Part shown: positions 1 to 64,000 of the stretch, piece by piece
Layout: each line of letters opens with the position of its first letter
How positions within the stretch are numbered: position 1 is the first letter of the stretch
Assembly: GCA_017513085.1 (NCBI GenBank)
Contig: JAFWDK010000019.1
Location: 224,146-288,145, forward strand
Origin: Clostridiales bacterium
Lineage (GTDB): Bacteria > Bacillota > Clostridia > Saccharofermentanales > Saccharofermentanaceae
Reading direction: 5' to 3'
Length of the DNA stretch: 64,000 bases
Made by a program: the position numbers and the translations under genes
Notes under the pieces: generated by a model
What the model was told of the DNA's origin: nothing
What the model saw: only the letters and a program-made list of their open reading frames with translations
The model's database searches: none

Positions 1-2028
1 AGCGCGATCGAAACAGAAACCGGAGCAGAGTTTACAGGAGCTTTTGCACTCGAAAACGGAGAGATCCTTGTTGTAACAAGCAAAACGAACTTTCAGACTT
101 GTGCATCGGAACCGAAACTTTTCGTTATTTCCGCAACCGGTGAAAAAAAACGGGACATTCCTCTTTCTGTCAATGAGCCTCTGACTGATACCCATGTATA
201 CTTGACCGGCAACGGAAATCTTCTTCTTGCCAGCTCCAGAAAGTACTATCTTCTGGATTCCCAGGGAAAAGTTCTTAAGATGGTGGAGGACCCGAGACTG
301 AGCGGACAGATGCTTTGTTCAGATGGAAAATGGTATGCGTGCATGCCTGATTATAATATGGGTGATAGTAATATGTCCTTACAGGAAGTGGATACGAATG
401 AAGGCAGTCTGATCGGCAAGCCGATTTCCATCGATATGTTAATGAGTTATAGCCTGACACAAGGAAAGAAAAATTGTTTTCTCATCAATAATAACGGTGT
501 AGAAAAATATGATCTTCTGGACGGCTCCCGGACCGCTGCTTTTACCTGGAAAGATACGGATGTCAATTTCACCTCTCTGGATTTCTCCGGTGCCAGCATC
601 GAGTCGGAAGACAAGATGATCTTCTTCAAGAAGGTTACCAACGCCGAGGCGGCACGAACAGATATGGATCAAAAAGCCGGTGTGGGAAACCGAGCATATG
701 TGGTCACGCTCACCCGTGCCGACAAGAATCCTCACGCAGGAAAAGAGATCATCAAACTTGGCGTGAATGGAATTAAAGATGAAGCTTTTCTCAATCAGAT
801 CATCACATTCAATACCGACCCGAACCAGAAGGCTCGTATCGAAATCTGCGACTATGCCACCGATTCCGACTTCGTCTTCGATGAGCAGAGCAGTCTGGAG
901 AAACTGCAGGAAAACGCCGACAAATTAACCATGGATATGTTAAGCGGCGAGGGACCGGATATTCTCGTTGGCTATTCCGGACTTTCTCAATTCAACACCG
1001 AAAATACCCTTCTGGATCTGAAACAGTATCTGGACAACGACAGCAACTTATACAAAGAAGACTACTACGCAAACATCTTCAGTGCTTTTGAAACGGACGG
1101 AAAACTCTTCTCCATTCCGATCACATTCAGTTTGGAAGGAATCCTGATCGACAGCAAGATCCAGGGCGCCAAAGATAAGCTTTCTTTCGCGGATCTCGAC
1201 ACCATGGCGTCTTCCCTCTCCGCTGATAAGCAGATGTTTTCAGGCCAAGACTGGAAATCCCTCCTGAGCAAATGGATCAAAGGCATGGGATCTACACTCA
1301 TTGACAATACGAACCAAAAAGTCAATTTCGATTCCGATGAGTTCCGAGCGCTTCTTCAGGCGATCAAGAAACACGGTGTCTCCTCTTCCTCTTCTGCAAA
1401 CTCCTCCACGTCCGGACCAGCATTGGCAGAAGGACACATGAACGATGATCTTCAGTTCTTTATGGGAATGATCGCGGCATGCAACAGCCAACTCAGCGGG
1501 TTAGACGACTTCTCCATGTTTGGTTCTTTTGGCGCCGACTTAAATAACGGAGACATCTTATTCTCCGGATATCCGACGGCGAACGGAACAGGTATGCTTG
1601 CAAACGGAGAGATCACCATGTCTATCACGTCATCTGCCGCCAACCCCGACCTGGCCTGGGATTTCATCCGGTCTTTCCTAAGCGAGGATTCACAGTACGA
1701 TCTTAGTTTCAGCACAAACAAGATCCCGGTCAACAAAAAAGCTTTCAACAAGAAGTGTAATCTTGAAATCAAATTGAACAACGATTATGTGGACAACATG
1801 AAAAAGTCGTCTCCGGATACTGATTACATCCCGTACAGATACTCCCAAAAAGATGTCGATACTTTCGAGTCCATAATCGCATCGGTACAATTCACCAGTC
1901 AGATGGATAGCGCCGTATTAAACATCGTGATGGAAGAAGCAGCCGGTTTCTTCGAAGGCAACCGTTCCATCGACGAAGTATGCAAAAACATTCAGAACCG
2001 AGCATCCCTGATCGTACAAGAAAGATAA
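1..2028 (+). CDS. Extracellular solute-binding protein (carbohydrate ABC type) with N-terminal beta-rich domain; 5' end lies outside the window
   Basis: Frame 1 is open from base 1. SBP motifs GEGPDIL, LLDLKQYLD, DGKLFSIP, AWDFIRSFLS and C-terminal EEAAGFFEGNRSIDEVCKNIQNR. Confidence 0.8.
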   Translation, partial: SAIETETGAEFTGAFALENGEILVVTSKTNFQTCASEPKLFVISATGEKKRDIPLSVNEPLTDTHVYLTGNGNLLLASSRKYYLLDSQGKVLKMVEDPRLSGQMLCSDGKWYACMPDYNMGDSNMSLQEVDTNEGSLIGKPISIDMLMSYSLTQGKKNCFLINNNGVEKYDLLDGSRTAAFTWKDTDVNFTSLDFSGASIESEDKMIFFKKVTNAEAARTDMDQKAGVGNRAYVVTLTRADKNPHAGKEIIKLGVNGIKDEAFLNQIITFNTDPNQKARIEICDYATDSDFVFDEQSSLEKLQENADKLTMDMLSGEGPDILVGYSGLSQFNTENTLLDLKQYLDNDSNLYKEDYYANIFSAFETDGKLFSIPITFSLEGILIDSKIQGAKDKLSFADLDTMASSLSADKQMFSGQDWKSLLSKWIKGMGSTLIDNTNQKVNFDSDEFRALLQAIKKHGVSSSSSANSSTSGPALAEGHMNDDLQFFMGMIAACNSQLSGLDDFSMFGSFGADLNNGDILFSGYPTANGTGMLANGEITMSITSSAANPDLAWDFIRSFLSEDSQYDLSFSTNKIPVNKKAFNKKCNLEIKLNNDYVDNMKKSSPDTDYIPYRYSQKDVDTFESIIASVQFTSQMDSAVLNIVMEEAAGFFEGNRSIDEVCKNIQNRASLIVQER

Positions 2029-2120
2029 GGCCGTGCTACACTCACGACGCTTGTACAAGGAGCACCCCGCCGAAAGGAAGTACCCGGCTGAAGCCAAAGC
2101 CCCATCTTCTTTGGACAGCA

Positions 2121-2148
2121 CACCCCACCACCGGTGGGGTGCTTTTTT
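2121..2148 (+). terminator. Intrinsic terminator
   Basis: Stem CACCCCACC-acc-GGTGGGGTG followed by CTTTTTT, downstream of the SBP stop. Confidence 0.75.
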
Positions 2149-2249
2149 ATGCGACGGGGTCGGGGCCTCAGCCCGGGGACTGCGATTTATCAAGAGATTT
2201 TATCAGCTTTTCTTAAGCCGGTATATCAGAATGAAGTCTGTATTTTCAA

Positions 2250-2759
2250 TCAGCGGATGATCTCCACAACTTCGCCGATGTACATATCATGTGGCGCATC
2301 CGCCGAATAAAACTGTGCCGCGATTTCCGGTTTCATGTTCTTCGGATCCAGCGTCTGCATGAAAAGTTTTCTGCAAACCAGTGTCACCTCGGCCTCCCGG
2401 AAACTTACGGAATCACCGGCCTCAACCGGCGTCAATCCTTCCACATGCATCTTATCGATGTCCCGGCCGGATTTCGAACCGAGGATACCAAGTGTTTTCT
2501 TCCATTCTTCCGGATAGAAGCTTACCGTGAAATATTCGTTATCGTCCATAAACTCATGCGTATAACGCGACGTGCGCACATAGACCGTCGCGACCGGTTT
2601 TCCCCAGATCGTACCCATTCCGCCCCAGGAAATCGTCATCGTGTTGAATTTATCTTTTGTACCCGCAGTCACAAGCGCCCACTTCTTATCGAAGATCTCG
2701 AAAATGTCTGTTTCAAAGTTCATGTCAGCACCTCGCTTGAAAAAAAGTATTGCATACAT
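2250..2759 (-). CDS. Flavin reductase-like (split-barrel FMN-binding) protein; real start probably MNFETD at 2723
   Basis: WALVTAG, NTMTISWGG, RYTHEF, SKSGRDIDK, HDMYIGEV. Confidence 0.85.
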   Translation of the reverse strand: MYAILFFKRGADMNFETDIFEIFDKKWALVTAGTKDKFNTMTISWGGMGTIWGKPVATVYVRTSRYTHEFMDDNEYFTVSFYPEEWKKTLGILGSKSGRDIDKMHVEGLTPVEAGDSVSFREAEVTLVCRKLFMQTLDPKNMKPEIAAQFYSADAPHDMYIGEVVEIIR

Positions 2760-2814
2760 TATATCCTAGTTTTCAGATTCCGCGACGTATCTTCACACCA
2801 AAGATCCGTCAGAA

Positions 2815-4188
2815 TCAGTTCGCGCTCCGCAGGAAGATCATGAGCATCACGACCGCAAATCCGAAAACAAAAGCCAGAGCGCCTTTGTCATTATCTTTCT
2901 TCACCGCGATCTGCGGGATCTCTTCGATCGTCGTGTAGATCAGGGCGCCGCCTGCTGTGGCCATGATATAAGGCAGGATCCGCGGAAACAAAACGACCAG
3001 AACGACCGTGATCACACCGAGAAGCGGGATCGGCGTGCCGGAAACGACACCCATAAAAAATGCTTTTCCCGTCTTTGTTCCCGCATCACGGATCGGAAGC
3101 GCGACGCAGAGCGCCTCGGGAATATTTTGCAGCGCGATCGCTATGGCCAGAACGATCGCGACCGAAGAAGATATCCATTCCGTCTTCATGAAATGCGCTG
3201 CATAGATCGCGCCGAGAGCGATCCCCTCCGGCGTATGGTGAATGATCTCCTTGAGCAGCACTTTGGTCTGCGAGTCCAGGTTGCTTTTGGGTCCTTCCGT
3301 AATATCTGAAAACGCATGTTTATGCGGCACGACGACATCCAGGAAGATCTGGAACAGCACACCGACGCAGAAGCAGACCGTGACCGGGATGATGCCATTT
3401 CTATTCTCCAGACTCAAACCTCCGATTGAAGGTTCGATCATGCCCCAGACGGCAATCGAAAACATAATACCGGAACTGCATCCGACCAGCATAGCGCGCA
3501 GCGTATCCGACAGTTTATTCTTGGCATAGATCACCGCGGAACCGAGAAGCGTTCCGATCAGCGGGATCAGCATACCGAACAGCGTATCGGCATCCGATAA
3601 TGTATGCGAACTGTCCAGGTACGTGATCAGTGTGCGGAATCCGATGAACAGCAGGATCGTTCCACCCATGATCTCCGAACCGGCGCGATACCGGCTGCCG
3701 AAAATATTACCGATCTTCACTCCGATCGTCGAAATGATGAACGTCACAATACCGATCACACCGACCGCAAACAGCACATTGACAAACCGACCGGCAGATA
3801 AAACTTCAACAGGGACCGCAACAAAAGTGATGCCGACAGCCAGCGCGTCGATACTGGTCGCGATGGCCATCATGAACATCGTCTTTACATCAAAACCCGG
3901 CTTGGCATCTTCATCCGGAGCAAGCGCCTCCTTGATCATGTTCCCACCGATCAGTGAAAGTAGCCCGAAAGCTACCCACGGCGCTACCATAGTGATGAAA
4001 CGTTCAAAAGCAGATCCGACGAGATAGCCGATCAACGGCATTATGGCCTGGAAAAATCCGAACCATATTCCACAAAGAAAAAACTCTTTCTTCGAGATCT
4101 TCTTCGACGCCAGTCCTTTGCATATCGATACGGCAAAAGCATCCATCGCAAGACCAACAGATAGAAGCAGCAGTTCAAATAATCCCAT
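2815..4188 (-). CDS. Fusion of MntP-type manganese efflux pump (N-terminal) and ZIP/ZupT-type metal transporter (C-terminal)
   Basis: MntP motifs GLAMDAFAVS and AIATSIDALAVG; ZIP-like motifs HHTPEGIALG, LQNIPEA and PHKH loop in one continuous ORF. Confidence 0.8.
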   Translation of the reverse strand: MGLFELLLLSVGLAMDAFAVSICKGLASKKISKKEFFLCGIWFGFFQAIMPLIGYLVGSAFERFITMVAPWVAFGLLSLIGGNMIKEALAPDEDAKPGFDVKTMFMMAIATSIDALAVGITFVAVPVEVLSAGRFVNVLFAVGVIGIVTFIISTIGVKIGNIFGSRYRAGSEIMGGTILLFIGFRTLITYLDSSHTLSDADTLFGMLIPLIGTLLGSAVIYAKNKLSDTLRAMLVGCSSGIMFSIAVWGMIEPSIGGLSLENRNGIIPVTVCFCVGVLFQIFLDVVVPHKHAFSDITEGPKSNLDSQTKVLLKEIIHHTPEGIALGAIYAAHFMKTEWISSSVAIVLAIAIALQNIPEALCVALPIRDAGTKTGKAFFMGVVSGTPIPLLGVITVVLVVLFPRILPYIMATAGGALIYTTIEEIPQIAVKKDNDKGALAFVFGFAVVMLMIFLRSAN

Positions 4189-4225
4189 AGTATTTTGTTA
4201 ACTCCCTCAACCAAATTTCCTTATG

Positions 4226-5053
4226 TCAAAGTTGTTTTTCTTTACTGTCCAAAGTCTCATTCATACTGCCGGTCCGATAGCCCTGAAGATCCATCGTAAC
4301 ATAAGCAAAACCAAGTTCATGCAGCGTGGAACAGACCTTGTCGCGCACGCCCTCTTCAACCAGTCTGGGGAATTCTTGCGGCAACACTTCGATCCGGGCG
4401 ATATTCCCGTGGATGCGGACGCGGAACTGCTTGAAACCAAGGTCCAGGAGAAGTTGCTCGGCCTGATCGACCATTCTGAGTTTCTCTTCACTGATCGTCT
4501 CGCCGTAAACAAAACGCGACGACAGGCAGGCGAACGACGGCTTATCCCAAGTCGGAAGATCCAGTTCTTTTGAAAGCTGACGGATATCCTCCTTCGTCAG
4601 ACCGGCTTGCCGAAGCGGGCTTTTGACACCAAGTTCCGCCACCGCGATCAGCCCCGGCCGGTAATCGCCGTTATCGTCAAGATTGGATCCCTCCGCAACA
4701 TACTCAATTCCATTCGCCGCGGCCACGTCCAGGATCTTCGTAAAAAGCTCTTTCTTACAGATATAGCAGCGGTTCTTGGGGTTCTGGCGGAACCCGTCGA
4801 TCGCTAGTTCCTCAGATTCGATCACGACCTGCCTGATGCCTTCCTTTTCGCAGAATGCAGTTGCCTCTTGTAATTCTCGTTTGGGAAAAGAACAGGATTT
4901 AGCCGTAACGGCGATCACCTTATCCTTTAAGACATCTTTGGCGACCTTCAAAAGAAATGTGGAATCGACGCCGGAAGAGAATGCAACGGCTACACTTCCA
5001 AGCTCCTGAAGATACTGTTCCAGTTTCTGTTTTTTCTCATGTAATGCGTCCAT
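4226..5053 (-). CDS. larE: LarE family ATP-dependent sacrificial sulfur transferase (PP-loop)
   Basis: AFSSGVDS PP-loop, NRCYICK, DYRPG, KPSFACLSSR, RVRIHG, GYRTGSMN. Confidence 0.85.
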   Translation of the reverse strand: MDALHEKKQKLEQYLQELGSVAVAFSSGVDSTFLLKVAKDVLKDKVIAVTAKSCSFPKRELQEATAFCEKEGIRQVVIESEELAIDGFRQNPKNRCYICKKELFTKILDVAAANGIEYVAEGSNLDDNGDYRPGLIAVAELGVKSPLRQAGLTKEDIRQLSKELDLPTWDKPSFACLSSRFVYGETISEEKLRMVDQAEQLLLDLGFKQFRVRIHGNIARIEVLPQEFPRLVEEGVRDKVCSTLHELGFAYVTMDLQGYRTGSMNETLDSKEKQL

Positions 5054-5166
5054 ATGTACCTCTGTCTGTATTCCGATAGAGCGGAAAGAATCTTTTTCTT
5101 GATTGTACTATAGTACTCGATAACTTTCCTCGCTTCAATATCAACAGACATACAGACGTACCCGGA

Positions 5167-5679
5167 TCAGGCGATATATTTCACACCCAAAGAACGAAGT
5201 TCCTGACGCATCTTCTGTACCTTTTCTGCCGGAAATCTCCGTCCGATACTCTCCTCGAGCATAACGACGGACGCCCCCGTCTTCGCCGCGCCTTTTGCTG
5301 TGGCGCCGACACATCCGCACTCATCGATCCCGCAGATCGCCACTTCTTTATAGTTCTGTGCTTTCATGTACTCGCGGAAAGCCTTGGCCGTATAGGCGTC
5401 AGAACGACTCTTCTCAAAGCACAGATCCGACACAACATCCAGTTTGCTGTAGAGCTCTGCCCCTTCTGTTCCCCGGATCGAGAATCCGACTCCCCACATC
5501 AGTTTGGACAATACATGCTTAATGTATATGATGTCGTAGCCCTTCTCTTTATAATCGGCAATCGTCCGATTGATATGCCCGACCAGCGCATCACTGTCAT
5601 AAGTAAACATCGCCTTTCTTTTTTCCCAGAAATAGTCATTCTGTATATCGATTACCAGAAGTGCTCTCTTCTCTTGCAT
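5167..5679 (-). CDS. Isochorismatase-like cysteine hydrolase
   Basis: ALLVIDIQND, GTEGAEL, FEK and GIDECGCVGATA supply a D-K-C triad; start chosen at MQEKRALLV after an RBS. Confidence 0.85.
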   Translation of the reverse strand: MQEKRALLVIDIQNDYFWEKRKAMFTYDSDALVGHINRTIADYKEKGYDIIYIKHVLSKLMWGVGFSIRGTEGAELYSKLDVVSDLCFEKSRSDAYTAKAFREYMKAQNYKEVAICGIDECGCVGATAKGAAKTGASVVMLEESIGRRFPAEKVQKMRQELRSLGVKYIA

Positions 5680-5812
5680 ATATTTCTCTCCTTCTCCAAT
5701 CACTATGTTTCTCACCATTATTGAACGCGTTCAATTTATGATAACGCAGATTCTTCTTCTTTTCAATCAGAAAAAGAAATCCTGACAAAAAAATGCCGAT
5801 ATCATCAAAAAA

Positions 5813-5857
5813 GTTCCATATAGAACATTGACACCAATTAGTTCTATATGGTACCAT
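5813..5857 (+). promoter_or_regulatory. SigA promoter of the marR-like gene with two palindromic operators
   Basis: -35 TTGACA 5828-5833 and TGn-TACCAT -10 5852-5857. Imperfect palindromes GTTCCATATAGAAC 5813-5826 and GTTCTATATGGTAC 5841-5854. Confidence 0.6.
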
Positions 5858-5926
5858 CTTCCTGTAAAACGTTTTATGATTTGCGGCGGAAGGATCTGTC
5901 CCCGCCTCAACAAAAAGGAGAGCACC

Positions 5927-6370
5927 ATGGATACCCGGACGGGTTTTCTCATATCTCAGATCAAGCAGGTGCAGGCCCGCGTGTTTCAGAAGCTCCTGGT
6001 GGAAAGCGGAGTGGAAGAATTCAATGGTCCGCAGGGACATATCCTGTATGTTCTCTGGCAGGCAGACGGAGTTCCGATCGTAGAGCTTTCGAAGAAGACC
6101 GGGCTTGCGAAGAACACCCTGACTGCGATGCTTGGCCGTCTTGAAGACTCCGGTCTGATCACCAGAGAAGCCCATGCTACAGACAAGCGCCAGTCCTTGA
6201 TCGTGCTTACGAAGAAAGCACGTTCCTTGAAAGGCAAATACGATGAGGTATCCGAACGCATGAATGAGATCTTCTACCAGGGATTTACCGAGAAAGAAGC
6301 GCTCCGCATGGACAGTTATCTTGACCGGATCCTGGAGAATCTCGAGAAGTCCGAACAACAGAAGAAATGA
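5927..6370 (+). CDS. MarR family transcriptional regulator
   Basis: QGHILYVLW, ELSKKTGLAKNTLTAMLGRLEDSGLITR, DKRQSLIVLT; RBS AAGGAG before ATG 5927. Confidence 0.9.
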   Translation: MDTRTGFLISQIKQVQARVFQKLLVESGVEEFNGPQGHILYVLWQADGVPIVELSKKTGLAKNTLTAMLGRLEDSGLITREAHATDKRQSLIVLTKKARSLKGKYDEVSERMNEIFYQGFTEKEALRMDSYLDRILENLEKSEQQKK

Positions 6371-6387
6371 TCGAAGGAGAATTTAAA

Positions 6388-6990
6388 ATGTCTAAAAAAC
6401 TTGCCGAAAACGGAAATGATTTTTGCCCGCAATCACTGTTCCTTTACGGAACGAAAAACGAAGACGGAACGCCGCATTTCGGACTGTTCTGCTGGTTCAG
6501 TTATATCAGCACCCTGACGGAAAACGGTGAGGGTCTGGGCGTGATGGCCTGCATCGGCGAAGAAAAACTCACGAAAGATCTGATCCGCAAAAACGGCGTA
6601 TTCTCTGCCAACCTGGTTACAGAAGAACTGCTTCCGCTCGCCGACTATTACGGCAACATCAGTGGTCGTGAAAACCCGGACAAGATGCGTCATATGCCTA
6701 CAGTTGAGCAAGGTCTGAAACTGGATGTTCCGACGATTGCCGAGAGTCCGATCAGCATGGAACTGCGTGTCCAGAAAGAGATCCACTTGACCGAGGGCAG
6801 CGATGTATTCCTTTGCGAGATCGTAGCCGTTTCCATGAAGGAGGAACTCATGAATAAGCAGATCCCCTTCATCGACAGATATCTGTCGGTCATGCCGGTC
6901 CTCGCCGGCGGCGAACTACGCTATGTCACCGCAGACGGGAGAGACATGGGCCATTGGGGCGAACCCATGCAGGAACTCGCAGAAAAGTAA
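6388..6990 (+). CDS. Flavin reductase-like protein
   Basis: FCPQSLFLYGT, FSANLV, ADYYGNISGR, PTIAESPISMEL; RBS AAGGAG. Confidence 0.75.
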   Translation: MSKKLAENGNDFCPQSLFLYGTKNEDGTPHFGLFCWFSYISTLTENGEGLGVMACIGEEKLTKDLIRKNGVFSANLVTEELLPLADYYGNISGRENPDKMRHMPTVEQGLKLDVPTIAESPISMELRVQKEIHLTEGSDVFLCEIVAVSMKEELMNKQIPFIDRYLSVMPVLAGGELRYVTADGRDMGHWGEPMQELAEK

Positions 6991-7035
6991 ATCAGGAAGT
7001 GCTTGGTGGAGAAGCTCGGCATGTTGAGGTTTCTT

Positions 7036-7542
7036 CTATTTTTTCGTTTGCTCATTCTTCTTCCGGATTTTCTTAGTATAAGATCTGGCGTTGATAGTCA
7101 GCAATATTGAAAACACGATCGAGATCCATGCCGGGATCACGCAGTATCCGGGGCTGATCTGTCCGTCACTTTTCAGCACCAGGATCGCGGATCCGATCGT
7201 CACGCCGCAACAAACCATTTCTAATCCGAAAAATATAAGTGCCCGTATGATCGCCTGCTTCTTCGTTTTGTCTGTATAGTCCGCAATTAACAATAATGAT
7301 TCTTTTGTCTCTTTGTCCATTTTCTCACTTTTCCTTTCGCCATCGATAAGTTCGCGGATATCCACATCGTAATAATCCGCCAGTTCAACAAGGATGCTCA
7401 GATCCGGAAGTGTATTTCCGTTTTCCCAACGTGAAACACTTCGGGACGATACTCCGAACAGATCAGCAATCTCTTCTTGCGTCTTATCTTTCTCTTTTCT
7501 CAGACGCTTAAGAAACTCACCGATCTTTTTCTGGTCTATCAT
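7036..7542 (-). CDS. XRE/Cro-CI helix-turn-helix regulator with two C-terminal TM helices
   Basis: KIGEFLKRLRKEKDKTQEEIA...VSRWENGNTLPD; hydrophobic C-terminus; RBS AAAGGAGG. Confidence 0.9.
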   Translation of the reverse strand: MIDQKKIGEFLKRLRKEKDKTQEEIADLFGVSSRSVSRWENGNTLPDLSILVELADYYDVDIRELIDGERKSEKMDKETKESLLLIADYTDKTKKQAIIRALIFFGLEMVCCGVTIGSAILVLKSDGQISPGYCVIPAWISIVFSILLTINARSYTKKIRKKNEQTKK

Positions 7543-7898
7543 GCAGAAATCCTCCTTTCGGTTCTGATTATCGATCGACTGCCCTAAGAAAACCACGTCA
7601 CAAAGTGAGAAATGACGTTTTTCCTACCGGACAGATTTGTCTGGTCGCCTGTTTTCAGGCATTTCCGAGATATCCATCCCGGAACCGATTTTATGTCATT
7701 TTACAATAAGCCGCAAGCGGAAACAATTCCTTCCGACTCACGAAAAGAACTTTCCAAGATGAGGTCGCTTCCTCGTTCATCTCCCCGTTCAATCTGAATC
7801 TAAGGAAACCACAGCAGGCGCTCTCTTCTATTCTTTCGGGTTCGATGATGGTATAATAGTCAAAACAGTTCACCTTCAAGTTTAGGAGGATTACGAGA

Positions 7899-8249
7899 AT
7901 GGAAAATTTAAACTACCAGCCACCGGTAACAGTCAATGACCGGGCTGGCGAAAAGGTAATCGAAGCGAACTTCCGAATCGATGATATAAAAGCTCAGATC
8001 GCAGAACTAGAGATCAAGATTTCTGCTCTATACAATGTGATCGTCGAGCAAGGTATCGATCCTAAGCTTATCGAAAGGAAAGTTGAAGAACTGGTAACAA
8101 ACCGTCCTGAACGACCGCTCGTATCTGTCTTAACAAGATCGCAGATTTGTCCGGAATGCGGGAAGAAGGTCAAACCATCCTCCGTTGATCCATTGATGGG
8201 AACCTGCCTGTTCTGTGGGACCAAAGTGCCTTTTTACCCTACATTCTGA
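7899..8249 (+). CDS. Hypothetical protein, coiled coil plus C-terminal zinc ribbon
   Basis: CPECG...CLFCG; RBS AGGAGG; TG-TATAAT -10 just upstream. Confidence 0.75.
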   Translation: MENLNYQPPVTVNDRAGEKVIEANFRIDDIKAQIAELEIKISALYNVIVEQGIDPKLIERKVEELVTNRPERPLVSVLTRSQICPECGKKVKPSSVDPLMGTCLFCGTKVPFYPTF

Positions 8250-8280
8250 ACAGACGGCAAGCACAATAAACCAAGATCAC

Positions 8281-8306
8281 GAACGGCTTACATGCCGTTC
8301 TTTTTA
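8281..8306 (+). terminator. Intrinsic terminator
   Basis: GAACGGC-ttacat-GCCGTTC followed by a T-run. Confidence 0.65.
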
Positions 8307-8417
8307 TTTATCCGCTCAGTATAACTATCTCATTTTTTCACTATTCTGCCTTATAATGGAGCCAAAAGAACCAAGTCGGCGGGGAGATCCTGCATTCCCG
8401 CAGTTTTCGGCATCAAC

Positions 8418-9095
8418 TCACAGAAATATCCCCATCAGAACGAAAAGCGCAATAATGATCGCAAGATATACCAGCGCGAGTATTCGCTTGATGGTTTCTT
8501 TCTTCCTGTCTTTCCTCTGCCGGACCGGCGGAAGCGAGAAGATCCTCTTCCATTTCTCCCTTTTCGGATGCTCGACGGTATTGTCGATATAGGAACGGAA
8601 ATCGAAATTCGATCTGACCTCACTATCCGGGTACAAGTGTTTCTCCGCTGTACGGGAAAACCGGTCCTCCTGCGTCAGCTGTCTTAGATTCCGTGCAATA
8701 TCGCATCGGTCGGCAGACATACTCACAAGTGATTCCTGGACCCCAAAGTACTCCGCGATGTCCTCTGTGCCGCAGGACTTCTTCTCCGCGATGCAGACGA
8801 TAAACCAGATCTCCGGCAACTTATCCCCGACGAAAGGCGGTTTTTGCATATATTCCTCGATATATTCGTCCCTCGAGGAATATTTCTCCATTTCGGGAAA
8901 ACCATCCGCCCAGCTATACATCAGGCCATATCTTCGCGCCCGCAGGTCGCTTTCCGTATAGAACTCTTTGTCATGCTTGATATAAGCCCATTTTGCGATC
9001 CGAGGATGGTCGAGTGCAGCACGGATAAAGGCTTCCGTATCCTCGCCCTTATCGCCTTCTTTTATCGTGATATAATAACCGTGCTCTTTACTCAT
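8418..9095 (-). CDS. Rep_2 (HUH rolling-circle Rep)-like protein with degenerate catalytic motifs and a C-terminal TM anchor
   Basis: WAYIKHDKE, GDKLPEIWFIV, IAEYFGVQESLV, LRQLTQED, KHLYPDSEVRSNFDFR follow the motif order of Rep_2 proteins; hydrophobic tail. Confidence 0.6.
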   Translation of the reverse strand: MSKEHGYYITIKEGDKGEDTEAFIRAALDHPRIAKWAYIKHDKEFYTESDLRARRYGLMYSWADGFPEMEKYSSRDEYIEEYMQKPPFVGDKLPEIWFIVCIAEKKSCGTEDIAEYFGVQESLVSMSADRCDIARNLRQLTQEDRFSRTAEKHLYPDSEVRSNFDFRSYIDNTVEHPKREKWKRIFSLPPVRQRKDRKKETIKRILALVYLAIIIALFVLMGIFL

Positions 9096-9130
9096 ATTTC
9101 TCTTTTCCCCAAATCACGCTCAAGCGCGCG

Positions 9131-10015
9131 TCAAGGCTCGAACTTCGTTCCGCACTCGGTGCAGAATTTTGCTGTCTTCGAGGTTCGCAGCGCTCCGCAG
9201 GACAGACAGTATGAACGGTCTTCCGGCCTGACCGTCTGACCGGACTTCGCGGCGATTTCTTTGAGAAGGGCGAGCGTCCGCTCCGGATCGGTGAAGATCC
9301 GCTCATGTTCCTGGTCGAACCGGATGAATCCTTCCCACTCACCCACTTCTACATATGCTTCTTTAGGATCTTTGCAAAGCTCTCTCACTTGTTCCTTGAT
9401 CCAAGGAAGAATATCCGATGGTACGCTATAGCTGTTCTCACTATCCCCTTCACGGATCACCACACATGCGTTTTGGTTTGAAAAGTAGAAGGCACTCAAC
9501 ATGACATCCGGACGGATCGTCCCAAAGGCCGGATCCGGAACAGGAGCCGGTCCGGGATAAACCTGATGGTGGATCGAACTCAGTTCAAAATCTTCCGGCA
9601 ATTCCGGATTCGGGTAACAATAATTGATGCGATCTCTCTGGTTAAGCGGCTCCCCACATACGGCGCGGAGTTCTTCCAGCATCTGGTACAGGACTTCTTC
9701 GTCCATATCGTGATAATAGGTATCGACCTGCCCGTCTTCTCTTGTCTCGACGACCGCAGCCATCTCCTTTCCATTCAACGAAGGCTCGAGAGGAAAGAAT
9801 CCCCGATGCTTCTCCCCGCACTTACTGAGCACCTCTTCGACGAACTTTTCCGCCGCCTCCCGTGGCACAGCATAATCCGAAGCCTCATGCGTCAGGAGGT
9901 AGTTTCCGTCTTTTAAGCTGGTCACCCTGTAATCTGTATTTACAGGCGGTCCCCCGCAGATCGTTTGCTCCATAAAGTATTTCTGGAGATTTCTGTATGC
10001 GATATAAATATACAC
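9131..10015 (-). CDS. Hypothetical protein with C-terminal zinc ribbon (start uncertain)
   Basis: CLSCG...KFCTECGTK; 294-aa ORF. Confidence 0.65.
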   Translation of the reverse strand: MYIYIAYRNLQKYFMEQTICGGPPVNTDYRVTSLKDGNYLLTHEASDYAVPREAAEKFVEEVLSKCGEKHRGFFPLEPSLNGKEMAAVVETREDGQVDTYYHDMDEEVLYQMLEELRAVCGEPLNQRDRINYCYPNPELPEDFELSSIHHQVYPGPAPVPDPAFGTIRPDVMLSAFYFSNQNACVVIREGDSENSYSVPSDILPWIKEQVRELCKDPKEAYVEVGEWEGFIRFDQEHERIFTDPERTLALLKEIAAKSGQTVRPEDRSYCLSCGALRTSKTAKFCTECGTKFEP

Positions 10016-10120
10016 CCGAATGACCTATCCTTCTTCCCAATCTAAAACTAGATATATCACAGGATGGTCCGCAAATCAAATCCGCAGCCTGCGTAAGTGT
10101 TTTTGCTGAAGGCGGAGTGT

Positions 10121-11029
10121 TCACTCCTTTATGCCACGGATCTTAACTGCAGTAAGAAAATGCTTCTGTAAGAACGGATAGAGAATGATCATGGGAAGTA
10201 TGGCCAGGATCATGACAGCCGACGCGACTCCGGCACGGCTGGGCGCAGCGGCCACAGTCGAATCTACATAACCGTTACTTGCGTTAACTGCCGAGGTCTC
10301 CACTTTAAACAATTCAAACTGAATGGTTGAAAGCTCTTGGTTCATCCGATTGAAAAGCAACGTGTCAAACCAGGAACCCCAATGATTTGCGGCAGTAAAG
10401 AGTGCAACAACGGCATAGATCGCTCTGCACTGAGGACAGACAATACTCCAGAAGATCCGCAAATACCCCGCGCCATCAAGTTGTGCAGATTCCTCCAGGG
10501 AATCCGGTATCGTCTCCATATATGACCGCATGAGCAATACGTGAAGCACACATACCATTCCCGGGATAATATATACCCAGAAGCTCTGTATCAGATCGAG
10601 CTTTCTATATAGGACCAAAGTGGGGACCATTCCGGCTGATATGAACATCGTAAAAACCCAAAACCGGGAAAGCATTGTCCGAAACACAAACTTTTTCCGG
10701 CTGAGGATAAAGGCAAGGACCGCGCAGGCGAGCACGGAAGTCAGCGTACCGAGAACCGTTCTCTCGACACTAACGAGGAATGCCTTCCGGTAGTTAGTAT
10801 TCTTAAAAAGCACCAGTTCCCAGTTTTTAAGAGTAGGAGAACGCGGAAATAATCTCAGCGCAAAGCTTTTATCTGCTACATCATAAACGCTGCTAAAGGA
10901 CAACGGAATGAGGCGAAGTATCGGGTACAGGGCAACGATTGAAGAAACAATAAAGACCGTCCATGTAAATATTCTAAAACACCGCTCGGAAGCGGGCACC
11001 GGTTTCTTGTATAAATCTCTTTCTTCCAT
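10121..11029 (-). CDS. Carbohydrate ABC transporter permease (LplC/MalG-like)
   Basis: EAA loop IPDSLEESAQLDGAG, SAGMVPT, LYPFLQKHF...GIKE. Confidence 0.9.
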   Translation of the reverse strand: MEERDLYKKPVPASERCFRIFTWTVFIVSSIVALYPILRLIPLSFSSVYDVADKSFALRLFPRSPTLKNWELVLFKNTNYRKAFLVSVERTVLGTLTSVLACAVLAFILSRKKFVFRTMLSRFWVFTMFISAGMVPTLVLYRKLDLIQSFWVYIIPGMVCVLHVLLMRSYMETIPDSLEESAQLDGAGYLRIFWSIVCPQCRAIYAVVALFTAANHWGSWFDTLLFNRMNQELSTIQFELFKVETSAVNASNGYVDSTVAAAPSRAGVASAVMILAILPMIILYPFLQKHFLTAVKIRGIKE

Positions 11030-11120
11030 GATTTCTTCCCCCTAGAAGTACCCATTCTGAATACTAGACACTTATCCAAGAGTTTTGTTACACACAGATT
11101 CAAAACAAAAGGATATGTGA

Positions 11121-11486
11121 TCAGCGTATCACATATCCTTCTTTGGCTAACACTTCTAAAGCCCGTCCAAAGTTTTCTTCTTTCACAAGAATATAATCCG
11201 TATTGTACGTCGATACAGCGAATATCCCTATCTTGTTTTCAGCAAGGATTCCGGAAATCTTCGAGAGTATACCGATCAACGAAAAATCCAGCACTCCCTG
11301 GATCCGAAAACCTCGCCAACCGTCATCTCTCTCAATAGTGTTTTCCGGAGCCTCTTCCGTTTTACATACTAAAGATAACTCCTCATCTGTTTTACCGATA
11401 AAATAAAACTCTGAAGACAGGTCCACAGCAGACACATCTTCAACTTTACATACAGTCAGATTATGTTCTAGTTTTTTTAGCTCCAT
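11121..11486 (-). CDS. ACT domain-containing protein
   Basis: KTDEELSLVC, GWRGFRIQGVLDFSLIGILS, FAVSTYNTDYILVK; RBS AAGGAG. Confidence 0.85.
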   Translation of the reverse strand: MELKKLEHNLTVCKVEDVSAVDLSSEFYFIGKTDEELSLVCKTEEAPENTIERDDGWRGFRIQGVLDFSLIGILSKISGILAENKIGIFAVSTYNTDYILVKEENFGRALEVLAKEGYVIR

Positions 11487-11645
11487 GGTTAACTCCTTTG
11501 GAAGACCGGCTAAGATGCCGATCTGTCTTTTTCCTTGTTTCATTATATTCCAATTTGAACAAAGATATTCAACGCATCGGAGTAACGGTTGCATTAATGT
11601 GCTGAATAACCACTCTAAGTGAGACGATGACTGCGATCAAATATG

Positions 11646-11855
11646 TCATTTCTTCAGTGCATTTTTCTTTTCGAAAGAGAGCATCATCCGGTGCATGCCG
11701 ATCAGGACGACTGCCAGAATAATGGTTGCAACAAAAAAGATAAGAGACAGTTTTAGCATTTCAAGATTGAAGGCTATGGCGGCGACTGCCAAGCAAACAG
11801 CAAAAACTCCGAATATGATCCTAAGTAAAACTTCTCCTGTTGAATTTTCCATCAT
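11646..11855 (-). CDS. Small two-TM membrane protein
   Basis: Two hydrophobic stretches; RBS GGAGG. Confidence 0.6.
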   Translation of the reverse strand: MMENSTGEVLLRIIFGVFAVCLAVAAIAFNLEMLKLSLIFFVATIILAVVLIGMHRMMLSFEKKNALKK

Positions 11856-11986
11856 CTTTCCTCCGGTTCGATCATCATTTTATGATTCTATCTTATCCTT
11901 GATGCATTAAGTCATCGTCAATCAAACATAAAGAAAGCGTTAAGATTGAAAACTGTTCGCCGAACGTCAAAGGTCGCTCGAGCGGC

Positions 11987-12742
11987 TCAAAGACCGGCCA
12001 GATCGTTGATGACTTCGCCGGCGATGATCAGGCCGACTACGGATGGAACAAACGCGGTGGAGCCGGGAATAGCTCTTCGATCTGTACATTTTCTCTCCGC
12101 GCCCGGTGGGCAGATACAATGCTGTCTGCAGCTGATGGACATATCCTCCAACGGTCGGACCGGTGCTTCCTTGGAATACACGACTTTCAGGGAGTCGATG
12201 CCTCTTTTTTTGCACTCACGCCGCATGACTTTGGCCAGCGGGCATATAGATGTCTCGTAAATATCCGCCACCTCAAAAAGCGCGGCATGAAGTTTGTTTC
12301 CTGCGCCCATGGAGGAGATGACCGGGACGCCGGCTTCCTTTGCTTTTTCAATAATGGCCAGTTTTCCGGTTACGGTGTCGATCGCATCGACTACATAATC
12401 GTACTCTCTGAAATCGAACTGATCCTGAGTCTCCGGCAGAAAGAATGTGCGAAATGCTCTGACGTTGCATTCCGGGTTGATATCGTGCACCCGTTCTTCA
12501 GCCACGTCAACTTTATATTTCCCGACGGTCTTCCTCGTGGCAATGATCTGGCGGTTGATATTGGTCAGGCAGACCTTGTCATCGTCGATAAGGTCCAGGG
12601 CGCCGATCCCGCTTCGGGCCAGCGCCTCCACGACATAGCCGCCCACGCCCCCGATTCCGAAAACGGCAACACGGGAAGACGCGAACTTTTCCATCGCTTC
12701 CGGTCCATATAACAGTTGTGTTCTGGAAAACTGATTCAGCAT
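11987..12742 (-). CDS. tcdA: tRNA threonylcarbamoyladenosine dehydratase (ThiF family)
   Basis: FSRT, GIGGVG, TNINRQ, YVVDAID, SSMGAGNK, PLAKVMR, VVYSKE. Confidence 0.85.
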   Translation of the reverse strand: MLNQFSRTQLLYGPEAMEKFASSRVAVFGIGGVGGYVVEALARSGIGALDLIDDDKVCLTNINRQIIATRKTVGKYKVDVAEERVHDINPECNVRAFRTFFLPETQDQFDFREYDYVVDAIDTVTGKLAIIEKAKEAGVPVISSMGAGNKLHAALFEVADIYETSICPLAKVMRRECKKRGIDSLKVVYSKEAPVRPLEDMSISCRQHCICPPGAERKCTDRRAIPGSTAFVPSVVGLIIAGEVINDLAGL

Positions 12743-12852
12743 TCTAAAGACTCCAATGTTTTTAAACCATTCTAATATAAATGCCTACTAAGTCAATAGG
12801 CTTTTAAAAATGCTGAAATACTATCTCCTGATATTTCGCGGTTACTTCACAC

Positions 12853-13191
12853 TCAGAGCATGCGCACCAGCTCATCCCGCATCTCCGTGATCTCGCGAAG
12901 CAAAGGTGCATAGTCCATGTCGGCTTTCGCCCGCAGGAACTCCGTGATGTTACAAACAGGTTGAAAGATCGGAGTAAGCGCCAGATTTCCGAGGACGCCT
13001 TTTAACGAGTGAGCCGCGTCAAAAGCACTGTCCAGATCTTGTCTTGCGATCGATTCAGCGAGCACTTCGAAATTCTTGTCTTCGAGTACTCTCCCCACCA
13101 GTTTCAGATAGAAACCTTCGTTGCCCATGCAACGATTCAGACCATCTTCCGTATCCGCTCCAAATGCCCGTAAAGCTTCCACAGTCAGCAT
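12853..13191 (-). CDS. Hpt (histidine phosphotransfer) domain protein
   Basis: AAHSLKGVLGNL; GLNRCMGN. Confidence 0.9.
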   Translation of the reverse strand: MLTVEALRAFGADTEDGLNRCMGNEGFYLKLVGRVLEDKNFEVLAESIARQDLDSAFDAAHSLKGVLGNLALTPIFQPVCNITEFLRAKADMDYAPLLREITEMRDELVRML

Positions 13192-13209
13192 ATCCCGATC
13201 CTCCTCTCC

Positions 13210-14904
13210 TTACATTTTCGATGCCTGTTTTTCAAGAAGGAACTTCTCGAAATCTTCAGCCGGCACCGGTTTGGAGAAATAGTATCCCTGGATGATCGAG
13301 CACCCGAGTTTCTTCAGTTCAAGATACTGCTCTTCTGTCTCCACACCTTCGGCAATCGCCGGTACACCGAGATAATCAGCGATATCGATCACGATGCTGA
13401 TCATCCGGGTATCGTTCTGCTTATCGAACGCGGTCCGGATAAACTTCATGTCCAGTTTCAAAGCATCCAACGGGAGTTCCGTGATCATATTCAGTGAAGA
13501 ATAGCCGGAACCGAAATCATCCATCTCAACAAAGAAGCCATGCTCCCTCAGTTCTTTTACCTGATTGACGATCTGATTGGAATCACTGACATATGCGGAC
13601 TCCGTGATCTCAAGATACATATCTTCCGTGCCGAGACCGTTCTCGTCCACGATCCTCTTCATCGCATTCACGAGGTTCGGGTCATAAAGATCGGCGCGCG
13701 ACAGGTTCACGGATACCGGCACAGAAACGCCGAGACGCGATTTCCAATCCGCGACCTGCTTGGCCGCTTCCCTCCAGACATATTCATCAAGCGTGGCGAT
13801 CAGGCCGTCTTCTTCAAAGAGAGGTATAAAAGCACCTGGCGAGATCATGCCGAGGGTCGGATGGAACCAGCGCACAAGCGCTTCCGCACTCGCCAGGGCG
13901 GGCTTGTCTCCGCGGATATCGAACTTAGGCTGGAAGAAAACTTTGAAGTGCTTCTCCGCAAGTGCTTTTGGAAATTCATCCACCAGCTGGCCGGAGAATA
14001 ATTCCGCGTCGATCAGTGCTTCATCAAATTCATTGACAAAGACCGTGTAGTTGTTGCGGATCTTGTCGGAAGCGATCTTTGCCCGGTCAAAGCGTCGGTG
14101 CAGATCCAGTTTCTTATCGCAGTTGGAGTACACGCCGACGCGGATCTTGATGACTGTCTGAAGTTCATCCCCTACGCTGGAGATCATCTCGGCCGTCTTC
14201 GTATAGTCGTCCTGATGCAGGCAATATACAAGGAATGTATCCGCGGCTTTGCGGCAAATGAAGCTTGCCTGGTCCGCAAAAACCGCTTCCAGACGTTCTG
14301 CGATTTTTTTCAGGATCTCATCGCCTTTTTCTATACCGAAGCGCTCGTTTAAAACATGGAAATGGTTGACATCCAGGCAAAGCGCGTCCATCTCGGTATC
14401 CGGATAGAATCTGTCAAACTGATTGCAGTAGCGGTAAAAATACTCGATGTTATAAAGGCCCGTGAGCTCATCTCTTTCCGTTGCGCTGATGATCTGGCGG
14501 TTTTCGGCAAGCTCGATGGAACGGGATATTCTTGCTTTAATGACATCCGGCTGCGGGTAAGGCTTCGGAATAAAATCGTAAGCGCCTCTCTTGAGACTGG
14601 CCACTTCCGAATCCTGATCAGATGTAAGAACGATCACCGGGATCCCTTTAAGATACGGATCCTCATTCATCTGTGCCAGAATATCGAGCCCTCTCATCCG
14701 AGGCATATTCAAATCGAGAAGGATCAAAGAGAGCGTCTTTCTGTTCTGCTTGATCATCTCATAAGCCATCTCACCGTCTTCTGCTTTAAGAACATCGTAT
14801 TCATCAGAAAGGATGTTCTCCAGAAGCTCCCGATTGATATATTCATCATCAGCAATAAGGATCTGTCTCTTGCTGCCTGCAATAAAATCCGGAAAAATCT
14901 TCAT
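13210..14904 (-). CDS. Response regulator REC-GGDEF(degenerate)-EAL, likely c-di-GMP phosphodiesterase
   Basis: ILIADD and LILLDLNMP; GGDEF replaced by AADTF; AEALVRW, DDFGSGYSSL, EGVET and QGYYF intact. Confidence 0.9.
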   Translation of the reverse strand: MKIFPDFIAGSKRQILIADDEYINRELLENILSDEYDVLKAEDGEMAYEMIKQNRKTLSLILLDLNMPRMRGLDILAQMNEDPYLKGIPVIVLTSDQDSEVASLKRGAYDFIPKPYPQPDVIKARISRSIELAENRQIISATERDELTGLYNIEYFYRYCNQFDRFYPDTEMDALCLDVNHFHVLNERFGIEKGDEILKKIAERLEAVFADQASFICRKAADTFLVYCLHQDDYTKTAEMISSVGDELQTVIKIRVGVYSNCDKKLDLHRRFDRAKIASDKIRNNYTVFVNEFDEALIDAELFSGQLVDEFPKALAEKHFKVFFQPKFDIRGDKPALASAEALVRWFHPTLGMISPGAFIPLFEEDGLIATLDEYVWREAAKQVADWKSRLGVSVPVSVNLSRADLYDPNLVNAMKRIVDENGLGTEDMYLEITESAYVSDSNQIVNQVKELREHGFFVEMDDFGSGYSSLNMITELPLDALKLDMKFIRTAFDKQNDTRMISIVIDIADYLGVPAIAEGVETEEQYLELKKLGCSIIQGYYFSKPVPAEDFEKFLLEKQASKM

Positions 14905-15045
14905 TTCTCGGTCCCACCTTGATGCCTAGTCTTGCTATTTACTCTAACCCAACCTCTGAAGATATATCAGAATAATTTAATTATACCACACCGCATGGTC
15001 TCTCTCGCTTACATAACTAAATGTTCACGCATTATTCACATAGGA

Positions 15046-15732
15046 TCAGAATCGGATTTTGTTTTCTTCTTTTTTCTTTTGGGCATTTTTGCAGATCACT
15101 GCAACTTGTGTTCCGATAAACGCCCAGAACAGAAGCATCAGGATGTTCTCCAGGAAAACCTGTGCGCCGGCTTTTTCATAATCCAGGAACGCAAAAGGAA
15201 CTTTGAAGAATAAGTAGTCCGTCGTCTTGCTATTTAAGAACAGAAGCAATCCGACGCCTGCCAGGCTGAAAGAAACGACCGATACCGCGATCTTCAGTTT
15301 ATTCGGCATTTTAAATTTCGCAAAGATGACCGGGATATGCATGCCCAGATGCAGACCCATAAGCACAAATGCCCAATACGACATGGAAAGATGCATTCTT
15401 CTGGCAAAAGACACTTTTGTCATTCCATAGAGGAACGGTACAGCATGTCCGCTCATGGACATGCCGCAGAAAGCGGTGAGTCCAAATGCGGCAATAAGCG
15501 CGATGTTGATCACCAATGAGAGTATCCGGTATGCGTTATATTTTCCTTTGAAGGTAGCTTTATACCACTTTATGTTAAGGATCTGATGGAAGATGACAAG
15601 CAAAGTCATTCCCACACCGATCCACTCGTGCAATACTTCGCCGGTTACCTGATACGCCATCAGGCATAGCAGAAGGACAGTCATACACAGATCCACTGCT
15701 CTTTTTATCACGTTCTTCGTATTTCCCTGCAT
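15046..15732 (-). CDS. DUF4405-type, cytochrome b-like membrane protein
   Basis: About six TM helices with His residues in HEWIG, FHQ, MHL and LHLGMH. Confidence 0.7.
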   Translation of the reverse strand: MQGNTKNVIKRAVDLCMTVLLLCLMAYQVTGEVLHEWIGVGMTLLVIFHQILNIKWYKATFKGKYNAYRILSLVINIALIAAFGLTAFCGMSMSGHAVPFLYGMTKVSFARRMHLSMSYWAFVLMGLHLGMHIPVIFAKFKMPNKLKIAVSVVSFSLAGVGLLLFLNSKTTDYLFFKVPFAFLDYEKAGAQVFLENILMLLFWAFIGTQVAVICKNAQKKKEENKIRF

Positions 15733-15756
15733 ATGACTATCCTCCTCTTCTTCTGA

Positions 15757-16479
15757 TTATTTTAATCCTTCTATCCAGGAACGGACCGTATCTTCCGAAG
15801 GACCCGCGCCGAAGCGCTTCCCGTCGAGCCATGTTCCGCTTCCCGCGTGCTTTTCAAGATTCTTGTCGCTTCTGCCGACTCCGCTGCTGGCAGATGTGCA
15901 GAACGGGATCATGGTCATTCCGTCAAAATTGTAGGACTCTACGAATGTATCCAGGATACGAGGTTCTTCTCCCCACCAGATCGGATAACCGACATAGACT
16001 TTCGTGTACCCTTCCAGCGAGATCACATCACTACCGATCTTCGGTCTTGCGGAAGAATCATTCTGCTCCTTGGTGGAACGGCTCTCCGAATCGTTCCAGT
16101 TAAGATCGTCGTCCGAATACGGCTCTGCCGGAACGATCTCATATAGATCCGCATCCTCGATCGCAGCGATCTTTTCCGCAACGTCCTTGGTGGTTCCCGT
16201 AGCAGAAAAATACACTACGAGAACTTCTTTATGCGGTACGGCAGTCGTCGTTCCTTCCGAAGTGGTATTCTCCGTTGTTTCTTCGGAAGCTTTCGCCTCA
16301 GATCCGGCATTTTCTGTAGTCGCCTCCGAACTCTTCTCTGTCTCGGCCTCGGTCGCCTTCGTGGTCGCAGTTGTAGCAGCCTGAGAAGTCGCCTTGGTAT
16401 CACTATTATCTGATTTTCCACATGCTGCCAGACCAAGCGCCAAAATACCCGCAGTCAGCATAGCTAAAGTTCTTTTCAT
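15757..16479 (-). CDS. Lipoprotein flavodoxin with T/E-rich linker
   Basis: Lipobox LALGLAAC; VVYFSATGTT, GYPIWWG, PFCTSASSG. Confidence 0.85.
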   Translation of the reverse strand: MKRTLAMLTAGILALGLAACGKSDNSDTKATSQAATTATTKATEAETEKSSEATTENAGSEAKASEETTENTTSEGTTTAVPHKEVLVVYFSATGTTKDVAEKIAAIEDADLYEIVPAEPYSDDDLNWNDSESRSTKEQNDSSARPKIGSDVISLEGYTKVYVGYPIWWGEEPRILDTFVESYNFDGMTMIPFCTSASSGVGRSDKNLEKHAGSGTWLDGKRFGAGPSEDTVRSWIEGLK

Positions 16480-16548
16480 ATCGAAACCTCTTTCTTTTCT
16501 AAATCCGGTGCACGCTTTCCCGCACCTATTCGCCCTCATGATCCTATC

Positions 16549-16875
16549 TTAATCGTTCCAAACCTCTTTCGCCTGGCGGAACACTGCCCAGCCTTTCGGC
16601 CAGCCCACATACATGGTCGCATGTGTAATGATCGCGGCAATTTCTTCCTTCGTCACGCCATGCGCCTTGGCGTTTTGCAGATGATAGATTAAAGAAGAAT
16701 CCGTAATACCGGACGCCATAAGCGAAACCACGGTAATGATGCATTTTGTCTTCACATCGATTGCTTCCTCATTCCACACTTCTCCAAAAAGCACATCGTC
16801 GTTAAGGTGTGCAAACATCGGAGCAAATTCTCCAAGCTGGTCTCTTCCTGCTGTCTGTACGATTTTCTCTGCCAT
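16549..16875 (-). CDS. Carboxymuconolactone decarboxylase family protein
   Basis: FAHLNDDVLFGEVW, HLQNAKAHGVTKEEI, YVGWPKGW. Confidence 0.9.
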   Translation of the reverse strand: MAEKIVQTAGRDQLGEFAPMFAHLNDDVLFGEVWNEEAIDVKTKCIITVVSLMASGITDSSLIYHLQNAKAHGVTKEEIAAIITHATMYVGWPKGWAVFRQAKEVWND

Positions 16876-16876
16876 A

Positions 16877-17932
16877 TTATTTCTCTCCTTCCAAGATCTT
16901 CTGTGAACCTGTTGTCCACACATGTTTCTTCTCTGCGTCACTTCTCTTGTTCTGCGCCATCACGCCTGCCAGCGGATGTGGCACATAAAGCTCTTCAAGA
17001 TATTTCACTTCGTCATCTGCGAGTTCCAGATCCACGGCTTTCGCCGCGCCTTCGATGTGATGAAGCTTCGTCGCGCCAACGACCGGCGACGTCACTTTGG
17101 TAAGAAGCCAAGCCAGAGACACTTCCGTCATGGTCACATCATGCTTCTGCGCAAGTTCCGCAACCCGCTCTATGATCACGGCATCCTGCTCCTCCGTCGA
17201 CGCATATTTGAATTTCGCATATGCATCCTCCACCGCACGCTTGGTCTCTCCCTCACCCGGCTTTCTGGATTGTCTTCCGCTGGCCAAAGCACTATACGGT
17301 GTCAGTGCGATGTTTTCTTCTTCGCAATATGGCACCATCTCGCGTTCTTCTTCTCTGAAGATCAGGTTGTAATGCCCTTGAATCGATACGAATTTCGCAA
17401 AGCCTTCTTTCTCTGCCAATGCATTCGCCTTGGCGATCTGCCAGGCAAAGCAGTTGGAGATGCCGATATATCTCGCCTTACCTGCTTTCACGATGCGGTT
17501 CAGTCCATCCATAATGTCATAGATATCCGTTTTCCAGTCCCACATGTGATAGATATAAAGGTCCACATAATCCATGCCAAGATTTGTCAGGCTGGTGTTG
17601 ATCATGTTTTCAATATGCTGCTGGCCGGAAATTCCTTGATCAATCTCTTCCTGCGTCCTGGGAAGAAACTTCGTGGCAACTACCACATCTTCCCGCTTCG
17701 CAAGATCCCGGAGCGCCCGTCCCACATACTGTTCGCTGGTTCCGCTCTGATATGCAATAGCCGTATCGTAAAAATTCACACCCAGGTCGAGGCCTCTCTT
17801 AATGATCTCCTTCGAATGCTCTTCATCGAGCGTCCAGCTATGCTGACCTTTCGCTGCATCGCCGAATCCCATACAGCCCATGCAGATACGGGAAACATTC
17901 AAATCCGAATTACCAAGTTTTGTGTATTTCAT
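16877..17932 (-). CDS. Aldo/keto reductase
   Basis: VSRICMGCMGFG, YDTAIAY, VATK, DYVDLYIYH, GKARYIGISN. Confidence 0.92.
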   Translation of the reverse strand: MKYTKLGNSDLNVSRICMGCMGFGDAAKGQHSWTLDEEHSKEIIKRGLDLGVNFYDTAIAYQSGTSEQYVGRALRDLAKREDVVVATKFLPRTQEEIDQGISGQQHIENMINTSLTNLGMDYVDLYIYHMWDWKTDIYDIMDGLNRIVKAGKARYIGISNCFAWQIAKANALAEKEGFAKFVSIQGHYNLIFREEEREMVPYCEEENIALTPYSALASGRQSRKPGEGETKRAVEDAYAKFKYASTEEQDAVIIERVAELAQKHDVTMTEVSLAWLLTKVTSPVVGATKLHHIEGAAKAVDLELADDEVKYLEELYVPHPLAGVMAQNKRSDAEKKHVWTTGSQKILEGEK

Positions 17933-17973
17933 CGTAGCATTCCTCCTTGTTTTTTCCGTCCTCTGACACTTTC

Positions 17974-18591
17974 TTACAGAAGTTTCAGCAAACAGTTATT
18001 CGTGATTTCAAAAATCGTCTGATACACAAAGTCCACACCCGCCTCTTGCATCGCTTCCTTCTGCTTCTCCGTCACCGACGTGTAAGGATAGATACCGAAC
18101 ATGAACGGGAAAAACACATATACGATATTTCTGATCTCCTCGGTGGATTTCTTCGGACAGAACTTCGTCAAAATATCGGTAACATTCTTCAAAGACTCGC
18201 CATACGCCACCTTAAATGACGTCAGAAGTTCCGGCCGGCTGTTCTCTTCCATGTCATAGTTGTTCATGGCCAGAAGCTTCAGAAGCTGCTGCCTCCTGGC
18301 AATCGAAGAAGCAAGTTTCTCCGCGACCAGTGCTTTTGAAAGAGACTTATTCTCCTGAAGGATCGTCTTCAGATCTTCATTCCAGCGGACATACTCTCGT
18401 TCAAAAAGCGCTAGGAAAATTTCTTCTTTGGTCTGGTAGTAGTTGTAGATCGTCGGTCTGGAGAAAGACGTCTCGTTACCGATTTCTTTAAGTGTTATAT
18501 CCTTAAAGTTCATGGTCTGATACAGTTTTTCACAGGCATTTATGATCTCTTCTTTCCTCGAAGCAGTTCTCTCCGGTGATCCCTTAGGCAT
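17974..18591 (-). CDS. TetR/AcrR family regulator
   Basis: ITLKEIGNETSFSRPTIYNYYQTKEEIF; RBS GGAGG before ATG 18591. Confidence 0.9.
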   Translation of the reverse strand: MPKGSPERTASRKEEIINACEKLYQTMNFKDITLKEIGNETSFSRPTIYNYYQTKEEIFLALFEREYVRWNEDLKTILQENKSLSKALVAEKLASSIARRQQLLKLLAMNNYDMEENSRPELLTSFKVAYGESLKNVTDILTKFCPKKSTEEIRNIVYVFFPFMFGIYPYTSVTEKQKEAMQEAGVDFVYQTIFEITNNCLLKLL

Positions 18592-18614
18592 ATCGAACCT
18601 CCATGCAACAATGT

Positions 18615-18666
18615 ATTCTGACATCGTGTCAATATGAATTGTACACCCATTCTGACACCGTGTCAA
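18615..18666 (-). promoter_or_regulatory. SigA promoter of the tetR operon with two TGACA-n3-TGTCA operators
   Basis: Minus strand TTGACA (18666-18661), 17 bp, TACAAT (18643-18638). 18-bp repeats attcTGACAycgTGTCAa at 18615-18632 and 18649-18666. Confidence 0.8.
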
Positions 18667-18734
18667 CATTGCTGATCTATGAGGTAGGATTGCTTTACAG
18701 GGAAATCCGACGGTTAGCTGTGCCTAACCACGAC

Positions 18735-19155
18735 GATTACGGGTGAAAATGAAAAAATGCCGAATTCACCCGTAATCCGTTTCCGTGATGCCGGGTAGAT
18801 TACGGGTGAAAATGAAAAAATGCCGGATTCACCCGTAATCTGTTTCCGTGATGCCGGGTCGATTACGGGTGAAAATGAAAAAATGCCGAATTCACCCGTA
18901 ATCCGTTTCCGTGACGCCGGGTCGATTACGGGTGAAAATGAAAAAATGCCGGATTCACCCGTAATCCGTTTCCGTGGAGCCGGGTCGATTACGGGTGAAA
19001 ATGAAAAAATGCCGAATTCACCCGTAATCTGTTTCCGTGAAGCCGGGTCGATTACGGGTGAAAATGAAGAAATGCTGAATTCACCCGTAATCCGTTTCCG
19101 TTATGCGGGGGCGATTACGGGTGAAAATGAAAAAATGCCGAATTCACCCGTAATC
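18735..19155. repeat. Tandem palindromic array: 7 x 43-bp hairpin units with 20-bp near-identical linkers (63-bp period)
   Basis: GATTACGGGTGAA-N17-TTCACCCGTAATC starting at 18735, 18798, 18861, 18924, 18987, 19050 and 19113. Confidence 0.97.
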
Positions 19156-19254
19156 CTCTGGCTAACCACATCTAACAGGCGCATTCAAGCACAAGCAGAC
19201 AACCTCCTTACGACAGAAACGATAGGAAAGCAGGTTTTCACCTGCTCAAGCCAC

Positions 19255-20553
19255 TCACGAAGTGAAACTGCCGTAGTTTTCGATTGCTTCGTCTATAGTC
19301 ATCTCGCCGGTTGCGACAAGATAACCCGCCATTCTCAACTGGATCACCGCATCATCCGTCAATCCGATCACTTCCGGCGACAGGATCCGGGATTCCGGAA
19401 CGGCTCCGAATTCCGCATACATATTATTGAAAGACAGATCTTTCGTCGGAGACATGAGTCCTTTGTTCTGCGCCATCTCATTCAGCTCCGGCGTCGTGAT
19501 CAGGAAACGCATAAATTCGTTTGCCATCGCCAGATTTGCACTGTCTTTATTGACGGAAAACTGCAGGTTCGGCATATCCAGGAAATACGAACCCTCATCC
19601 GTCACCGGGATCGGAGCAAAAGCATATGCAAAAGGCTTCGCGATAAAAGCTTCCGAGCGGCTTTCCCGCTTTTTGGTGCCGGAGACGGTATCTCCGGAGC
19701 AAGCCATCATGGGGACATCGCCCTCGAAGAAACGAAGGATCACGGCATCGTAATTATTCTCGATTGCTTTACAAGCCTCCAGATCCACGCAATCATCGTT
19801 AACAAACTGCACGAGTTTCTCAAGCGTAGGCCGCATATACTCGCCGGCCGAAGCGTCCAACGAATTAAGCTTCTTTACCGCCTCGGCGTCATTCGCCACA
19901 CTTCCGCAGAAGTACGGATAGTTGACCAACGAGAAAATCGAGGTCGTCTCTTTCTGCACGAAACCCATCATCGGGTTTTTATATCCTTTGGCTCGAAAAG
20001 CACTGCACACTTCGACCAGTTCTTTGTACGTCGTGGGGATGTTCAGACCTTCTTTTTCAAAAAGGTCCTTATTCACCAGCATGCCGTACGTGTTCGAGAA
20101 GACCGGCACCATCGGCAGTGTACCGTTTTCTGTGTTGAGAATAATGTTTTTGCGGATGCAGCCCAAGTCCAGTCCCAGTGCAGGATCTGCCAGGTTTTCC
20201 GCATGATCGATCGATGCTTTATATTGCTCACGGCCATACATCCAGGAATAATTGACGTAGATGTCAGGGGCATCGTTTCCGTTCAACACCGTGCCGATCA
20301 TGTTGTTATAGTCATCCACTTTGGTATAGACCAGTTCCACATTCGGATAATACTTGTTGAAACGGTCGATCTCGGTCTCCAGCGCTTCGAAATTGTCGTA
20401 CCCGCCGGCAATTCGGATATGACATTTGACAGAAGTATCCAACGCCGGCTGGAATCCTTCCTCCACCTTCGCTTTCTTCTTGCCCGAGCTGCACGAAGCC
20501 GAACCCAGCACCATCAAAGCCGTCAAAAACATACATATTGTCTTTCTCATCAT
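19255..20553 (-). CDS. ABC-type solute-binding lipoprotein
   Basis: Lipobox GSASC; [33 protein letters not shown]. Confidence 0.85.
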
Positions 20554-23105
20554 AGTCCTCTCCCCCTCTTGGCCCTACGGATCTCCTTGATAACCAGTTT
20601 GACATCGACCGGCTTCGCTATATGCCCGTTCATCCCTGCATTCAGGCATTCCGTAATATTCTCGGAAAAAGCATCCGCGGTCATCGCCACGATCGGGATC
20701 GCCGCCGCCCTGGGTCTGTCCAGTTTCCGGATTTCCCGTGTCGCGTCGAGGCCGTTCATCTCAGGCATCTGTACATCCATAAAGATCAGTTCATAACTGC
20801 CTTCTTCTGCTGTGCGCATCTTATCCACACAGATCCGCCCGTTTTCTGCCCGCTCGGTCGTGATTCCGAACATGGAAAGCATGGCGGAAATGATTTCCCA
20901 GTTAATATCATTATCTTCGGCCACAAGGATGTTCAATCCCTTAAGATCGGAATAATCATCCTCCGGCTCGATCGATCCGGATTCTTTTCCCATGAGGTCG
21001 TTGATCTTATCGTAAAGCGTCGAACGGAAAAGCGGCTTACTGACAAATCCGCTTGCGCCGGCTTCTCTTGCTTCATCCTCGATTTCCGACCAGTCATAAG
21101 CAGAGATCAGCAAAACCGGAACATTCGCATCGATCTCCGACCGGATTCGTCTGATCGTTTCCAATCCGTCCATATCAGGCATTTTCCAGTCAACGATAAT
21201 AACATCGTAATCTCTCCCGGAAAGATGTCTGTGCTCGATCATACCGAGCGCTTCCAAACCCGTACCCGCCTGTTCCACGGATGCCCCAAGTGAAGCCAGG
21301 GTATCCGAGGCCGTCTGAAGCAATGTTTCATCGTCATCCACGATCAGGACATCGATCGGTTCCAGCCGCATCTCTTCGCGCTGTCTGTCAGCTACCGGGA
21401 TATCCAGGACCACCGTGAAAGTAGTTCCCTTTCCTTGCTCACTCTGACAATCGATCGTTCCACCGAGCAGTTCAACCATCTGCTTGGTGATGGCCAGACC
21501 AAGACCGGTTCCCTGAATGCTGTTCACACGGCTGTCAACCTGACGTGAAAACGGCGTATACATGTTCTCCATGTATTCCGGACTCATTCCGATACCTGTA
21601 TCGGCGACAATATACGTCAGCCGCACGCAACCCGGCTTCTCACTCTTCTCCTCGCGCAGATCCACACAGACACTTCCACTCGGCTCCGTGTATTTGATTG
21701 CATTTGAAAGAATATTGATATAGATCTGATTCAGACGGAGCTGGTCTGTATACAGGTATTCTTTTTCCATCTGATTAATGTGGAAACTGAATTCGATATT
21801 CTTCTCCTTGATCATAGGCTGAGAGATATTTACCAGGTTTTCGACAGTCTCCACGATAGAAAATGTCAGCGGACTCAAGGAGAGTTTTCCGCTCTCCACC
21901 TTCGATATATCCAGGATGTCGTTGATCAGCGTCAGCAAGTGATTCCCGGCAAGACTGATCTTCCGCAGGATCTCCTTCGTCGATTGCTCATCCCCCGGAT
22001 TCTTCTCGGCAATAGCCGTAAGACCGATGATTGCATTCATAGGCGTACGGATATCGTGAGACATGGTCGAAAGGAAATCCGTCTTCGCCTTATTGGCCGA
22101 CTCCGCTTTTCGAGCCGCGATCTGAAGACGCTTATTCAAATACAGCATATGGAACAGGTCACAAACAAAAAGGATCAGAAGCCCTACAGAAACCACACCG
22201 AAAAGCACCCAGTTACTGTTTCTCACGCGAAGGTCTTTGGACGGAACAAGTCCCAGGAGCGTCCAGCCTGACGCAGCCGATACAGGGGTATAAGCAAGAA
22301 TGCACTCCTCACCGTGAGAGTTGTTCATGGAAAGAGAACCTGTCGTGGAAGTGATTCTGGCGAACAATTCTCTCGACGATTCGGGATCCGACGGATTATA
22401 CGATTTATAAAACTCGAAAAAATCGGAATTCTTAAAGCTGTATCCTTTGAGGATATAATCACCATCGCTGTCGATCAGAGACAGCTCCGCATTCATAAGT
22501 TCAGTATGGAGGAAGAACCATTTCTCTTCCAGTTCCGAGATCGGTATCACACGCAAAAGCACTGCTTCCTTGGCTTTTCCGCTCTCCGTATCGTACAGTG
22601 TAACTTTGTTACAAAAGGCCAAAGACTGCTCTCCGTTCATCGGATTCGTGAATGCACGGGTGATGTTGATCGACTTTCCGAGATCATCGATCCAGTTCAC
22701 ATCGTCCAGCAGTCCCAGCCGCTGATAGGATACCACATAGTCATCGGTCGTGCCCAGTTTCGGCCGTGTAGAAAGACCATTCAGCGTGTCGAGCGAGATC
22801 AGATGCGCCGAGGCGGTCTCCAGCACATGAGAAGAACGGATATACGCAGCCGCCTCTTCTATGGGCATGTCTTTGCTGTTGATATAGCGCGCCCATACAT
22901 CACAGATCCTCTGCTCACCTTCCAGATAATTCTCCGTCACATGTTCCATGGTGACCGTTGTACTCTCGAAGTTTTCGATCTGTCTTTGGTAAGAACCAAC
23001 GTTTTCATATCTGGAATAGAGGACAACAAAAACAAGTATTGCAGCCATGATGATCACATTGACCACAATAATATAGAATTTCCTCATGTTCTGTGATGAT
23101 TGCAT
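20550..23105 (-). CDS. Hybrid sensor histidine kinase (TM-Cache-like sensor, HisKA, HATPase, two REC domains)
   Basis: [52 protein letters not shown]. Confidence 0.93.
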
Positions 23106-23284
23106 TCCCGTCTTCCTTCAAGCCCCGTCGAATTGATTCGAAATCTCCTGACTAAGCCACTGCCTAACCAAGTTTATTATACCATCGGGCACAGAAAGAA
23201 AATTTAACATTTCGGTAAACAAACTCTTGCCGAACCGTATATTTTCGGGGCTCAAAGCCGAACAAGACGCGGATCCGCCGCACT

Positions 23285-25027
23285 TTACTCCGTCAGCATC
23301 TCGTAGGTAACGCCGTATTTCTCGGCGATATCCTTGGCAAAACTCATACCCTCCGGCGGCGCGACCTCGACTTTGAAGGAACGCTTCGCGCCTTCGTTCT
23401 TCACGATGAGCGAAGAAGCTTTCACCTTCGCGTCGCCCTCATTGAGTGCATCGACATCGTAGGCAAGCTTATGCATGTGCGTGTTGTAGATCGTGCGGAT
23501 CCCCTTCTTCAGGATCGCACGCACGGAGTCCCTGGCGATGTAATATCCCTCTTCAAAAGAAGTCGTCGAGAATGTCTCGTTCAGGAGCATCAGGCTATCT
23601 TCCGTAGCCTCTGTGTAAAGCTCTTTGAAACGGACACACTCCTCGCCGAGTCTTCCGAGATCCATGGTCTTGTCTTCGTCGGCCGGGAAATGCGTCAGGA
23701 TATTGTCGACCGGCTTATATTCGAAACTGCTGGCCGGGACATAAATGCCGCTCTGCGCAAGGACGAAAAGAAGGCCGACTGCCTGCGTGATCGTGGTCTT
23801 ACCACCACGGTTCGCACCGGTCAGGATATAGACGGTGTGGTCAGAATCGAAGTCCAGATCGTTATAGACGATCTCCTCACTATGGTTCGAAGAGATCGCA
23901 AGCTTCAGGTTATAAAGACCACGCGCCTTCATGGTGAAACCATCGGCCAGTTCTTTTTCACTAAGAATAGACGCCTCACAGAATGGCATGCCTTTCTTCA
24001 GGTTGCCTTCGATAAACTCGGCGAAGCGGATATAGAACACGAACTCGGGAATGAGCTTGGAGATGTTTACGACAGCGACGTTCACGTATTTGCCGAGCGT
24101 GTCGCGAAGCTTCTTTACGAGCGTGTCGAGGAGTTTCGTGACGATCTTGCCAAGGTAGAATGTCGTGCTCTCGACGCCATCCCCCTTCGGGACCGCAGCC
24201 GTTGTGGCATGCGCATTGACCACGTTTTTCATGATGATGCCGCCTGTGGTGGCCTTGGAGTACATATCGGACAAGCGGTCCACAATGCCTTCGCCCTCCT
24301 CCGCTTCCGCAGGAGTGTAGTGCATGTCGCCGTCCCAATCGGTGCCCTCATGGAGTTTGTTCCGGGACTTCAGGGCATCGGCAAAATTACTGACGATATT
24401 GGACTTCTTAAAAGGCGTGTCGTTGATGGAGATCAGGCCGAGGGAACTGGCCTCAAAGCGCTCGTTGACGTTGATGCCGACTGTCACGCTCTTCACGCTG
24501 GTGGCTTCCGCCTTGACCTTCTCGATGTCCGCTTTCATCTCGGCAAAGAAAGAATCCGTGTAAACGGCGTTGATGTATTCTCGCAGATCCAGAAGGCCCT
24601 GGGATTTCAGGTCGGCATTGCCGAGGCAATCCTGCATGGCCTCGACACACTTAATGTAGTCGGAGATCTCATCGAGCTTATGGAGCAGATCCCAAAGGCC
24701 TATTCTCTCCGAGGAACCACGCTTCATGGTCTTAAAGTCCTTGATGTAGGAGATCTTATCGAGAAGTTCCATCATCTTCTTGCGAAGATCCGGTAGATTC
24801 AAAATGTCGACGAAGACCTTCTGACGGTACTCAGCGACACGCCGGTCCGTCGTAAGTTTCGAAAGGATGCCCATGATCAGGACGTCCTCCTTCGGTCCCT
24901 GGGCAAGGGTAGTACAAAGCGTATCCAGCGCCAGGTCGTGGCAAGCCAGATTACTGAGCTGCGTATATTCCGCTTCTTCGCTATATGGAAATAAAATACT
25001 GATAGGTTTATTGATGTCTACTGCCAT
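23285..25027 (-). CDS. MutS-related ATPase (domain V) protein lacking the mismatch-binding domain
   Basis: ILTGANRGGKTT, LAQSG, GRLGEE, LLNETFSTT, YNTHMH, SFAKDIA. Confidence 0.85.
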   Translation of the reverse strand: MAVDINKPISILFPYSEEAEYTQLSNLACHDLALDTLCTTLAQGPKEDVLIMGILSKLTTDRRVAEYRQKVFVDILNLPDLRKKMMELLDKISYIKDFKTMKRGSSERIGLWDLLHKLDEISDYIKCVEAMQDCLGNADLKSQGLLDLREYINAVYTDSFFAEMKADIEKVKAEATSVKSVTVGINVNERFEASSLGLISINDTPFKKSNIVSNFADALKSRNKLHEGTDWDGDMHYTPAEAEEGEGIVDRLSDMYSKATTGGIIMKNVVNAHATTAAVPKGDGVESTTFYLGKIVTKLLDTLVKKLRDTLGKYVNVAVVNISKLIPEFVFYIRFAEFIEGNLKKGMPFCEASILSEKELADGFTMKARGLYNLKLAISSNHSEEIVYNDLDFDSDHTVYILTGANRGGKTTITQAVGLLFVLAQSGIYVPASSFEYKPVDNILTHFPADEDKTMDLGRLGEECVRFKELYTEATEDSLMLLNETFSTTSFEEGYYIARDSVRAILKKGIRTIYNTHMHKLAYDVDALNEGDAKVKASSLIVKNEGAKRSFKVEVAPPEGMSFAKDIAEKYGVTYEMLTE

Positions 25028-25120
25028 GTCAGGCCTCCGGTGTCAAGAATTCTCATTTGACTCTATTATACCGCCAAATTCTGTTTCTTACCCGCCCGTA
25101 TCGACAATACTGAGCAAAAA

Positions 25121-25963
25121 TCACTCCTCGACTTCTTTAAACCACACCAGAAAACTGTCGCACAATAAAATGAATTCCGCGCTGCAATCTGCGCCATACT
25201 CCTCTTCGCCGTTAATGAGCACATCGTCATCTTCCAGCATTTTATCGTAAGCGTCCGGATCGGCAGAGCGGGCGATAATGTGTACGATCTCGAGTTTACG
25301 GAGTTCGTCGTCTTCGTGGTAATATGCATACGCCGTATCTCCGGCAGCATTATCGTCTTTCTTCAGGAAGTAATCGATCTGGCAATCTTCCCCTTCGTCA
25401 TAGGAAGACTTATCCCAGCAGTCTTCCAGATATTCCCGGCAAACATTTCCGTTTATCAGAACATCCATGATGTCATACTTCGGTTCCGGATCTGGTTCCA
25501 GAGCCGCCTCATTTCTTTTCTTTAACGCCTTTTTCTCATCAAAGTCAGAAGAAATATGGTTATAGTACTTCTGGAGAAGTGCGACGACGGTTTCTTTCTC
25601 CGAATCATCCATATTCTCAAATTCGACGATCAGCATCCAGCCCATATATCCGTTATACAGCCTCAGCACCTTCTCACCGCCGGGTGCTTCCCGATCGGCA
25701 AAGCGGCCCGTGACAAAGTTGTTTTCTTCCCAGTTTGCTTCGATCTCCCATGTGGAAAAAGCACTTACCAGTTCGTCATTGAGCGCTCTGACATCGACCT
25801 TGTCATACTTTGCGGCTTTATCCAAATAGTTCTCATAGATGCAGAGCCAGAAAAAAGCGATAGTCTCCTGATCACTTTCAAAAGCCTCATCGATCTTCCA
25901 GCAATAGATCTCATTTGCTATTTTTTGCGCCGCATTATCCGGATTCATTTTCTTCTTTGCCAT
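25121..25963 (-). CDS. Hypothetical acidic protein
   Basis: Long D/E-rich ORF; RBS GGAGG before MAKKK at 25963. Confidence 0.65.
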   Translation of the reverse strand: MAKKKMNPDNAAQKIANEIYCWKIDEAFESDQETIAFFWLCIYENYLDKAAKYDKVDVRALNDELVSAFSTWEIEANWEENNFVTGRFADREAPGGEKVLRLYNGYMGWMLIVEFENMDDSEKETVVALLQKYYNHISSDFDEKKALKKRNEAALEPDPEPKYDIMDVLINGNVCREYLEDCWDKSSYDEGEDCQIDYFLKKDDNAAGDTAYAYYHEDDELRKLEIVHIIARSADPDAYDKMLEDDDVLINGEEEYGADCSAEFILLCDSFLVWFKEVEE

Positions 25964-26052
25964 ACCCGAACCTCCCAAGTAAATCCAGTCGATTGTAGCA
26001 AAAAGAAGCCCTTCGTTTTTACTCAAATCCTACATTTTTCACACATAATTCA

Positions 26053-26832
26053 CTAAAAACCTGCTCCAAATCCCAGCCATTTCAGGACATGCTGAATGTA
26101 CTCATCCCAGAAGTCCCAGTCGTGGCGGCCTTCACCTTCTTCATAGGTGACATCCGCGCCTGCCTCTTTCAGTGCTCGGGCAATAGAACGGTTTGCCTCC
26201 AGAAGCTCATCTTGAAGTCCGCATGCCACATAAAAAGGAGGGAAACTCTTAGCCGGATCGTTCTTGATCTGTTCCATCAGGAAGCGCGGATTTCTGTCTG
26301 AATTTCTGGTCTTTTTCAGATCCCCGAAGTTCTTCACCTCGCCAACGGTATTTCCCTTCGTATTCACCCACTCTTCCGGATATTCATAGAAATGCAGTGC
26401 GCCCGACAAAATGGCGGCTTTCCCGAAAGTCTCACTATACTTCAGTGCATTTCGGCACGTGCCAAAGCCACCCATCGAGAGGCCGGCAAGGAATGTATCT
26501 TCCCTCTTATTGGAAAGCGGAAACATCTTCCGTGTCACTTCGACCAGTTCCCGTCCGATGTATTCGCCAAAATCCCCCAGGCAGCCGTCTTTCACGAGGA
26601 TGTCCATATAAAACGAATTCTCTCCGGATGGCATGACTACCGCAAGGCCGCTCTCTTCCGCCCATTTACGGATCCGGGTATAACTGAGCCAGCCGTTACA
26701 GTTATCTGTCAACCCGTGAAGAAGATAGAGAGTCGGATATGGACCGTCACATGTCTCTATTGGAAGAATGACATTTGCCTGCACGCTTCTTTTTAACGTT
26801 TCCGATCTAAAATCAATACTAATCAGAGCCAT
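26053..26832 (-). CDS. Alpha/beta hydrolase esterase (acetyl/tributyrin esterase type)
   Basis: LYLLHG, AGLSMGG, ACGLQD, GRHDWDFW. Confidence 0.9.
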   Translation of the reverse strand: MALISIDFRSETLKRSVQANVILPIETCDGPYPTLYLLHGLTDNCNGWLSYTRIRKWAEESGLAVVMPSGENSFYMDILVKDGCLGDFGEYIGRELVEVTRKMFPLSNKREDTFLAGLSMGGFGTCRNALKYSETFGKAAILSGALHFYEYPEEWVNTKGNTVGEVKNFGDLKKTRNSDRNPRFLMEQIKNDPAKSFPPFYVACGLQDELLEANRSIARALKEAGADVTYEEGEGRHDWDFWDEYIQHVLKWLGFGAGF

Positions 26833-26841
26833 ATATACCTC

Positions 26842-27486
26842 CTAAAAATTGTGCCAGTCCGTAATACTCAGTTCCTCATCGATCACCGCATATGCGCCGC
26901 ACAAAATGGCGCGGTCAAATTCATCCGAACACTGGAAGGATATCTCTCCATCGGCCAATCCGATGGTTTCAGGCGTGATATTTCCTAAGAAACAGTCGAA
27001 GTTAAACATTGGATAGAAGGATCGAAGCAAGCTCTCCAGATGCCCCTTAGGAATGCTTCCGTCATTCGGCGTTTCAAGATAAGGCGCCAGACTGTTCAAC
27101 CCTTCTCTTACCGGATTATAGATCTCTGCGATATCCTCTTCATTTCCGTACCGGAGATTCTCTTCAATAAACAGATCGTCGATCATCATAAAATCCGACT
27201 CGCAGCTGTCCATATCCGTAAAGACATAAAGAAGGAATGTCCCGTTAATGTTATCGATATTCTTCGAGATCTTCTCGGCAAAATCATTAAAATACTTATT
27301 CAGAAAATCGATCATTTCCTCGTCTGTACAATCCGGATCCAGGTTTTCCTCCACAATATCCCATTCCCTGATCTCTTCCGGAGAATCCAGGATCTCGATC
27401 TCCGAATCCCGAAATACACCGATATATCCAAGATCGATGCTTCCCGATACTTTTAACTCGTCATCTTCCAAATAGATTTTGATCAT
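26842..27486 (-). CDS. Hypothetical, highly acidic protein
   Basis: 214-aa ORF overlapping the upstream stop (translational coupling). Confidence 0.65.
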   Translation of the reverse strand: MIKIYLEDDELKVSGSIDLGYIGVFRDSEIEILDSPEEIREWDIVEENLDPDCTDEEMIDFLNKYFNDFAEKISKNIDNINGTFLLYVFTDMDSCESDFMMIDDLFIEENLRYGNEEDIAEIYNPVREGLNSLAPYLETPNDGSIPKGHLESLLRSFYPMFNFDCFLGNITPETIGLADGEISFQCSDEFDRAILCGAYAVIDEELSITDWHNF

Positions 27487-27908
27487 AACTGCTCCCTATG
27501 CTCGTCCTGGATTTCTTTTATCATTCTATCCTGTTTCTTCGCTTCAGCATATAGGCTGTAGTAATAGATCCCCGCAATGACGATATACGGGATCGTAAAA
27601 GACCTGAAATACTCAAGCCACCCTTTCGGACTGATCGGATCGAACAAGCTCATTATTGCAAGGAATCCCGCGCACAAAGCAACTACGATCGCGTATTCCA
27701 AAAGGATCATCACCAGCGGACTGAACTCAACAAAAAGCTTATGCAGGGACAGTACAAAAGAGGCGATCAGACAGAGCCCGAACATAATAAGTGTGTTCGA
27801 ATTACTTGTCTTCGTTCCGGTGACCAGATTGACGACCGCGCCCGACACGGAAACCATCGTATAGGATATGCAAATGTATAAAAGCAGTGTTTTCAAATAG
27901 TTTCTCAT
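27483..27908 (-). CDS. Four-TM membrane protein, partner of a LytTR regulator
   Basis: Hydrophobic helices; C-terminal K-rich tail; ATGA overlap with lytTR. Confidence 0.7.
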   Translation of the reverse strand: MRNYLKTLLLYICISYTMVSVSGAVVNLVTGTKTSNSNTLIMFGLCLIASFVLSLHKLFVEFSPLVMILLEYAIVVALCAGFLAIMSLFDPISPKGWLEYFRSFTIPYIVIAGIYYYSLYAEAKKQDRMIKEIQDEHREQL

Positions 27909-28378
27909 CCGATTTTCCTCTTCATAGTCTGCAAGTATTCATTGAAGGCTTTCTTATACGCGCGGTTGATGCAGATCCTTTCCCCGTTATCAAAACTGAC
28001 GTACACCTTCATGTTCAGATCTGGCTTCAGCTGCTTGATCTTATAGATGTTGATCAGGTTGGATTTCGAAACTCTCACAAAGCCATAATTCCAAAGCATC
28101 TCCTCGCAAGAGGCAAGTGTATTCATAAGCCGGAATACACCGGTTTTTGTATAGGCAAATAGCTTTCGGTCAACGAAATCAAAGTAGTAGATGTCATCCG
28201 GATCCAGAATAGTCTCCTGCCAATCATCCAGATCCTCATCCGCCGGTCTGCCCGAAAAGGACGGTCTTTCCGAATTCACGGAATCGATGATCTGCCGAAC
28301 GACCGGACGCATATTGGTAAAATACACATCCACGTGTTCTTCTTTACAGTTCTTATCTTCAAAAAGATTCAGCTTCAT
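27905..28378 (-). CDS. Stand-alone LytTR DNA-binding regulator (no REC domain)
   Basis: DIYYFDFVDRKLFAYT, FVRVSKSNLINIYKI, NGERICINRAY. Confidence 0.85.
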   Translation of the reverse strand: MKLNLFEDKNCKEEHVDVYFTNMRPVVRQIIDSVNSERPSFSGRPADEDLDDWQETILDPDDIYYFDFVDRKLFAYTKTGVFRLMNTLASCEEMLWNYGFVRVSKSNLINIYKIKQLKPDLNMKVYVSFDNGERICINRAYKKAFNEYLQTMKRKIG

Positions 28379-28386
28379 ATTCAAAT

Positions 28387-29094
28387 TCAGATTGCATTCC
28401 AGATAAATAGGAAGGCAAAAACGCACCCCCATGAGTTCTTCGTGTTTTTCCGCACCATCAGCATACCATATAACGCAATGAATGTAGTAACCAGATCCAG
28501 TATTCCCAATGCATCAAAGTGGATGGGGTGAAACAGTATTCCCACAATGGCCGCAACGAGAGCCCCTATGTCGAAGATCTTGCTCTCTCTCGGGTATCTT
28601 TGAGAAACATACTCCGCGATCACTGCATAATTGAAACCTTCGAAAAATCCCCATACAATAGCCACAACCAGTGTTCCGACGATCGTCGCCGGAATACCGG
28701 CCTTATGCAGGTCCGGTGTCACCATGATGCTGAGTGGTGCATATCCTGTAAACTGGCCAGACAAAACAACAAACGCGATATGCGGCACGAAACACAGGAC
28801 AGCTCCCGCTACAGCTTTCAAGGCATTCTTCTTTTTCAGTCCGAAACTGAGAAATGAAGTTTTGCGGAAAATGCAGACAACCGTGACGCCCAATCCCGCG
28901 ATCCCGAATTCCATCGCGCTAGCTGCGAGCAGCCTTGGCCACACAGAGATGCTACTGTCTTTACAAAAAGCATTCAGCTGCTTGCCGATCACTCCATAGA
29001 TGCAAAACACCGCCATAGAGATCAGTGCAATGATCCACAGATTCACTTCCAGTTTCTTTTGCTGAGGTGTCAATTCTTTCTTGTTCGTTTTCAT
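28387..29094 (-). CDS. Membrane protein, CPBP/Abi protease-like
   Basis: Multi-TM; WGFFEG, GILFH, NSWGCVFAFLFIWNA. Confidence 0.55.
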   Translation of the reverse strand: MKTNKKELTPQQKKLEVNLWIIALISMAVFCIYGVIGKQLNAFCKDSSISVWPRLLAASAMEFGIAGLGVTVVCIFRKTSFLSFGLKKKNALKAVAGAVLCFVPHIAFVVLSGQFTGYAPLSIMVTPDLHKAGIPATIVGTLVVAIVWGFFEGFNYAVIAEYVSQRYPRESKIFDIGALVAAIVGILFHPIHFDALGILDLVTTFIALYGMLMVRKNTKNSWGCVFAFLFIWNAI

Positions 29095-29170
29095 GTTGGT
29101 AATACTTCCTTCGTTCTTGATAGTATTACCATAGCAACATTCAGAAGCCCACATATGAAAATCCGCACAA

Positions 29171-29199
29171 GTTACACTCTCAGATGTCTATGTTGCACT
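29171..29199 (-). promoter_or_regulatory. Candidate LytTR direct-repeat site
   Basis: AGTGCAAC and AGTGTAAC (minus strand) at 21-bp spacing upstream of the operon carrying lytTR. Confidence 0.55.
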
Positions 29200-29216
29200 T
29201 TCGAACAGAAAGCAAA

Positions 29217-30050
29217 TCAATCCTGGTACTGTCTTTTGAACTCTTCACTGAGCTCGCTATGCAGCATGGTGAAGAGATCTGAGTACCGCAGCGTGGTTCC
29301 GCCTTCGTAGCGGACCGCCTTGACATACAAGGTCAGCGGGATCTCGTTTTCCTCCCACGAGATGCATTCATCGTTATGGCCGAGGATCTCTTCGCAGAGT
29401 TTCTTCGCATACGCCTCATCGGATGAGTCTGTAAGGATCACGAACTCATCGCCGCCGATCCGGAAAACGATATCCTCCGGTCCTGCCGCCTGCTCCATGC
29501 GTTTCATCGCGGTAATGATCGCCAGGTCCCCGGCTTTACGGGAAATCTCATTGATCGGGATCAGTCTCTTGATGTCTCCGAGAATCAGGAAACATCCTTT
29601 TCTTTCCTTAATACAATCATAAAGCTCGCTAATATCTACCTTTTTTCTGTCTGTCATACTTTCATCCTCCAATAGTTCCCGTTCGATACGATAGCCGGGA
29701 AACAGTTCAAATTCGGAGGGATTTTTTCGAAATTCCGAAGGCGATACTTGCCAGACGCTCTGAAAAGCTCTGGTAAAAGCTTCGTTGCTGCCATATCCGT
29801 ATTCTATGCCGATGTCCAGCAAAGATCGATCCGGATCCCTGGCAATCTCTTCGGACGCCTTGCTCATACGCCTGCGGATGATATAATCCCTGATACTGAT
29901 GTTGTTCACGTACTTGAAAAGCTTTTCTATAGTGGACTTTGAGCAGTGCAGATGTTCAGCGATAGACTCTGTCCTGATCGGTGACGCAAGATGATTCTCG
30001 ATATATTCCAACGCCTCGATCAGAAGCCCGATATTCTCCATGCCCATCAT
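29217..30050 (-). CDS. AraC-type HTH fused to a C-terminal GGDEF-like domain
   Basis: ALEYIENHL, YIIRRRMSKA, GYGSNEAFTRAF, then AGDLAI and FRIGGDEFVIL. Confidence 0.85.
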   Translation of the reverse strand: MMGMENIGLLIEALEYIENHLASPIRTESIAEHLHCSKSTIEKLFKYVNNISIRDYIIRRRMSKASEEIARDPDRSLLDIGIEYGYGSNEAFTRAFQSVWQVSPSEFRKNPSEFELFPGYRIERELLEDESMTDRKKVDISELYDCIKERKGCFLILGDIKRLIPINEISRKAGDLAIITAMKRMEQAAGPEDIVFRIGGDEFVILTDSSDEAYAKKLCEEILGHNDECISWEENEIPLTLYVKAVRYEGGTTLRYSDLFTMLHSELSEEFKRQYQD

Positions 30051-30153
30051 CCTTTCTATAACGATATCGTACTTTAATTATATAGAGGCATCAGAGATCG
30101 TTCTTGATAAAATGAGTAAAGATCCGTGCAAACTTACAATATGTGGCAGTCCT

Positions 30154-30810
30154 TCAGATCAGCTGCTGCTCATTGATGATCAATTTGAACTGAAGTCCCA
30201 GCGTCTCCGCTGCTTTACGGCACAGCACCATTCGCTGCAAAAAGATCTCGAAATAGTCCATTACGGAGCTATAGTGTGTATCGACCGCGAGTTTCAGCTT
30301 GATGATCGTATGCGCCTCGTTGATCTTCAGTTCGGACTTGGTGACCGAATAGTTGACGCGGTCATGAATATCGAAGGAGGTCTTGTCCTCATTACGGACA
30401 CGGTTGCGCCGCACATCGCTCTTATCCGCGAGGATCAGAGCTGCGGCAAGAGAGCTTACGGGAACGCCCGTTCCTTCATCGTGATTTCCGATCGCCGTGA
30501 CGATCATGCCGATCTCCTCCGGCGGAAATCCCATCTCGTTCAAGAGCCGAAAAGCAATCAGCGCGCCCGACTGACTGTGATCCACCCGGTTCACCAGATT
30601 ACCGATGTCATGGAGATACCCTGCAATTTTGACCAGCTCCACGGTTCTCTTAGGATATCCCAACGTCTCCAGAATATAGCCGGCCGTCTCCGCCACGAGC
30701 GTAACGTGTGCAAACCCATGCTCGGTATAACCGAGCGCATCCAGTGACTCATTGGCTTGCTTGATATATATTTTGATCACTTCGTTATTCTTAATCTCTT
30801 CGTAAGTCAT
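30154..30810 (-). CDS. HD domain phosphohydrolase
   Basis: TEHGFAH, GYLHDIGN, HSQSGA, IGNHDE, LADKSD. Confidence 0.9.
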   Translation of the reverse strand: MTYEEIKNNEVIKIYIKQANESLDALGYTEHGFAHVTLVAETAGYILETLGYPKRTVELVKIAGYLHDIGNLVNRVDHSQSGALIAFRLLNEMGFPPEEIGMIVTAIGNHDEGTGVPVSSLAAALILADKSDVRRNRVRNEDKTSFDIHDRVNYSVTKSELKINEAHTIIKLKLAVDTHYSSVMDYFEIFLQRMVLCRKAAETLGLQFKLIINEQQLI

Positions 30811-30986
30811 ATTATTGTCCTATGTATTGAAATTCTCTTTCTCATCTTCTAAACATGCATCCATTATAACATGCCGAAAAAAGCTCGCCGCAAAGCACTG
30901 AAATTTCGGCACTCTACCAACAGTCGGTTGCTGATTCAAGCCAAATCTGATAGGTTTAGACTAGAAAAATATCAGGGAGGCACCTT

Positions 30987-33900
30987 ATGGGTTACCGGAA
31001 GTTCTTAAGTTTTTTGATCTCGATCGTAATGACTGTTTCTATCTTCTTTTCTGCATCTTTGGCGGCTGCCGATGAGAACGGAAAAACCTATTCCCTTCCC
31101 GAGGGACTTACGATCACTCTTCCTAAAGAATTCGAAGACGTGGTCTGGGTCGGCATGGATGAGACCGATCCCTATGCAGATTATATCAAGGAATTCTATG
31201 AGTCCGAAGGAATGACACTGTCGGGCTACGCCGATTCGGTAGGCAAGGACGATGGGCAGCTTTTCCAAGTTAAGACTCATGTGAAAGAGGCACCTTCCGA
31301 CGTCAGCGAAGCCACTTTTCTCGATAATGTTGCCGTAAACGAAGCGGATAAAGAATATCTGGAAAGTGTTCAGATCCTCGAAAAAGGTTTTGTCCGATTC
31401 GGTGACATCGAGTTTTACAAGACTTATAGTGAGATCGCAACCAACTTTGAATTCGAAAACCATCACAGCAGATACACGATAAGATCATACAAGAATTCGT
31501 TTGTTACCGAATCAGGAAAGCTTCACGAAATCGAAATATCCATCTTAAGTGATCCGGAGAAGCTTGATGACGCAATTCCGTTTACTGATGAAGATCTTAA
31601 ACATCTGGATGAACTTGAAGCCGACATCATCGGTTCCCTTAAGTATGACGGAAAGACCGTGAATATCAGTGGCGCTTCGTCAGATACAGACACTATATCC
31701 AGAGAAGATGGCAAAACCTATGACCTTCCTGAAGGTCTTACGCTCACCCTGCCGAAAGAATTCGAAGAAGTTCTCTGGGTCGGCATGCAGGATGAAGATA
31801 CGGAATTAACCCGGCAAGTCGGCGCAGATAAGATTATCCAGCAGCTTGAAGAATTAGGCTGTAGTCTTCAAAGCAATTCTCCCGCTGTAGGCAAAGATGA
31901 CGGGCAGATCTTCTTTGTCAGTACAACTGCAAAAGATGCTCCTGCCGATATCAGCGAATCCTCATTGATCGCGCTTCTCGGCGAAAACAAAGATGATCCG
32001 GATGATTATCTTCACATCGATATCCTCGAAAAGGGCCTGGTCCAAGTCGGTGATCTCGAAATGTATAAAGTCTCCTTTGAAGTCTCTATCGAACAGAACA
32101 CAAATGTTCATGTGAAATATAAAACAAGGTCATATATGTACGGGTTCGTTACCGAATCCGGGAAGGTTCACGGCATCGAGATATCGATCTATAGTAATCC
32201 CATGAATCTTGGCGAGACGGTCCCCTTCACTCCCGAAGATCTCGAGCACCTGGATTATCTCGACTCCTATATCAGCGGATCCCTTAAATTTGAAGGAAAA
32301 ACCGTAAAGATCGATGCGGAACCTTACCCGACGCAGGAAAACGGAAACAGCACGCAGCAAACAGATCCCGCTGCAACCGCAACGCCGACGCCGGAAAAGG
32401 CGCCTACAAAAGCACCGGCTAGAAATTTCTTCAAGAGCTTCACAAGTTTCTCATACCCGCTTTGGATCCTGGCAGCTGTACTGGTAGCCATTCTTATTGC
32501 GGGGGCCAAGGCCTCGAAAAGACGGCAGTGGCAGGAAGAACCTTTCGCTCTTGAGACATCCAAAGCGATCCAGGGATTTGCTGCGGTTGCGATCATCCTT
32601 CACCATCTCTCACAGGATCTACTGAAGGATGCCGGACCATTTGAATTCCTGTCCGATTGCGGCGTGCTCTTCGTTGGTATTTTCTTCTTCTTCTCCGGCT
32701 ACGGACTTTTTACCAGCCTTAAGACGAAGAAAGACTATCTCAAAGGGTTCCTTCGGAAGCGTCTCATAACGATCCTGATCCCGTTCTACATGTGCATCGC
32801 GGTATTCACCATTGCCTCCTGTATCTGCGGCACCAAGTATAAACCCTTGGAACTGCTGGAAGTGCTTTCCGGTTGGTCCTTGATCAATATTCACATGTGG
32901 TATATCGTCGAGATCGCGATCTTGTATCTGGCATTCTTTATCATCTTCAAGCTGATTAAAAACCGCACAGCGGCAACGATCGTCATGACCCTCTTCGTCC
33001 TTCTCATGATGGGAGGAAGCCTGTATCTCTGCCACGGCAAAGACATGAGCTGCAGTTACTGGTTCATGGGAGAATGGTGGTACAATGCTTCGATCCTCTT
33101 TATCGTCGGTATTATCGTATCCAAGCATCAGGAAAGTCTTCGAAAGATCGCCAGGAAAGGCTACGTCGTGCTTCTGCCGCTCTTTGGCACCCTGACAGGT
33201 GTTTTCGGTTATATCACGAAACGCTTCCTCGAGAAGTACTCCTACTGGAGCGAGATCCCGGGCAAAGATCCGAGATACCTGGACAAGCTCCGCTGCCTCT
33301 CCGTCCAGGTTCCGTTCATCCTTTTCTTCGTACTCTTCGTCCTGCTTGTCATGATGAAGGTCCGCTTCGGAAACCCTGTCCTGAAGTTCCTCGGCGCCAT
33401 CTCGCTGGAACTCTACCTGATCCACAATCTGTTCCTGAAGGGTCTTTCTGACGGAACGATCTTCAAGGTGAGTTCACCTTCCATGTACATTCTTCTCACG
33501 CTTCTGATGTCGATCGGCATGGCAACCGTGATCAGCGGCGCCGACAAGTACCTGACCGGGTTCTTGAAAGGAATAGGAAAAGGAAAACAGGATACCGCCT
33601 TGGAACAGCAGGCACTTTCTCCTTCCCGCAACCATTCCATCGACTTCATGAGGATCGTGATGGCGTTCCTGGTCGTAACCATCCACCTGCCTTTTGCAGG
33701 AAAAGCCGGCAACGTCTTTATCACATTCGGAAAAACTGCCGTCCCGTTCTTCCTGGTCGTTTGTGGCTATATGTTGTATCGTGACGATGCAAAAGAACTG
33801 ATGTCCCGTCTTCTTAAGCAGACGAAGCGGATCCTGATATTCTTCATTGCATCGAATGTCTTCTATGCGGCTGCCGTGGCACTCTATGACAAGGTTGTGG

Positions 33901-34595
33901 AAGGAAAAGTGAATATGCGTCCGTACTTCACGTCCAAGGCCATAAAAGACTTCCTTCTTTTCAACTTCTCGCCGTTCTCCGAGCATCTGTGGTTCTTCGG
34001 CTCACTGCTTTATGCTCTCGTGATCCTTCTGATCCTGAATAAGTGCAAGATCCTAAAGCCGGCTATATTCTTGGGACCTGTCCTGATCGCCGCTTATGTA
34101 GTGCTTTCGCACATGGGTGTCGGAGAATCCTATCAGCTGAGAAACGCGATCCTGGTCGGTCTGGCCTACACCATGACAGGCATGCTGATCCGAAGATACG
34201 AGAAAAAGATCTTGAAGATCAAGGCCCTGCCTGCGATCCTCGGTATCCTTGCTATCGGTGCAAGTATCGCCGCCATCGTGGAACTGAACACCTACAAGAA
34301 AGGTGTCGAAGTCCCCTTCGTAGGCTGTGAGACCCTGACGATCGTGCTCGTACTTTTGTGCCTCCGCTTCCCGAACTTCGGGAAAGGCACCTATGCAGAA
34401 AAAATCGGCAGAACATGCGCTCTTCCGATCTACGTCATGCACATCTTCACGATGATGGTATTCTACATGACCAAAAACGAAGCCTTCTTCGGAAGATACG
34501 GTGCCGTCACGATCTTCGTTGTGACCGCAGTTGCCGTAGCACTCTACGAGAATATAAAAGAAGCCATCACCTTGGCGGCGTCCTCGCCTTCATAA
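30987..34595 (+). CDS. Membrane protein: signal peptide, two repeated acidic ectodomains, P/T linker, two acyltransferase-3 domains
   Basis: Repeats GKTY.LPEGLT.TLPKEFE. AT3 #1 has IQGFAAVAIILHH, FFFFSGYGL and WYI; AT3 #2 has IDFMRIVMAFLVVTIH, AVPFFLVVCGY and HLWF. Confidence 0.85.
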   Translation: MGYRKFLSFLISIVMTVSIFFSASLAAADENGKTYSLPEGLTITLPKEFEDVVWVGMDETDPYADYIKEFYESEGMTLSGYADSVGKDDGQLFQVKTHVKEAPSDVSEATFLDNVAVNEADKEYLESVQILEKGFVRFGDIEFYKTYSEIATNFEFENHHSRYTIRSYKNSFVTESGKLHEIEISILSDPEKLDDAIPFTDEDLKHLDELEADIIGSLKYDGKTVNISGASSDTDTISREDGKTYDLPEGLTLTLPKEFEEVLWVGMQDEDTELTRQVGADKIIQQLEELGCSLQSNSPAVGKDDGQIFFVSTTAKDAPADISESSLIALLGENKDDPDDYLHIDILEKGLVQVGDLEMYKVSFEVSIEQNTNVHVKYKTRSYMYGFVTESGKVHGIEISIYSNPMNLGETVPFTPEDLEHLDYLDSYISGSLKFEGKTVKIDAEPYPTQENGNSTQQTDPAATATPTPEKAPTKAPARNFFKSFTSFSYPLWILAAVLVAILIAGAKASKRRQWQEEPFALETSKAIQGFAAVAIILHHLSQDLLKDAGPFEFLSDCGVLFVGIFFFFSGYGLFTSLKTKKDYLKGFLRKRLITILIPFYMCIAVFTIASCICGTKYKPLELLEVLSGWSLINIHMWYIVEIAILYLAFFIIFKLIKNRTAATIVMTLFVLLMMGGSLYLCHGKDMSCSYWFMGEWWYNASILFIVGIIVSKHQESLRKIARKGYVVLLPLFGTLTGVFGYITKRFLEKYSYWSEIPGKDPRYLDKLRCLSVQVPFILFFVLFVLLVMMKVRFGNPVLKFLGAISLELYLIHNLFLKGLSDGTIFKVSSPSMYILLTLLMSIGMATVISGADKYLTGFLKGIGKGKQDTALEQQALSPSRNHSIDFMRIVMAFLVVTIHLPFAGKAGNVFITFGKTAVPFFLVVCGYMLYRDDAKELMSRLLKQTKRILIFFIASNVFYAAAVALYDKVVEGKVNMRPYFTSKAIKDFLLFNFSPFSEHLWFFGSLLYALVILLILNKCKILKPAIFLGPVLIAAYVVLSHMGVGESYQLRNAILVGLAYTMTGMLIRRYEKKILKIKALPAILGILAIGASIAAIVELNTYKKGVEVPFVGCETLTIVLVLLCLRFPNFGKGTYAEKIGRTCALPIYVMHIFTMMVFYMTKNEAFFGRYGAVTIFVVTAVAVALYENIKEAITLAASSPS

Positions 34596-34687
34596 AGCGA
34601 AGGCGGACGGGCGCGGCCGCGGAGATGACTCCTGCTGAAATGCTGTTGATGTTTGCGAAAATCGCCGCAGAAATTTAGTGAATAAGT

Positions 34688-36160
34688 TTATAAACCAGGT
34701 CGAACCGGGAATAGGATCTCGGCGCGAAATTCGAAGCCGTAGGGTCTCTCTTCACACGTTGCGGAAAAATCTCCGTCATAGTTTTCGGCAGCGCTCTGGA
34801 TATTCTTCAGGCCGAAGCCGTGGTGCTGATGGTCCTTCTTACTGGTGCGGATCGTCTTGAATACGTGCGGCGCAGAGGCCATCGTCGCCTTACTTTTCAC
34901 ACGTATGCCCATATCCCCGTCCTCTTCCTTTTCCACCACTTTCACCAACTCCGCGCACGGGTTGGTGACACTGATCATGAAGAACCTTTCCGTTTTCTTA
35001 AAACAGACAACGATTTTTTTGAACTCCTCACCGAGGTCCGCCAGGCGCTCATCGGACGTAGCCTCGATCGCATTGTCCAGAAGATTCGCAAGCATCTTGC
35101 ACATATCCTGCGGCGTGATGGAAACCCCTGAGATCACACCATTCGAAACAAGAGAAATACCAAGTTCTTCGGCCTCGGCCGTCTTCGCAGAAAGAATGGC
35201 ATCCGCGATCACATCGCCCGTATGCGCGGAAATGTCCGTGCTCTGCAGATTCGAAGACATCTCCTTGAGGTAGTCGCGCATCTGGTCGTACTCCTGGTTT
35301 CCGAGAAGGAGCATTAGGACCTGCACGTGATTCTTCATGTCGTGCCGGATCGCGCGGATCTCGGAATCAGCCTTGACCGTGGCCTCGTAAAAACGCGTCT
35401 GTGAGGAAACGAGCTCCTCATTGATACGGTTGATGTCCTTAAGATCATCGCGTTCTTTTTGCGAAGCCCGGATATAAAACAAGATGACAAACGCCGAGAT
35501 CGCCAGCAGCATCGACAGGAACAATCCCGTCCTCTGCGCCAAGTCGAACCTCGCAAAATCCATGATCTCTATGCTTTCGGAAGAATAGCCTTTCGCCTGC
35601 ATCGCAAGAAGTATCGAGAACGCCAGATCCACCAGCAGGATCCCGAGGATAACGCGGATCGGAAGTGGCGAATCGTCGTGCTTTCTCCGCATTTTATCCA
35701 GACATACGAAAAGCACTGTCTCGATCAGTATCGTGAGGATCTCCAGGAGAAGATATACCACCGCCCTGTTCGTCTTGTTCGTTATCTCTAACGACAGGAA
35801 GATGATTTCGCGGATCGTTGCGAATATCTCATTGAACGAGATCAAGAGCATGTCGCCGACCAAGGTCAGCACCAGTTTTTTCCAGAGTTTGCACTTCATG
35901 TTGACCAGCATGAGGATCAGCACAAAGATCATCTTCACCACTTCCACCAGATCGTAACCGGCCGCAAACATCACTTCCCCGTTCTTATCCAGGCAAAGAT
36001 GCACAGTGAAGATCGCGGCAAAAACCGAAAACACCCATGACGCAAGGAACGTTGCTTTACGGTTCGTGAAACGGTACTTCAGGACGCCGTCAAACAAATA
36101 CACCGTCAATGGTGCCGAGAAAATAACCGGAAGCATAATGTAAAGTGCTTTGTACCACAT
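34688..36160 (-). CDS. AgrC/VirS-like GHKL sensor histidine kinase
   Basis: Multi-TM N-terminus; RHDMKNH, NLLDNAIEA, TSK...HGFGLKNI. Confidence 0.9.
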   Translation of the reverse strand: MWYKALYIMLPVIFSAPLTVYLFDGVLKYRFTNRKATFLASWVFSVFAAIFTVHLCLDKNGEVMFAAGYDLVEVVKMIFVLILMLVNMKCKLWKKLVLTLVGDMLLISFNEIFATIREIIFLSLEITNKTNRAVVYLLLEILTILIETVLFVCLDKMRRKHDDSPLPIRVILGILLVDLAFSILLAMQAKGYSSESIEIMDFARFDLAQRTGLFLSMLLAISAFVILFYIRASQKERDDLKDINRINEELVSSQTRFYEATVKADSEIRAIRHDMKNHVQVLMLLLGNQEYDQMRDYLKEMSSNLQSTDISAHTGDVIADAILSAKTAEAEELGISLVSNGVISGVSITPQDMCKMLANLLDNAIEATSDERLADLGEEFKKIVVCFKKTERFFMISVTNPCAELVKVVEKEEDGDMGIRVKSKATMASAPHVFKTIRTSKKDHQHHGFGLKNIQSAAENYDGDFSATCEERPYGFEFRAEILFPVRPGL

Positions 36161-36870
36161 TATCGGCCATTACTCCTTATGTAATCGAAGAGTTGTTTCT
36201 TGGCCTCGGCCGCCATTCCGCGCGCGACCGGAAGCACCTCGTCATTATCGAGAAGCACCTCTGTGGCGCCCATTTTTACCACATGTGCGAGGTTGATGTA
36301 ATACGAACGATGAATCTTGGCGAACCCGCTTTCGATTGCATCGATCTTCTCCACAGCCTCGGAGAATTTCATGCGCTGTTCTACTGTCGAGTTAGTGAAG
36401 GCAAACCTTACCGAGTTGTTCGCGGCCTCGGCATACAGCAGCGAAGAGATCGGAAAGATCAGGTTTTCCCCGTCTTTTCGGAGCACGATCTTCTCCTCCA
36501 CTTTAAGCTTCTTCTCGAGATCTTGCAGCGTCTGGCGAAGCTTATTCACATCGATGGGTTTGCCCAAAAAGCGGAACGCGTCGACCTCATATCCATCCAT
36601 CGCGAACTCCGTGTGGCTCGTCAGAAAGATGATCGGGATCTTCTTCGAATACTCACGGATAACCTTCGCCGTACTCATGCCGTCGAGTTCCCGCATCTCG
36701 ATATCAAGGAAGATCGCGTCCGGTTTGAAATCATTTTCGAAACTTCTGACAAGCTCGCGGCCGTCCGAAAAAAGGAAGCAGTTCACGTTCTCGCGGCCGT
36801 AGAGCGAATAAATCATATCGGCAACCTGCTGCCGGAACACACTCTCGTCATCTACTACGGCAATCCGCAT
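36160..36870 (-). CDS. LytTR family response regulator (AgrA-like)
   Basis: IAVVDDE, FLDIEM, FLTSH, KP, KIHRSYYINL. Confidence 0.93.
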   Translation of the reverse strand: MRIAVVDDESVFRQQVADMIYSLYGRENVNCFLFSDGRELVRSFENDFKPDAIFLDIEMRELDGMSTAKVIREYSKKIPIIFLTSHTEFAMDGYEVDAFRFLGKPIDVNKLRQTLQDLEKKLKVEEKIVLRKDGENLIFPISSLLYAEAANNSVRFAFTNSTVEQRMKFSEAVEKIDAIESGFAKIHRSYYINLAHVVKMGATEVLLDNDEVLPVARGMAAEAKKQLFDYIRSNGR

Positions 36871-36913
36871 CGCTACTCCTCCCCAAAAGCACTTGTCGTA
36901 TTCAGTGTATCAC

Positions 36914-37588
36914 TTATCCGACAGTCTTTCCATTGTCGAGCGTGACGATCCTGGTGCCGTACGAAGCGCATTCTTCGGAGTGGGTGACCTGCAGGATAGT
37001 CATGCCCTTTTCCTGATTTAACCGGGTAAAAAGCTCCATGATCTCGCGTGTCGATTTCGAGTCAAGATTTCCCGTCGGCTCATCGGCGAGGATCACCTTC
37101 GGGTCACCAAGGACCGCGCGCGCAATCGCGACACGCTGCTGTTGGCCACCGGAAAGTTTTGCCGGCATGGCGTGGCGCTTCTCGGTCAGTCCCGTGATCT
37201 CGAGGATCTCATCGAGTTCACGCTTGAGTTCCGACTTTTTGTGCCCGTTCATGGTCAGTGGCAGAAGGATATTGTCCTCGACATTGAGGTTCATGACGAG
37301 GTTATAAAACTGGAAGATGAAACCGGTGTTGTCAAGACGGAGCTTTGAAAGCGCACTGTCCTTGAGTGAACCGATGTTCTCGCCGCACAGATCGATGTTG
37401 CCTTCGAAATCTCTGTCGAGGCCACCGATCAGGTACAGAAGCGTGGATTTACCGGAACCGGATGCGCCCATGAGCGAGACGAATTCGCCCTCCGCGACGT
37501 ACATGCATGCGTGGTCCAGCACCTGGTTGATGTTTGTGCCTTTGCCGAAAAACTTGCTGACATTATTGACTTCGATGATCGTGTTCAT
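36914..37588 (-). CDS. ABC transporter ATP-binding protein (LolD/MacB type)
   Basis: [35 protein letters not shown]. Confidence 0.95.
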
Positions 37589-37645
37589 TTGATAGTCCTC
37601 CGTTTGTTGTTGTGTTTTATTTGAGCCGGCGGGCGGCCACATCTT

Positions 37646-40135
37646 TTATTCGTACTTGATCTGCTCAGCGATCTTCATTTTTTTCAGGCTTCGGATCGGA
37701 AAAAGCACTGTCGCCGTGAATACGATCGTGAGAAGTAGGAAGAACAGAAATGATCTTCCTGCGTCAGCGTTGACCACGAGACCGATACTTGCGGTGCTGT
37801 CCACGGCGGCACCGATCACTTTTGTCAGGAAATGTCCGATGAGCACGCCGATACCGGCCGAGGCAACCGAGGTGATCAGGACCTCTTTAAAAAGGATCCC
37901 GGACAGTTTCTTTTTGCTCATCGCGGTCGAAAGCATCACGGCGCATTCCTTCTTTCTTCCGGTGAAACCGATAAGCTGGTTGCTGACCGTACCGATGCAT
38001 GTCATTGCTATCGCGAGGACGATGACGATGCCCAGGATGAGTGTGATCTGTGATGCATCTTCTTCTGCGCTCTCCACTTCTTCCCCATAGGTGCGAACGG
38101 AAGAGAACGTGCCCTGGCCGTAGGTCCGGATCGTTGAAACGAGTTTTACCGGATCCGTGCAGTTGACCAGGATGTAGAGCGGTTTGTCCTTAAAGAGCGT
38201 GATGAACTCCTCTTCGGAGAAAAACACTGTGACTTCTCCGCCTTCGAGCGGTGACGTTTTGACGATGTCCGCGATGGTGTACGTTCTTGTCACCGGTAGA
38301 AGTCCGTCCGGATGGATCGTAATATCAAGTGAATCACCTTCTTTATATCCGTTTTTCTTCGCATATCGGCTGTCGAGCACGACCGTGCCGGATCTGATTT
38401 TGGAAGGAAGCATCTCGTATCCTTTATAAAGGTGGTAACCACCCTCCGGGAAACCATATATCGTCGCACGGGTCTTCTCTGCGGCGTCGGCTTTCCCGAT
38501 CATCACATCATCAAGCAGGCTGTATATCCGCTCTGTCCCGGTCACGCCTTCGAGGCGGTCGACATAGGAGTAATACTTTCCCGGTTTTGAGCACGTGATG
38601 ACTGCATCGCAGTTGAAACTCACTTCACGCATGGATTCAGACATGGCCCCGGCGATAGAGAAAACGATCACACACATCGACGCCGCAGTGGCAAGCAGGA
38701 CACCACTGCCGACAGTGCTTTTGCGGGAGACGGTTTCGGCCGAAGCCAGAGACCAGCTTGCACTTCCAATCTTCGATGCAATCCCGGAAACCACAAAAGT
38801 CACGAAGCGAAGGATCATCGGGAACAGCAGTGCCAGCGCGATCACCGTACACAGCAGGCACGCAGTCGCGCCGAGAAGATTAGACCGCAGAAAGAATGTC
38901 CCTATCGAAAGCGCCAGGAGGATCAGGCCGGCAATCGTGAGCGCACGGCTGAAACGGTACTCCGTGTCACGGTTATCAAAAATGATGTCACGAATGGACG
39001 TCTTCAGCGCTTTTAGGATGGCACGAAGCGGGATCAGGCACTCGATCAGGATCGCGCCCAGGACGATGCCCACCGGAAGGACCGGCGACATTGCCGGCAT
39101 GGTCAACTGCAAGCTCTCCCCCGCGCTCGTTTCCATCGTAAAAACCGAACCCAGGATCGGCTCGCGGAAAAGAAGGTACAGGAGTGTTGCCGGGATGCTT
39201 CCGAGAAGCGCGTAGAGCACGTTTTCCAGGATCAGGATGCGTCCCGTCCTTTTCGCGCTCATGCCGAGACTGCGAAGCGTGCCGATAAAACTCATTCTCT
39301 CGCTGACGATGCGGTTGCAGATCGATGCGGTCACGAAAACGACCAGCAGGAACATGATTGCAAAAAGCAGATATAAGAAGGCTTTCAGTTCATCGAGCGT
39401 TTTCTGTTCCTGCTTCGAAAGCGCCATTTTCGAGACATCCGCGTCCGGGTACTTTTCCTTAAGGAGCGCCTCCACCTCATCGATCCTGTTGTCGTCGGCA
39501 AGATCGATCTGCGCAAAAGAGATCTTCTTCACGCCGCACATCAATCGTCCGGCCGTCGCTTCATTAACGACGCCGCGGCTGCCCATCAGCATCACGTTTT
39601 TCGTGGATTTCGGGATCAAGCCCGCAACCGTCAGCTCGACTTCGTCCTCAGCGAGGTCATGTACTGTGATCTTGTCGCCGGTTTTGTATCCTGTTTTTTC
39701 TGCAAAAGCACTTCCTATCAGGATCTCGTCATCCCGGATGTTTGTGATGTCGGTACAGCCGAGCTTTGTCGCCTGCACAGGGTCCAGTCCGAGTATGCTC
39801 ATTTCTTCGGTTGTAACATAGTTATATTCGTTCTTGATCTTCAGATAGAATTTCTCGTTCTTCGCACTGACCGTCAGGATCTCAGCCTCCGGCAGGATTT
39901 CTGCCATGTCCGAAATGTCCATACCTCCCGACGTGACCATGAGGTCCGCTGTCGATGTTTTTCCGACCAGTTCCGAAGCCAAGTCTTCGATCGTACTTCC
40001 GATGTCGAAGCTAAGATACCCGCAGAAGCAGCAGGCAAAGATAGAAAACACGATGAGCAATGTGCGGAACGGTTTTCCGAATATGTTTTTAAACGAATTT
40101 TTCAATACGATCCTCATGCTTCTCACCTCACTCAT
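37646..40135 (-). CDS. FtsX-like ABC permease (two repeats)
   Basis: ERMSFIGTLRSLGMS and RKKECAVMLSTAMS repeats with large extracellular loops. Confidence 0.9.
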   Translation of the reverse strand: MSEVRSMRIVLKNSFKNIFGKPFRTLLIVFSIFACCFCGYLSFDIGSTIEDLASELVGKTSTADLMVTSGGMDISDMAEILPEAEILTVSAKNEKFYLKIKNEYNYVTTEEMSILGLDPVQATKLGCTDITNIRDDEILIGSAFAEKTGYKTGDKITVHDLAEDEVELTVAGLIPKSTKNVMLMGSRGVVNEATAGRLMCGVKKISFAQIDLADDNRIDEVEALLKEKYPDADVSKMALSKQEQKTLDELKAFLYLLFAIMFLLVVFVTASICNRIVSERMSFIGTLRSLGMSAKRTGRILILENVLYALLGSIPATLLYLLFREPILGSVFTMETSAGESLQLTMPAMSPVLPVGIVLGAILIECLIPLRAILKALKTSIRDIIFDNRDTEYRFSRALTIAGLILLALSIGTFFLRSNLLGATACLLCTVIALALLFPMILRFVTFVVSGIASKIGSASWSLASAETVSRKSTVGSGVLLATAASMCVIVFSIAGAMSESMREVSFNCDAVITCSKPGKYYSYVDRLEGVTGTERIYSLLDDVMIGKADAAEKTRATIYGFPEGGYHLYKGYEMLPSKIRSGTVVLDSRYAKKNGYKEGDSLDITIHPDGLLPVTRTYTIADIVKTSPLEGGEVTVFFSEEEFITLFKDKPLYILVNCTDPVKLVSTIRTYGQGTFSSVRTYGEEVESAEEDASQITLILGIVIVLAIAMTCIGTVSNQLIGFTGRKKECAVMLSTAMSKKKLSGILFKEVLITSVASAGIGVLIGHFLTKVIGAAVDSTASIGLVVNADAGRSFLFFLLLTIVFTATVLFPIRSLKKMKIAEQIKYE

Positions 40136-42131
40136 ACCATCTGGAGATGCGTTTTTCCGGCGCGATATACATGCCGTCGCCCTCCTTCACGCCGTACACC
40201 TCGTAGTACGGATCCAGCGTGGAAAGGATCGCATTGACGCGGATGACTTCCGGGCTGTGCTCATCGTACGCAAGCTGATCAATGATCGCCGTATCCGTCT
40301 TCATCTCGCACCAGGTCTTCGCATAGTTTTCAAACAAAAGTGTCAGTTCTTCTTTTGTGTCCGCCAGAGACGTGATGCACTCCATCGCGCCCAGGTCAGC
40401 ATAGTTCTCGCCGAGAGTTCGCCTTCCGTTAACATGGTATAAACCGAATACCGTGAAGTTTTTCTCGAAGTATTCCGCGGCTTTCTCATTTCTTTCTTTA
40501 AGCACTTTCATGTCGGCTTGGTCAAGCCAGTCGGGGTCGTATACACCGTCTTGTCGAAAGAGGATGCCGGTGCTGTCAAAGGCATGGCCCATCTCATGGG
40601 CGATGGTCATGCCGAGACCGCCGAGGTTGGTGAAATAGTCGGCCTTTGCGTCGAAGAACGGCGCGTTGGTTATCGCACACGTGATCGTGATCGTATTCGC
40701 GAATGGATTGTAGCAGGCGTTGACGATCTGCATCGGCATGTCGATCGATCGTTCCTGCGTTCCGGAAAGTCCGGCCAGCGACTTCTGACGTAAGATCTTC
40801 CTGTAGTTTTTCAGGAACTCATAATAGTTACTGTCATCGAGCTTTTCGAACCAAGTATTATCGTGGCGCACGATATCTTTTCCCGTGATGTAGACAATGC
40901 TGTCAAGTTTGGAGAGCAGGTCTTTTCGCGTTGCTTCCGTGAGCCAGGCCGCTTGCGAGATCAACTTCCTGTAGCCGTCCTTGATATCATCGCACATGGC
41001 GCGCAGCGCCTGATCCATCTCGTCAGTGTAGTACTGCTCGACATAGATCGGATCCGTCTCGCGGATAAATTCCTGCCCGATCTCCATCACAGCCTGTTCG
41101 TCTTTTTCGGAATAGTCCACACTAACCAATCCTGTTAGTTCCGGATAACTCACTGTCAGGAACCGTGCATACTGATTCATGAGGCGGCCCATTTCCCAGG
41201 TCTTGAGTGCTTCGAGGTTCTCTTCCGCGAAGATCTTCGCAAGGCCCAGAAACTGTTTCTTATCTTTTATGTTGACCGTCTCAAAAATGCTCGTCGGAAA
41301 GCCGAGGTCGCTGAGATATTTTTCCAGGTCAAAGCTTTCGAAGTTCGCGTATGTTTCGTCCGCCGAAAGCATCTCATAGTGGTCATATCCGAACAACTCG
41401 TCCATCTGTTCAAGGTTTGTCGTCTGAAAAAGATTGAGAGCCAAGTAGGCAAGTGCTTTTGCATCGGAATCCGCGCGGGCCGTGTCATAACCCATCGCGC
41501 GCCGGATCAGTTTGCCGTTCTTTCGAAGTGTATCAAGTGCGTCATCATCCTCGCGGATGTCGGCAAATCCGGCGCTGAGCACCGTCGTGATCTGTCCGAA
41601 CGCAATCGTTTTTTTGCTGGAATGGAAAATGTCGTCGTTGATTCCGACGCCCAGCATGGAAGACAGCGAGTAGTCCCGAACCAGCACCGCATCGATGTCC
41701 ATCAGTTCCTGCACATCCGCTGCCTGATCGATTTTGTTGAGAAGATCGACCAGATCCTGCGGCGCTTTTCCATTCTCGAAATCGTAGTGCCTGAATGCCT
41801 GATAAGCCTTACGGATCACGTCCTCCTCGGAGCCGTTTTTGTAGCCGGAACCATTTGCCACTTTTCGGATGATCGCTTTGACTTTTTCTTGCGTGTCTGC
41901 TTCGTCAAAACTACTTGCCGCGGTGTTTTCGCCGTATTCAAATGTGGCGTTGTCCACGCGTTCTTTGTTGATGAAATAATAGTAGTCGTCCTGCGGACGG
42001 ATCTCTTTTTCTTCCACCGTTGTCACCGCTGCCGTCGGCACGTGCACCGGTTTTTCCACCTTCGCACAGCCGCTTCCGGCAATCGTCATCGTCCCCGCCA
42101 GGATCAAACTGAGCCATTCACTTTTACGCAT
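40128..42131 (-). CDS. M13 (neprilysin/PepO) metallopeptidase lipoprotein
   Basis: Lipobox-like GSGC; RPQDDYY, VNACY, HEMGH, GENYAD, HSP..RVN. Confidence 0.92.
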   Translation of the reverse strand: MRKSEWLSLILAGTMTIAGSGCAKVEKPVHVPTAAVTTVEEKEIRPQDDYYYFINKERVDNATFEYGENTAASSFDEADTQEKVKAIIRKVANGSGYKNGSEEDVIRKAYQAFRHYDFENGKAPQDLVDLLNKIDQAADVQELMDIDAVLVRDYSLSSMLGVGINDDIFHSSKKTIAFGQITTVLSAGFADIREDDDALDTLRKNGKLIRRAMGYDTARADSDAKALAYLALNLFQTTNLEQMDELFGYDHYEMLSADETYANFESFDLEKYLSDLGFPTSIFETVNIKDKKQFLGLAKIFAEENLEALKTWEMGRLMNQYARFLTVSYPELTGLVSVDYSEKDEQAVMEIGQEFIRETDPIYVEQYYTDEMDQALRAMCDDIKDGYRKLISQAAWLTEATRKDLLSKLDSIVYITGKDIVRHDNTWFEKLDDSNYYEFLKNYRKILRQKSLAGLSGTQERSIDMPMQIVNACYNPFANTITITCAITNAPFFDAKADYFTNLGGLGMTIAHEMGHAFDSTGILFRQDGVYDPDWLDQADMKVLKERNEKAAEYFEKNFTVFGLYHVNGRRTLGENYADLGAMECITSLADTKEELTLLFENYAKTWCEMKTDTAIIDQLAYDEHSPEVIRVNAILSTLDPYYEVYGVKEGDGMYIAPEKRISRWYE

Positions 42132-42164
42132 TGTGTTTTTCTCCTCATCTTGTGTCTTGATGGG

Positions 42165-42234
42165 AGAATACCACCGCTTATCCGCTCGTGCGCGCCAGCC
42201 GTGGTGGAATGCATCTCACACGTGGTGAATTGCA
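42165..42234 (-). promoter_or_regulatory. LytTR-type direct repeats and extended -10 for the peptidase-ABC-TCS operon
   Basis: TGCAATTCACCACG (42234-42221) and TGCATTCCACCACG (42213-42200), 21-bp period; TGG-TATTCT at 42173-42165. Confidence 0.7.
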
Positions 42235-42379
42235 GAAAGGGGGGACAAGTGCTTTTGGAGAAGTCTTTTTTATCTCAGGCCCGATCGTCTTTCTATGTGT
42301 GACTTCTTTCAAACAGAATCCAAGCCAGTTTTTCCTTGCGCAATCCTAACTACGACCGGATCGAAGATGCACTTGAAAG

Positions 42380-42904
42380 TTAGGAGCAGCTACGGGTCCC
42401 AGCTGAACACTCTGCCAGTTCTATCGCAATGACCGCCGCGAGTGTCAGTGGCGTATCGTATTCATCACTACACTCGATCTTTAGATCCCGGTGAATATTG
42501 TTCAGTGCTTTTGTGAATGCATTCGCATCCACATCCTGAGTGCCGGTCAGTCCTACCCGCGCAACTACATTGCTTCCATCGTGCACACAATACTCGTGAT
42601 GATGAATATTTCCCTCCGTGATCCAGTTTAGGCCCTTAAACTTGCAGTACGGATCAGGATTGATCTTAAACGGATACTTGAAAGACATTTCAATCTCTTT
42701 TGTGTCTGTTTGTATACGGAATTTATTCCTGAAAGAAATCACTTGTTTGATATCCGCATACTTCTTTCCGGAAGTATCGCAAAGCGCATAGTTGTAGCCC
42801 ACTTTTCCCTGGTTCGAAAAAACATAGCGGTCGTTTCCTTCTTCATCCTTGATCTTGATATCAAACGTGCCCATTACGTATGATCGATCAGCATAATATC
42901 TCAT
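42380..42904 (-). CDS. LURP-one/Tubby-like (scramblase-like) protein
   Basis: FDIKIKDEEGNDRY, IKQVISF, LNWITEGNIHHHEY, LAAVIAIE. Confidence 0.6.
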   Translation of the reverse strand: MRYYADRSYVMGTFDIKIKDEEGNDRYVFSNQGKVGYNYALCDTSGKKYADIKQVISFRNKFRIQTDTKEIEMSFKYPFKINPDPYCKFKGLNWITEGNIHHHEYCVHDGSNVVARVGLTGTQDVDANAFTKALNNIHRDLKIECSDEYDTPLTLAAVIAIELAECSAGTRSCS

Positions 42905-42952
42905 GTTCTTTTCCCTCCGAAAGCTCTCCGTTTTCACCGACAAGCAGCCTTT

Positions 42953-44125
42953 TTATTTCACTTTCCCGTCAAAAAGGCCCGACCGTCTTTCAAGGACGAT
43001 ATTCTTTATAACGTACACCACCGAAGCCGCAACTACAGTTCCGGCAAGGACCGCCGGCAAGTATGCGTAGATACCAAACCGCGTATAGATGAAGTAGAGT
43101 TTATTGCATATGAGGTAATTGAGCATGATCGTCTCCAGAGAGATCTTGCCCAGGAACTTCATGACCGGATTTCCGAATTTGAAACGGGAGAGCAAAGCAA
43201 CAACAAGGATGAGGAATACTATCTCATAGACGATTTCCGAGCCGAGGCCGGTAAGCTTATCCAGCATCGGATACTTCGAGCCCGAAAATTCCGTCCAGTA
43301 GATCGATTCCTGAATGAGACCTCTGTGGACAAAGTCCATGATCACGAAAAGGATAGCAGATGCGATCAGTACCGAGACAAAAGCACTGTGGATGATCCGA
43401 TTCACGCGCTCTTCTTTATACGCGTAAAGCATACCCAAAGGGAACATCAGGATCGTGTTATACCACCATTCGCCTTTGAACCAGTAGGACATGATGGTCG
43501 ACTCAGAGTGGCCGGCCAAAAGTCCGATCACCATCAGAAGAAGGACAAAACCGCTCATGATGCAAATGCCTGTCAACGGCTTTTTCACTCGTGCAAACAC
43601 GATGCGGAAAACCACATAGAGGAGCATGATCTCAACAGCAAACCACATCTGGTTATTGATGAGGAACAAGCCGAAGAAACTGCAGATGACCTCGACGAAG
43701 TCAAAGCTTTGGCCTTTCATAATATTCATTATTATCGCATCGGTCAGATAGATATAGTTACAGATAAAGAAAGGAACGAGTACGGTAAAGATCCTTCTTT
43801 TCATAAAGCCCTTAAGGTAAGAAGGATCCGTCATCCATCTCTTGATAAGACCAAATCCGGAACAGAAGAAGAAGAATGCCACCGGCAGAATTCCGTAGAA
43901 ATAATAGTTAAAAAACGGCTGCATAGTCTCGCTAGCGACACCGAAATGATCAAGAGTGATGGCAGTCTGATGCAAGATGATAAAGACAGCAAGAAATCCC
44001 TGCAGTTCTTTGCTAACCACTCTGTCAAAAAACGGTTTGCCAACTGAGTCCCGCGAAGAAGCACCCGGTAGCAGGATCAGCCCCAGAAAAGCTATACTGA
44101 TATAGAATATGATCGTAAACTCCAC
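42953..44125 (-). CDS. Acyltransferase-3 family membrane protein
   Basis: LQGFLAVFIILH, FFFCSGFGL, MWF, LGKISLE. Confidence 0.85.
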   Translation of the reverse strand: MEFTIIFYISIAFLGLILLPGASSRDSVGKPFFDRVVSKELQGFLAVFIILHQTAITLDHFGVASETMQPFFNYYFYGILPVAFFFFCSGFGLIKRWMTDPSYLKGFMKRRIFTVLVPFFICNYIYLTDAIIMNIMKGQSFDFVEVICSFFGLFLINNQMWFAVEIMLLYVVFRIVFARVKKPLTGICIMSGFVLLLMVIGLLAGHSESTIMSYWFKGEWWYNTILMFPLGMLYAYKEERVNRIIHSAFVSVLIASAILFVIMDFVHRGLIQESIYWTEFSGSKYPMLDKLTGLGSEIVYEIVFLILVVALLSRFKFGNPVMKFLGKISLETIMLNYLICNKLYFIYTRFGIYAYLPAVLAGTVVAASVVYVIKNIVLERRSGLFDGKVK

Positions 44126-44137
44126 CTTCTGTACTCC

Positions 44138-44530
44138 TTATGACCTTGTTAGACTTATGACATTCAGCGTCAGCGAAATAAGGAGCAGCAAGAACACGAT
44201 CAGAATGATGATGATCAGCCTGCTCCTCTCCTTCTTATGCCTGATTTCTTCATCACTTAACTCGACGGAAGCATCGACGAGTTTCTGCGCCTCCTCGCGC
44301 GAGATCGTCTCACTTTCGTCCTTCCGCTCACCGGCCAGGATCTCCATAATGGAGATGCCGAGAACTTCCGAAATAGGTTCAAGCATTGAAATATCCGGGA
44401 AACTAAGTCCCCGTTCCCATTTTGATACGGCTTTATCCGTGACATTCAAAGCATCCGCAAGTTGTTTCTGGGTCATCCCCTTCTCCTTGCGGATCTCTGT
44501 GATCAATTGTCCTGTCCGTTCTTTGTCCAT
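44138..44530 (-). CDS. XRE HTH regulator with C-terminal TM helix
   Basis: IRKEKGMTQKQLADALNVTDKAVSKWERGLSFPD. Confidence 0.9.
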   Translation of the reverse strand: MDKERTGQLITEIRKEKGMTQKQLADALNVTDKAVSKWERGLSFPDISMLEPISEVLGISIMEILAGERKDESETISREEAQKLVDASVELSDEEIRHKKERSRLIIIILIVFLLLLISLTLNVISLTRS

Positions 44531-44753
44531 ATCCTAAAAACTGTATCCTTGAGAAAAGTATAGGCGATGCCTTGCTATATACACGTTACAAAAGTGCTTT
44601 TACACAAGCCTCGACTTCAGCCATATCTTATAATCGTAGATCAAGTGAACCTCCTGTCTGATCCTTTTTGCCTAGCGCTTCCTTAAGTCATATCATGAAT
44701 ATTATACAAAAAATCAGTTGCATGTTGTTGTCTTAAATTGAGCAAATTTTCGG

Positions 44754-44830
44754 AAAAGTGCAGAGTATACTTCCAGAAAAGTGCATAGCGAATTTCCGAA
44801 AAAGTGCGTAACAAAACTCTTGAAAAGTGC
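44754..44830 (+). repeat. Four AAAAGTGC boxes at exact 23-bp period upstream of the AAA/DUF4143 gene
   Basis: Box ends at 44761, 44784, 44807 and 44830. Confidence 0.85.
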
Positions 44831-44869
44831 AGAGCGAGGTGGCACAATATAGGAAACGGAGGTGTTTCT

Positions 44870-46153
44870 ATGGCGCTGACTAGAGACGGCTATTTGCCGA
44901 GACTGATAGATGAAAAGATAGCTCGCTATCTCAAGATATTCGGGGCGGTCTCGATAGAGGGACCCAAGTGGTGTGGAAAAACATGGACCAGCCTGAACCA
45001 TGCCAATAGTGTTTCCTATCTGACGGAAAAGAGACTGAGAGATCTGGCGAGCATCGACCCGAAATATGTCTTCACAAAAGAACGGCCACAATTGATAGAT
45101 GAGTGGCAGATCGTTCCGGAGATATGGGATGCCGTTCGACATGAGTGCGATAGTGATAAGAAACGTGGGAAGTTTATCCTGACCGGGTCGACTTCGTTAA
45201 AGAAAGAGAAAAAGGAAAAGGCAATCTTTCACTCGGGAACCGGAAGGATCGCTCCTCTTCGTATGCATCCGATGAGCCTCTATGAATCAGGAGACTCATC
45301 TGGAGAAGCTTCTCTTACTGATATGCTGAACGGTCAGATTAAGGATGGTTTTGTTAGAAAGGTTGAGCTAGAGCAGCTTTCCGGACTGATTATCCGAGGT
45401 GGTTGGCCGGAGAATCTAGATGTGCCACCAGAAGACTTTGGAGTGATTCCTAAGAGTTATATCGAATCAATCGTGACCAAAGATATGCACGAAGAAGAGG
45501 ACAAAAAACGAAGTCCGAATAAGATGAGGATGCTCATTCGTTCACTATCGAGGAATGAATCATCTTTGGCGGGAGATAAAACTCTGGTCAAGGATATCGA
45601 GGAATACGAGGGTGGCGAAGAACTGATCAAGAGCAGAGATACTGTAGCGGATTATACGAGTGTTCTTGACCGACTGTTTTTAACGGCAGATCAGGAAGCC
45701 TTCAACGTTAACTATCGATCCTCTTCCCGAGTCGGGAAATCATCGAAAAGACATCTGGTTGATCCGTCATTATGCTGTGCAAGTTTAAATCTTACAACTG
45801 AGAAACTCTTGAATGATCACGAGACTTTTGGGCTTTTGTTTGAAGCACTTGTCGAGAGAGATCTGCGGATCTACGCAGATTATCTAAATGGGCACTTGTT
45901 TCATTTCCGCGATAACAGTTCAGGTGATGAAGTGGATGCCATCGTTGAGTTCGAGGATGGCCGCTATGCGGCATTTGAGATCAAGCTAAGCAACAGGAGC
46001 ATCAACGACGCAATCGAGAGCCTCAATAGATTCTACGAGAATGTTGAGAAAAAGCCGACGTATATGTGTGTTATTGTCGGGTATTGTGATGCTGTAATGC
46101 GAGATCCGAAGACAGGGGTATTCATCGTCCCAATTACATCCCTTAAACCGTAG
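44870..46153 (+). CDS. AAA_14 ATPase with C-terminal DUF4143 (PD-(D/E)xK-like) domain
   Basis: YLPR, GPKWCGKT, LIDEWQ, FILTGS, GGWP, KRHLVDPSL, GLLFE, EVDAIVE, FEIKL; RBS GGAGGT. Confidence 0.9.
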   Translation: MALTRDGYLPRLIDEKIARYLKIFGAVSIEGPKWCGKTWTSLNHANSVSYLTEKRLRDLASIDPKYVFTKERPQLIDEWQIVPEIWDAVRHECDSDKKRGKFILTGSTSLKKEKKEKAIFHSGTGRIAPLRMHPMSLYESGDSSGEASLTDMLNGQIKDGFVRKVELEQLSGLIIRGGWPENLDVPPEDFGVIPKSYIESIVTKDMHEEEDKKRSPNKMRMLIRSLSRNESSLAGDKTLVKDIEEYEGGEELIKSRDTVADYTSVLDRLFLTADQEAFNVNYRSSSRVGKSSKRHLVDPSLCCASLNLTTEKLLNDHETFGLLFEALVERDLRIYADYLNGHLFHFRDNSSGDEVDAIVEFEDGRYAAFEIKLSNRSINDAIESLNRFYENVEKKPTYMCVIVGYCDAVMRDPKTGVFIVPITSLKP

Positions 46154-46203
46154 TATTTCTATAACGTACAAAGCGCTTATTGCTAAGGGGCCATGCTCTC
46201 TCT

Positions 46204-46923
46204 TTAGTTCTTTTCCCTCTGCCGCATGATGAAGCACGCTTTGACGGCGTCGGCGAAATCTTCCTCCGTGACTCCCTGGGTCCACATCTGCGGGAGCACC
46301 TGATCCTTATAGACAGCAAGCGCCTCCTTCGAAAACTCTTCGAAGATCACGTACGTTCTGGCGTAATCGAAAACCGCCGGAGCAAGCCTGGCATTTATCC
46401 AGTCGATGATCGTGAATTCCGTGTCTTCACTGAGGTGCGACAATCCACGCGGCACCATGACATTCAGGAAATGCATGTCGAGGTGGCATATGCGGCTCGG
46501 CATTTTCGCGCAGAGACGTTCAATGATCGGAAGTACGATCCCCTGATTCTCTTCAGTCAATCCCATCCCGGCAGTTACTGCCAGTGGCGGTATATCAACA
46601 CCCGTAGGATCCACTTCATGTATCTTGGCAAAAGCACCCGCCAGCATCTTAAAGCTCAGCGGGTCCTGGGCGAGCGCGTACGGCTCCAGGGTCGTGCCGT
46701 CGATCAAGTCCATCTTGAGAATGTGATCGTCATCCGTCCCATAGTATCGGACCGGAGTTAAGCCCGCTTCATTCAGTGCTTTTTGCTGACGCATCTCAAA
46801 GCCGATCCACTCAGAAGGATAAGAAGACCGATAGATCTTGTACGCATATCCCTGATAACTGACTACCTCAGCCTGCGCGCCTTTACCGATCAGAATTTGT
46901 GTACCATCGAAATTCATCTTCAC
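46204..46923 (-). CDS. Aminoglycoside phosphotransferase/kinase-like protein
   Basis: IGKGAQAEV, AYKIY, CHLDMHFLN, IIDW, DYART. Confidence 0.8.
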   Translation of the reverse strand: MKMNFDGTQILIGKGAQAEVVSYQGYAYKIYRSSYPSEWIGFEMRQQKALNEAGLTPVRYYGTDDDHILKMDLIDGTTLEPYALAQDPLSFKMLAGAFAKIHEVDPTGVDIPPLAVTAGMGLTEENQGIVLPIIERLCAKMPSRICHLDMHFLNVMVPRGLSHLSEDTEFTIIDWINARLAPAVFDYARTYVIFEEFSKEALAVYKDQVLPQMWTQGVTEEDFADAVKACFIMRQREKN

Positions 46924-46946
46924 CTCTCACTGATACTGCACTGCTC

Positions 46947-47306
46947 CTACTTTGCACCAAGTGCTTTTCTCCACTCTTCTTCCTTAAAACCGGTAAGCAC
47001 GAAGTCTTTTCCGACAAGCAAGGGGCGCTTGACCAGCATCCCGTCAGACGATAAAAGCTTGAATTGCTCGTCCTCGCTCATGTCCGGAAGTTTTCTGGAC
47101 AGGTCGAGTTCCCGGTACTGGATCCCGCTTGTATTGAAAAATCTCTTAAGCGGAAGGCCACTGATCTTCTGGTACTTCCGAAGTGCCTTCTCATCCGGAT
47201 TCTTCTCCTTGATGTCGATCACCTCATGCTCAACATTATTCTCCTCCAGCCACTTAAGCGCTTTCTTACATGTTGTACACCGGCTATAGCAGTAAACCTT
47301 TACCAT
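46947..47306 (-). CDS. ArsC/Spx family protein
   Basis: CTTCKKA, FFNTSG, DGMLVKRP. Confidence 0.9.
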   Translation of the reverse strand: MVKVYCYSRCTTCKKALKWLEENNVEHEVIDIKEKNPDEKALRKYQKISGLPLKRFFNTSGIQYRELDLSRKLPDMSEDEQFKLLSSDGMLVKRPLLVGKDFVLTGFKEEEWRKALGAK

Positions 47307-47525
47307 AATGAATCCTCCGCCTCATCATTCTCGTGTTTTCTGGCTTCTATTATCATTACATAAAAAACATCATAGATGTATTATACCATCCAGGATGTCA
47401 TTCATTTTAGTTAATAATATACGCAAATCTGTTAAAATGAACGTAACGGCGCTGCGTGATAAGTGAGTATGTGACCGAACTGAGCAAATATACGAACAAC
47501 GTACTGAATAATACCGAGGTGCGAT

Positions 47526-48659
47526 ATGACAGAGAAAGCTTGTGATCTTTGTGGATCTGAAATGCAGTATGATGATTTTACCCGCGCATGGGTCTGTACG
47601 GTTTGCGGAAACAGTATAGCGGATAAAAGAGAAAGTGAACCAGCTGCAGGTAAATTGAATGTTGAAATGCCAGCCGTACCCCAGACTGAAGTTCCATCCG
47701 AAAAACCGGACGTAGACCAGGCTGAAGTCCCCGTCGAGGAACCTGCCGTAACTCAGATTGAAGCTCCGACCGAAAGAACGGAAGCAACGGAGTTTTCTTC
47801 GCTTGAAGAAGCCCATAATGCTATTTTGAATAAGCAGTTTGAAAAAGCGGGAGAGCTTTTGTCTGATTATCGCAAGAATCATATATATGATGCAAAAATG
47901 AATCTTCTGCTCCTGCTTTGCGGCTATAAAGCCAGCTCGACCGAAGAACTTTTACGCTCCATCTCCAACAGTTCTATTAAACTGGAAAAGCTTGCTGAAC
48001 GGGCGGACTGGGAAGAAATGGTATTGGCGCTTCCTTCGGACCAGCAGAAGTTTGTAAAAGATGTGATCGAGTATTGTGCAATCTCTGTCGTTCTGTTGGG
48101 CGATGCAAAAAAACTCCAGGCAAGAAACAAGCGGCAACAGAAAACGGTTGTGTCGTCGTCTTTTGCAAAGATGGACAAGGAAGAAATGGATACCATGAAA
48201 AGAATGGAACAGCTTAAAAGAGCCCAGGAGATGGAATTCGCACTTGAATCCGAGAAACGGCAATACCAGTATGAAGCGCAATTATCACGCGATCCTGTTA
48301 TAAGTAGCGGAGCGCATATGGCTTCGGTGGATACCGGATCTACAGGACTGAATGTAGTGCTCGATGTCCTCGACTTTTTATTTGTTGATAACGATTTCAC
48401 TTATGATAATAGACCGTTATTTTACAGAACAAGAGCCGCGGCGGCGAAGCATGCGCGCGAACAGCGTATGATGGCAGAAGAAGCCGTGAAGAAGAATTAC
48501 ATGCAGGCAAAAGAACCGAAAAAGAATACGGCAAGTGCTTTTTTAACCGCCGTCGACCGCCTGGACAAAGCAAATATATCCCAAGAAGATTTAAAGTCGG
48601 CAAGTGAGACCCTGCTTGAGGAAATACGTATTCTGGAAAAGCAACTCCTCTCGATATAG
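47526..48659 (+). CDS. Hypothetical protein: N-terminal zinc ribbon, P/E-rich repeats, helical body
   Basis: CDLCG...CTVCG; about 12-aa repeats P.V.Q.E.P.E; RBS GAGGTG. Confidence 0.7.
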   Translation: MTEKACDLCGSEMQYDDFTRAWVCTVCGNSIADKRESEPAAGKLNVEMPAVPQTEVPSEKPDVDQAEVPVEEPAVTQIEAPTERTEATEFSSLEEAHNAILNKQFEKAGELLSDYRKNHIYDAKMNLLLLLCGYKASSTEELLRSISNSSIKLEKLAERADWEEMVLALPSDQQKFVKDVIEYCAISVVLLGDAKKLQARNKRQQKTVVSSSFAKMDKEEMDTMKRMEQLKRAQEMEFALESEKRQYQYEAQLSRDPVISSGAHMASVDTGSTGLNVVLDVLDFLFVDNDFTYDNRPLFYRTRAAAAKHAREQRMMAEEAVKKNYMQAKEPKKNTASAFLTAVDRLDKANISQEDLKSASETLLEEIRILEKQLLSI

Positions 48660-48689
48660 GTTTTTCATGCTGCACCGCCTCTCTTTTTT

Positions 48690-49385
48690 TCAATCCCGTG
48701 GCGTGGCCTTCAGCAGATCGATCGTGTCTTGATATTCATCGATCGCCTGATAGCCTGCATCCGTGATCGAATACACTCCGGCCCTGACATGGGAAAACCA
48801 CCCGTAATGGTTATCACGCAGGATATTAGCAGTCTTATCCACAAAAGAAAGCTTCTTCACATCTTTCGGAGAAGCTTCTCCGCCAAGCACAAACAGAGCA
48901 TTCAAAACCAGAAGTGCATCCTCCCGGTACCGGGTCAGAAGTTTTACTCCGGTCACTCCGCCGGTATTGGATTTGATACGTCTCTTCTGGAACTCCTTCT
49001 CCAGTGCTTTCTTCTTCCCCTTGTTCCGCGCCTGAAAAACCGATAGTTCACTCACGACCGGCTCGGAAAGGATCGTCACCGTGCCGGACCTCTTGCCGAC
49101 TGCGATCAGCCCGATACCCAGTCGTTTCAGAAGATAAAGTTTATCCCGAAAAGAACTGGAATTTCGATCCTTTGGCATAAATGTACCGATGTACACCGTT
49201 TCCACGATCTTCTGCCGGAGCGCCGCCTGCTGGATCGCCCGGAAATCAAGCGTCTGCTTCAGTTCAACGGCAACAGAGTCCTCCTCTTTTTGCATGAAAA
49301 TATCAATGTCGTTGACCTCACCGTCACAAACATATCCCTGTTCTTCGAAGAAAGATTTAATAGGCTTAAACAAATCGCGTTCCAT
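48690..49385 (-). CDS. DUF2161 family putative PD-(D/E)xK protein
   Basis: ERDLFKPIK, GEV..ID, AVELK, QAALRQ, LTRYREDAL, ILRDNHYGWF. Confidence 0.8.
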   Translation of the reverse strand: MERDLFKPIKSFFEEQGYVCDGEVNDIDIFMQKEEDSVAVELKQTLDFRAIQQAALRQKIVETVYIGTFMPKDRNSSSFRDKLYLLKRLGIGLIAVGKRSGTVTILSEPVVSELSVFQARNKGKKKALEKEFQKRRIKSNTGGVTGVKLLTRYREDALLVLNALFVLGGEASPKDVKKLSFVDKTANILRDNHYGWFSHVRAGVYSITDAGYQAIDEYQDTIDLLKATPRD

Positions 49386-49395
49386 ACGTTTCTCA

Positions 49396-50469
49396 TCATT
49401 TCCCGTTTTCTTCCGTGCCGTCATCTGTCTTTTCGCCCTCACCGGCACTTTCGCTCTTCTCGTCTTCTCCTTTGAGGAACGAGCTGATCAGGGATGGGGC
49501 AACGGATCCGATAATGGAGATCATCGTAGAAATCTGTTTTGCTTTCACGATCGACAGTGTGTTCGTAATGACGGCGTTGCCGATTGCGGAAGTGTCGCGC
49601 CCGCATACACCAGCTACGACAATGGCGGCATACATCAGCCGCTGCGTCTTCTCCATAATCTTGTCGCCGAATCCGTTTTGCGTCTTGAGATAGGCCTCGG
49701 CTTCGATGATTTCGTCCACCAGCGAATCAGTGTCGAGATCCAGATCGATCAGCGCGCCAAGCGAAGATAACTCCTGTGCTTTTCCATATTCCGCTTTGCG
49801 TTTCTTGAAAGCGTTAAAGACGCGCATGACTTTGTCGCATTTTTCCGTCATGTCGCCATAGGAGATCGCAAGCACCTCGCACAATTCGTAGATCGCATTT
49901 CCTGTCGCGCTGAACTTGCAGGTGTCATTGAGATAGGAATACCCCTCCCGCAGGTCCTCCATGATCGCTTCCACAGTCTTATCCGTGAGCGCAAGGAACA
50001 TAACAAAAGACGTGTCCTCCGATGTCGTCAGTATAGGATGATCCTTATTCATCTTCTCAAAAAGCACTTTTGCCTTTTTTACGATCTCCGTGCTTTCTTC
50101 CTGGCGGTCGAGTTCCAAGATCAGAAGGGATGCGAGCACCATATAATCATTTTCCAGGAGCTTGCCTTTCCTGACTTTCTTATATACATCCATGAAGTCG
50201 GAAAAATATTGTGCCGGATCTTCCGCGAGCGCCATCTTACTTAGGAGCGCAAGTTCCACGACAGCGCGAAGATTCGATAGAAGACGTGTCCTTCGCTTCA
50301 GGATCTTTCTGCATTCTTTCATCTTAGCCGTATCCGCTTCCCTGCCGGCAGAAGTAAAGATCAGCCCGGAAACGATACCCATCAGGTCCTTCTCGAGAAA
50401 GAACTTCTTACGCACGGCTATACTATTTGCAGCCAAAAGTTCACATCTTGCTTTCACTTCATCGATCAT
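49396..50469 (-). CDS. DUF4003-like helical protein
   Basis: MNKDHPILTTSED, AYLKTQNGFG. Confidence 0.7.
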   Translation of the reverse strand: MIDEVKARCELLAANSIAVRKKFFLEKDLMGIVSGLIFTSAGREADTAKMKECRKILKRRTRLLSNLRAVVELALLSKMALAEDPAQYFSDFMDVYKKVRKGKLLENDYMVLASLLILELDRQEESTEIVKKAKVLFEKMNKDHPILTTSEDTSFVMFLALTDKTVEAIMEDLREGYSYLNDTCKFSATGNAIYELCEVLAISYGDMTEKCDKVMRVFNAFKKRKAEYGKAQELSSLGALIDLDLDTDSLVDEIIEAEAYLKTQNGFGDKIMEKTQRLMYAAIVVAGVCGRDTSAIGNAVITNTLSIVKAKQISTMISIIGSVAPSLISSFLKGEDEKSESAGEGEKTDDGTEENGK

Positions 50470-50483
50470 GGTTGTCTCCTTTT

Positions 50484-51080
50484 TCAGTCAGGCTGCTGTC
50501 CATCATGTTCTTCCCAAACACATTCTGTCATCTTTAGATCCGTAAAAACCGCTTTGAAACTGGATTCTTCAGGACTGCATGCATAGACACCGAACCGTAT
50601 CTTTCCCGCGCCTTCCCACATATGACAGAGCCTCATCTGGCAGAAGGTCTTTCCGTCATAGGAGCATTCAATACAGTAATCATCGTCTCTGCGGCTGAAC
50701 CGGTACCACATGGTTTTCACATCAGTGGGGATCTGTGTTGTGGCCCAATCGGAATACCCATGATTGGTCACTACGGATCCAAGGTGCTGGAAGGATTCAT
50801 TCTCATATTCGACAGAGGCCTTCAGCCAGTTATCACTATCCAGGTACATGACAAGTCCGCATTGATCAAAACGGTGATGACTTTCCGTAAAATCCGTTCT
50901 CACCACAAACGAAAAGCGCTTCTCCTCTGTTTCCATCTGAAGAACCGGAGCATTGTCATTCTGAAAATGATAGTATGTCCGCTGCCACAGATCAGTATGC
51001 GGCTCGGTCACGATCTCAATCCTGTCAGGCTCAATTTTGTAAGTCTTCGGTTCTCTTATCCAGCGAAAATCTTCGATCAT
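50484..51080 (-). CDS. DUF1349 (ConA-like) protein
   Basis: TDLWQRTYY, FDQCGL, WLKASVE, VVTNHGYSDW, GVYACSP. Confidence 0.85.
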   Translation of the reverse strand: MIEDFRWIREPKTYKIEPDRIEIVTEPHTDLWQRTYYHFQNDNAPVLQMETEEKRFSFVVRTDFTESHHRFDQCGLVMYLDSDNWLKASVEYENESFQHLGSVVTNHGYSDWATTQIPTDVKTMWYRFSRRDDDYCIECSYDGKTFCQMRLCHMWEGAGKIRFGVYACSPEESSFKAVFTDLKMTECVWEEHDGQQPD

Positions 51081-51151
51081 AAACTTTGTTCCTCCACGCT
51101 TATCTTGTGTGTTATTCTTGGTTGCTTTCCTCTATCTTTTTGGCTATCGCC

Positions 51152-51589
51152 TTAGCATTGTCCTTCGTGCAGAAGCCGGATCACCGGTTCGATCATCGGG
51201 ACGTCCAGTGTCACCTTATATTTCATAGGATCGATCATCAATCCGAGTTTTACGGTAGCATTGCCGCTGTTGGCCTGCGCTGCAGTCTCGATAATAGGAA
51301 GAAACGAAGCTTTCATGATCAGATAGTTTTCTCTTCCCGCCTGATCGTAGTATTTCCGCATGTCGTCCTCCGAGAGGAACAAAGGCATATACCCGGTCTT
51401 GTCCGGTCCAGGGATCGCGAAAAGCCTCATGCCGCCGTCCTTATGGTCGCCGACCGGAGTCGTGTAATACAGCACCACTCCTCGGAAAGCTTTTAAGAAA
51501 TCTGTATCGCCCAGTTCTTTTCTCTCATGCCTTTCCAGGAGCACCTGCGCATCGTTGTTTTCCTTCTTGGCTCTATCAAATAATCCCAT
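51152..51589 (-). CDS. SseB-like protein
   Basis: YMPLFLSEDDM, GLMIDP. Confidence 0.5.
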   Translation of the reverse strand: MGLFDRAKKENNDAQVLLERHERKELGDTDFLKAFRGVVLYYTTPVGDHKDGGMRLFAIPGPDKTGYMPLFLSEDDMRKYYDQAGRENYLIMKASFLPIIETAAQANSGNATVKLGLMIDPMKYKVTLDVPMIEPVIRLLHEGQC

Positions 51590-52175
51590 AAGATTCTTCC
51601 CTTCACCAAAAGTATCCTCTTCATGAATCATTGTGTGAGATATATCACGACCTGTCAATAGATCATATGCGATCGCAACATGGAGGGGGGAGAAAGCCTG
51701 GCCGGATTTCTGCGATTTCATACCAATCCACAAAAAAATTGGGAAAAGTATGTTTTTTCCCTATACCCCTCTCCCTATAAATCGAGAAAACCATAAGATA
51801 TCTGCCTCAAGCGTCCTCAAAACGAAAGAAAACTCCATTATTTCCTGTGGTTGAAGTCCTTTGAGACAATCTTCAACGGCAAAAATACATACTTTTTGCC
51901 AGAAAAAATCCAATTGGTATTAAAATGCCTCGTCAAAAGCGCCCGTATACCCCCAGGGGGGTATACAAAATCTCTCCCCTCGTGGGGATGTAAAAGAAAG
52001 ACATGGACTCCTTCATAGCATCTCTGAAAGTCGATGGAATACAAGTGATGAAACGCATTGACGATATCGTCCTGCAGACTTTTCAGATATTCGTCTCTAT
52101 AGACAGCATTTTCAATTCTTCTTTATTGGATATTGATATTCTCATATGCTTTGGTCACCCTTAAACAAATAGTTT

Positions 52176-52212
52176 ATGCCCAAGATCCTTTCAGAGGACC
52201 TTGGGCATTTTT
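52176..52212. terminator. Hairpin terminator downstream of the surface-protein gene
   Basis: ATGCCCAAG-atcct...ggac-CTTGGGCAT with flanking T-runs. Confidence 0.6.
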
Positions 52213-52238
52213 ATCTGCTCTCAACTTTGATCAAACGA

Positions 52239-54155
52239 TCAAATCTCACCACGTTCGATGCCATACTTATTACAGATCGTCGTAAACTCTTCGCTCTGTC
52301 CGAAGAACGCCATAACGCTGTCCTTCGTCTGGCGGCCTGCATTGATCTCGCCAACCCAGTAAGCAACTTCACTTGCTTCCGGATCACGACCCATAAACGT
52401 CGTGTAGAGTCTTGTTACATACTCGTCGTCCTTCAGCTTGAAGCCGACAAACTCGGCACTCGTGAAGAAGTTCTTCGCAGCGGAGCAGCCTGTCTGTTCA
52501 AGGTTAGTCAGAGCTAATGACCAGTACTTCAGACCTCCATCCTCAGGCTCTCTTCTGAGGCACTCGGTATAAAGACGTGTTGCGAACTTGATCGCATTCT
52601 TAGAAGCGAACTCCGCTTTCGCATTCGGCGCGCCGGACTTAACTCCGTAAGTTGCGCAGACATTGCACCACTCGGTCGAGTCAATGAAGCCCATGATGAC
52701 GGTTTCTTTCGTCAGTTTTCCGCTCTTAAGTCCATCGACCCAGAACTTCTTTCCGGCTGCTTCAGACTCACGATCAAAGAATGTAAGATACAGTGTCTCC
52801 ACGAAGTCATCTTCATTTAATCCGCGGTTCAGGAATTCCGGTGCTTCGATCAGGAAGAAGTGAGCGCAGTCACCACCTGTACGATTACCACTTTCGATCT
52901 CTTTGACCCAGAAGGCTTTTCCTTCCGGTTCGGATTCACGATCCAACGCAACAGTATAAAGGCGCTCAACGAAATCCTCAAAAGAAGGCTCTTCCGGCTC
53001 CGGCTCTGGTTCCGGCTCTGGTTCTGGTTCCGGTTCTGGTTCCGGTTCTGGCTCTGGTTCCGGTTCTGGCTCTGGTTCCGGTTTCTGGGACTCATCATAG
53101 AGGATATTGACTACTCGATCGGCTCGTAAAAAAAGCTGATGTTCGCCTTCACAGGAAACATATTCTCCCTCGTAATTCAATCCGTACTTATTTATCATCT
53201 GGGAGAGAAATTTGCACGAAGTAAGATCCAGTTCTGAAAGATCATTATCACTGCAATTCAGATGTTCCAAGATATCACTGTTACTCACATTCAGCTTGCT
53301 TATTTTGTTATGCTCACAAGAAACAAGCTCAATTGCAGGATTCTTACTCAGATCCAACTCTGACAATCCACAATGCGCTACATAAAGTTGACCAAGTTCT
53401 GAATTCTTACTCACGTCTAAAGAAGAGAGTTCGCAACCTTCCACTTTCAGATTATACAGATCAAGATTTTTACTGGTATCCAGTGAAGAAATATTCGAAT
53501 ATTTGCAGTTGAAATACTTCAGTTTCGGTAGCAAAGAAAGATCAACATTCTCAAAAGCTGTACTGGAGATATCGAGGGATTGTAAAGACGGAAGAGACTT
53601 CAGATCTAGTTCTTTTAAATCCGAATTATTCGAACAGTTAAGCATCGTCAGTTTCGAATCCGAAGCAAACTTGATACTTGTCAGCTTACAAGAAGTGCAT
53701 TCGAGATAATCTAATTCAGGCAAATAACTTACATCCAAAGCCTCTAGTAGATTGCCGGAACATACTATTTGAGTCAATTTCGAATTCTTTTGAAGATCAA
53801 GATTCTTAAGCGCGTTTCCAAAACACCAAAGTGTATTCAGATTGGTAAAATACTCAATTCCCGTAATGTCATGTATGTTATAATTACTGCAATCCATCTT
53901 TACGACAGAATCGATTTCGGCCTCACTAAAGCGGCCATCATGATTCGTGTCTATAGTATCGAGGTAATATTGGAACGCCGGATCCGGAAAGTGTTCGTCA
54001 TCAATAGGGATGTAGACTTTCTTCAACGGCACGGTCTCACCAGCTTTATCTGAAGATCCGCTAAAATCCGAAACTGCGCTCACTCCGCCGATCGGAGTGG
54101 ATACAATAATTATGGATAGCAACAAAGATAGATTCTTCTTCAATTTTATATTCAT
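52239..54155 (-). CDS. Secreted/surface LRR protein with (PE)15 linker and C-terminal DUF4214-type repeats
   Basis: Signal peptide; FPDPAF, LRRs L.C..N.L..LD; FVERLY..ALDRESEPEG..FW repeats. Confidence 0.85.
   Translation of the reverse strand: MNIKLKKNLSLLLSIIIVSTPIGGVSAVSDFSGSSDKAGETVPLKKVYIPIDDEHFPDPAFQYYLDTIDTNHDGRFSEAEIDSVVKMDCSNYNIHDITGIEYFTNLNTLWCFGNALKNLDLQKNSKLTQIVCSGNLLEALDVSYLPELDYLECTSCKLTSIKFASDSKLTMLNCSNNSDLKELDLKSLPSLQSLDISSTAFENVDLSLLPKLKYFNCKYSNISSLDTSKNLDLYNLKVEGCELSSLDVSKNSELGQLYVAHCGLSELDLSKNPAIELVSCEHNKISKLNVSNSDILEHLNCSDNDLSELDLTSCKFLSQMINKYGLNYEGEYVSCEGEHQLFLRADRVVNILYDESQKPEPEPEPEPEPEPEPEPEPEPEPEPEPEPEEPSFEDFVERLYTVALDRESEPEGKAFWVKEIESGNRTGGDCAHFFLIEAPEFLNRGLNEDDFVETLYLTFFDRESEAAGKKFWVDGLKSGKLTKETVIMGFIDSTEWCNVCATYGVKSGAPNAKAEFASKNAIKFATRLYTECLRREPEDGGLKYWSLALTNLEQTGCSAAKNFFTSAEFVGFKLKDDEYVTRLYTTFMGRDPEASEVAYWVGEINAGRQTKDSVMAFFGQSEEFTTICNKYGIERGEI
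52992..53081 (-). repeat. Hexamer repeat encoding (Pro-Glu)15
   Basis: CCRGAR repeated 15 times. Confidence 0.9.
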
Positions 54156-54303
54156 TCATTTCTCCTTTCAATCGATGCTCCTGTTGAATCAATCAACTAA
54201 ATACAGTTGTATTATAGCAGAGTCGTAAGATTTATCCAGGACACCATGGTATCGAGGATCAGTTTCATATTGCCTATAATAGATTTATTCATTGAGAGTC
54301 TGT

Positions 54304-55146
54304 TCATTCAACCTCGAAAGATGGCTTCCAAGCCGCAAAATGTACGAGCTGTTCTTCTGTTCGGTGATAGTATCTCTGATCTTTATCGAGCTTTGCGATC
54401 TTCGTCATCTCTTCATCTGTAAGCGTAAAGTCTAAGATATTTAGATTCTCCTTTATGTGATCGACATTCTTGCTTCCCGGAATAACAACAAAGCCCATCT
54501 GGGTATGCCAGCGAAGGATTATCTGAGCGGGGCTCTTGTCGTATTTCTTTCCAAGCTCGGCGAAAACCGGTTCATTGATAAGCGACTTGTCTCCGTGACC
54601 CAACGGATACCAGCTCATGAACTTGATATCGTACTTATCGAGTGTTTTTCGGAGCTCTTTTTGTGTGAAGTAGGGATGTGCTTCTACCTGGATAAACTGA
54701 GGTACTATCTCCCACTTTGTCTGAAGTTCATCAATGTATTTACCTTCGAAGTTCGAGATTCCGATGCTCTTTGCTTTGCCTTCTTTATATGCCTTTTCGA
54801 GCTGACGGTAACCTGCAAGCCAGTTACCTGCGGGCTGATGGATATAGAGTAGATCGACATAGTCTACGCCAAGTCTTTCGAGTGTCTCATCGACCGCATT
54901 GGGATTCTCGTATTCACTCGGCCAGAGTTTGGTGGAGAGAAAGACATCTTCGCGGTTGAGGCCGCTTGCCTTGATACCTCTTCCACAGGCTCTCTCGTTG
55001 ACATAAGCGTTAGCAGTATCCACAAGTGAGTATCCCATCTTAAGAGCTTCCCTGACGCTCTTCTCAGCGTCAGAAGGCGCCAGCATAAAAGTTCCGATTC
55101 CTACTGAAGGGCATTTGATCCCGTTGTTAAGTGTTACATATTCCAT
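54304..55146 (-). CDS. Aldo/keto reductase (2,5-DKG reductase-like)
   Basis: LNNG, DTANAY, STKLW, DLLYIH, IGISNF, AQIILRW, IPGS. Confidence 0.92.
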   Translation of the reverse strand: MEYVTLNNGIKCPSVGIGTFMLAPSDAEKSVREALKMGYSLVDTANAYVNERACGRGIKASGLNREDVFLSTKLWPSEYENPNAVDETLERLGVDYVDLLYIHQPAGNWLAGYRQLEKAYKEGKAKSIGISNFEGKYIDELQTKWEIVPQFIQVEAHPYFTQKELRKTLDKYDIKFMSWYPLGHGDKSLINEPVFAELGKKYDKSPAQIILRWHTQMGFVVIPGSKNVDHIKENLNILDFTLTDEEMTKIAKLDKDQRYYHRTEEQLVHFAAWKPSFEVE

Positions 55147-55158
55147 TTTGATTCCTCC

Positions 55159-55680
55159 TTAGATCAGTCCATTCGCTGCAAGCCACTTCTTAACAGCATC
55201 TTTTGATTCAGCTGCTCTGCTTCCGGTGATCGAAAGGCCCTTTTTAACATCAGCGCCTTTTGCGTACTTCTTAACATCGCGTTCGGAAGATCCCATTCCA
55301 CTGCCTTCGTTGGTGCAGAACGGAAGGATCGTCTTACCGGTGAAATCGTATCTCTCGAGGAAGGTTGCAACAGCCATGGGAATCGTTCCCCAGTAATTGG
55401 GATAACCAAGAACAACCATGTCGTATCCGTCGATGCTGTCGATGTAGGATGTGAGCTCAGGGCGGGCATTTTCCTTAAGGTCTTTTTTCGCTTCGTCGAT
55501 GCAGGTCATATAGACAGGTGAATATGGATCTTTCATCTCGATCTTGAAAGTATCCGCACCGGTCAGTTCCTTCATAATATCTGCAACGATCTCGGTGTTT
55601 CCGACCTTCACGTATCTCATCGCTCCGCCGAAGTAGTTCTCATCCGCTCTCGAAAAGAATGCTATCAATGTCTTTGCCAT
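55159..55680 (-). CDS. Flavodoxin
   Basis: AFFSRADENY, GNT, GYPNYWGT, PFCTNEGSG. Confidence 0.9.
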   Translation of the reverse strand: MAKTLIAFFSRADENYFGGAMRYVKVGNTEIVADIMKELTGADTFKIEMKDPYSPVYMTCIDEAKKDLKENARPELTSYIDSIDGYDMVVLGYPNYWGTIPMAVATFLERYDFTGKTILPFCTNEGSGMGSSERDVKKYAKGADVKKGLSITGSRAAESKDAVKKWLAANGLI

Positions 55681-55794
55681 ATATTCTGCCTCCGTTATTG
55701 TTTTTCTATGTTTACATTCTCGCACCAAACCGATAAAATATCCAATAGAAAGACTAGATATCCGATTTAAAAATTAAATAGCGCAGGAGCCGTC

Positions 55795-56682
55795 ATGAAC
55801 ACAAAACAGATAGATTACTGCATAGAACTTGCCAGGACACAGAACTTCAGCAGAGGCGCTGAAAATATGTTTGTAAGCCAGCCCACTTTCTCATACCAGA
55901 TCAGGCTATTGGAAGAAGAGGTTGGATTTTCGATCTTCGAGAGGAACGGAAAAGGTGCATCGCTTACGCCTGCCGGACAGCAGTTCGTTTCCTTTCTGAC
56001 CGGTATGCGCGAAGAGATGAAGCGTGCAATCGAACAGGGGCAGAACTTCAGTGCCAAATATGCTGACAACATTTCCATCGTAATGTCTGTCCGCCAAGCT
56101 TTGTATTTTCTTCCTGAAGCAATACGCATATTCGAAAAGGAGCAGCCAGGTGTGCAGATTACACCTATGTTCAATTACGGTCATGGTCTAGAGTTCTTCC
56201 TGAAAAACGAAGCGGACATCCTCTTCGCGCTCACAGAGCAGACAAAGCATATTCCGGGAATAAACGTACACAAGTTGTTTGATTCGCGTATCTATTTGAT
56301 AGCAGACAAAAACGATCCGCTTGCGGCTAAGAATACGATTTCGGAAGAAGATATCTACGGCAGGACACTTATGGTCGGAGGAGGTTCCCCGGAAGCATTA
56401 AGATCTGTCCAGCAACGTCTTATTTCTTCAGGTAAGATTAAATATTTTAACAGTCCGGATCACGACAGCACTCTCACGAATGTGGCTGCGAGGAAAGGAA
56501 TATGCCTCGCGCCCGGATTTCTTAACGATCACAGTGGGCAGTTTGCGTGGATACCGTTTGATTGTGAGGAATGTTTTCACCTCGTTCTTTGCACGCACAA
56601 AACAGATAACAGAAAGAGCTTGAATATCTTCATAAAGACTCTTCAAAAGCTTTACACCGATGCAGTGGCATTCCCACTTTAG
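55795..56682 (+). CDS. LysR family regulator, divergent from flavodoxin-AKR
   Basis: NFSRGAENMFVSQPTFSYQIRLLEEEVG, LTPAG. Confidence 0.93.
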   Translation: MNTKQIDYCIELARTQNFSRGAENMFVSQPTFSYQIRLLEEEVGFSIFERNGKGASLTPAGQQFVSFLTGMREEMKRAIEQGQNFSAKYADNISIVMSVRQALYFLPEAIRIFEKEQPGVQITPMFNYGHGLEFFLKNEADILFALTEQTKHIPGINVHKLFDSRIYLIADKNDPLAAKNTISEEDIYGRTLMVGGGSPEALRSVQQRLISSGKIKYFNSPDHDSTLTNVAARKGICLAPGFLNDHSGQFAWIPFDCEECFHLVLCTHKTDNRKSLNIFIKTLQKLYTDAVAFPL

Positions 56683-56698
56683 TGTCTGTACGTCTCCT

Positions 56699-56968
56699 TC
56701 ACATGTTATGAATGTTCATGTTTATGACCGTCATATCGTCGTTCTCTTTCTGTATCTTCTCTTGTTCCTCTTTAGTTAGTTCTTTCTTTGAATCTTTTGT
56801 TCCACGAAGAATAGTCCACAAGATCACCTGCAGAAGAGCATTGCTTCCAAGAGCAATGTGCATGAGCCTAGTATTATCTATGATTATCGAGACGATAAGT
56901 GCCGCAAGTGCAGCCACCGCTATAAGCAGTCCGATTAAATACAGTGTTTTCCTAGTTGAGGCTTTCAT
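56699..56968 (-). CDS. Small two-TM membrane protein (89 aa)
   Basis: Start MKASTRK after GGAG; two hydrophobic helices. Confidence 0.6.
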   Translation of the reverse strand: MKASTRKTLYLIGLLIAVAALAALIVSIIIDNTRLMHIALGSNALLQVILWTILRGTKDSKKELTKEEQEKIQKENDDMTVINMNIHNM

Positions 56969-56984
56969 AGTGTTTGTTCTCCAC

Positions 56985-57149
56985 TCAATGTGTAAGAATA
57001 TAAGTGAATGCGCCGAATCTCTCACCAAGACCAAAGCTTGCATAGGCGGTCGCCATAAAGAGAAGTGCATAAGCTGCATATCTTACTTTTCTATTGTTTC
57101 TGATCAGGTCTTCTGTTCTTTTCATCGTTTTTCTAAGCTGCATTGTCAT
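56985..57149 (-). CDS. Unannotated 54-aa basic/hydrophobic small protein
   Basis: MTMQLRKTMKRTEDLIRNNRKVRYAAYALLFMATAYASFGLGERFGAFTYILTH; RBS AGGAAAGAGGT; frame conserved in a paralogous fragment at 62085-62179. Confidence 0.7.
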   Translation of the reverse strand: MTMQLRKTMKRTEDLIRNNRKVRYAAYALLFMATAYASFGLGERFGAFTYILTH

Positions 57150-57299
57150 TGTGTAATACCTCTTTCCTGATGCATTTTCTCTGCTTTATGACTCTATTTT
57201 GCCGATGAAAACTAAAGACATCGTCAAACGGAGGTAAAGAATTGATAAAGAAAACCCGGACATATTGAAGTTTTGGTTAGGGAGATTAACATCTGATTT

Positions 57300-58085
57300 T
57301 TATACTGCATCCGTCCATTTCTGATAGGCTTCATCAATATGCACCTTGAATGCATCATAATCTTCCCAACGGAACGGAAAACCATACAGCTCAGAATTTA
57401 GTTTTTCCTTCGCAAACTTTCCAACCTCGTTCTCGTAGGAATCCTTATAGTATGCGATGACAAAAGCACGGACCTTCTTTTTGACCGAATCCTCCATAAA
57501 GTATCCTTCATACGCTTCCAGATATGCGGTCGGAAATTCTTCTCTTCGCTTGATTTTAGAGACCAGATCTTTGGCTTCAAGCGCATCGTCTTCATCAAAA
57601 TCTTTCGTCGGCTGAAAATAATTATTCTCTATGATCCACATAAGCAGATACGCAAAATCAGCATACGAATACTGCCATATGACAGACTCATCTTCCTTCG
57701 AAAGATCTTCCGCCCTCTTGCCTGTCTGCTTACAATACAACTCGCGTGCAATATCGTAAGTGTAGCCTTTGTTTTTGTATAAAGAAACAGCGAACATGGG
57801 TGAAAATACCGGGCGCGTTCTCTCTATTTCGAGACGTTTTTTGACGCCCTTGTTCTCTCTGATAAGACTGAATGCAATTCCTTCAAGAATTAAAGCAAAA
57901 AACAAAATGCCGAAAAACACGCCTATCCCGCCCTTGATCAGTCCGTACACAGCTCCTGCCACGATTCCAATCACAAAGAACTGGATAATGACTACAGCGA
58001 CATGATTTCTCTTAATCTGCGATTCAAGCCTACGGATCTCAGCGGAAACCGGCTTCTCTTCATTAGTTGTTTGCTTCTTTTTCAT
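57300..58085 (-). CDS. Hypothetical protein with two N-terminal TM helices
   Basis: 261-aa ORF overlapping the upstream gene. Confidence 0.65.
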   Translation of the reverse strand: MKKKQTTNEEKPVSAEIRRLESQIKRNHVAVVIIQFFVIGIVAGAVYGLIKGGIGVFFGILFFALILEGIAFSLIRENKGVKKRLEIERTRPVFSPMFAVSLYKNKGYTYDIARELYCKQTGKRAEDLSKEDESVIWQYSYADFAYLLMWIIENNYFQPTKDFDEDDALEAKDLVSKIKRREEFPTAYLEAYEGYFMEDSVKKKVRAFVIAYYKDSYENEVGKFAKEKLNSELYGFPFRWEDYDAFKVHIDEAYQKWTDAV

Positions 58086-58815
58086 ATAAATCAGATGACA
58101 AATCGAAGATCATTTCTGCTAAATGCATTCCGTCAACACCACCGGTCTTAAGACCTTCAAGGCAATAATGACAATAGCAGACAACTGAATATGTCTTATA
58201 GTTCCTGCAGTATTCTTTCATGATCGCTTCCTGTTCTTCAGCACTATGCGGAATAAACAGCCCCTCTGCATCCTCCACATAATGTTTCGGAGCCAGTTTG
58301 GGGTTGCGGGGCGGCTGCGGACGATAAAGAGATACACCGCAGAAATCAGTATCCTGATGATTCTTACCTGCTTCAACATATGAAATATTCATTTTTGCCA
58401 GCAGGCTTCTCACGGCTTTCTGTTCGCTGCTCCGGTCGCGGGAACGCCAGCAGTCCTGAACCGTTACTGTCAATCCCTCATGATCGGGCAGCTGTAAGCC
58501 GGCATCAGAATCAAGAAGCTCCCATAACGACTGAACTTTTACTCCGGGGTGCATCTCTTCAATGATATTGTTACAGTTATGACAGAGAGAATAGATTTCA
58601 TCTCCGGGCTTAAAATCAGCCGAATCCGGCAGTGAAGCCCATCTTTCCCTGAAACTACCCTCCGGCATTCTTTCCTCAAAATCTTTGATCTTATATTTGG
58701 GCACGCAGCAACGCACAACTCTAAGATCGTAATGCTCTTGAACAATGTCACAGATCCTGAAGCTCAGTTCCGAAAACTGTGAAGTAAATACGCAGCTGGC
58801 AATGTAATATCTCAT
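58063..58815 (-). CDS. Cysteine-rich (CCG-like) putative Fe-S protein
   Basis: ASC, RCC, CHNC, QDCWR, FCG, YCHYC. Confidence 0.6.
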   Translation of the reverse strand: MRYYIASCVFTSQFSELSFRICDIVQEHYDLRVVRCCVPKYKIKDFEERMPEGSFRERWASLPDSADFKPGDEIYSLCHNCNNIIEEMHPGVKVQSLWELLDSDAGLQLPDHEGLTVTVQDCWRSRDRSSEQKAVRSLLAKMNISYVEAGKNHQDTDFCGVSLYRPQPPRNPKLAPKHYVEDAEGLFIPHSAEEQEAIMKEYCRNYKTYSVVCYCHYCLEGLKTGGVDGMHLAEMIFDLSSDLYEKEANN

Positions 58816-59044
58816 AGCTTTGTCCCTTCAACGATCTTTATGATGTTCTACTAAAGTGGGCAAACGCGGATTGATTCCGGCATCTCGCTGCTTCCGCTTC
58901 TCAACATGGGCATTCTTATTGAATTCACTGATGTTGATTTCTTTTCGTACTTTTCGCATCCCATCGAAAACAACATGTTCCACTTTCTTCTTAGCCATTT
59001 TGATCCTCCACCACTAACAAAAACGATGATGAAACATACAAATC

Positions 59045-60367
59045 TCACCCAAAGAACACAGGCACCAGGAAAGATGCAAACAGAATAATAACCGCCCCTC
59101 CAAGTCTTGAGGATATCTGGGCGAACGGCATCAGTTTCATTCTTTTGGAAGCCATAAGAACAGCTACATCTCCGGTTCCGCCCATGTTCGCCATACAGAG
59201 TCCGGCGGTAATCGCCGCTTCGATTGGGTAGAATCCGACTAGTCTTCCGATAAGAGCAGATCCGAGAACTGCGCCAAGGACTGTTACAAGTACAAGCACG
59301 ATGTACTGGAGGTTAAATGCATCAATAATCTGTCCCATGTCGGTATAGGCCATGCCGATACCCAGCATCAGCGCAGCTGTCCAGTTCTTCGACACAAAGG
59401 AATACCAGAGAGAAGCATTCTCTTCATACTCTTCTGGGACAAGATTGAAACACTTGGCTAATGCTACGCCGATGATCATCCAGGCATAGGGATGGATATC
59501 TAATCCCAGCTTCTTAACGAGTAAAGCAACTAAGCAGCCAAAAGCATAAAATGATGTAGCGACGATCACGCCTTTGGCATAACTCTCTACACTTCTATCC
59601 TTAGGCTCTTTCTTCTCTTCCTTAAGCGAGGGATCATCCGAACGCATGAGCGATCCATTACCAGTAAGGGACGGACATGCTTCTCCCAGTCTGTTCAAAA
59701 GGCCACCGCAAACAATAGCGAAAGCATTTCCCAGAGCAACTGCAGGAACCAGACGACTGAGAATAGTCTCCGAAGGAATACTCAATGCACTTTCAAATAC
59801 CTTAGCAATCGGAACCGCACCAGCTCCCATGCCGCCTCCCATGATGGGCATACCAATATAAGCAATCGATTCACCGGCACTCATGCCGAAGAGATAACCA
59901 ACTGCGGCAACTCCTGCAAGGGCTACAACAACAGCTCCGACAATGCAAGGCAGATATCTTATAGCTGCACGAATAAGGAGTTTACGGTTCATGCCAAGGA
60001 TTGATCCTGTGATCAAGGCGGCAATATAGAAATCCAGGAACCCTGCTCCCTTCATGAAGGTGGAACAATTCTCCACAATATCTGTCGGAACAAGATGCCA
60101 GTAAACAATCGCTGCACCCACAAAGATACAGACAATGGCACCGCCTCCGAGGAAGGTTTTCACAAATGGTGTGATATTACCTGTCTGATTGAGAAGTTCA
60201 CCGAACACCATAAGAAACAGGAACGCACCTACCATTCCAGTAGGAAATGCACCCAACACACAGCCGATGATTATGATAAGCGAGATGATAATAAACCACT
60301 TTATTTCAAATCCCGCGATACGGACCTTACGTAAACTAAACTCTTTACTCTTCCTACTCACAAACAT
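59045..60367 (-). CDS. 2-hydroxycarboxylate transporter (citrate/malate, 2-HCT family)
   Basis: FYIAALITGSILGM, PIMGGGMGAG, LTGNGSL, CMANMGGTGDVAVL, ISSRLGG. Confidence 0.92.
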   Translation of the reverse strand: MFVSRKSKEFSLRKVRIAGFEIKWFIIISLIIIIGCVLGAFPTGMVGAFLFLMVFGELLNQTGNITPFVKTFLGGGAIVCIFVGAAIVYWHLVPTDIVENCSTFMKGAGFLDFYIAALITGSILGMNRKLLIRAAIRYLPCIVGAVVVALAGVAAVGYLFGMSAGESIAYIGMPIMGGGMGAGAVPIAKVFESALSIPSETILSRLVPAVALGNAFAIVCGGLLNRLGEACPSLTGNGSLMRSDDPSLKEEKKEPKDRSVESYAKGVIVATSFYAFGCLVALLVKKLGLDIHPYAWMIIGVALAKCFNLVPEEYEENASLWYSFVSKNWTAALMLGIGMAYTDMGQIIDAFNLQYIVLVLVTVLGAVLGSALIGRLVGFYPIEAAITAGLCMANMGGTGDVAVLMASKRMKLMPFAQISSRLGGAVIILFASFLVPVFFG

Positions 60368-60463
60368 TCCCCCAGTCCTGATGTGTGAATAAACGGCCGA
60401 TACCTATTTCCATAATAAGCCATATGGCCGGGATAATCTAGAGGAATACAGAGTTTTCTAAAA

Positions 60464-60503
60464 CAAGTCCCTTCAGCAACCTAAGCATCTGCTGAGGGGA
60501 CTT
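60464..60503. terminator. Hairpin after the AT-rich gene run
   Basis: CAAGTCCCT(T)CAGCA...TGCTGAGGGACTTG. Confidence 0.6.
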
Positions 60504-60575
60504 GAAATAACTTCATTTAGCCATTACAGGAAGTGGAGCTAATGACATTCATAAAGCGTCCGGCAATCTCTTCTG

Positions 60576-61142
60576 CTATCCCAACAAATTGGAATTTGAC
60601 GTTTTGAATAACAATAAAAATTCATCTACATTCTTAACATTAGTTTCTAAAACTGCCTTATATACATCAATACTCTTGTACTGTTCGAAAGAATACAATC
60701 CTCTTGTAATTAGTTCACTTTTAATACTTACAATGATGTCCTTCTGCGTTTGGTTTGTATTGTTTGCGATATTATCGCAATACCTTTCTGCATTGGATAT
60801 AGTTTCTTTATCGAAAAACCATAAGTCAACATTCCACAGTTCTCCTGTAATCATTGTTTCAAATCCATGAAACCAAACCATTTTTCCATCGTCATTCACC
60901 TCTTCTTTTGCTTCATACCATACGGGATGAAATGTATTTATGATGAATGTCGATAAATCATACATCTTATCTAATGACATAGTATCATTTTCAATATCAA
61001 TATCCAAATCATTCCACGCCATCATATCCATTCGATAACTACCAATTATATGTGACTTTCCAATCTCTTCAAGTTTCTTCATCAGACCATATTCATATAA
61101 TATTCGGTCAGCATTTATTTTTCTATCAATATTGCTCAGCAT
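60576..61142 (-). CDS. Putative nucleotidyltransferase-fold protein (AT-rich)
   Basis: IIGSY...NDLDID and a later VDLW fit the GS...DxD...D pattern. Confidence 0.55.
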   Translation of the reverse strand: MLSNIDRKINADRILYEYGLMKKLEEIGKSHIIGSYRMDMMAWNDLDIDIENDTMSLDKMYDLSTFIINTFHPVWYEAKEEVNDDGKMVWFHGFETMITGELWNVDLWFFDKETISNAERYCDNIANNTNQTQKDIIVSIKSELITRGLYSFEQYKSIDVYKAVLETNVKNVDEFLLLFKTSNSNLLG

Positions 61143-61177
61143 TTGTAATTCTCCAAATTCTTAATCATCTCTTCGAC

Positions 61178-61555
61178 CTATTCAAAGTTTTCTAACTGTT
61201 CTACAAAACAGTGATTGTCTAACGATTCGCCCTCGAGCCATTTCGAAACCGTAACATACGTACCATTCTGTAACTTCGTAATGCATTCACCATGACAATT
61301 TTCAACTGCTTCACGTATCTGCATGCCCTGTTTCTTTAAGTGCGCTTGGAACGCAAGTTCTGCCTTATATATCTCGATACGCTCAACTCCTTCATAAAAA
61401 AAATCTGTAGAAAACCCTTCTACCGGCTCATAGATTTGCAGCAAATACTCGTTTCCCACACGATAGGTAAGATTCTCATTGTGTCTCAGTAATTCTATTT
61501 CCGGCACAGTTATATTGTAATGAGCTAACGCTTCTTGTATGTAGTTGCGCTCCAT
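61178..61555 (-). pseudogene. Truncated phosphotransferase (APH/homoserine-kinase type), N-lobe only
   Basis: HNENLTYRV, LLQI, AE, KWLEGESL, then a stop; no HxD or DFD catalytic motifs. Confidence 0.65.
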
Positions 61556-61656
61556 ATTTTGATCCTCCTTCGCTGAAACCAATTCATGTTTATCTAACTG
61601 TTAGACATATTGGAATTTATCTATGCATCAGTTTTGATAACTGTATATGTGCAATA

Positions 61657-61935
61657 CTAGCGACCTTTTCTGAAACGACCGTTTCCATGATATGTATCTA
61701 CGCTACACGTATAAGCCTGTCCACAGTGCTTGCACCTTATTGTGTGTGCAATTAGATCATCAACCCAGTAGCCACTATCATTTTTGACCTTATCCAAATC
61801 ACACGTCTGCGATTCCATCTCAAAGTCACCGGAATCCAGAAGCTTTTGAATGTAGTTCAGGCACTGCATGTATTCTTTATTAGAAGCAAACCATTTAGTT
61901 AATTGAATGTTATCACACACTACACACATTTCCAT
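61657..61935 (-). CDS. Small Cys-rich hypothetical protein
   Basis: CVVC...CKHCG; RBS GAGGAG; TGC-TATAAT -10 at 61988-61996. Confidence 0.65.
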   Translation of the reverse strand: MEMCVVCDNIQLTKWFASNKEYMQCLNYIQKLLDSGDFEMESQTCDLDKVKNDSGYWVDDLIAHTIRCKHCGQAYTCSVDTYHGNGRFRKGR

Positions 61936-62017
61936 TCACTCCTCAACAGCATGTATTCTGATGATTTAATGGACTAGTTACACATGTATTATAGCAGAGG
62001 CATTATTGAAGATACAA

Positions 62018-62052
62018 AACACCTCGGATCATCTGATATGATCCGAGGTGTT
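62018..62052. terminator. Strong hairpin terminator
   Basis: AACACCTCGGATCAT-ctgat-ATGATCCGAGGTGTT, with a T-run on the minus strand. Confidence 0.75.
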
Positions 62053-62084
62053 GGTTCCAGAATTCCTGATATATCATCACTTGA

Positions 62085-62179
62085 TCAATGTGTGATCAAG
62101 AAAACAAATGAGCCGAATCTCTCGCCAATTCCGAAGCACGCATAGGTCGTCGCCATAAAGAGAAGTGCATAAGCTGCAT
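62085..62179 (-). pseudogene. 3' remnant of a paralogue of the 54-aa gene
   Basis: AAYALLFMATTYACFGIGERFGSFVFLITH*; in-frame TAA at 62187-62189 upstream. Confidence 0.65.
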
Positions 62180-62270
62180 GACCAACTTACACTAAGTACA
62201 GTATAGTATAAATTTATTAATAAATATCGTCGGTGGTACTAGAGGCTGTAATATTCATCGATTGTTAACA

Positions 62271-62590
62271 TTACGACACACCTTACGACCAGCAACGCCT
62301 ATATTAAGGCATTTGAACGGTTTTGGTGTCATCCGTCTTTTACGACCAACTCACTGGTGGTACAAAAAGCCTCTTGGAGCTGCGTCCCCCCATCAAACGC
62401 TGATATATCAAGATTTGTCGGAAAAGAGAACGACCTGTGAAGCTTTACGTTTTTCACAGGTCGTTTGTTCAACAATGTAGGATATCTTGTTTTTGCGTAG
62501 CTCGTGCGGGTTGCAAATGCGTCGTTTTACGTTTTTCTTTGTCATAACTTATCGTAGTTACGACAAGTTATGGTCGTAAATTGGTCGTAA
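62271..62590. repeat. Non-coding segment with six TTACGAC/GTCGTAA motifs, paired and inverted at the ends
   Basis: TTACGAC at 62271, 62283, 62340 and 62558; GTCGTAA at 62573 and 62584; internal hairpin AACGACCTGTGAA...TTCACAGGTCGTT. Confidence 0.7.
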
Positions 62591-62769
62591 GTCCTAAAAA
62601 TACCAGAAGTAAGAATCCCGAGATTTCAGGCTTTTTACTTGTCGATGGACTTCATTGTCAGAGAGCCACCACTGACAAGTGCTTTGGGATGGGTATTGGC
62701 ATATTGTACTATAATGGTTCTTGTCACACTAATTTGATTTCACATTATTGAAGATGGGGGAAGCGTTCT

Positions 62770-63372
62770 ATGAGCAACTGGTATGCTGCGGATACTCATT
62801 TTGGTTCGGATTCGAAAGAGGTCATGATCCGGGATAACCGGCCGTTTAGGGACATTCATGAGTATACGGAAGCGCAGGTAAGGATCTGGAATGAACAGGC
62901 ATCTTCGGATGACACTATATATGTCATCGGAGATTTCTGTAACTGCGGTCCCAGGACCGAAAAGAATTTCCGAAGCGGTCTTGCCGTATCCAAGAGGATC
63001 AATGCGCATATCATCCTCATTATCGGAAACAATGAACAGCGAGCCATCGACGAGTGCTTTGACGGGTCTTTTGAAAAGTTCCGGAAATACTGTCTGACTG
63101 ATCCTTCATGCAAGTTCGATGACGTAAAGATGAATGATTATGTGGATATAAAGGGCGAAAAGTTTTTCCTTACGCATAAGCCTACTGATCACGCCAAAGA
63201 CTGTCAGACTCTATTCGGCCACACGCACAGATACGGTGGGCTTTGGAAGTCTTTCGGATTTAATGTCGGCGTGGACTTAAATCACTTCAGGTTATTCAGC
63301 GACGACGACATCATGTTTATGCTCATCCAAAAGAAAAAATACTGGGACGAGGATATGGAGATCAACAACTGA
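62770..63372 (+). CDS. Calcineurin-like metallophosphoesterase
   Basis: ADTHFG, VIGDF, IGNNE, THKP, FGHTH, FNVGVD. Confidence 0.85.
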   Translation: MSNWYAADTHFGSDSKEVMIRDNRPFRDIHEYTEAQVRIWNEQASSDDTIYVIGDFCNCGPRTEKNFRSGLAVSKRINAHIILIIGNNEQRAIDECFDGSFEKFRKYCLTDPSCKFDDVKMNDYVDIKGEKFFLTHKPTDHAKDCQTLFGHTHRYGGLWKSFGFNVGVDLNHFRLFSDDDIMFMLIQKKKYWDEDMEINN

Positions 63373-63625
63373 TCCGATGTCTTGCAAATGTGTTTTAGAT
63401 GATTGTTTTAACTACAAAGTCCGTGTATCTAATCCAAGAATCAAATTGTCTTCAACACAGAACAGTTTCCAAAGTCTTGTACAATTTTCGAGTTTATGCG
63501 GTTCTTGTTGTCTTTTCGTCTTGTTGTAGCCATTAAAATACTTCTTTCTCCGCACGGGTAGCCCCCGTTTCTATGTGTTAGCTACAACAGCGATCTACAC
63601 TTTCAAGAAGAATACTCCGCAACAT

Positions 63626-63680
63626 ATCACATTTTATGAGCCACTTTAAGCTAGTTCATCACATTTTATGAGCCACTTTA
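63626..63680. repeat. Perfect 23-bp direct repeat, 32-bp period
   Basis: ATCACATTTTATGAGCCACTTTA at 63626 and 63658. Confidence 0.85.
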
Positions 63681-63820
63681 TCCATTTATGACCTCACATA
63701 ACATGCTTGCACACCGGAGCACTCATCTGTATCTTATTTGCTTCGTTGTGTGATGCTGGAATATATAGATAAAAGTCAGGGAAACCTTTAAGTTAGGCGA
63801 TTACCTTATAAATTATTCAG

Positions 63821-64000
63821 TCAATACCAGTCATGCTTTTCGCCTCGATCCAGCAAAGTAATCTGCTCCATTTCATCTTCTGTCAGTTCAAACCCAAACA
63901 GATCGAGGTTCTCTTTTATATGATCCGGATTTCCAGATCCCGGTATGACCACAATGCCTCTTTGCAAGTCCCATCTCAGAATGACCTGTGCAGATGATAC
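63821..64000 (-). CDS. C-terminus of an aldo/keto reductase (runs off the window)
   Basis: SAQVILRWDLQRGIVVIPGSGNPDHIKENLDLFGFELTEDEM...KHDWY*. Confidence 0.88.
   Translation of the reverse strand, partial: VSSAQVILRWDLQRGIVVIPGSGNPDHIKENLDLFGFELTEDEMEQITLLDRGEKHDWY

Follow-up and report, generated by a model that had tools for sequence, protein, structure and literature searches.

The gene analysed here lies on the minus strand of the window, which is the whole stretch of 64,000 nucleotides under analysis, and encodes a protein of 225 amino acids from an ATG start to a stop codon at 8418-8420. All strings quoted in the original prediction (WAYIKHDKE, GDKLPEIWFIV, IAEYFGVQESLV, LRQLTQE, and KHLYPDSEVRSNFDFR) are found in the translation of the open reading frame 8418-9095, and the ribosome binding site claimed there corresponds to a purine-rich, Shine-Dalgarno-like stretch ending 4 nt before the ATG. 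The gene and its upstream neighbour comprise the following features:

8418..9095, minus strand: coding sequence of an inactivated Rep origin-binding-domain homologue with C-terminal tail anchor (sequence search, AF2, Foldseek, VIA-align)
8571..9095, minus strand: RepB-like origin-binding domain (OBD) of the HUH-nuclease fold, aa 1-175 (VIA-align, Foldseek)
8964..8975, minus strand: HDKE, aa 41-44, the counterpart of the HDKD motif in active relatives (alignment)
8811..8962, minus strand: insert between strand 2 and strand 3, aa 45-95 (alignment)
8802..8810, minus strand: I-W-F, aa 96-98, the former HUH motif, H-W-H in active relatives (alignment)
8739..8772, minus strand: CGTEDIAEYFGV, aa 108-119, the equivalent of the RepB alpha-2 recognition helix (alignment, AF2)
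8667..8681, minus strand: QLTQE, aa 139-143, the former YLxH(E) motif (alignment)
8595..8642, minus strand: KHLYPDSEVRSNFDFR, aa 152-167, a motif common to active Reps (alignment)
8538..8567, minus strand: short amphipathic basic helix after the OBD, aa 177-186 (AF2, alignment)
8484..8522, minus strand: RQRKDRKKETIKR, aa 192-204, basic stretch preceding the transmembrane helix (translation, charge)
8421..8483, minus strand: ILALVYLAIIIALFVLMGIFL, aa 205-225, predicted C-terminal transmembrane tail anchor (hydropathy, AF2 helix)
9100..9110, minus strand: purine-rich Shine-Dalgarno-like GGGGAAAAGAG (read from the complement of the sequence)
9131..10015, minus strand: upstream open reading frame of 294 aa, whose C-terminal match to a zinc ribbon stays below threshold (ORF list, Pfam)

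The upstream reading frame and the query gene are on the same strand, separated by a gap of 35 nt in which no sigma-70-like site was found, and they may be co-transcribed. No minus-strand terminator was called after the query gene. Zinc-ribbon hypotheticals had been described on both sides, and both flanking reading frames do match zinc ribbons in Pfam, but all matches are below threshold (E 0.012-0.037 for 9131-10015; DZR at E 5.9e-4 for 7899-8249, with 20.4 bits against a cut-off of 27.3). Contigs of two runs guessed to be RNA (X18, X19) and of a metatranscriptome (X20) cover parts of the gene, namely 8333-8467, 8643-8847, and 8909-9103 in X18, 8473-8680 and 8862-9046 in X19, and 8364-8566 in X20. 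Because such contigs might derive from DNA carry-over and their strand is not given, they hint at most weakly at transcription of the gene.

A phmmer search with the query resulted in 85 matches at E<=1e-3. The closest sequence relatives are proteins combining a Rep_OBD with an SF3 helicase (E 8e-16 to 1e-4), and 24 and 19 of the 28 more distant matches that were scanned contain PF01719 and PF00910, respectively. A profile including these distant matches reaches RepB (3dkx) at E 4.6e-4, in the registers of the HUH, YLxH, and KxxY motifs (KKAHYHVLY, YLYLTHE, and KKHVYD in RepB). The Pfam Rep_OBD model does not match the query, for which the lowest Pfam E value is 0.033 and belongs to an unrelated family. 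Scans against Pfam, NCBIfam, PHROGs, and PADLOC gave nothing significant, and a single-sequence phmmer search against the PDB returned noise only. The AF2 model of the query has a pLDDT of 92.8 and a pTM of 0.77. In the Foldseek comparison, which the original prediction had proposed, all top ten matches of this model are RepB structures (E 5.7e-5 to 3.3e-3, prob 1.00), and VIA-align superimposes residues 1-174 of the model onto residues 3-134 of RepB with Z 11.1-12.6 and an rmsd of 2.8-3.7 over 108-121 residues. The same comparison gave Z 8.3 for a circovirus Rep and Z 5.9 for the papillomavirus E1 DBD. For the ESM Atlas model of the query, each of the nine structural neighbour clusters listed consists in part of PF01719 proteins (38-97% of the members). 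Because fold and sequence homology are both significant, the likeness to Reps is not due to chance. The protein is a true homologue of the Rep_OBD (PF01719) nucleases, without passing the curated Pfam model. The kinship with RepB of pMV158 that had been claimed is thus borne out by phmmer, the joint profile, Foldseek, and VIA-align, with the correction that the nearest active relatives are the Rep_OBD plus SF3-helicase proteins of the YLxH supergroup. The query has no PF00910 match, and AF2 predicts nothing but helices after residue 175. Given the domain composition of its nearest active relatives, the helicase has therefore also been lost in the query's lineage.

The query shares with RepB (PF01719; PDB 3dkx, 3dky, 8amt, 8amu) the fold and the order of the motifs, and it has kept the KxxY..NFD region and an equivalent recognition helix. 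In contrast to RepB, the HUH histidines and the nicking tyrosine are replaced, an insert of about 50 residues is present between strands 2 and 3, the RepB_C hexamerisation domain is absent and an amphipathic basic helix and a tail anchor are found instead, and the gene is chromosomal and not accompanied by a dso. The YLxH supergroup (pCRESS4-8) comprises, according to Kazlauskas et al. 2019 (PMC6668415), the Rep_OBD plus SF3-helicase Reps of small or integrated bacterial plasmids. The query has in common with these proteins the motifs WAYIxHDK[DE], GDK, and xHxYxDxEVxSNFDFR and the [LM]xxE register of the YLTHE motif, and some of them carry a long insert at the same place. It differs from them in having no helicase within its 225 residues, no catalytic residues, and no plasmid, and in belonging to a separate branch.

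The motif registers were taken from a MAFFT alignment of 25 rows of the inactive family and 27 active relatives. The H-W-H of the active relatives aligns with I96-W97-F98 of the query, and the tyrosine and histidine of YLTH align with Q139 and Q142, so that the alignment to the active relatives and to RepB agrees with the earlier reading of IWF for HxH and QLTQ for YLTH. H-x-H and the tyrosine are each present in 26 of the 27 active relatives (the complete set of residues in 24), and both HUH histidines and the nicking tyrosine are indeed lost in the query. The loss extends to the family. The first HUH histidine is missing in all 25 members, the second histidine and the tyrosine are retained in four each, and not a single member has these two together. 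Other motif positions are kept: H41 in 17 of the 25 members, an acidic residue at position 44 in all of them (E in 20, D in 5), and Y155 of the KHLYPDSEVRSNFDFR motif in all 24 filled rows. Based on these replacements, the query is probably unable to nick DNA.

All inactive rows are on one side of a branch with an SH-aLRT support of 100, and a single origin of the inactive family is compatible with this tree. In the source records the members are annotated as 'hypothetical protein' only. The reading frames covering the OBD are intact in all 18 genome loci and in ten of ten further loci, some of which are duplicates of the 18. The dN/dS values, which are from pairs of relatives outside the query's own lineage (P0001 and P0002, available as protein only), are between 0.04 and 0.29 in 21 of the 22 listed pairs. 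In detail, 12 pairs have dS<=2, and 11 of them give NG86 estimates of 0.09-0.29, the exception being L017/L018 with 0.46; in the L046-L050 subfamily all ten pairs lie at 0.04-0.17. These data speak for an intact gene and not for a decaying fragment. The original prediction had proposed to check whether homologues share the loss of the HUH and tyrosine residues together with a transmembrane tail under purifying selection; the shared loss and the selection are found, but the transmembrane tail is not family-wide.

In the query itself a membrane anchor is predicted. Residues I205-L225 are 21 consecutive hydrophobic residues directly preceded by the basic stretch R192-R204, the Kyte-Doolittle mean over 19 residues peaks at 3.07 in the segment that begins with residue 204, AF2 predicts a single helix spanning 195-224, and the tail has a net charge of +9. 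The query is thus predicted to have the attributes of a tail-anchored membrane protein, namely a single transmembrane helix at the extreme C-terminus, a basic flank, and no N-terminal signal peptide. The positive-inside rule, applied to the basic stretch aa 192-204, predicts that the N-terminal domain is cytoplasmic. P0003, L002, and L003 have retained the tail anchor, with 58-59% identity. Among the 18 genome loci, however, three have a single transmembrane helix, three have several, and 12 have no membrane anchor, which is also absent from the L046-L050 subfamily. The proposed anchor is predicted for the query but is not a trait of the family (6/18), and tethering is therefore not the core of the family's function. 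The tails of the members vary between one transmembrane helix, a conserved 4-TM domain, and a basic amphipathic tail alone; the amphipathic basic helix at aa 177-186 is found in most members, whether or not a transmembrane segment follows. In one member (G035) a TGA ends the reading frame before the tail. When the stops of the tail-less members were read through, a stretch that is weakly hydrophobic appeared in G035 only, and the tail-less forms are thus not simply recent truncations of a query-type anchor. Judged from the distribution of the tails, the predicted membrane anchor is lineage-specific. A search with the 4-TM region revealed four further proteins at E<=0.01 of 224-286 aa without Pfam domains, one of which (P0023) had matched the query OBD by phmmer, while an Atlas feature search with the 4-TM domain gave only matches below 0.9.

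If the protein does not cut, it might still bind. As described in PMC9943647, the OBD of RepB binds its bind locus via strand beta-4 and helix alpha-2, which lie apart from the active site. The counterpart of aa 108-119 is V66-L77 of RepB, with RepB D69 aligned to E111 of the query. I113 and F117 are nearly invariant in the active and inactive sets, and the region as a whole ranks among the more weakly conserved portions of the family (mean fraction of the commonest residue 0.44). The OBDs of papillomavirus E1 and polyomavirus large T, as treated in PMC6668415 and PMC9943647, have the HUH fold, have lost the signature motifs, and bind dsDNA sequence-specifically. The query resembles them in having an HUH fold without catalytic motifs, consistent with the match to the E1 DBD. 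But the E1 and large T domains come from viruses, where they are joined to an SF3 helicase and continue to function in the initiation of replication, whereas the query is encoded on a bacterial chromosome, stands alone, carries a predicted membrane anchor, and is far more similar in sequence to active bacterial Reps. With the equivalent of the RepB recognition helix retained, DNA binding by the query is plausible.

The loss of the cutting residues and of the helicase, the anchor, and the conservation by selection together let the query look like a plasmid protein that was turned to a non-cutting use. Our preferred reading, which we hold tentatively, is that it is a non-catalytic descendant of a YLxH-group plasmid rolling-circle initiator that binds DNA without nicking it, is held at the membrane, and perhaps interferes with replicons. 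The fold of the OBD has been kept in a gene residing in ordinary chromosomal DNA, and the HUH histidines, the nicking tyrosine, and the helicase are gone. dsDNA would still be bound via the retained recognition helix and the neighbouring strand, and the tail anchor behind the basic stretch would hold the OBD at the cytoplasmic face of the membrane in the source organism. There the protein might occupy or sequester DNA sites of related replicons without starting replication, resulting in interference or exclusion. DNA binding, membrane insertion, and the lack of nicking are all properties that we infer. Interference or exclusion would be the most likely role and a membrane-tethered regulator of host genes the next best. 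Several results count against this reading: the Pfam Rep_OBD model misses the query, no iterons or inverted repeats are prominent near the gene, neither a PADLOC defence match nor a neighbour conserved throughout the family was found, most loci lack the anchor, the recognition-helix region is weakly conserved, and the family-specific residues that are conserved best are in the insert aa 45-95. Truncated or inactive Rep derivatives, for example N-terminal fragments of geminivirus Rep, are known as trans-dominant inhibitors of replication. These are a conceptual model only, in which an OBD that has neither catalytic activity nor a helicase sits on the origin; they are engineered or viral products, and for the query a target replicon is not in evidence. 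A search of the 142 same-family genomes with P0016, one of the Rep_OBD plus SF3-helicase relatives, encoded on a 3.6-kb contig, gave only the inactive family and one weak 401-aa reading frame (G090) and no other active Rep of this kind. The tblastn matches of P0016 are restricted to 3-5 kb plasmids of Leptotrichia and phytoplasmas, and none was obtained in 50,697 phage records.

The source organism is a rumen or gut Clostridia bacterium. In its genome (99.4% complete) the gene is chromosomal and present in a single copy, and neither PF01719 nor an active Rep was found. The positions 1-20800 of the window contain ordinary neighbours and no plasmid or phage backbone, integrase, relaxase, or Rep, in agreement with the claim that no plasmid backbone is nearby. 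No repeat family (iterons or inverted repeats) stands out in 7500-10400. Neither the 294-aa zinc-ribbon reading frame nor the other neighbours in the window recur within +/-1.5 kb of the 17 other family loci, and the former was therefore discarded as a conserved partner. All-against-all clustering of the reading frames within +/-7 kb of 11 other loci did not reveal a neighbour family beyond those of close relatives. For the origin decoy or sensor role put forward in the original prediction, these searches yielded no cognate active Rep, iteron, or conserved partner gene that could speak to it.

This setting bears on the possibility that the exapted OBD sits on chromosomal operators and regulates host genes, its anchor or amphipathic tail coupling a signal from the envelope, without any link to foreign replicons. 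A stable chromosomal gene under strong purifying selection and the lack of an active Rep partner in the genomes would fit, as would the L046-L050 subfamily, in which genes for a PtsI-like protein, a PRTase, and LysR are syntenic upstream in five of five loci. In addition, the insert aa 45-95, which corresponds mostly to gaps in the active relatives, contains the best-conserved family-specific residues (W62 and Y72 in 24, S74 in 24, G65 and P86 in 22, and F66 and P87 in 21 of the 25 members), and may thus contact a partner other than DNA; such a surface could also receive a signal. Against this reading, the family is spread patchily (17 of 141 other same-family genomes, two of 23 in the genus), and no conserved target or partner gene and no repeated operator-like sites are found nearby. 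The inactive family was also not found in any of 158 genomes of three sister families. We regard regulation of host genes as rather unlikely.

The varying gene context among the loci could also mean that the gene is not a host gene but belongs to a mobile element, be it an integrated plasmid or an ICE, as its cargo or as its regulator; it could, for instance, encode a trans-dominant factor for copy number or incompatibility of that element. An FtsK/SpoIIIE gene is located directly upstream in L025, HerA/TrwB-like ATPases are encoded some 2.5 kb from the gene in L019 and L022, ParE/antitoxin genes adjoin L026, and AbiEii adjoins L047. Moreover, the gene in the window is part of a 7-kb mosaic between a ThiF gene and an NAD-synthase-like gene, which are adjacent in several genomes of the same genus (e.g. 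G134, G138, G124, G139, G126, G133, G128, and G141). Still, this explanation is doubtful given the lack of an integrase, relaxase, or Rep in 1-20800, an inconspicuous GC content (0.491 in the gene compared to 0.472 in the window), and the housekeeping context common to the five L046-L050 loci.

Catalysis by other residues (H41, D42, E44, H153, Y155), making the protein still a nuclease or transesterase, is very improbable. H41, D42, and E44 are kept in the query, Y155 is found in every filled row, and four members retain the YLxH tyrosine, but these five residues are equally conserved in the active relatives alongside HUH and tyrosine and are therefore not substitutes, and the first HUH histidine is lost throughout the family, with no member combining the second with the tyrosine. 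Finally, the missing catalytic residues and helicase and the TGA in G035 could be taken to indicate that a plasmid Rep had integrated and is now decaying, its hydrophobic tail being fortuitous. This explanation is close to refuted by the intact reading frames, the low dN/dS, the conserved family-specific motifs, and the tail anchor kept in P0003, L002, and L003.

Extending the preferred reading of a non-nicking, possibly replicon-interfering initiator descendant to the entire family is speculative and, in our view, improbable. With this one gene, rumen Clostridia would then exclude rolling-circle replicons or be immune to them. The nuclease-dead OBD would recognise origin DNA of incoming plasmids with YLxH-type Reps or of ssDNA elements, and the tail anchor, the 4-TM domain, or the amphipathic basic helix would pin this DNA, still unprocessed, to the inner side of the membrane, so that initiation would be blocked. 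The defence models of PADLOC-DB 2.0 gave no family for the query and for L009, which is of a tail-less type, and for P0008 only PDC-M48A at E 0.0097.

That inactivated HUH domains can serve in DNA binding is textbook knowledge for papilloma- and polyomaviruses. In full-text searches of the literature we found no description of a stand-alone chromosomal family of nuclease-dead Rep OBDs in bacteria, nor of a membrane-anchored one. If DNA binding holds for the query, bacteria would provide a clear case of a plasmid initiator that was turned into a host or anti-plasmid factor, and the protein would also be a scaffold, nicking-dead by nature, on which the reading of DNA by OBDs can be studied. Should it interfere with rolling-circle replicons, gut anaerobes would have a way of excluding plasmids that is new in kind.

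The query protein is a homologue of the Rep initiators, because its phmmer relatives, a profile match to RepB of pMV158, and the modelled fold agree as three independent lines. The curated libraries did not reveal this: the best Pfam match of the query is an unrelated family (E 0.033), the NCBIfam scan gave no families, and the best PHROGs match has an E-value of 0.39. A single-sequence search of the PDB sequences returned only noise. With phmmer, 85 of 1.84 billion representatives matched at E<=1e-3, 18 of them at E<=1e-10, and 36 of the 85 were scanned against Pfam. Seven close relatives contain no Pfam family, P0017 turned out to be an unrelated repetitive protein, and the remaining 28 relatives encode Rep_OBD (PF01719, the origin-binding domain or OBD) in 24 cases and the SF3 'RNA_helicase' domain (PF00910) in 19, three having the helicase alone and one having no domain. 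The profile of the query family and its relatives (52 rows) matches RepB (3dkx) with E 4.6e-4, placing KKAHYHVLY, YLYLTHE, and KKHVYD of RepB in register with the corresponding motifs. The AlphaFold2 model built on the same alignment has a mean pLDDT of 92.8 and a pTM of 0.77. VIA-align superposes residues 1-174 of the model on RepB 3-134 (Z 11.1-12.6, rmsd 2.8-3.7 Å, 108-121 residues), followed by the circovirus Rep nuclease domain (Z 8.3) and the papillomavirus E1 DNA-binding domains (Z 5.9). In the ESM Atlas, whose own model is of the exact query sequence, each of the nine structural neighbour clusters listed has some members with PF01719 (38-97%; TM 0.43-0.56). The original prediction of homology to RepB-type HUH Reps is thus supported by the PF01719-containing relatives and by the profile, and the Foldseek comparison it proposed gave RepB for all ten best PDB chains (E 5.7e-5 to 3.3e-3, probability 1.00).

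The HUH ligands and the nicking tyrosine, which had been read as lost, are indeed replaced in the MAFFT alignment to the active relatives: I96-W97-F98 stand opposite H-W-H, and Q139 and Q142 opposite the Tyr and His of CVQYLTHE. The query has WAYIKHDKE compared to WAYIxHDKD in the active relatives, and has retained the GKHxYxDxEVxSNFDFR motif. In the 27 active rows the full set is present in 24, both HUH histidines in 26, and the tyrosine in 26. The first HUH histidine is found in none of the 25 query-family rows, the second in four (P0004, P0021, L017, and L018), the tyrosine at the nicking position in four (L009-L012), and the second histidine together with the tyrosine in none. W97 is invariant in this family and Y155 is present in all 24 filled rows. 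In RepB, a histidine triad holds the Mn2+ and Tyr99, His102, and Lys52 line the active site (PMC9943647, in excerpt). Because these metal-binding and active-site positions have been lost, metal-dependent nicking would be very unlikely.

A word-indexed search found only four clusters (99, 88, 58, and 60% identity), and the source names of the relatives are absent or 'hypothetical protein'. The query's own genome (3.06 Mb, 99.4% complete) has one copy of the gene. Of 141 other genomes in the query's taxonomic family, 17 have a homologue (2/23 in the query genus, 15/100 in a second genus, 0/18 in six others), as do none of 158 genomes of the order's three other families; absence here means 'not found' given the MAG-grade assemblies. 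Scanning genome contigs provided 10 loci from rumen and gut MAGs, some duplicating loci already counted; five (L046-L050) constitute a further subfamily of 197 aa, labelled Lachnospiraceae in four cases and Clostridiales in one. A tree was computed from the OBD region of 52 rows with the quick search of IQ-TREE. All 25 inactive rows fall to the same side of a branch whose SH-aLRT is 100, which is compatible with a single origin of the inactive state; the tree is unrooted and the direction of change is read from residue states.

The original prediction named a decaying fragment as the alternative, which is contradicted by the intact OBD-covering ORFs at 18 of 18 genome loci and 10 of 10 further loci and by low dN/dS values (Nei-Gojobori, lineages other than the query's own). 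Among the genome loci with dS<=2 (12 pairs), dN/dS is 0.10-0.13 among L009, L010, and L012, 0.24 for L002/L003, and 0.09 for L005/L006; 11 pairs range from 0.09 to 0.29 and the twelfth, L017/L018, reaches 0.46. All ten pairs of L046-L050 have values of 0.04-0.17. By these measures the gene is under selection and is not a fragment. Between strands 2 and 3 there is an insert of about 50 aa with conserved residues of the family's own (W62 24/25, G65 22/25, F66 21/25, Y72 24/25, S74 24/25, P86 22/25, P87 21/25), at which the active relatives are mostly gapped. The strong conservation of this insert (45-95) may mean that a protein or ligand, and not DNA, is the key interaction partner.

The C-terminus of the query comprises a basic run, R192-R204, and 21 hydrophobic residues, I205-L225, with a Kyte-Doolittle 19-residue maximum of 3.07 from residue 204 and a single AlphaFold2 helix over 195-224. 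A tail anchor is predicted for the query organism. The original prediction proposed checking whether homologues share the transmembrane tail: among the 18 genome loci, a single C-terminal TM is present in the query and two same-genus homologues, three others have longer multi-TM tails, and 12 end soon after the OBD. Across these sequences the membrane anchor is not constant. The longer multi-TM tail, a conserved domain of about 100 aa interpreted from the alignment as four TM helices, is common to P0008, P0011, P0013, P0021, L016 (1177-2055), and L018 (1135-2100) and belongs to no Pfam family. When this domain was used in a region search, only four further proteins emerged (224-286 aa, no Pfam domains), one of them being P0023, which matches the query OBD as well; the domain was not found outside the query family. 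In nearly all members the OBD is followed by a short amphipathic helix (e.g. WERFKDMIR, FWKRWADLFWK; residues 177-186 in the query) and a positively charged tail (net charge +2 to +12), and in 17 of 27 sequences the best 11-residue window of the tail has a hydrophobic moment unmatched by any OBD window. Three different devices could therefore be available to bring the OBD to the membrane; for the tail-less forms, a membrane role of helix and tail is only a suggestion. In genome G035 (contig C61, 66505-67161; L004/L045) a TGA stops the ORF at 193-195 aa and the tblastn match to the query runs on into a weakly hydrophobic stretch, which may represent a recent truncation of the tail anchor.

The surroundings of the gene in the window are as follows:

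4226-5053, NAD-synthase-like gene
7899-8249, plus strand, flanking ORF, DZR match below threshold (E 5.9e-4, 20.4 bits, cut-off 27.3)
8418..9095, minus strand, query coding sequence, ATG start, 225 aa
9131-10015, minus strand, flanking ORF, Pfam zinc-ribbon matches below threshold (E 0.012-0.037)
11987-12742, ThiF

The purine-rich GGGGAAAAGAG is located 4 nt ahead of the ATG (complement of 9100-9110), and the product contains every string quoted in the original prediction. Its zinc-ribbon neighbours are borne out in so far as there are matches on both sides, all of which remain below threshold. The absence of a plasmid backbone is confirmed: the 18 larger ORFs in 202-20796 are ordinary chromosomal genes (among them a solute-binding protein, an MntP-ZIP fusion, isochorismatase, MarR, flavin reductase, ThiF, a GGDEF-EAL response regulator, aldo-keto reductase, and TetR) and include no replication, transfer, or phage genes. 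In the fusion (2815-4188, minus strand, 457 aa), residues 31-187 form an MntP manganese-efflux domain and residues 315-450 a ZIP metal-transporter domain. The query gene is part of a 7-kb mosaic (about 5055-11987) between the NAD-synthase-like gene and ThiF, which are direct neighbours in several further genomes of the genus (e.g. G134, G138, G124, G139, G126, G133, G128, and G141). Pieces of the mosaic match scattered sites in those genomes, and the relative order of the two bordering genes is swapped in the window. The GC content of the query gene (0.491) is close to that of the window (0.472). About 0.8 kb downstream, an XRE-type HTH protein (7036-7596, minus strand, 186 aa, HTH_3 E 4.5e-16) with a hydrophobic C-terminal half is a second candidate for a membrane-bound DNA-binding protein; it is not found again next to the other family loci. 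A polytopic membrane ORF (10121-11029, minus strand, 302 aa) has no Pfam match at E<=1e-5 and no obvious transporter partner genes, and parts of it match several sites in other genomes of the genus. Contigs of RNA-labelled libraries cover parts of the query gene, a weak hint of transcription only.

Comparison of the family loci revealed no shared neighbour genes. The genes around the loci are for the most part ordinary ones, for example glycoside hydrolases, two-component systems, and GNAT. In L046-L050, synteny covers the three genes upstream (PtsI-like, phosphoribosyltransferase, LysR) in 5/5, while the downstream genes vary. A few neighbours are of the mobile-element type: FtsK/SpoIIIE adjoins the gene on its upstream side in L025, HerA/TrwB-like ATPases lie at a distance of about 2.5 kb in L019 and L022, and ParE/antitoxin and AbiEii occur in L026 and L047, respectively. 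Neither Rep_OBD nor an active Rep with helicase was found in the query's own genome. Searching 142 same-family genomes with the active relative P0016 matched inactive genes only, plus one weak ORF of 401 aa in G090 (contig C23, 32394-32855; P0016 residues 87-235, E 4.1e-6). G090 is the only one of these genomes to have another kind of Rep-like ORF. By tblastn, P0016 has matches on plasmids of 3-5 kb from Leptotrichia and phytoplasmas (21 records) and none in phage records.

As judged from sequence and model, the query has a RepB-type OBD fold, no catalytic residues or helicase, is under purifying selection, and resides in the chromosome. The RepB OBD contacts the dsDNA 'bind locus' through recognition helix α2 and strand β4, away from the active site (PMC9943647, in excerpt). 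The equivalent helix of the query comprises residues 108-119, with E111 opposite RepB D69, and by analogy would still bind DNA. The protein would not be able to nick it, and the basic flank would place the OBD at the cytoplasmic side of the membrane. The query is a descendant of the YLxH group of Reps, the pE194/pMV158-like and pCRESS4-8 Reps (PMC6668415, in excerpt), and would work in a similar manner. It lacks the catalytic features defining this group and should therefore not be filed as a Rep initiator. Its nearest analogue in function is the inactivated HUH domain that binds origins in small dsDNA viruses: in papilloma- and polyomaviruses, HUH domains without any signature motif act in this way (PMC6668415). 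In contrast to these, the query is bacterial, stand-alone, chromosomal, and, by prediction, membrane-anchored. Full-text searches of the main text of freely accessible papers found no description of such a bacterial family.

The main rival explanation for its role is that the protein regulates host genes. No target replicon was seen for the favoured role, in which the protein would occupy or sequester the sites of related rolling-circle replicons. This reading is preferred because the family is patchily distributed in variable settings, is of plasmid ancestry, and lacks any effector.

Follow-up and report, generated by a model that had tools for sequence, protein, structure and literature searches.

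An AT-rich accessory operon of Clostridia with a kinase remnant and a 17-nt motif that may be a recombination site

The window, by which we mean the whole stretch of 64,000 nucleotides that was analysed, contains a self-contained AT-rich accessory operon made up of an extended -10 element, a Cys-rich small protein, a kinase fragment, a minimal nucleotidyltransferase and a terminator. The kinase fragment is the dead remnant of a small-molecule kinase of the APH family. A 17-nt motif found at gene edges in this operon recurs in other Clostridia genomes at or just past the stop codons of unrelated accessory genes. We give about an even chance (roughly 0.5) to the reading in which this motif forms the core of a site for recombination or attachment, and in which recombination between a look-alike within the kinase gene and a site in the adjoining spacer truncated the kinase. 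The observation underlying the original prediction is real, and its overall interpretation was partly supported.

The three genes are co-oriented on the minus strand and form one operon (60576-61935), as judged from the sequence and the ORF list. ORF1 (61657-61935) encodes a 92-aa Cys-rich protein; ORF2 (61178-61555) a truncated APH-family kinase of 125 aa, counted from an ATG after AGGAGG and identified by homology and by alignment to the related locus L001; and ORF3 (60576-61142) a 188-aa minimal nucleotidyltransferase (NTase) of Pol-beta fold, identified by homology, a structural model and Foldseek. The extended -10 promoter element of the operon, TGCTATAAT, was read directly on the minus strand from 61996 to 61988, and according to a repeat search it falls in a repeat, D3 (61958-61999), that is 79% identical to 54181-54222. 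A terminator hairpin on the same strand at 62018-62052 (15-bp stem, z -5.7, then a U-run) terminates the transcription unit upstream, insulating the operon, which itself ends at a further minus-strand hairpin at about 60467-60505 (-23.3 kcal/mol, z -3.4, then UUGUUUUAG). GC content is 0.31-0.40 over the operon versus 0.42-0.50 in the adjoining genes. The picture of three co-oriented AT-rich ORFs behind a single extended -10 therefore stood up to the ORF list and the GC profile. The source of the operon is a gut or rumen Clostridia genome. We found no tRNA genes in the window, and a scan of 54000-64000 against Rfam with E up to 1 revealed no known RNA family, its only returns being two snoRNA matches below threshold. 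Defence and phage libraries (PADLOC and PHROGs) yielded no meaningful match for the operon proteins.

ORF2 is kinase-like over residues 1-113/114, while its final 11-12 codons and its stop derive from a former intergenic spacer. Its 161 database matches align only to residues 1 to about 114 and are mostly proteins of around 310-330 aa. ORF2 has no Pfam hit, lacks the C-lobe catalytic loop and metal-binding segment of a two-lobe APH enzyme and found no match in a PDB sequence search; the 64 kb contain no remnant of the C-terminal part of a kinase. The same kinase-NTase module is intact, at 98.7-99.1% identity, in L001 (a Lachnospiraceae MAG contig), where the kinase homologue is full length (about 320 aa), matches PF01636 (APH) at 3e-18 and has amicoumacin kinase as its nearest solved structure. 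By blastn, L001 1124-1502 corresponds to window 61593-61215 at 98.7% and L001 2146-2781 to window 61219-60584 at 99.1%. Relative to L001 the window is missing 648 bp, a stretch that takes in kinase codons ~115-319 with the stop codon and reaches 30 nt into the spacer. The two matches overlap at GACAA (61215-61219, minus strand), which marks the deletion junction: in minus-strand direction, the DNA on its 5' side is kinase-derived and that from TCACTG onward is spacer-derived. The breakpoint had been predicted within 61201-61221, and the L001 alignment places it there. That segment, proposed as a third site (site C), does mark the break in the kinase but is a deletion junction rather than a copy of the motif, with no matrix match of 9 bits or more.

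What follows the junction is the native kinase-NTase spacer (61143-61214, minus strand), 99% identical to L001 2151-2222. It is composed of a degenerate copy of a ~45-nt spacer element, followed by the leader AAGAATTTGGAG and the ORF3 RBS; the ORF1-kinase spacer and that of another locus, L013, are colinear with it. The native spacer includes 61176-61200, which direct reading confirmed to match 61578-61602 at 20/25 positions; a repeat search extends this pair (D5) to 30 nt at 77%, and within the window TCTAACTGTT occurs exactly in both repeat copies and nowhere else. These 25 nt had been read as a shared cassette leader and turn out to be the native spacer. As for the kinase, it was shortened by a 648-bp deletion within a pre-existing kinase-NTase module and not by two cassettes of separate origin being joined.

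The motif itself is a quasi-palindrome of about ATAAATTCCAATTTGTC, with a variant ATAAAYWTGAATTKG and a core AATTCCAATTTG. We searched for it with a 17-nt matrix trained solely on the 3' ends of ORF3 homologues from other genomes, its starting seed having been selected visually in the window and the loci. The two highest matches of the 64 kb are site B (ATAAATTCCAATATGTC, 61604-61620, minus strand, 18.5 bits), about 36 nt past the ORF1 stop, and site A (TCAAATTCCAATTTGTT, 60583-60599, minus strand, 17.1 bits), within the last 8 codons of ORF3. Both sites were verified by direct reading, site B over 61603-61623 and site A over 60582-60602, where 6-bp arms (CAAATT/AATTTG) flank GG. Simulations yield 0.075-0.125 matches such as these two per 64 kb, or 0.002 per 1425 nt at operon composition. 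Three matches in the window reach at least 15 bits, of which one falls within a coding region. A and B hold the window's only two exact copies of the 10-mer ATTGGAATTT, and the central dinucleotide differs among motif copies (CC, TG, AG, CT). Next to site B, a leader sequence that we call unit 2 (GTTAGATAAACATGAATTGG, 61579-61598, minus strand) sits immediately upstream of the kinase RBS; its 16-nt consensus, allowing up to 3 mismatches, gives 15 matches, within the shuffle range (6-18) and all on the ORF3 strand. Homology to L001 begins within unit 2, at 61593, and stops inside site A, at 60584. The kinase-NTase module has unrelated flanks in the window and in L001, and ends at motif copies in both.

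A matrix scan of other genomes showed that the site recurs at gene boundaries. There are 75 matches of at least 13 bits in 857 kb, compared to 13-23 in five shuffles. Leaving aside the 3'-end zone of ORF3, 30 of 51 distinct matches fall in intergenic or ORF-edge DNA, which makes up 16.4% of the sequence, and 17 of the 51 lie between -20 and +60 nt of a co-oriented stop. In L005, five co-oriented sites separate consecutive small genes, and motif-like spacers can be read by eye in nine of the first 11 junctions. A spacer element of ~27-45 nt is common to unrelated gene pairs (ORF1-kinase in the window, kinase-NTase in L001, GNAT-deacetylase in L013, and the NTase 3' end in L004), and at the 3' end of the L004 ORF3 homologue nearly the same site as B is found together with the first flank bases (25/27, manual count). 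Homologues of the putative cassette genes also exist without the motif (a GNAT in L039, a NUDIX in L049). Gene order around the site varies: a kinase adjoins ORF3 in 1/80 loci and a homologue of the Cys-rich ORF1 in none of the 80. Homology breakpoints coincide with sites in 35/307 cases versus 1.3 expected; we set this enrichment aside, since training the matrix on ORF3 ends confounds the count. The original prediction had named four outcomes that would speak against it; we observed neither a background motif frequency, nor hits unrelated to gene boundaries, nor a kinase breakpoint away from 61201-61221, nor a fixed gene order.

A tyrosine recombinase had been expected to co-occur with the site, and in 2/80 ORF3 loci (L007 and L039) a phage-type tyrosine integrase (PF00589) lies beside it. 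The two integrases are 67% identical, and behind each gene come a conserved hairpin and then the motif, ~120 nt past the int stop and at a break in homology. Past the motif, L007 is colinear with L005, in which an MFS gene replaces the integrase, while L039 is unlike both. In both loci, compared with L005, the integrase gene lies next to the site, just where homology to a relative lacking the element breaks off, an arrangement like that of the core att sites (attB/attL/attR) of prophages, ICEs and IMEs. The motif stands after a terminator and exactly where L007-L005 homology begins; the window offers no such arrangement. Unlike those att sites, the motif is repeated between many small genes and bounds one- or two-gene modules without an integrase of their own, and the comparison rests here on one element end: both integrase genes are within ~200 nt of a contig end, so that the other end of their element is out of view. 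As originally stated, the window has no recombinase: none of its 60 ORFs scanned has a recombinase or transposase domain, PF00589 included, and tblastn of the L007 integrase against the window gave no match. A serine recombinase in L071/L072 was rejected as a partner of the motif, the junction of its element being ~74 nt beyond it.

In the reading that we favour, phage-type tyrosine integrases would use the motif in trans, and promoterless gene modules would be inserted, exchanged or lost at it; module boundaries and homology breaks would then coincide with sites. Site-specific recombination at the motif is inferred from sequence comparison. Inside the intact L001 kinase gene, 1494-1513 resembles unit 2, the leader sequence next to site B; this look-alike agrees with it at 16/20 positions (4 mismatches, the next best having 8). 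A look-alike as good arose in 2/2000 simulations, and this one overlaps the left end of the deletion and is in-frame, its codons reading L-D-K-L-E-L. Recombination between this look-alike and the degenerate spacer site, both broken just after GAYAA, would have removed the catalytic two-thirds of the kinase gene. The spacer-side partner is a poor motif copy. The proposal that the kinase was cut at an internal pseudo-site is thus backed by a look-alike at the breakpoint of the intact gene, with the crossover itself still a conjecture. Of the 11 close relatives that extend to residue 114, three (the window kinase and the metagenomic proteins P0286 and P0146, the latter two compared as proteins) part from the others right behind ESLD(K). 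Comparing the P0286 and P0146 tails with the loci and the window was uninformative. From its protein sequence, the start of the P0286 tail, DNFQ, back-translates to a motif-like string.

It is possible, if somewhat doubtful, that no site-specific recombination took place: the 648 bp would have gone in an ordinary deletion, by replication slippage or microhomology, with GACAA and GATAA at its ends, and the motif would be conserved leader or 3'-end sequence inherited with its genes. Since the deletion ends share only GA(C/T)AA (2 perfect nt, 4/5 overall), the junction is accounted for just as well by a microhomology deletion that needs no recombinase, and the remnant ORF reads into the former spacer as in a pseudogene of this kind. 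If the motif travels with genes by descent, homology between genomes naturally ends at it. The window encodes no recombinase, the leader motif before the Shine-Dalgarno (SD) sequence is a trait of the ORF3 family (5/386 gene starts), other kinase fragments in the database break at many different positions, and clades without the motif also show gene-sized indels beside ORF3. Inheritance with the genes does not fit so well with the ~27-45-nt element following unrelated genes (the Cys ORF, GNAT, NUDIX, MFS and beta-lactamase-fold genes), with ORF3 3' ends that keep the motif without a following gene (window site A, L002, L004, L065), or with its fixed spacing behind two related integrase genes, where homology breaks off. 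Nor does an ordinary microhomology deletion account for its left end falling in the kinase's best look-alike of the adjacent site, a match rarely equalled in simulations, or for three independent lineages, two of them seen as proteins, breaking after the same codon.

The motif might instead be cis-regulatory and unrelated to DNA rearrangement, either a palindromic repressor operator or a 5'/3' RNA element acting on translation or stability. In stand-alone ORF3 genes an inverted copy does lie between the extended -10 and the RBS (L002, L010, L071, L065, L074), and among 79 loci there are 8 leader copies and 26 3' copies, mutually complementary and both present in 7 loci. We consider a regulatory role quite improbable, as leader and 3' copies show no consistent covariation, the motif also occurs inside operons and past integrase genes, and the homology breaks and kinase breakpoint are left unexplained. 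Single-stranded folds of A, B, C and their equivalents in L001, L004 and L013 were also no more stable than those of shuffled sequence (z -1.5 to +0.8), which rejects both attC-like and REP-like hairpins. A REP- or MITE-like repeat, a short imperfect palindrome likewise found between or after co-transcribed genes, was dismissed: the 64 kb have only two good copies, with an unstable, AT-rich stem, and no RAYT or transposase was seen.

The likeness to integrons is one of layout. Co-oriented and mostly promoterless ORFs lie behind one promoter, each followed by a site, in the window and in the L005 array; a short imperfect palindrome at ORF 3' ends often supplies the stop codon; and gene content between sites differs among genomes. 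In integrons, secondary (pseudo-)sites can yield aberrant deletions, and site B contains GTCTAAC-A-GTTAGAT, which fits the consensus RYYYAAC / GTTRRRY. These strings are, however, absent from the L013, L001 and site C copies. The site is 17 nt (~45 with its flank), whereas attC spans ~57-141 nt, has R''-L''...L'-R' boxes and works as a folded bottom-strand hairpin; the motif has neither these boxes, as had been pointed out, nor a stable single-strand fold, and the window has no IntI. The host belongs to the Clostridia, and we know of essentially no integrons in Firmicutes. The integrases of L007 and L039 belong to the phage type, and their genes point the same way as the array. The label integron-like can be kept only as an analogy, and a true cassette array (IntI and attC) or a CALIN remnant is contradicted by these features to the point of having a negligible probability. 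Equally negligible is chance likeness in AT-rich DNA: 6-bp arms are common in such sequence and ATTGGAATTT with one mismatch is no commoner than in shuffles (6 vs 9.4), but the matrix scores, the 857-kb count, the stop-proximal placement, the shared spacer element and the look-alike simulation all contradict it.

Another parallel may be the pdif (Xer-dependent) modules of Acinetobacter plasmids, in which short sites bound small gene modules and the recombinase is encoded elsewhere. By analogy, small modules here lie between short candidate sites with a recombinase elsewhere; the present case differs from pdif in lineage, in a location that appears chromosomal and in showing no evident XerC/XerD-type 11-6-11 site. 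One may speculate, though we think it rather unlikely, that gut and rumen Clostridia own a cassette system in which phage-type tyrosine integrases recognise a ~17-nt site in trans, promoterless modules of one or two genes (for instance GNATs, kinases, nucleotidyltransferases, NUDIX and MFS genes) are inserted, swapped and lost behind resident promoters, and look-alikes in coding sequence cause recurrent, position-specific truncations, making it a functional analogue of integrons. Among the entries listed by a full-text literature search, there was no account of such a site or of cassette arrays in Clostridia. If the motif does work as a recombination site, Lachnospiraceae and Oscillospiraceae could shuffle small accessory genes without integrons or transposons, and the frequent gene fragments in these arrays would be accounted for. 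Many of these genes are of drug- or metabolite-modifying type, so this would bear on the assembly of gut and rumen resistomes and detoxification repertoires. If the motif is merely a conserved leader, what is left is a common kind of pseudogene, ORF2, within a two-gene module that was transferred recently.

Regarding the two other proteins, ORF1 has 12 homologues (52-94 aa, 57-96% identity) and no family in Pfam, NCBIfam, PADLOC or PHROGs. ORF3 has 905 homologues, in which G34-S35 and D45, D47 and D49 (G-S, D-x-D-x-D) are invariant. Its predicted structure (pLDDT 90.6) finds 41 PDB hits in Foldseek at E <=1e-3, led by Cid1/TUTases, CCA-adding enzymes and CdnE at TM 0.5-0.6. By fold, G-S and acidic D-x-D motif it belongs to the Pol-beta NTase superfamily, so that the label NTase-like holds at the level of fold. 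At the sequence level there is a weak Pfam match to DUF7249; ORF3 found no match among PLSDB plasmids, nor in the PDB by sequence or with a profile. AATTTG directly before the SD occurs in those five gene starts (six are printed with related hexamers), all printed ones being ORF3 homologues; it was rejected as a general ribosome-binding context, being specific to ORF3 leaders. Most ORF3 homologues stop 8-9 codons earlier than the ORF3 of the window.

The three co-oriented minus-strand genes of the operon are ORF1 (61657-61935; 92 aa, Cys-rich), ORF2 (61178-61555; 125 aa counted from the ATG behind AGGAGG) and ORF3 (60576-61142; 188 aa). They lie downstream of an extended -10 (TGCTATAAT, 61996-61988, minus strand) and between strong hairpin terminators at 62018-62052 and about 60467-60505, with a GC content of 0.31-0.40 vs 0.42-0.50 in adjacent genes. 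The coordinates and strings of the original prediction, an integron-like cassette run, were correct on direct reading of the sequence, including the repeat that matches 61578-61602 to 61176-61200 at 20 of 25 positions and extends to 30 nt at 77% (repeat D5). A degenerate pattern built from both repeat copies had no further match in the window and none in any shuffle, and no recombinase or transposase domain was found among the 60 window ORFs scanned.

A genome scan with an alignment of ORF3 relatives gave 80 loci (123 confirmed, 176 candidates), and in many of them a common short sequence lies at the stop codon of the ORF3 homologue or just past it. From a seed picked by eye, we refined a 17-nt matrix on these 3'-end loci, taking in 26 sequences. 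Its top two matches in the window were site B (61604-61620, 18.5 bits) and site A (60583-60599, 17.1 bits), where simulation predicts 0.075-0.125 such matches in 64 kb and 0.002 in a stretch as long as the operon. The gene that precedes site B is unrelated to ORF3, which makes this copy the informative one. The shared site that had been noticed by eye is indeed above chance: loci and window together (857 kb) contain 75 matches of at least 13 bits, compared to 13-23 in five mononucleotide shuffles. Dropping a duplicate locus (L014) and palindromic double matches left 65 distinct matches, 14 in the ORF3 3'-end zone and 51 elsewhere, the latter class including two ORF3-end matches because of ORF extension. 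Thirty of these 51 fell in intergenic or ORF-edge DNA (16.4% of the sequence), an enrichment explained in part by the AT-richness of intergenic DNA, and 17 within -20 to +60 nt of a co-oriented stop.

The motif marks module boundaries. In locus L004 the ORF3 homologue is followed by nearly the same site as B, with the first bases of the flank. A spacer of ~45 nt, in which the site is followed by AACAGTTAG and next by a second unit, ATAAAYWTGAATTKG, is also found between GNAT and polysaccharide deacetylase genes in L013 and, degenerate, in the kinase-ORF3 interval of L001 and of the window (alignment A6). The exact flank AACAGTTAGA is rare, occurring among the 80 loci only in L001 and in L013/L014, contigs of one Agathobacter MAG whose 100% identity over 11.8 kb could stem from duplicate assembly or from a true duplication. 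L005, from a Eubacterium MAG, is an array in which five co-oriented sites separate successive small genes (NUDIX, GNATs, MFS, HAD-ORF3, methyltransferase), and 9 of its first 11 spacers contain motif-like strings. Oscillospiraceae-type loci without the motif also differ by clean gene-sized indels, right past the ORF3-homologue stop or nearby: 471 nt (L031 6547 vs L049 6548-7018), about 1409 nt (L031 vs L035) and about 790-1090 nt (L028 vs L029, L034, L038 and L046). Single-gene gain or loss in arrays is therefore not restricted to motif-bearing sites.

Homology breaks coincide with the motif. The kinase-NTase module is 99% identical between the window and L001, a Lachnospiraceae MAG contig, yet its flanks are unrelated; homology begins at 61593, inside the leader unit (61579-61598) next to site B, and ends at 60584, inside site A. 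L005 and L007 have HAD-ORF3 in common and differ on both sides, with breaks at motif copies. The expected tyrosine recombinase does co-occur with the site, as PF00589 integrases in 2 of the 80 loci (L007 and L039), 67% identical to each other and of an ordinary phage type (~29% identity to known phage integrases). In both, a conserved hairpin comes after the integrase gene and the motif after the hairpin, ~120 nt past the stop. Beyond the motif L007 and L005 run colinear, with an MFS gene as left neighbour in L005, and L039 differs. The integrase genes lie at contig ends, so that one element end is visible per locus, and the comparison with L005 has the form expected when an element end (int, then att) is set beside an empty site. 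On this basis we infer that this integrase clade would use the motif as the core of its attachment or recombination site. We give the recombination-site reading, in which a recombinase would have acted, a probability of about 0.5. Between motif and first array gene, L039 (1640-1890) has a promoter-like TTGACA/TGgTAGAAT pair followed by a leader of ~200 nt that closes with a terminator-like hairpin and T-run, possibly an attenuator or riboswitch.

ORF2 aligned (A2) with only the N-terminal ~114 residues of its 161 matches, mostly proteins of ~310-330 aa, and no remnant of the kinase C-terminus was found anywhere in the window. L001 is the only one of the 80 loci where a kinase adjoins ORF3; it is intact there, a PF01636 (APH) protein whose nearest solved structure is amicoumacin kinase. 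By blastn, L001 1124-1502 corresponds to window 61593-61215 (98.7% identity) and L001 2146-2781 to 61219-60584 (99.1%), two colinear matches with a 643-nt gap and a 5-nt overlap, and hence the window lacks 648 bp: kinase codons ~115-319 with the stop, and 30 nt at the start of the kinase-NTase spacer. In alignment A5, kinase sequence runs through GTTAGACAA and continues as spacer from TCACTG, which in L001 is preceded by TATGATAA; thus both deletion ends lie directly after GAYAA. The junction (61215-61219) falls inside site C (61201-61221), where the breakpoint had been predicted. The second repeat copy, 61176-61200, is not a cassette leader as proposed but native kinase-NTase spacer, into which ORF2 reads with its last 11-12 codons. 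This comparison shows that the truncation is a deletion inside a pre-existing two-gene module. Another APH-family gene (46207-46923, minus; PF01636, 2.5e-11) is unrelated in position to the truncated kinase.

The kinase had been proposed to be cut at an internal pseudo-site; a look-alike does lie exactly at the cut, although the event is a deletion within an existing module. The best match of the leader unit (61598-61579, minus) in the L001 kinase ORF, at 1494-1513, has 4 mismatches in 20 (second-best: 8), a quality reached in 2 of 2000 Markov simulations. It contains the left deletion end and codes for a conserved L-D-K-L-E-L. Eleven close relatives, counting the window's own copy, reach residue 114, and eight stay colinear beyond it (P0283-85, P0287-91); the other three, of different sequence lineages, diverge exactly after ESLD(K), namely the window, P0286 and P0146, the latter two known as proteins only. 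In P0127, a 40% relative, an internal deletion begins at the same aspartate. Other database kinase fragments break at many positions, many of them probably contig ends. A microhomology deletion, together with a motif conserved by descent, is a less likely alternative: the ends of the window deletion share at most GAYAA, which is all that such a deletion needs.

The remaining readings, mainly a regulatory or RNA element, seem improbable. Stand-alone ORF3 genes do have an inverted copy between -10 and RBS, and among 79 loci leader copies (8) and 3' copies (26) occur together in 7. The two kinds of copy do not covary consistently, and regulation would leave unexplained the homology breaks, the integrase link and the look-alike at the kinase breakpoint. 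We rejected a general ribosome-site context, a genome-wide REP or MITE (3 matches of at least 15 bits in 64 kb, one in a coding region) and an integron: IntI is absent, no site has the size or structure of attC, and as single strands the sites fold no better than shuffles. The original interpretation thus holds for a real shared site, at module boundaries, with a tyrosine integrase nearby in some genomes, and fails on integron membership, the system being at most an analogue. No account of such a site in Clostridia turned up in a limited literature search.

The label NTase-like is right for ORF3 at fold level, because its confident model (pLDDT 90.6) matches the Pol-beta nucleotidyltransferase fold (TUTases, CCA-adding enzymes, CdnE). 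Its 905 homologues, mostly 179-180 aa and from Clostridia MAGs, have invariant G-S and D-x-D-x-D columns. ORF3 homologues are often found in mobile or defence-type surroundings. In L002 (264-5803, 7806-8426) these include ParB, a MobA/VirD2 relaxase, a NikA/MobC protein, a Cys-rich VLP protein and a ToxN type III toxin, the last also encoded in L013 (10817-11293) and L064 (4301-4612). The ORF1 family comprises 12 proteins of about 90 aa, none annotated.

The operon's promoter region (61958-61999), extended -10 included, matches 54181-54222 (repeat D3) at 79% identity over 42 nt. The second stretch lies upstream of a large DUF4214/LRR surface-protein gene (52242-54155), and the match suggests a promoter segment that is shared or was duplicated. 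Direct repeat D1 (104 nt, 79% identity; 56985-57088 and 62085-62188) encloses about 5 kb with a 2-hydroxycarboxylate transporter and the operon. Its first copy lies within a 54-aa ORF (56985-57149, minus) whose product resembles a small membrane peptide and has no match in PADLOC or PHROGs; the second, truncated to 23 aa, lies immediately upstream of the insulating terminator. TTACGAC occurs 13 times in the window (about 5 expected per 64 kb), six of them within 320 non-coding nt upstream of the operon (62271-62590), in both orientations; these could be protein-binding repeats, e.g. iterons or arm-type sites, and paired copies were absent from the 80 loci. Inverted repeat I1 (25 nt, 80% complementary; 62061-62085 and 62392-62416, 306 nt between arms) extends over the truncated peptide copy and into the TTACGAC region.
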